DNA of 12,886 bases, taken from NCBI RefSeq assembly GCF_006345805.1, contig NW_021826352.1, positions 1 through 12,886 on the forward strand, written 5' to 3'. The notes below the pieces were generated by a model. That model did not search any database and was not told where the DNA came from. It saw only the letters and a program-made list of their open reading frames with translations. How positions within the stretch are numbered: position 1 is the stretch's first letter; each line of letters opens with the position of its first letter. The translations under genes were made by a program, and so were the position numbers. Below are positions 1 to 12,886 of the stretch, in pieces. The DNA comes from Octopus sinensis (lineage: Eukaryota).

Positions 1-350
1 CGTACTAGTAGGGTATTAAGAGCACCATCTGAGCGTGATCGTTACCAGAGCGGCGCTATCTGGCCTCCATGCCAGTGGCACATAAAAGACACCATTCAAG
101 CGTGATCATTACCAGCATTGCTTACTGGCACCTGTGCCGGTGGCATGTGTAAAATATTTGAGCAAGGTCGTTGCCAGTGCCACTGGACTGGCCCACGTGC
201 CAGTGGCACGTAAAGGCACCCAATACGCTCTCAGAGTGGTTGGCGTTAGGAAGGGCATCCAGCTGTAGAAACTCTGGTGCAGCCATCTGGTTCACCAGCC
301 CTCAGTCAAAATCGTCTAACACATGCTAGCATGGAGAGCAGGCATTAAAC
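1..350 (+). mobile_element. 3' UTR/tail fragment of an RTE-clade non-LTR retroelement (continues beyond the window start)
   Basis: Reverse-complement match to 3380-3800, which is attached to a recognisable RTE ORF. Shared motifs are GAGTGGTTGGCGTTAGGAAGGGCATCCAGCTGTAGAAAC, CATGCTRGCATGGA, and ~60-65 bp sub-repeats containing GCCRGTGGCAYRTAAAA. Confidence 0.85.
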
Positions 351-353
351 TTG

Positions 354-424
354 ATATATATATATATATATACTATATTATATATAATCTATATATTATA
401 TATATATATATAATATAAATAAAT
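354..424. repeat. (TA)n-rich microsatellite
   Basis: Direct reading. Confidence 0.95.
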
Positions 425-457
425 AAATTGTGAAGCATGACTGTCACCACTAATACA

Positions 458-502
458 TGAACCTGAAGATTGCAGAATTTAATGCATGAAAGTACTAGTT
501 CA
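458..502 (+). ncRNA. Minimal type I hammerhead ribozyme motif (Penelope-like element type)
   Basis: TGAAC (stem I, 458-462), CTGAAGA (463-469), t, TGCA-gaatttaa-TGCA, t (stem II), GAAA (488-491), GTAC, TA, GTTCA (stem I', 498-502). Stem III is the palindrome AGTACT and the predicted cut is after CUA at 497. The innermost stem II position is a U-U mismatch. Confidence 0.8.
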
Positions 503-735
503 ATCAGAATGAACATTTAACATTCTACTATTTTATTTTATTTTATTTCATTATATTATCTTATATCATTATAAGATTGTAAATAAAACATGAAATCAGA
601 CAAGGTTGGAATTCCTTTTATTAATATATTCTTCTATACACAATCACACACACCCATATATATATATATCTATATATATAAATATATAAGAGTGTTGTAG
701 TTTGCTAGAAGCATCATAGTATGAAAGAAGGGGGA

Positions 736-930
736 GAAAAGGGAAAATAGAAAAGCTTTTGATAATACAAAAAGTTTCACAAAACCTTCATATTTCAGGC
801 ATAAAGGCCCGTCCCCAAAAGAAAAGCAGTCTGGGAAACATCTAATTGTACTGAAACTGGCCAAAACAAAAGGTTTTGGCAAACTTTCCGCATTCTCAGA
901 AGCTTTCTCATTTTCGTTTTTTCCCTTTTC
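736..930. repeat. Degenerate inverted-repeat (fold-back) element between TA microsatellites
   Basis: The left arm GAAAAGGGAAAATAGAAAAGCTTTTGATAATACAAAAAGTTTCACAAAACCTT resembles the reverse complement of the right arm (GAAAAGGGAAAAAACGAAAATGAGAAAGCTTCTGAGAATGCGGAAAGTTTGCCAAAACCTT). Confidence 0.65.
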
Positions 931-1009
<79 letters not shown>

Positions 1010-1013
1010 TATA
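931..1013. repeat. (TA)n(TG)n(TA)n compound microsatellite
   Basis: Direct reading. Confidence 0.95.
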
Positions 1014-1071
1014 TCATTACAGATATAGGGTGAAGGATAATTAATTTAATAAAATCAACAAATTTCAACTA

Positions 1072-1335
1072 GGCGCAGAAGTGGCTGTGTGGAAAGTAGC
1101 TTGTTTACCAACCACATGGTTCCGGGATCAGTCCCACTGCATGGCACCTTGGACAAGTGTCTTCTACTATAGCCCCGGGCCGACCAATGCCTTGTGAGTG
1201 GATTTGGTAGATGGAAACTGAAAGAAGCTTGTCGTATATATGTATATATATATATGTGTGTGTGTGTTTGTGTGTCTGTGTTTGTCTCCCTATCATTGCT
1301 TGACAACCGATGCTGGTGTGTTTACGTCCCCGTCA
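1072..1335 (+). mobile_element. tRNA-derived SINE, family A, 3'-truncated
   Basis: The head GGCGCAGAAGTGGCTGTGTGG has A-box-like and GGATCAGTCCC B-box-like motifs, followed by an internal (TA)(TG) tract. Colinear with the reverse complement of 8481-8887. Confidence 0.9.
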
Positions 1336-1507
1336 GACATAAACACACCAGCATCGGTTGTCAAGCAATGATAGGGGGGAAAAACACAGACACACAAACA
1401 TATACACACACATACATATATACATATATACAACAGGCTTCTTTCAGTTGAACCCGGAACCATGTGGTTGGTAAGCAAGCTACTTACCACACAACCACTC
1501 CTGCGCC
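1336..1507 (-). mobile_element. tRNA-derived SINE, family A, 3'-truncated and internally deleted, tail-to-tail with the previous copy
   Basis: Reverse complement of 1072-1130 and ~1217-1328. The middle is deleted at TTTCAGT|TGAACCCGG (~1448). Confidence 0.9.
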
Positions 1508-1601
1508 TATGTAAAGTGCAATATTGATGATAAGGGGAATGAAAAATTTGAACATTCAAACTTTGGGTTTATTTAACAGTTGGTTTAATCATAATAATTG
1601 T

Positions 1602-1690
1602 CCAACATATGTTTCGATCACATTAACTGCTTATTGTTGCATAGTTATATGCAACGATTTATGCATTATTAGTTTGATCTTTTCAGTGTG
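1602..1690 (-). ncRNA. Degenerate hammerhead-like motif with long stem II
   Basis: The minus strand reads CACA-CTGAAAA-GATCA-[extension with the hairpin GTTGCATA-taac-TATGCAAC]-TGATC-GAAA-CATATGT. G8 is replaced by A and stem I is short or ambiguous. Confidence 0.5.
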
Positions 1691-1817
1691 TATAGAAAGG
1701 AGATTGTTTGAAAAGGCATTTTCCTCCGTTAGTATCAAAATTGTATACGACCATGTGTCTATTGTTGGTGATTTTTTTTCCTCCATCTTCCCTTCCTTGG
1801 ATCTTTCCTTTTCCTAT

Positions 1818-1852
1818 GTTTCCGACGAAGAGCTCCACTTGAAACGTTAAAT
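1818..1852 (+). ncRNA. Degenerate minimal hammerhead-like motif
   Basis: GTTT-CCGACGA-AGAGCTCCACTT-GAAA-CG-TT-AAAT. The core differs from CUGANGA at one position, stem III has the palindrome ACGT, and stem II is weakened. It is followed by a ~90 nt tail and (TA)n. Confidence 0.5.
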
Positions 1853-1938
1853 CCTCCTTCTTTCCTTCTTTCCTGAGCGTCCAATAATACTATATTTGTT
1901 CCACGTCCTCACGTTGTTGTGTTTTCATGTTTGGATTA

Positions 1939-1974
<36 letters not shown>

Positions 1975-1977
1975 TAC

Positions 1978-2138
1978 ATACGATGGGCTTCTTTCAGTTT
2001 CTGACTACCAAATCCTCTCACAAGTCTTTGGTCAGCCCTAGGCTATAGTAGAAAACACTTGCCCAAGGTGGCACACTGTAGGACTGAACCGAGAACCATG
2101 TGGTTGTGATGCAAGCTCTGTAACCACACAGCCACAAC
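1978..2138 (-). mobile_element. tRNA-derived SINE, family A, diverged head half
   Basis: Colinear with 8732-8885 (CGAYRGGCTTCTTTCAGTTTC...GGACTGAAC...GAACCATGTGGTTG...ACCACACAGCCAC). Confidence 0.88.
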
Positions 2139-2223
2139 TAGTTAACAGATGAGATATACATATCTCAATAGGGAGAAAGCCAAGACTGAAAATATTCAGA
2201 CATTAAACATTCATGAATAAGTA

Positions 2224-2786
2224 TTAAGTTGTCCGGAATTCCTGAGCGTTTTCATGCTAAATCTTTTAACACTTCATTGAACACACCTGAGACATAAAAA
2301 AGATTAAAACTTTGGTGTTACTTGAAGCGGTTCTGCATCTTTTTTTTTGTTTTCGACAGAAAATAGATTTATCTCTCATTTCAGTTCCCCTTTATTAACA
2401 TTTGAAATGGAGAACCAAATGTTTCATATTCGCGTTGTAATGCTTTTCTTTTTTTCAAAACAAAGGAGGAAATGCCGCAAAGACTTTCAGAAACCTTTGT
2501 GAAGATTATGTTGATGATGATGATGCTGTAGGGGAATCAACTGTTTGAATGTGGTTTGCAAAGTTTAAAGCTGGGGAGTTTAGCTTGGAAGATGACGGTC
2601 GCAGAGAGGGAAGACCTTCAGAATTGGATGAGGATGCTTTGAAGGCAGAAATCGAAGGAAACTCAAATATCACAAAGGGAGAACTTGCAGAGGGGTCGCA
2701 AGTTTCTGAAAGTGTGCTTCATAAAGGAGATCCCTTTTTGCATCTTAAAAAAAAAAAAACAGCTCAGAACTTTCTGGACAACCTAA
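2224..2786 (+). mobile_element. Internally deleted mariner (Tc1/mariner) DNA transposon
   Basis: Imperfect terminal inverted repeats TTAAGTTGTCCGGAATTCCTGAGCGTTTT and (reverse complement) TTAGGTTGTCCAGAAAGTTCTGAGCTGTTTT, flanked by TA at 2222-2223 and 2787-2788. Contains a transposase N-terminus remnant. Confidence 0.9.
2407..2696 (+). pseudogene. Mariner transposase N-terminal HTH DNA-binding region remnant
   Basis: MENQMFHIRVVMLFFF /frameshift/ NKGGNAAKTFRNLCEDY..AVGESTV*MWFAKFKAGEFSLEDDGRREGRPSELDEDALKAEIEGNSNITKGELAE matches the mariner WF.KF..G..SLED..R.GRP motif. It has a stop and a frameshift, and no DD34D domain. Confidence 0.88.
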
Positions 2787-2803
2787 TACACAAATATTCA
2801 CAT

Positions 2804-3017
2804 ATTCTTTACTACTTTTGGCACAAGGCCTGAAATTTTGGGGGAGGGATCCAGTCAATTAGATCGACCCCAGTACGCAACCGGTACTTAATTTATCGAC
2901 CCCAAAAGGATGAAAGGCAAAGTCAACTTCAGCAGAATTTGAACTCAGAAGGTGAATACAGACGAAATACTGCCAAGCATTTCGCCCGGTATGCTAACGT
3001 TTCTGCCAACTCACCAA
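2804..3017 (-). mobile_element. tRNA-derived SINE, family C, near full length
   Basis: The minus strand reads TGGCAGAAACGTTAGCATACCGGGCGAAATGC...TTCTGAGTTCAAATTC (B box)...GACTTTGCCTTTCATCCTTTTGGGGTCGATAAATTAAGTACC, homologous to 4490-4630. It ends in AGTAAAGAAT. Confidence 0.88.
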
Positions 3018-3124
3018 CTTCAAATATTTCCATAGTAACCGAACATGCTTCCACAAAGAACACAAGAAAATTCCTCACCTGAAATTCTTGCATCTTTCTT
3101 TTCTCTCTAATTACCTTCCTTTTA

Positions 3125-3362
3125 TTTGTTTATTTGTTTCAGTCATTTGACAGTGGCCAGGCTGGAGCACTGCCTTAAACGTCTTTAGTCAAAGAAATCG
3201 ACACCAAGACTTATTCTTTGTAAGCCTAGTACTTATTTTACTGGCCTCGTTTGCTGAACCACTAGGTTACGGAGATGTAAACACACCAACATCGGTTATC
3301 AAGTGATGGTAGGGAGACAAACACAGACACAAAGACATATATACATATACATATATATACAT
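3125..3362 (-). mobile_element. tRNA-derived SINE, family A, tail half (head not present)
   Basis: TTGTTTCAGTCATTTGAC...GCTGGAGCAC...GACTTATTCTTTGTAAGCC...GTAAACACACCARCATCGGTT is colinear with 8505-8730. Confidence 0.88.
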
Positions 3363-3366
3363 AATA

Positions 3367-4482
3367 TCATCATCATCATACTCCGCTTTCCATGCTGGCA
3401 TGGGTTGGACGGTTTGACTGAGGACTGGTGAGCCAGATGGCTGCACCAGACTCCAATCTGATCTGGCAAAGTTTCTACAGCTGGATGCCCTTCCTAACGC
3501 CAACCACTCCGAGAGTGTAGTGGGTGCTTTTACATGCCACCGGCACGAGGGCCAGTCAGGTGGTACTGGCAATGGCCACACTCAAATGGTGTTTTTTACA
3601 TGCCACATGTGCAGGACCCAGTCCAGTAGCACTGGCAACACCCTCGCTTGAATCTTGTTTTCCACATACCACCAGCACAAGTACCAGTAAGGCGATGCTG
3701 GTAACAATCAAGCTTGAATGGTGTTTTTTACATGCCACCAGCACAGGGCCAGTCAGCAGCCCTGGCAACAATCACACTCGGATGGTGCCCTTAGCGTTCC
3801 ACTAGCATTGATGCCAGTCATGCAGTGCTGTCACCGAATTTGATTTTGATTTCACTCGCATCAACAGGTCTTCACAAGCAGAGTTTTAGTGTCCAAAGAA
3901 GGAAAAGGTATGCATAAGTGGGCTGATTACGCCCCTGGCATAGGCCATGAGGTTATGGTCACATTTGGCTTGCCGGGTCTTATCAAGCACAGCATATTTC
4001 CAAAAGTCTTGGTCACTAGTCATTGCCTCGATGAGGCCTAATGTTCGAAGGTCATGCTTCACCACTTCATCCCAGGTCTTCCTGGGTCTACCTCTTCCAC
4101 AGATTCACTCAACTGCTAGGGTGTGGCACTTTTTCACACAGCTGTCCTCATCCATTCTTGCGACATGACCATACCAGTGCAGTCGTCTCTCTTGCACACT
4201 ATATCTGATGCTTCTTAGGTCCAACTTTTCTCTCAAGGTACCTACACTCTGTCGAGTATGCACACTGACATTACATATCCATCAGATCATACTGGTTTCA
4301 TTCCTTGTGAGCTTATGCATGTCCTCAGCAGTCACAGCCCATGTTTCACTGCCATGTAGTATGGCTGTTCGTACACAAGCGTCATACAGTCTACCTTTTA
4401 CTCTGAGCGAGAGGCCCTTTGTCACCAGCAGAGGCAAGAGCTCTCTGAACTTTGCTCAGGCTATTCTTATTCCAGCAGCTAT
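3367..4482 (-). mobile_element. 5'-truncated RTE-clade LINE with long sub-repeated 3' UTR and (ATG)n tail
   Basis: ORF2 C-terminal remnant at ~3960-4482, 3' UTR at ~3380-3955, and tail TCATCATCATCAT at 3367-3379 on the + strand. Confidence 0.92.
3960..4482 (-). pseudogene. RTE retrotransposon reverse-transcriptase protein C-terminal remnant
   Basis: A single frame reads AAGIRIA*AKFRELLPLLVTKGLSLRVKGRLYDACVRTAILHGSETW...RRLHWYGHVARMDEDSCVKK...GRGRPRKTWDEVVKHDL, with the RTE-type GSETW, RL.W.GHV.RM and GRP.KTW motifs. In-frame TGA stops lie at 4456-4458, 4282-4284 and 4105-4107. Confidence 0.92.
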
Positions 4483-4489
4483 AAAAAAG

Positions 4490-4894
4490 GGGCAGAAACG
4501 CTAGCATGCCGGGCGAAATGCTTAGCAGTATTTCATCTGCCTCTACGTTCTGAGTTCAAATTCCACCGAGGTCGACTTTGCCTTTCATCCTTTTGGGGTT
4601 GATTAAATAAGTGCCAGTTACGCATTGGGGTCAATATAATCGACAATCCGTTTGTCTGTCCTTGTTTGTCCCCTCTATGCTTAGCCCCTTGTGGGTAGTA
4701 AAGAGATAGGTATTTCGTCTGCCGCTACGTTCTGAGTTCAAATTCCACCGAGGTCGACTTTGCCTTTCATCCTTTCGGGGTCGATTAAATAAGTGCCAGT
4801 TACTCACTGGGGTCGATATAATCGACTTAATCCGTTTGTCTGTCCTTGTTTGTCCCCTCTGTGTGTAGCCCCTTGTGGGCAGTAAAGAAACAAG
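4490..4894 (+). mobile_element. tRNA-derived SINE, family C, with tandemly duplicated ~182 bp body
   Basis: Head GGCAGAAACGCTAGCATGCCGGGCGAAATGC, then unit 1 (4528-4709) and unit 2 (4710-4894). Each unit has the B box GAGTTCAAATTCC and the tail AGCCCCTTGTGGGYAGTAAAGA. Confidence 0.9.
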
Positions 4895-5045
4895 ATATAT
4901 AAATATGTGTAGCTAAAGATTGCATGAAAATGTACATAAACAGTTTACGAGTGACACCATAGAATGAGTTAGGCTAGCATTTTGTTTAGGGTAACATTCT
5001 GTTTCAGGTAGCATTCTCTTTAGGGTTCTGTCAGTCCATGTAGAC

Positions 5046-5279
5046 TCCTGTTTCTCAACCATTTTTTGTCTATGAGTCCCTTTGATTTCTAGTTTACTCA
5101 ACTATTTGAAAAATTCTATCACATCTTTAGAATTAAATATTACAAGGAATTGTATTTTAAAAATTGTTAAAATATTTTGTGCATTTTAGAAGTAAAATCA
5201 ATTTATTTCAGATAAATTTTAACAACAAAATCTTATGTAGACCGTCAAGGGCCGTACAGAGCCCGGATTTGAACCATTG
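5046..5279. mobile_element. Old hAT-type MITE
   Basis: The ends TCCTGTTTCTCAACC and TTTGAACCATTG resemble hAT CAGTGKTTCTCAA termini. The 8-bp flanks ATGTAGAC (5038-5045) and ATATGGAC (5280-5287) match at 6 of 8 positions, consistent with a decayed 8-bp TSD. The interior is AT-rich and non-coding. Confidence 0.6.
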
Positions 5280-5371
5280 ATATGGACCAAGGCAGTGTAG
5301 GCTACAGTAAGGAAGAGTTAGGGTTAGGTAGTTTGTGGCAGATGAAATAGTATAGTATTGTGTAGCCCTGC

Positions 5372-5392
5372 ATATATATATATATATATATA

Positions 5393-5423
<31 letters not shown>
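5372..5423. repeat. (TA)n microsatellite
   Basis: Direct reading. Confidence 0.95.
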
Positions 5424-5426
<3 letters not shown>

Positions 5427-5518
5427 TCAGCAAAATTTAGATTCAGATGAATATGGTACTTAAATTAAAGGCACCAGAATTTGGTATGGTATTAACCATA
5501 TAAATCAAATGGGGAGAT

Positions 5519-5658
5519 TATAATCAAAATAAGCAACAAGGATATCCAAGGTATTGTAGTACAATCGTTTCATGCTACTTCATTTTATTTAATAAAATGA
5601 AGTAGCATGAAACGATTGTACTACAATACCTTGGATATTCCTTGTTGCTTATTTTGAT

Positions 5659-5662
<4 letters not shown>
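5519..5662. repeat. Near-perfect ~144 bp palindrome carrying a hammerhead 3' half in each arm
   Basis: Arms of ~71 bp around a single T at 5590, with one 1-nt indel. An arm contains GTAGCAT-GAAA-C-GATT-GTA-CTAC (5602-5624). Confidence 0.9.
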
Positions 5663-5705
<43 letters not shown>

Positions 5706-6129
5706 AAAAATAGAAGCTGAAAATGCACTGAGAATGGTTCAAATATTTTTTATTAAACTGGTTTCAAGTTTACACTGATTGTCGTAGCTGTTTGAAGTTG
5801 CCTGTTTTTATAGGGAGTTCATAGCTGAAATTAGTAAATGTCTTGAATAGGGTTTGATTGGTAGGGGATAGTCACATGACTAGTCTTAGAAATTTTTGTA
5901 TGTTTTCCTGCTATGTCCAGTCCATGCTTTAGTATGGAGTGACAATGTTTGGTTTGGCTGACACGGTTGACTGAACAAGTCCAAACGATCAATGCTCTGA
6001 GTGTTTTCTGTCAAGTGTTTCTAGAGAATGAACGCATGATTAAGTTTATCACCTTTCATGTGTGTGTGTGCATGTATGTGTGGTAAATTGCTTTTTAGTG
6101 GTGGAGCTCAAAGTAGGTAAAGCTATACA

Positions 6130-6484
6130 CTTTACTCTTTTACTTGTTTCAGTCATTTGACTGCGACCATGCTGGAGCACCGCCTTTAGTCGAGCAACTC
6201 GACCCCGGGATTTATTCTTTTGTAAGCCCAGTCTATCGGTCTCTTTTGCCGAACTGCTAAGTAACGGGGACATAAACACACCAGCATCGGTTGTCAAGCA
6301 ATGCTAGGGGGACAAACACACACAAACACACACACACACATATATACGATGGGCTTCTTTCAGTTCCTGTCTACCAAATTCACTCACAAGGCTTTGGTCG
6401 GCCCGAGGCTATAGTAGAAGGTGCCACTGAACCCGGAACCATGTGGTTGGTAAACAAGCTACTTACCACGCAGCCACTCCTGCA

Positions 6485-6486
<2 letters not shown>
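6130..6486 (-). mobile_element. tRNA-derived SINE, family A, near full length with small internal deletions
   Basis: Colinear with 8481-8887, from the (TTTTACTC) tail to the CAGCCACTCCTGCACC head. Deletions near 6232 and 6420. Confidence 0.92.

Positions 6487-6542
<56 letters not shown>
6487..6542. repeat. Pure (TA)n microsatellite
   Basis: Direct reading. Confidence 0.97.
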
Positions 6543-6545
<3 letters not shown>

Positions 6546-6790
6546 AAGAATGTCTTTAGATAAAAACATCTCTATGTAAATTTTCTCCATTTTCCTCATT
6601 TAAAGTTTATTTAACTACCTATACATTTCGTGATAAACTATTATACTTGGTTTTCTCTGAACGCTGGTATGAACCAGGGAACTAGGATGTGTGTGCATCC
6701 CTTAAGGGACTTTAATTCCTCGACTTATATTTATATATATACATATATATAAATATATGTACACACACACATATATAATATATATATATA

Positions 6791-7203
6791 TAATATTAAT
6801 TAGAGACAAAACCACTATTTTGCAAATCAAACAAAGAAAGACTTAATTCAATACATAAAAAAATTTTAATATAAATTAAATAAAAATATATTCGCCACTA
6901 CAATTGTTTCATGTCTCTTCTCAGGACATTCATCAGGTGGATTTCAGATCTTCTATTTTATTTTAAGTTATGAAGTCTTCATAACTTAAAATAAAATAGA
7001 AGATCTGAAATTATATTTATATTAAAATTTCTCGGATTTAAAATTTCTTCTGATGTATTGATTAAGTCTTTCCTTGTTTGATTTGCAAAATAGTGGTTTT
7101 GTCTCTAATTAATATTATATAATATTTTACTATATATTGGATTCAATCCTAAATCTGATTTTCCCTGTAAATTTGGATTTATTCCCTAATATTTATTATT
7201 ATT
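6791..7203. mobile_element. Fold-back element, probably a Penelope-like retroelement terminal-repeat derivative
   Basis: Outer inverted arms 6791-6856 and 7053-7117, and a perfect inner palindrome 6941-7011 (35-bp arms, centre 6976). A hammerhead lies in the left arm, an unpaired tail at 7118-7203 ends in (ATT)n, and TA tracts flank the element. Confidence 0.7.
6895..6940 (-). ncRNA. Minimal type I hammerhead ribozyme with intact core
   Basis: Minus strand: CCAC, CTGATGA, ATGTC-ctgagaaga-GACAT, GAAA, C-AATT-G, TA, GTGG. All conserved core nucleotides are present, with 4-bp stem I, 5-bp stem II and palindromic stem III ACAATTGT. The predicted GUA cut lies between 6899 and 6898. Confidence 0.88.
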
Positions 7204-7384
7204 ATATATATATATATATATAAATGTATATATATATATATATTTATGTGTGTGTATGTGTGTGTGTGTGTGTATCAAAAGGATATGTTATGATACTATT
7301 CCACATATACAAAAAACAGCCACACCAACAATCCAACATACCCCCATCATCAGCTGTCCCACGGATGTCATTATGGTTTTGATA

Positions 7385-7550
7385 CCTGCGCAGCACCACT
7401 CAATCTGGCAGTGTCAACAGCACTAAAATATGTATAGTAGATGATCCACAAGCATTCAAGCAATCGGAGTCCTCAACTTGTTCCATTAGCCAAAAGGCTT
7501 GCAAGGCACCAGCAGGCCTCAAGAGACACCCTCGTGTCCTTAGAGCATGA
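7385..7550 (+). pseudogene. Possible old RTE-like LINE ORF C-terminus with decayed C2H2 zinc finger
   Basis: 7479-7550 reads CSISQKACKAPAGLKRHPRVLRA*, resembling the terminal C..C.R.C....GL.SH.R.H finger of some RTE elements. Upstream, AQHHSIWQ in another frame resembles A.DR..WR. Confidence 0.4.
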
Positions 7551-7813
7551 CTACCTCTTTATTATACAGGGACATATTATCTGGATGGTTGCCATGGTAG
7601 TTCTCAATTATGTTCCAGTTGTATGACATAATGACTTACTGAAAAATAAAAGAAAATAATTTTGAGGATGTACCAGTCTCCATATTCTCTCTTGTAATGG
7701 TTATTGCATATATATATATATATGTGTGTTTGTGTGTGTGTGTGTGTACACATTATATATTTCATTTTTGTATTTGGTTTGCAAGATTCTTTATGGGAAT
7801 TCGTGTGTTGAAG

Positions 7814-8000
7814 CATATTTTATTGTGTCTGGGGTGGGTCATTCTCTTTTAGTGCCTTATTACTTAACACACTCACTGGTTTGATTTCCACTCATTTACT
7901 TATTTTTTCCTAAAATTTTCGTTACATCTTGCAACCTTTACATTGTGTTAAATAATAAGGCACTAAAAGAGAATGACTCTACCCAGATGCAATAAAATGT
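7814..8000. repeat. Fold-back element with ~56 bp diverged inverted arms and a truncated hammerhead-like motif in the spacer
   Basis: Arms 7814-7871 and 7944-8000 (GTCATTCTCTTTTAGTGCCTTATTA / TAATAAGGCACTAAAAGAGAATGAC). The minus strand of 7909-7939 reads AAAG-GTTGCA-aga-TGTAAC-GAAA-ATTTTA-GG. Confidence 0.75.
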
Positions 8001-8172
8001 ATATGTATATATGTATGTATGTATGTATGTATATATATATGTGAGTGTGTATGTATGTATATATGTGTATGTATGTATGTATGTATGTATGTATGTATGT
8101 ATGTATGTATGTGTGTATGTGTGTGTGTGTATGTATGTATGTATTTATGTGTGTATGTATGTATGCATGCAT
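8000..8172. repeat. (TATG)n/(TG)n microsatellite
   Basis: Direct reading. Confidence 0.95.
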
Positions 8173-8361
8173 GAATAGTTCCAAGCTATATCTGATTGAT
8201 GATACCCTGGGAAACATCATCAGCGATGTTTCTTGGCTGTCATGCAGTTTCTGGTCTTTCAACACCAGACCTTCCACATCAAAAGGTTGTCCCAACTGGA
8301 TTTCCTCAAGTCCCAGCTCGCATCCTAGGTGGCAGTAGCCCACAGAAATGTCCTCTTCATG

Positions 8362-8380
8362 CAACGCCACCTAGTGGCCA
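8362..8380 (-). promoter_or_regulatory. Candidate CTCF binding motif
   Basis: Minus strand TGGCCACTAGGTGGCGTTG against the bilaterian CTCF consensus TGGCCASYAGRKGGCRSYR. Confidence 0.45.
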
Positions 8381-8480
8381 TCTTTACAGATACCACTTTA
8401 CTCTATACCTAATCAGAGCTTTACCAATCGAACTTACCATGTCACTCTGGCAGCTTTCATTTCCACACTGCTCCGTACAT

Positions 8481-8887
8481 ACTCTTTACTCTTTTACTCT
8501 TTTACTTGTTTCAGTCATTTGACTGCAGCCATGCTGGAGCACCGCCTTTAATCAAGCAACTCGACCCCGGGACTTATTCTTTTGTAAGCCCAGTACTTAT
8601 TCTATTGGTCACTTTTGCCGAACTGCTAAGTGAAGGGGACGTAAACACACCAGCATCGGTTGTCAAGCAATGCTAGGGGGACAAACACAGACACACAAAA
8701 CACATACACACACACACATATATACATATATACGACAGGCTTCTTTCAGTTTCCGTCTACCAAATCCACTCACAAGGCTTTGGTCGGCCTGAGGCTATAG
8801 AAGACACTTGCCCTAGGTGCCATGCAGTGGGACTGAACACGGAACCATGTGGTTGGTAAACAAGCAACTTACCACACAGCCACTCCT
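8481..8887 (-). mobile_element. tRNA-derived SINE, family A, essentially full length
   Basis: On the minus strand: head AGGAGTGGCTGTGTGG, B-box-like GTTCAGTCCC, an internal TA/TG tract, a 3' body, and a (GAGTAAAA)n tail. Confidence 0.93.
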
Positions 8888-8935
8888 ATCACCACTACAA
8901 CCACCATCATCTACCTTTTAGCACGTTTTTATATT

Positions 8936-9160
8936 GTCATCGCCATTGTCGTTTAACATCCATTTTTCTCCTCTTGCACAGGTCGGGTAGAATTGGTTGA
9001 GGCACATTCTCTGCAGCTGGATGCTCTTTCCATCACAAACCCTTACTTGCTTCCAAGCAAGGGGAATATTCCGCTATCCCCTCCCCACCGCCCCATCCTC
9101 GCTGGACCTGTTTTGTTATGGAAGACTGGAAATGAAAACCACCGCATACACGAAGACAAG
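8936..9160 (-). mobile_element. Old short retroelement sharing the RTE-type 3' end
   Basis: CAGCTGGATGCTCTTTCCATCACAAACC resembles CAGCTGGATGCCCTTCCTAACGCCAACC (3478-3505). GTCGTTTAACATCC resembles the RTE terminus. Confidence 0.55.
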
Positions 9161-9312
9161 GCTGCACATACACACTTAAGCACACACACACATATACACA
9201 TAAAGGACATCCATGCATGCATATCTATGTATGTATGTATTCATGTATGTATGTATGTATGTATGTATATGTATTTGTTTATGTGTGTGTGTCTGTGTGT
9301 GGAGAGAGCGAG

Positions 9313-9333
9313 ACAGATAAGTAGAAAGATGAA

Positions 9334-9368
<35 letters not shown>

Positions 9369-9369
9369 G

Positions 9370-9421
<52 letters not shown>

Positions 9422-9438
9422 CAGATAGACAGATAGAC

Positions 9439-9481
<43 letters not shown>

Positions 9482-9630
9482 CAGATAGACAGATAGACAG
9501 ATAGATAGATAGATAGATAGATAGACAGATAGATAGATAGACAGATAGACAGATAGACAGATAGACAGATAGATAGATAGATAGATAGATAGACAGATAG
9601 ACAGATAGACAGATAGATAGACAGATAGAC

Positions 9631-9703
<73 letters not shown>

Positions 9704-9754
9704 GATAGAGAGAGAGACAGATAGATAGACAGATAGACAGATAGACAGATAGAC

Positions 9755-9851
<97 letters not shown>

Positions 9852-9879
9852 GATAGAGAGAGAGACAGATAGATAGATA
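9313..9879. repeat. (GATA)n/(GACA)n array, ~570 bp
   Basis: Direct reading. This array generates the YLSI-repeat ORFs. Confidence 0.97.
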
Positions 9880-10061
9880 CACATGCAGACAGACAGTGCG
9901 TAATGAAGCTTGGATGCAACCACCAAACATGCTAAAAATGATAAACACATCTCCCTCAAGACACAGCCGGGTGTCTTCATGAAGGAAGGACTGACCTGAA
10001 GTTAAACGATAACAGCAAGGACTCTCTGGATAATGTAGTCCCAGGTACACAATGCCTGGAT

Positions 10062-10135
10062 AAAAGACAGGATGGTCAGAATTGGAGCATCTTTGATCAT
10101 AGGTCTGCTAGATCTGGACAGAACTGGGGTTGAAC
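10062..10135 (-). repeat. Unclassified interspersed repeat D, copy 1
   Basis: The reverse complement (CCCCAG...AGCAGACCTATGATCAAAGATGCTCCAATTCTGACCATCCTGTC) resembles 11421-11490. Confidence 0.6.
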
Positions 10136-10182
10136 GAGAACATCTTGATCCCACATTATATCTCACCTGGACAGATCAAACT

Positions 10183-10396
10183 ACCACACAACACAACCAC
10201 CACCACCACTACCACCACCACCACCACAACAACAATAACAACAACAACACAAACCACTACAACTGCCACCAATACCACCATCACTCAACATCATCATCAT
10301 CATCATCAGCATCACTACCACAACCACCACTATCACCACTACCACCACAACCACCACCACCACCACCACCACTAATACCACCACCACCACCACCAT
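10183..10396. repeat. (CAC)n/(CAA)n/(CAT)n trinucleotide array
   Basis: Direct reading. Confidence 0.95.
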
Positions 10397-10473
10397 CGCC
10401 TCTCACCCTCGCCCCCTCCCCCACCTCTCCCTTCTCCTTGCTGTGCGTCTCAGAATTTGTCGTGCTGGCCCGG

Positions 10474-10493
10474 TGACGTCATAAGTGACGTCA
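10474..10493. promoter_or_regulatory. Tandem pair of perfect CRE palindromes (TGACGTCA x2)
   Basis: GTGACGTCAT-AA-GTGACGTCAT, with sites at 10474-10481 and 10486-10493. Confidence 0.4.
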
Positions 10494-10559
10494 TCTCACC
10501 ACCAGGGTTTCAGCAGGTCATGGATGTGTGTGCAGGGAGGCGTGTATGCGTTTGTTAAG

Positions 10560-11285
10560 AAGCAGTATGTGTATGTGTGTGCACGTGTGTGTGTATGAGC
10601 ATGTGTGTCATATAATGTTATGTGTGTGCGTGTCTGTATGTGTGACTCTTGTGTTTTATAGTATTACGTTTGTGTGTATGTGTGTGTGTTGTATTTGTAG
10701 TGTGTGTGTGTGTGTTGTATTTTCAGTGTGTGTGTGTGTTGTATTTTTAGTGTGTGTATGTGTGTGTTGTATTTTTAGTGTGTGTGTGTGTGTTGTATTT
10801 TTAGTGTGTGTATGTGTGTGTTGTATTTTCAGTGTGTGTGTGTTGTATTTTTAGTGTGTTGTGTGGTGTTGTTGTATTTGTAGTGTGTGTGTGTGTGTTG
10901 TATTTGTAGTGTGTGTGTGTGTGTGTTGTATTTTCAATGTGTGTGTGTTGTATTTTTAGTGTGTGTATATGTGTGTGTTGTACTTTTTGTGTGTGTGTGT
11001 GTGAATATGTGCACGTAGTGATGTGTGTGTGTATAGTGTGCATGTTAATGTATATGTCTGTATAAATGTATGTGTTGTAATGTAGTGATTGATGTGTGTG
11101 TGATCTGATGTGTGTATGTGTGTGTGTGTGATTTAATGTGTTTATGTATGTATATGTGTGCGTGTGTAATTTATTGTGTATATATGTGTATTTGTGTATC
11201 ATTTAATGTATGTGCGCGCGATTTACTGTGTGTGTGTGTGTGTGTGTGTATGTGAGTGTATATGTGATTTAATGCATGTGTATGC
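10560..11285. repeat. GT-rich array with minisatellite unit (GT)n-TGTATTTKYA
   Basis: The unit TTGTATTT(T/G)(T/C)A(GT)n recurs every ~20-30 bp across 10689-11000, and later units use GATTTAATG. Confidence 0.92.
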
Positions 11286-11420
11286 GCAAAAGTCTGTGTA
11301 TTCACAGTAAGTGGGCGTTGGCGTTAGAGGGGGGTGAGGTATTTGTGACGATGCATGGACTGTCACGTGACTAGAATACTAGAATTTGTGGTGGTGGTGG
11401 TGGTGGCAGTGTAATTGTTG

Positions 11421-11490
11421 CTTAGCCCCAGGTCAAACCCCGGTCAAGCAGACTATGACGAAAGAGATTCCAACCATAGCCATCCTGACA
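11421..11490 (+). repeat. Unclassified interspersed repeat D, copy 2
   Basis: AGCCCCAGGTCAAACCCCGGTCAAGCAGACTATGACGAAAGAGATTCCAACCATAGCCATCCTGAC is an inverted homologue of 10062-10135. Confidence 0.6.
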
Positions 11491-11557
11491 TTTTTTCCTA
11501 TGAAAAGCTCTCACAACACCATGTATAACCTTGTGTATCCTTTATTCACACACTAAG

Positions 11558-11715
11558 AAGGAGATTTGGTTGCTATTTTTAGCAGGTCTAGTTAACATGT
11601 AGGAGTCTCTTTTTGGTTCATAAATACATATATACAAGCATCAGACAGCAGGGTGTGATTTCAGGAAGATTTGGGTACTATTTCAGATGGGGGGAACTAT
11701 CATACAGGAGTCTCC
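11558..11715 (+). repeat. Two diverged copies of short repeat E (AGATTTGG..CTATTT..GGAGTCTC)
   Basis: Copies at 11558-11610 and 11664-11715, with related copies at 12757-12820 and 12860-12886. Confidence 0.55.
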
Positions 11716-11728
11716 ACAATTTGCCTCA

Positions 11729-11730
<2 letters not shown>

Positions 11731-11766
<36 letters not shown>

Positions 11767-11953
11767 TACAATATACATACTATATAATATATGTATATAT
11801 ATATATATAATATATGTATATACATATATATATATATTATTATATATATATATATTATATATATGTAATATATATATATATATAGTACATCTACATACAT
11901 ACATAACATATATATATACATACATATATATATACATACATATACATATATGT

Positions 11954-11995
<42 letters not shown>

Positions 11996-12742
11996 TTACA
12001 TATAAATATAGATTCATACATATATGTATGTACATATATGTGTGTGTGAGTATCTTCTATATATATATATCTATATAAATAGATAGATAGATAGGTGCAT
12101 ATACACACATACATACACATACATACATACCCACATACATACATATATAGACACAGACACACATACAGATACATACATACCTACATACACACATACACAC
12201 ACACACATGCAAATACATACATACATTCATATGTACATACATATATACATATACACATTAAGATACATACACACAAATACATACATACACACATAAATAG
12301 ATACATACATACACACACACATACATACACAGATACATATATACGAACACACATACATATATACATACATACACTCATACATACATACGTAAATACATAC
12401 ATACACACATACACACACACATACATACATACCAACATATATACATACATACATACATACATACATACACACATATCTACATACATACATACATGCACAA
12501 ATACATACATACATACACACATACATACACACACACATACATACACACATATCTACATACATACATACACACATGCATACACACATACATACATACATAC
12601 ACACATACACACACACATACACACATGCATACATACACACATACACACATACATACATACACACATGCATACATACACACATACACACATACACACATAC
12701 ACACACACACATACACACACATACGCACATAGATACATACAT
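11731..12742. repeat. ~1 kb (TA)n grading into (CATA)n/(CA)n compound microsatellite
   Basis: Direct reading. Source of the YI/HT/MYVC-repeat ORFs. Confidence 0.97.
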
Positions 12743-12886
12743 AAGAGTCTGATCTGAAATAGATTTAGCTACTGTATATCCAGGTCTAGCTACTACGCAG
12801 AGCGGTCACCCTCATTGGTTCATACGTATATACATACGTAACGCAGTAGAACATGATTTGAGGAAGATTTGGCACCTATTTCTGGT

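Follow-up and report, generated by a model that had tools for sequence, protein, structure and literature searches.

The AT-rich islands between positions 425 and 8000 of this DNA raise the question of what kind of element leaves hammerhead ribozyme motifs of differing sequence beside (TA)n tracts. The window, that is the whole stretch of DNA analysed, is 12,886 nt long, and an earlier note had read its islands as distinct short non-coding retroelement families. Here we analyzed seven islands and we consider it probable that each is a 3′ end, truncated on its 5′ side, from one of several families of autonomous Penelope-like elements (PLEs) that target TA in an octopus-like genome, the family being of the Hydra clade for at least the island at 425-655.

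The window was searched with a motif descriptor in which a zero-mismatch hit needs the CUGANGA and GAAA core, UH, and closed stems I and II. Exactly two minimal type I hammerheads were recovered in this way, 463-497 on the forward strand and 6936-6899 on the reverse strand, and these are the complete cores which had been proposed at 458-502 and 6895-6940. When positions 1-8000 were shuffled by dinucleotides in 200-nt blocks, two or more complete motifs were found in 0 of 300 shuffles at any of four settings and a single one in 6 of 300 at the loosest setting, so the real motifs exceed shuffled sequence. As a second control, stems I and II were closed in none of 80 viral loci having only the bare core words. 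The degenerate motifs at 785-822, 1602-1690 and 1818-1852 were found where the earlier note had placed them, and the 3′ halves at 5602-5624 and about 7909-7935 are both in the sequence. The Rfam check suggested with them gave a different result from the descriptor, as a search of the window and three short stretches returned no hammerhead or ribozyme, only hairpin miRNA models and weak snoRNAs. The hammerhead motifs in the window are genuine.

The island of family 1 (425-655, + strand) lies between (TA)n tracts and is read, from sequence and depth, as a PLE 3′ stub with a tail of about 150 nt after the hammerhead. Its complete minimal type I hammerhead (458-502, +) has a stem I of 5 bp (458-462 with 498-502), the core at 463-469, a 4-bp stem II enclosed by U470 and U487, GAAA at 488-491 and the stem III AGTACT, and it is predicted to cut after A497. 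Family 2 (689-930) is a fold-back with arms at 732-788 and 870-925 and a 43-nt one-sided tail at 689-731, whose decayed hammerhead (785-822, − strand; stem III ATAT) was assigned with the majority letters of three DNA runs. We did not retain the idea that the ribozyme cut site marks the beginning of its inverted copy at 870, as the upstream bases could also be a collapsed motif. Two further stubs, both assigned from depth to PLE 3′ ends, are joined 5′-to-5′: family 3 (1510-1745, −), having a hammerhead at 1602-1688 (−) with a 64-nt stem II region, the stem III ACATATGT and a short stem I of about 2 bp, and family 4 (1747-1942, +), which ends in (TA)14 and carries a decayed hammerhead at 1819-1851 (+; stem III ACGT; majority letters).

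The remaining three islands are fold-backs. Family 5 (5423-5662) has arms at 5519-5587 and 5593-5662, a 96-nt one-sided tail, and one hammerhead 3′ half per arm in mirrored positions (5602-5624, + and 5578-5556, −); at 5602, stem III misses being a palindrome by one pair. Family 6 (6771-7200) has arms at 6771-6975 and 6977-7137 with a one-sided tail to 7200, and its right arm is missing about 50 nt, the hammerhead among them. Its complete minimal type I motif (6895-6940, −) has a 4-bp stem I, the core at 6936-6930, a 5-bp stem II and the stem III ACAATTGT, with a predicted cut after 6899. Family 7 (7748-8000) has arms at 7817-7871 and 7944-7998, a 69-nt one-sided tail and, in its left copy, the 3′ half of a hammerhead (about 7935-7909, −); a 25-nt word of this family matched 0 metagenome contigs. 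The five motifs with a named stem III (458-502, 785-822, 1602-1690, 1818-1852 and 6895-6940) share a minimal palindrome there, and for both complete motifs a homodimer through stem III is predicted by RNAcofold. The analysis supports the view that these are PLE-type minimal hammerheads, distributed over several unrelated multi-copy families which sit in TA tracts.

The geometry of the islands points in the same direction. Four islands had been claimed as inverted repeats and all four are, each head-to-head with the 3′ ends outward, and in 4 of 4 an extension is present on one arm only (43, 96, about 65-90 and 69 nt). A (TA)n-type tract adjoins six of the seven islands, in line with the claim that most abut TA microsatellites, and the island at 1510-1745 adjoins a SINE end instead. 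Head-to-head truncated pairs with a one-sided extension are among the features described for PLEs (PMC8557442; PMC11167929). The tails of 43-96 nt in the window exceed the 30-40 nt given in the literature, which counts against the truncated-PLE reading. Partial tandems or pseudo-LTRs were not found in the window, where the stubs are too short to show one.

The same geometry bears on whether the islands are solo remnants of non-LTR retrozymes, which are built of 150-450-nt units in tandem, later cleaved into monomers and closed into circles. The low GC, the type I hammerheads and the lack of coding sequence would suit such an origin, and solo monomers do belong to retrozyme families; yet no island in the window is a tandem array or has head-to-tail hammerhead units, and the motifs here are minimal, with a stem I of 2-5 bp, and are accompanied by fold-backs and tails on one side, whereas the retrozymes treated in PMC7229834 are described as tandem repeats bearing canonical type I motifs. 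We regard a retrozyme origin as very improbable.

Read depth was taken from public DNA runs and covered four of the seven islands (families 1-4), with the depth of single-locus contigs in run X3, about 30-50, as reference; run X9 is RNA by guess only and its contigs are uninformative on strand, ends and level. Each of the four islands is multi-copy, with depth against a single locus pointing to copy numbers between tens and roughly 10^5, so the possibility that they are single-copy fails. Family 1 has a summed depth of 4.3-5.0e5 over 421-522 in run X3 (523-675 being excluded as repeat), and family 4, the most abundant island, reaches 0.7-4.5e6 in the same run, about one tenth of the SINE peak; these correspond, as rough depth-based values, to about 10^4 and 10^5 copies. 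Family 2 has a depth of about 250-1200 and family 3 about 3000-9800 over 1543-1695, with 381 upstream in run X3. Just upstream of the hammerhead the depth in run X3 is 4- to 9-fold lower in three of the four islands, a drop confounded by divergence of the window copy and by junction sequence. In organism E, a related organism, the peak depth of families 1 and 4 is 17- to 53-fold lower than in run X3. Families 2 and 3 show no such difference, and the contrast suggests that families 1 and 4 have undergone recent bursts.

The majority letters of the reads further show what the copies have in common. At 785-822 the letters at 818, 815 and 789 restore C3, A6 and H17 with 74-100% of depth in three DNA runs, and at 1602-1690 they restore G8 (position 1681) and the first stem I pair. 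At 1818-1852 the letters at 1837 and 1840 restore two stem II pairs, including G10.1-C11.1; this restoration concerns stem II only among the 40 of 58 rows listed, position 1823 (U4) lying outside them. Among the same rows, the core of 458-502 has no majority change. The hammerhead core is thus kept across family copies in four of seven islands, and the consensus does not lose it. These letters bear also on the suspicion that the motifs arose by chance or as a by-product of AT DNA rich in hairpins, which the silence of Rfam, the coincidence of the 5602 stem II with the fold-back itself and the shortness of the two 3′ halves might encourage. That in three runs the majority letters at core positions approach the catalytic consensus makes this, together with the shuffles, extremely improbable for the window and refutes it for the four read-covered islands.

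The link to PLEs was made through sequence and position. The stem II of 458-502 flanked by U...U is also present in 14 of 26 Hydra-clade hammerhead rows (Craig 2021 File S2). The 463-491 pattern gave 37 metagenome loci, of which 3 have strictly complete motifs. Just one of these three has an upstream ORF, a low yield that counts against the truncated-PLE reading: contig L111, from another organism, in which an intact 708-aa PLE ORF is followed by the hammerhead 107 nt past the stop and by (TA)n about 115 nt past the motif. The L111 ORF has 2229 homologues and carries RWK, RT, CxxC and CxH motifs; the Hydra-clade protein motifs are RWK, DKT, a CxCX5C linker, CxxC and CxH, and no CCHH. The Hydra clade is reported to target (TA)n, and in octopus Hydra-1_Obim, which is 2507 nt long and prefers (TA)n, the hammerhead is placed at 2403 (Craig 2021, PMC8557442). 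Both Hydra-clade features, a canonical hammerhead near the 3′ end and insertion at (TA)n, are found in the window. Since PLE hammerheads are placed about 100-200 nt from the 3′ end (PMC8557442), heavily 5′-truncated copies keep the ribozyme and no ORF; the ribozyme lies near the 3′ end in L111 and Hydra-1_Obim, and a Naiad stub in the window is likewise ORF-less. Five short words of the hammerhead islands are absent from the Craig 2021 supplement, a point against the truncated-PLE reading, though the supplement itself contains no canonical octopus Penelope, Neptune or Nematis families.

No RT or GIY-YIG coding sequence had been noticed earlier, and profile and tblastn searches for the Hydra clade found no PLE coding remnant in 1-9200; that none adjoins any island counts against the truncated-PLE reading. 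The segment 5704-6060, which on inspection resembled the remnant of a PLE coding region, was not accepted as coding: it gave no Pfam match and no word-search match in two frames, its sole HMMER match was a spurious tandem-repeat protein, and although tblastn matched 25-27 aa of it (E 0.007-0.014) with 2 of 120 Hydra-type proteins, this had no profile support.

The window also contains the 3′-terminal stub of an octopus Naiad PLE (7273-7430, −, 158 nt), which reaches the 3′ end of the consensus, lies next to (TG)n/(TA)n there and has no canonical hammerhead. Three 13-18-nt words of it were found in two Naiad records (PMC8557442 supplement), and by eye 144 of 158 positions (about 91%) are identical to the record preceding Naiad_Ovul, which is probably Naiad_Obim. 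This stub is absent from the earlier list of features. The octopus Naiads described in PMC8557442 (Naiad_Obim, Naiad_Ovul) share 5′ truncation and (TA)n preference with the window, but unlike the ribozyme islands they are characterised there as having no canonical hammerheads, so they account for the stub pattern and not for the islands.

The stand-alone status proposed for these short families is disfavoured, because truncated PLE copies carry the ribozyme without an ORF, as L111, Hydra-1_Obim and the Naiad stub indicate. A narrower form of it is that some of the islands, 425-655 and 1747-1942 above all, are non-autonomous PLE derivatives, short fixed-length units which would retain the hammerhead and the 3′ recognition tail and be copied in trans by PLE protein. 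The two islands have no ORF remnant beside them, their copy numbers are high (SINE-like for family 4), their low level in organism E suggests bursts, and family 1 depth is nearly full and flat up to the 5′ edge, about 35 nt ahead of the motif; such PLE derivatives are described in Chlamydomonas (PMC8557442) and argued for retrozymes, and an octopus annotation has 893 recently active unclassified SINE families. Against this, family 4 depth falls 6-fold towards the 5′ side, an autonomous Naiad left an equally short ORF-less stub in the window, and the motif form of family 1 occurs in the 3′ UTR of the intact PLE of L111. We hold the non-autonomous origin to be unlikely; a similarly small chance is given to the proposal that recently expanded, SINE-like Penelope derivatives of about 200 nt with a dimer-dependent hammerhead, represented by the same two islands, stand among the repeats labelled unclassified SINE or unknown. 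On that proposal, head-to-head pairs and neighbouring stubs could provide ribozyme partners inside host transcripts.

For truncated autonomous PLEs, the following course may be proposed. [quoted passage not shown] Copying would mostly halt after 70-250 nt, by which the hammerhead is kept and the ORF lost, and a fold-back would result when a second short copy is joined 5′-to-5′. Cutting by the ribozyme is predicted for the dimer only, two copies being paired via the palindromic stem III, and it would take place while the parent element exists as a tandem precursor RNA; the hammerhead of a single genomic stub would be a decaying passenger.

The finding is genuine but largely ordinary, as the pattern is already published. 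The density of about 7 in 8 kb, which had been taken as unusual, is not so, for genomes with thousands of such motifs, spread over many families and for the most part single, have been reported before. The suggestion of unannotated families holds in that unannotated or unnamed octopus families are added, to a class and pattern already known and with no new mechanism; Repbase, Dfam or the Zenodo library of PMC13282606 may already hold them. In a literature search outside subscription papers, Craig 2021 (PMC8557442) was the only relevant one on octopus or cephalopod hammerheads. Rfam misses these hammerheads entirely. If the depth-based estimate holds, the hammerhead-derived stubs of octopus number about 10^5, which is in the range of the largest counts in print, such as up to 120 000 for axolotl (PMC7229834), and octopus would be a good genome for asking why PLEs retain a ribozyme which is reported as dispensable for insertion in vitro (PMC11167929).

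Among known systems, non-LTR retrozymes (PMC7229834; Li et al. 2026, 10.64898/2026.07.22.740005) share with the islands the non-coding state, the type I hammerhead and the high copy number, but as described they have tandem arrays, canonical motifs and circular RNA, and the window islands have no tandem arrays. The minimal hammerheads that metazoan PLEs carry in their pseudo-LTRs (Cervera and De la Pena 2014, PMC4209133) share the type I form, a helix I of 4-5 bp, an extra base after A9, a palindromic minimal helix III with predicted dimer activity, many sequence-diverse families per genome, and thousands of mostly single copies with opposite-strand pairs 100-700 bp apart; one window motif differs by its 64-nt helix II region, and octopus is unnamed in the portions of that paper used here. 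From the motif listed for Hydra-1_Obim the seven window families differ, having smaller stem III loops and longer tails and being known from ORF-less copies, while with Hydra-1_Obim and the Hydra clade as described they share the spacing of about 100-200 nt, (TA)n, the short U...U stem II, a near-palindromic stem III and the octopus host.

The window is AT-rich animal DNA, dense in microsatellites. Its repeats include two families resembling SINEs, a fragment of an RTE-type LINE at about 3880-4480, identified by eye from the translation, and a piece of a mariner element that matches Pfam HTH_48. The window also holds two further TA-bounded islands: 4895-5372, unexplained, in which 17-nt repeats occupy 4969-5026 and several words resemble TTAGGG, and 5704-6060, of unassigned kind, having one minus frame with few stops.

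The window was searched with a minimal type I hammerhead descriptor, and exactly two zero-mismatch motifs were found, at 463-497 (+) and 6936-6899 (-), both having a palindromic stem III; these bear out the two complete cores of the earlier note. Two motifs were reached in none of 300 block shuffles of 1-8000 under any of four settings, and equal motif frequency in shuffled DNA, named beforehand as grounds for rejection, is therefore not the case. Stems I and II were closed in none of the 80 viral loci holding bare core words, so the signal is carried by the stems and not by the core words. The Rfam search proposed earlier was run and reported no hammerhead, in the window and in short stretches alike. 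On self-alignment the seven islands (425-655, 689-930, 1510-1745, 1747-1942, 5423-5662, 6771-7200 and 7748-8000) lack alignment to one another. A possible eighth and more decayed hammerhead at 6657-6688 (+), about 40 nt ahead of a TA tract, has a core-like word, a 4-bp hairpin, GAA and a short palindrome, and needs at least three changes.

Four public runs, three of DNA under three organism labels and one guessed to be RNA, supplied contigs that were mapped on 421-1945, which holds four of the seven motifs; the depth of the locus contigs (about 30-50) served as the single-locus reference. In one DNA run, X3, the summed depth peaked at 5.0e5 for 421-522, 1.1e3 for 727-930, 3.0-9.8e3 for 1543-1695 and 4.5e6 for 1747-1945, with 4.9e7 for the SINE. 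Summed depth is not a copy number and gives only orders of magnitude at a likeness of at least 80%, namely about 10^4 copies for the first of the four stretches, tens for the second, about 10^2 for the third and about 10^5 for the fourth. The majority letters restore C3, A6 and H17 of the core at 785-822 (74-100% of depth), G8 (93-97%) and the first stem I pair (62-83%) at 1602-1690, and two stem II pairs at 1818-1852 (83-99%). Among the 40 of 58 rows listed, where some differences are uncounted, no majority change touches the core of 458-502 and restoration of U4 at 1823 does not appear. Given this multi-copy depth and core restoration, the objections that the islands might be single-copy or their consensuses lose the core fail for these four islands, and for four islands a chance origin is excluded.

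Self-alignment confirmed all four islands described as inverted repeats (732-788/870-925, 5519-5587/5593-5662, 6771-6975/6977-7137 and 7817-7871/7944-7998). With the hammerhead strand taken as sense, all four have a 5'-to-5' joint with 3' ends facing the microsatellite and one arm longer by 43-96 nt; the head-to-head arrangement is also present at 1510-1745 and 1747-1942 (families 3 and 4). Published PLE (Penelope-like element) insertions are heavily 5'-truncated, with an inverted and likewise truncated copy next to them and a tail of 30-40 bp on one side (PMC8557442), which has been explained by reverse transcription starting at two internal sites (PMC11167929); the joint and one-sided tail match those of the window, where the tails are longer. 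In X3 the depth upstream of the motif is 4- to 9-fold lower in three of the four islands, as expected from 5' truncation, though confounded by divergence and junction sequence. In family 2 (689-930) alignment of the inverted copy (869-871 vs 788-789) starts at the first base past the predicted cut site, and the bases ahead of it could also be a collapsed motif. The right arm 6977-7137 has lost about 50 nt including the entire hammerhead, with near-identical flanks. The SINE copy at 1070-1510 is itself a fold-back (palindrome 1288-1376, second arm with an internal deletion), and opposite-strand joints in this SINE are frequent in the public runs.

Non-autonomous PLE derivatives are an unlikely reading. 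In its favour, the copy number of family 4 is in the range of a SINE, the depth of family 1 (425-655) holds up as far as its 5' edge, and the peak depth of these two is 17- to 53-fold lower in the run labelled organism E than in X3, families 2 and 3 being level. Retrozymes fit poorly, as tandem units are absent from the window.

The islands, probably truncated stubs of autonomous elements, have a counterpart at 7430-7273 (-), not listed in the earlier note, which has three words of 13-18 nt in common with two octopus consensus records of the Naiad clade, is identical to one of them at 144 of 158 positions (counted by eye), and stops at the consensus 3' end, adjoining a (TG)n/(TA)n tract. This match over 158 nt is a pointer to Octopus, and it indicates that a published autonomous PLE leaves here an ORF-less stub, island-like in size and setting. 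Several mutually crossing complementary segments lie inside the stub, which could represent another kind of structured RNA; it has no match in Rfam, and Naiad_Ovul carries the mark 'HHR_half_core' in the Craig supplement (PMC8557442). Head-to-head with it lies a possible LINE 3' end at 7430-7707 (+), named by eye, whose translation at about 7495-7530 is CxxC...H-like.

Insertion of the islands would begin with nicking of (TA)n and priming close to the RNA 3' end, copying would terminate early, and a second, inverted copy would be added; the ribozyme would act in tandem RNA of the parent element and decay in the stubs. Insertion in vitro is reported to be independent of hammerhead cleavage (PMC11167929).

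The pattern of 463-491 retrieved 37 loci in a metagenome contig scan; three of them satisfied a strict test of completeness, and in another three, all of one assembly, stems I and III close by eye. One locus, L111 (177-2560), has an intact open frame of 708 codons with RWK, RT, CxxC and CxH motifs, a hammerhead 107 nt past the stop and a terminal (TA)n about 115 nt past the motif. Its protein has 2229 homologues and no match in a Pfam search, and the ORF is that of a Hydra-type PLE with a 3' hammerhead. A profile of 119 L111-homologous proteins gave no coding remnant above reversed controls in 1-9200, so the earlier statement that PLE coding sequence is lacking holds for the Hydra clade; 5704-6060 gave nothing beyond a weak match of 25-27 aa to Hydra-type RT.

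Genomes with many families of diverse sequence and with single hammerhead motifs in the thousands are already described (PMC4209133), as are hammerhead-bearing octopus PLEs with TA preference (PMC8557442) and 31 recently active Penelope-like families in an octopus annotation (PMC13282606). No octopus-wide hammerhead survey was found in the literature searched, and the Craig 2021 supplement contains none of five words taken from the islands; the window families may already be in existing repeat libraries. The motifs and families are real, as additional members of an already known class. The Hydra clade inserts almost always in (TA)n, and its octopus member Hydra-1_Obim has a hammerhead at 2403 of 2507 nt (PMC8557442). 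U470 and U487, which flank stem II of 458-502, look like defects, but in Craig 2021 File S2 stem II is likewise flanked by U...U in 14 of the 26 hammerhead rows for the Hydra clade. Five eukaryote-like metagenome contigs (L090, L097, L103, L110, L116) resemble the window in having complete minimal hammerheads with no upstream ORF. For minimal PLE hammerheads, action as dimers has been proposed, a monomer being inactive and dimers weakly active (PMC4209133), and both complete window motifs are likewise predicted to pair as dimers through stem III.

Follow-up and report, generated by a model that had tools for sequence, protein, structure and literature searches.

A hammerhead motif of probable Penelope-like origin, predicted to fold as a dimer, in a truncated repeat of Octopus sinensis

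Metazoan minimal hammerheads (min-HHRs), as covered by the sections of PMC4209133 used here, occur by the thousands per genome in many animals, mostly as single truncated ends of Penelope-like elements (PLEs). The PLE subtype has a small palindromic helix III, a short stem I and AU-rich flanks; a G10.1-C11.1 pair is its consensus (>80%), and an extra base after A9 is also typical. Minimal PLE hammerheads are described there as inactive when monomeric and weak as dimers, and the dimer model of small hammerheads is reviewed in PMC6765202. In the lizard Anolis carolinensis, the PAc Poseidon element carries a hammerhead in its PLE pseudo-LTR, which cuts only with the element's protein present and whose cleavage is dispensable for insertion in vitro (PMC11167929). 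In octopus, PLEs make up 6.83% of the Octopus vulgaris genome according to a 2026 repeat annotation (PMC13282606); the word hammerhead does not occur in the available text of that annotation, supplement included, and the motifs of the family presented below had no match in the supplement. Literature searches for hammerheads together with octopus or cephalopod returned no description of such a family. Small PLE hammerheads cleaving as dimers were reportedly treated by Lunse et al. 2017, and the list in that work may already include the family.

The window analysed here is a stretch of 12,886 nucleotides from Octopus sinensis (NW_021826352.1, positions 1 to 12,886), an animal-like DNA rich in repeats and microsatellites. 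Scanning its two strands with a descriptor revealed a type I hammerhead layout at 458-502 of the plus strand, with all core bases present. The 45-base motif ends in stem I, formed by TGAAC (458-462) and GTTCA (498-502) in five Watson-Crick pairs, and stems I and II flank the core. The first core strand, C3 to A9, reads CUGAAGA (C463, U464, G465, A466, A467, G468, A469) and the second, G12 A13 A14 A15.1, is the GAAA of 488-491; the whole set expected of a hammerhead (C3 U4 G5 A6 N7 G8 A9, G12 A13 A14 A15.1, U16.1 H17) is in place. Stem II (470-487) has four pairs by scan and folding, TGCA at 471-474 with TGCA at 483-486, an 8-nt loop (475-482), and at its base, where a 10.1-11.1 pair is expected, a U470·U487 mismatch. 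Helix III is the perfect palindrome AGUACU (AGTACT, 491-496), for which pairing is predicted only between two copies. H17 is A497, in a CUA triplet, which by hammerhead numbering places the predicted cut at 497/498. These stems, core, palindrome and CUA site are the ones that a preliminary description of the locus had named, and all were found as it gave them.

When the dinucleotides of the window were shuffled 3000 times, 3 shuffles gave matches having stems I and II of at least 4 pairs, and none produced one with a palindromic helix III of at least 6 nt. The plain pattern, for which 0.08 matches were expected, was found twice in the window. Rfam matched no hammerhead family, either in the window or in 400-640, and the folding energy of the motif is ordinary (z -0.37), so that the evidence is the motif itself and not its stability. 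We conclude that 458-502 is a real hammerhead motif, beyond chance. The second plain-pattern match (4290-4328, minus strand) failed the stem test and was rejected as a hammerhead.

When compared with the shrimp, Hydra, D. willistoni, rotifer and mosquito PLE rows of PMC4209133, as far as these sections go, the locus has in common with them the type I layout, the short stem I, the CUGANGA/GAAA core, the palindromic helix III, the NUA site, the AU-rich 3′ flank and the occurrence mostly as single truncated copies. Its palindromic 15.2-16.2 and loop 3, and a helix III predicted to be unstable in the monomer, are as in PLE hammerheads with small helix III, and so is its membership of a multi-copy family made mostly of single truncated copies. 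It differs from the subtype by the lack of G10.1-C11.1, a stem II of only 4 bp and a large share of U4C in its family; nor could a PLE ORF be linked to it. The extra base after A9 that precedes G10.1-C11.1 in min-HHRs is also missing, on a 1x1 reading of U470·U487. The shrimp row (Fig. S3 of PMC4209133) has the same outline with a U at 11.1, a 2-nt palindromic loop and CUA, and a U...U can be read on the two sides of stem II in those of Hydra and D. willistoni, in an extracted text where the GAAA column is detached; on this reading, the published PLE rows include exceptions to the usual extra base and G10.1-C11.1. The motif at 458-502 is an ordinary further example of a kind described in 2014 (PMC4209133); it adds one more hammerhead family and has little significance by itself.

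Our main reading, to which we give a probability of about three in four, is that 458-502 is the hammerhead of a Penelope-like pseudo-LTR, situated near the 3′ end of a 5′-truncated repeat copy and dependent on dimer formation. The family was sampled by aligning to 421-655, at 80% likeness, the contigs of 4 public runs (of 24, with five organism codes). This gave 940 contigs in run X1, 763 in X3, and 3 and 13 in the two others; X1 and X3 are DNA runs, and X4 is guessed to be RNA. The repeat is present in hundreds of contigs, in runs from two organisms. Relatives extend upstream of 424/425 in 20, 12, 20 and 6 contigs among the matches listed, which means that the window copy is 5′-truncated. At the other side, again among the matches listed, relatives run into (TA)n behind position 650 (15 and 18 contigs) and behind 629 (9 and 12 contigs). 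The window copy, from 425 to 655 on the plus strand, is best described as the end-piece of a dispersed high-copy repeat, likely a PLE pseudo-LTR, with an AT-rich tail (503-655) leading to the family 3′ end near 650; over 503-640 the tail has 19% GC. The copy is bordered by two (AT)n tracts, 354-425 on the left and 656-688 on the right, which are likely part of the insertion target. The preliminary description had proposed a retroelement-like 3′ end, with a tail of about 140 nt and an AATAAA. The motif does lie near such an end, the family stopping in (TA)n, with a tail longer than proposed, as the family ends near 650 and not 640. The AATAAA (582-587) is at chance level, being found in 32% of 10,000 shuffles of 503-640, and was rejected as a poly(A) signal.

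In their layout, the three neighbouring repeats of the window are inverted pairs, which would fit the one described for PLE insertions. The description in question (bioRxiv 10.1101/2021.04.23.441226, in the part considered) reports 5′-truncated PLE copies in inverted layout, together with microsatellite targeting. Points counted against a PLE origin include the lack of a reverse transcriptase (RT) or GIY-YIG link, the absence of G10.1-C11.1 and of the extra base, and the fact that (TA)n targeting is shared with Naiads, of which it is also typical and which are without hammerheads (bioRxiv 10.1101/2021.04.23.441226). Regarding the first point, the window copy is truncated, and neither Pfam, the longer-protein search, the PLE supplement, nor the viral, metagenome and prokaryote contigs tied an RT or GIY-YIG gene to the family. 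Translated in its three plus frames, 421-655 matched no Pfam family, and the longer-protein search, applied to one frame of the same segment, had a single candidate and no match. The family motifs had no match in the PLE supplement, that of the journal version of bioRxiv 10.1101/2021.04.23.441226, and family-specific patterns had none in viral, metagenome and prokaryote contigs. A looser U...U pattern was present at no fewer than 119 metagenome loci, and 4 of these 119 had a stem I of at least 4 pairs with a U·U-closed stem II of at least 3, none of them family-like. In PAc Poseidon the ORF starts in stem II (PMC11167929, in the part considered), whereas in the window copy the frames that start from the AUGs of positions 457, 482 and 486 run for just 8-12 codons, and no protein relative was found.

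Folding was then predicted for one and for two copies. In the monomer, the pair probability of helix III was at most 0.0007 in five contexts. Across two copies, the AGUACU self-duplex was given -4.8 kcal/mol. For a pair of 45-mers, the best structure predicted was a hammerhead-shaped dimer at -17.0 kcal/mol, compared to -5.4 for the monomer. The idea in the preliminary description that such a minimal hammerhead would need a dimeric fold agrees with these predictions. The energy gain of the dimer is unexceptional, as it was equalled by 262 out of 500 shuffles of the full sequence and by 69 out of 500 in which helix III was shuffled, and for this reason the dimer energy was rejected as evidence. 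Stem I is marginal in its flanking context, with pair probabilities of 0.07 to 0.89. It is rivalled by a second TGAAC at 510-514 of the plus strand, able by folding to pair with 498-502 (probability 0.02 to 0.47 depending on flanks). The common family variants 512 G and 514 T would both keep this rival hairpin pairing by wobble; a designed switch was nevertheless rejected, since two transitions prove nothing.

Under the PLE reading, and as suggested by the fold and the literature, a tandem parent transcript would bring together two hammerheads sharing a 6-bp helix III through AGUACU. The cut after A497 would be made only when two copies pair, and the element's protein would possibly assist pairing or cleavage, for which PAc Poseidon offers a model (PMC11167929). 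Cleavage would then release a unit-length RNA with 2′,3′-cyclic phosphate and 5′-OH ends. The lone window copy is probably idle, given that no same-family partner for 421-660 is present elsewhere in the window and that stem I is marginal in context.

Variation within the family bears on the mismatch at 470/487 and on core position 464. The only positions of 458-502 at which variants make up 3% of depth or more in the DNA runs are 464 and, in loop II, 475, 477 and 480; depth in the family is not to be equated with copy number. At 470 or 471 no other letter reached 3% of depth in any of the 4 runs, and at 487 a C makes up 0.05% of depth in one DNA run and 0.02% in the other, and is present in one contig of X4. 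The U470·U487 mismatch is therefore the family state, and not a defect of the window copy. The preliminary description had treated it as a defect to be repaired by changing T470 to A; this does not hold, as T470A is no repair when no other letter reaches 3% at 470, and natural U10.1·U11.1 hammerheads are published. The variant listings of the 4 aligned runs contain no T>A change.

Position 464 behaves differently: a C, i.e. the U4C change, accounts for 44.8% of depth in X1 (26 contigs) and 21.3% in X3 (6 contigs). Few contigs with high depth suggest a young and homogeneous U4C subfamily, which may, as we infer, also carry 480 C and 514 T. The core announced as complete by the preliminary description is complete in the window copy, and lacks U4 in 45% and 21% of the family depth; conservation of the core among paralogues, on which the hammerhead proposal had been staked, holds for all core bases but 464. 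Apart from 464, the core bases, both stems (with no variant of 3% or more in the 5′ strand of stem I, and none listed in GAAA) and the palindrome are constant across the family while loop II varies. The flank 421-457 varies as little as the motif does, differing only at 453, where the private A453 of the window copy is the outlier. The constancy of the motif therefore does not demonstrate selection on the ribozyme.

Both deviations of this octopus family, U10.1·U11.1 and U4C, are described by Perreault et al. 2011 (PMC3088659). As far as that source was used, variant cores are considered there to be compensated by tertiary contacts for the damage they do; the minimal motif at 458-502 is without such contacts. 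We tentatively consider, with much less confidence than the PLE reading as such, a PLE family whose young and heavily amplified subfamily spread with a doubly weakened hammerhead, combining the fixed U10.1·U11.1 with U4C and without compensating tertiary contacts. If true, nature would have provided, in the U4 and C4 subfamilies, a test of whether the mobility of a PLE depends on cutting by its hammerhead or whether the element's protein rescues a weakened one. The U4/C4 split is the one useful angle of the family, as it bears on what PLE hammerheads do in vivo.

A related explanation, compatible with PLE ancestry, is that the family descends from a hammerhead element and spreads although cleavage is no longer required or attained. 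U4C, much less active in vitro (PMC3088659), is found in a high-depth part of the family and speaks for such a vestige, as do the context-dependent weakness of stem I and the lizard PLE hammerhead, mutants of which showed unreduced insertion in vitro, with no RNA ends at the cut site (PMC11167929, within the part considered). It is contradicted by the constancy of the stems, the palindrome and the core other than 464 next to a variable loop II, and by two points of PMC3088659: an infectious viroid tolerates U4C, remaining viable with it, and of the mispairs at 10.1-11.1, U·U is tolerated best. We hold such a vestige to be rather unlikely.

The copy could also be a solo unit of a non-LTR retrozyme. 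Retrozymes of this type are short repeats without coding capacity, which form tandem arrays that hammerheads process to circular RNAs. HHR_Amex2 of the axolotl non-LTR retrozymes shares the U·U mismatch at its helix II base; its monomer cleaves 22% in an hour, and the dimer much more (PMC7229834). No ORF is linked to the 421-655 repeat, as would be expected of a retrozyme, and a derivation of retrozymes from PLE pseudo-LTRs has been proposed (bioRxiv 10.64898/2026.07.22.740005, in the part considered). However, HHR_Amex2 is described as canonical, with loop-loop contacts, and belongs to tandem repeats of 350 bp from which circular RNA arises, whereas the 458-502 family is dispersed and ends in (TA)n. 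Among the matches listed, the loose ends behind 629 and 650 enter (TA)n and not the upstream sequence of the family, and no joint between the family 3′ end and its start was seen (18 of 144 loose ends, in short contigs). Also, the window has no tandem array of the 421-655 repeat in the head-to-tail form of retrozymes (about 150-450 bp), and stem I has 5 bp as against the canonical 6 bp (PMC4209133). We regard a retrozyme as improbable, and keep the PLE pseudo-LTR as the preferred assignment.

It is very improbable that the window copy is an active ribozyme which cuts a host transcript, whether alone as a monomer or paired in trans to further copies: its core is intact and so abundant a family could provide trans partners, but helix III is absent from the predicted monomer, the rival hairpin competes with stem I, a single min-HHR was inactive in PMC4209133, as far as consulted, and no recognisable host gene surrounds the motif in the window. 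Finally, a chance arrangement in AT-rich DNA can be dismissed, in spite of the silence of Rfam and the ordinary folding energy, because no shuffle matched the full descriptor, the copies of a whole repeat family retain the motif, and a second, unrelated family of the window has the same architecture.

This second intact hammerhead, detected by descriptor scan and folding, lies at 6940-6895 of the minus strand and belongs to an unrelated repeat family. It is fully paired, with a 4-bp stem I, CUGAUGA, a 5-bp stem II starting with A-U, the palindrome ACAAUUGU and a GUA site, and is better formed than the motif at 458-502. It sits in 6771-7137, an inverted-pair insertion flanked by (AT)n. Being on the opposite strand and having a different palindrome, it is no partner for 458-502.

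Another inverted pair, near-perfect (98%), occupies 5519-5662. Each of its arms has only the 3′ half of a hammerhead, the 5′ core being missing, with GAAA at 5609 (plus) and 5571 (minus) and a wobble-palindromic helix III; the pair also yields spurious Rfam miRNA matches. A CAT directly before GAAA, together with an NUA site, is found in all three repeat families (at 488; at 5609 and 5571; at 6910), a hint that they may form a single lineage-specific subtype having U at 11.1. The third inverted pair (7817-7871 and 7944-7998, 89%) lies between microsatellites, and near 7910-7950 of the minus strand a decayed hairpin is followed by GAAA-ATTT-TA, possibly a fourth hammerhead family.

Other repeats of the window were noted in passing. 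An interrupted frame at 2430-2730 (plus) resembles what we take to be the DNA-binding N-terminus of a mariner transposase, with no Pfam match for 2549-2760, and another at 3900-4500 (minus) resembles what is presumably the C-terminal part of an RTE-type LINE protein. A hairpin made from inverted pieces of a SINE-like repeat is present at 1250-1421, and copies of related repeats at 1950-2117, 3119-3331, 6129-6492 and 8491-8898.

Outside the window, the metagenome contigs contained a conserved type I hammerhead family, unrelated to that of 458-502, with the same AGUACU palindrome (L048 2858-2908, also L060, L043 and L074). No recognisable PLE-sized ORF was found in L048, where two frames of ~100 aa were seen. 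In these four contigs, 2 of which are labelled plant metagenome, a TATA-like box and CCAAT-like boxes precede the hammerheads by ∼40-50 bases.
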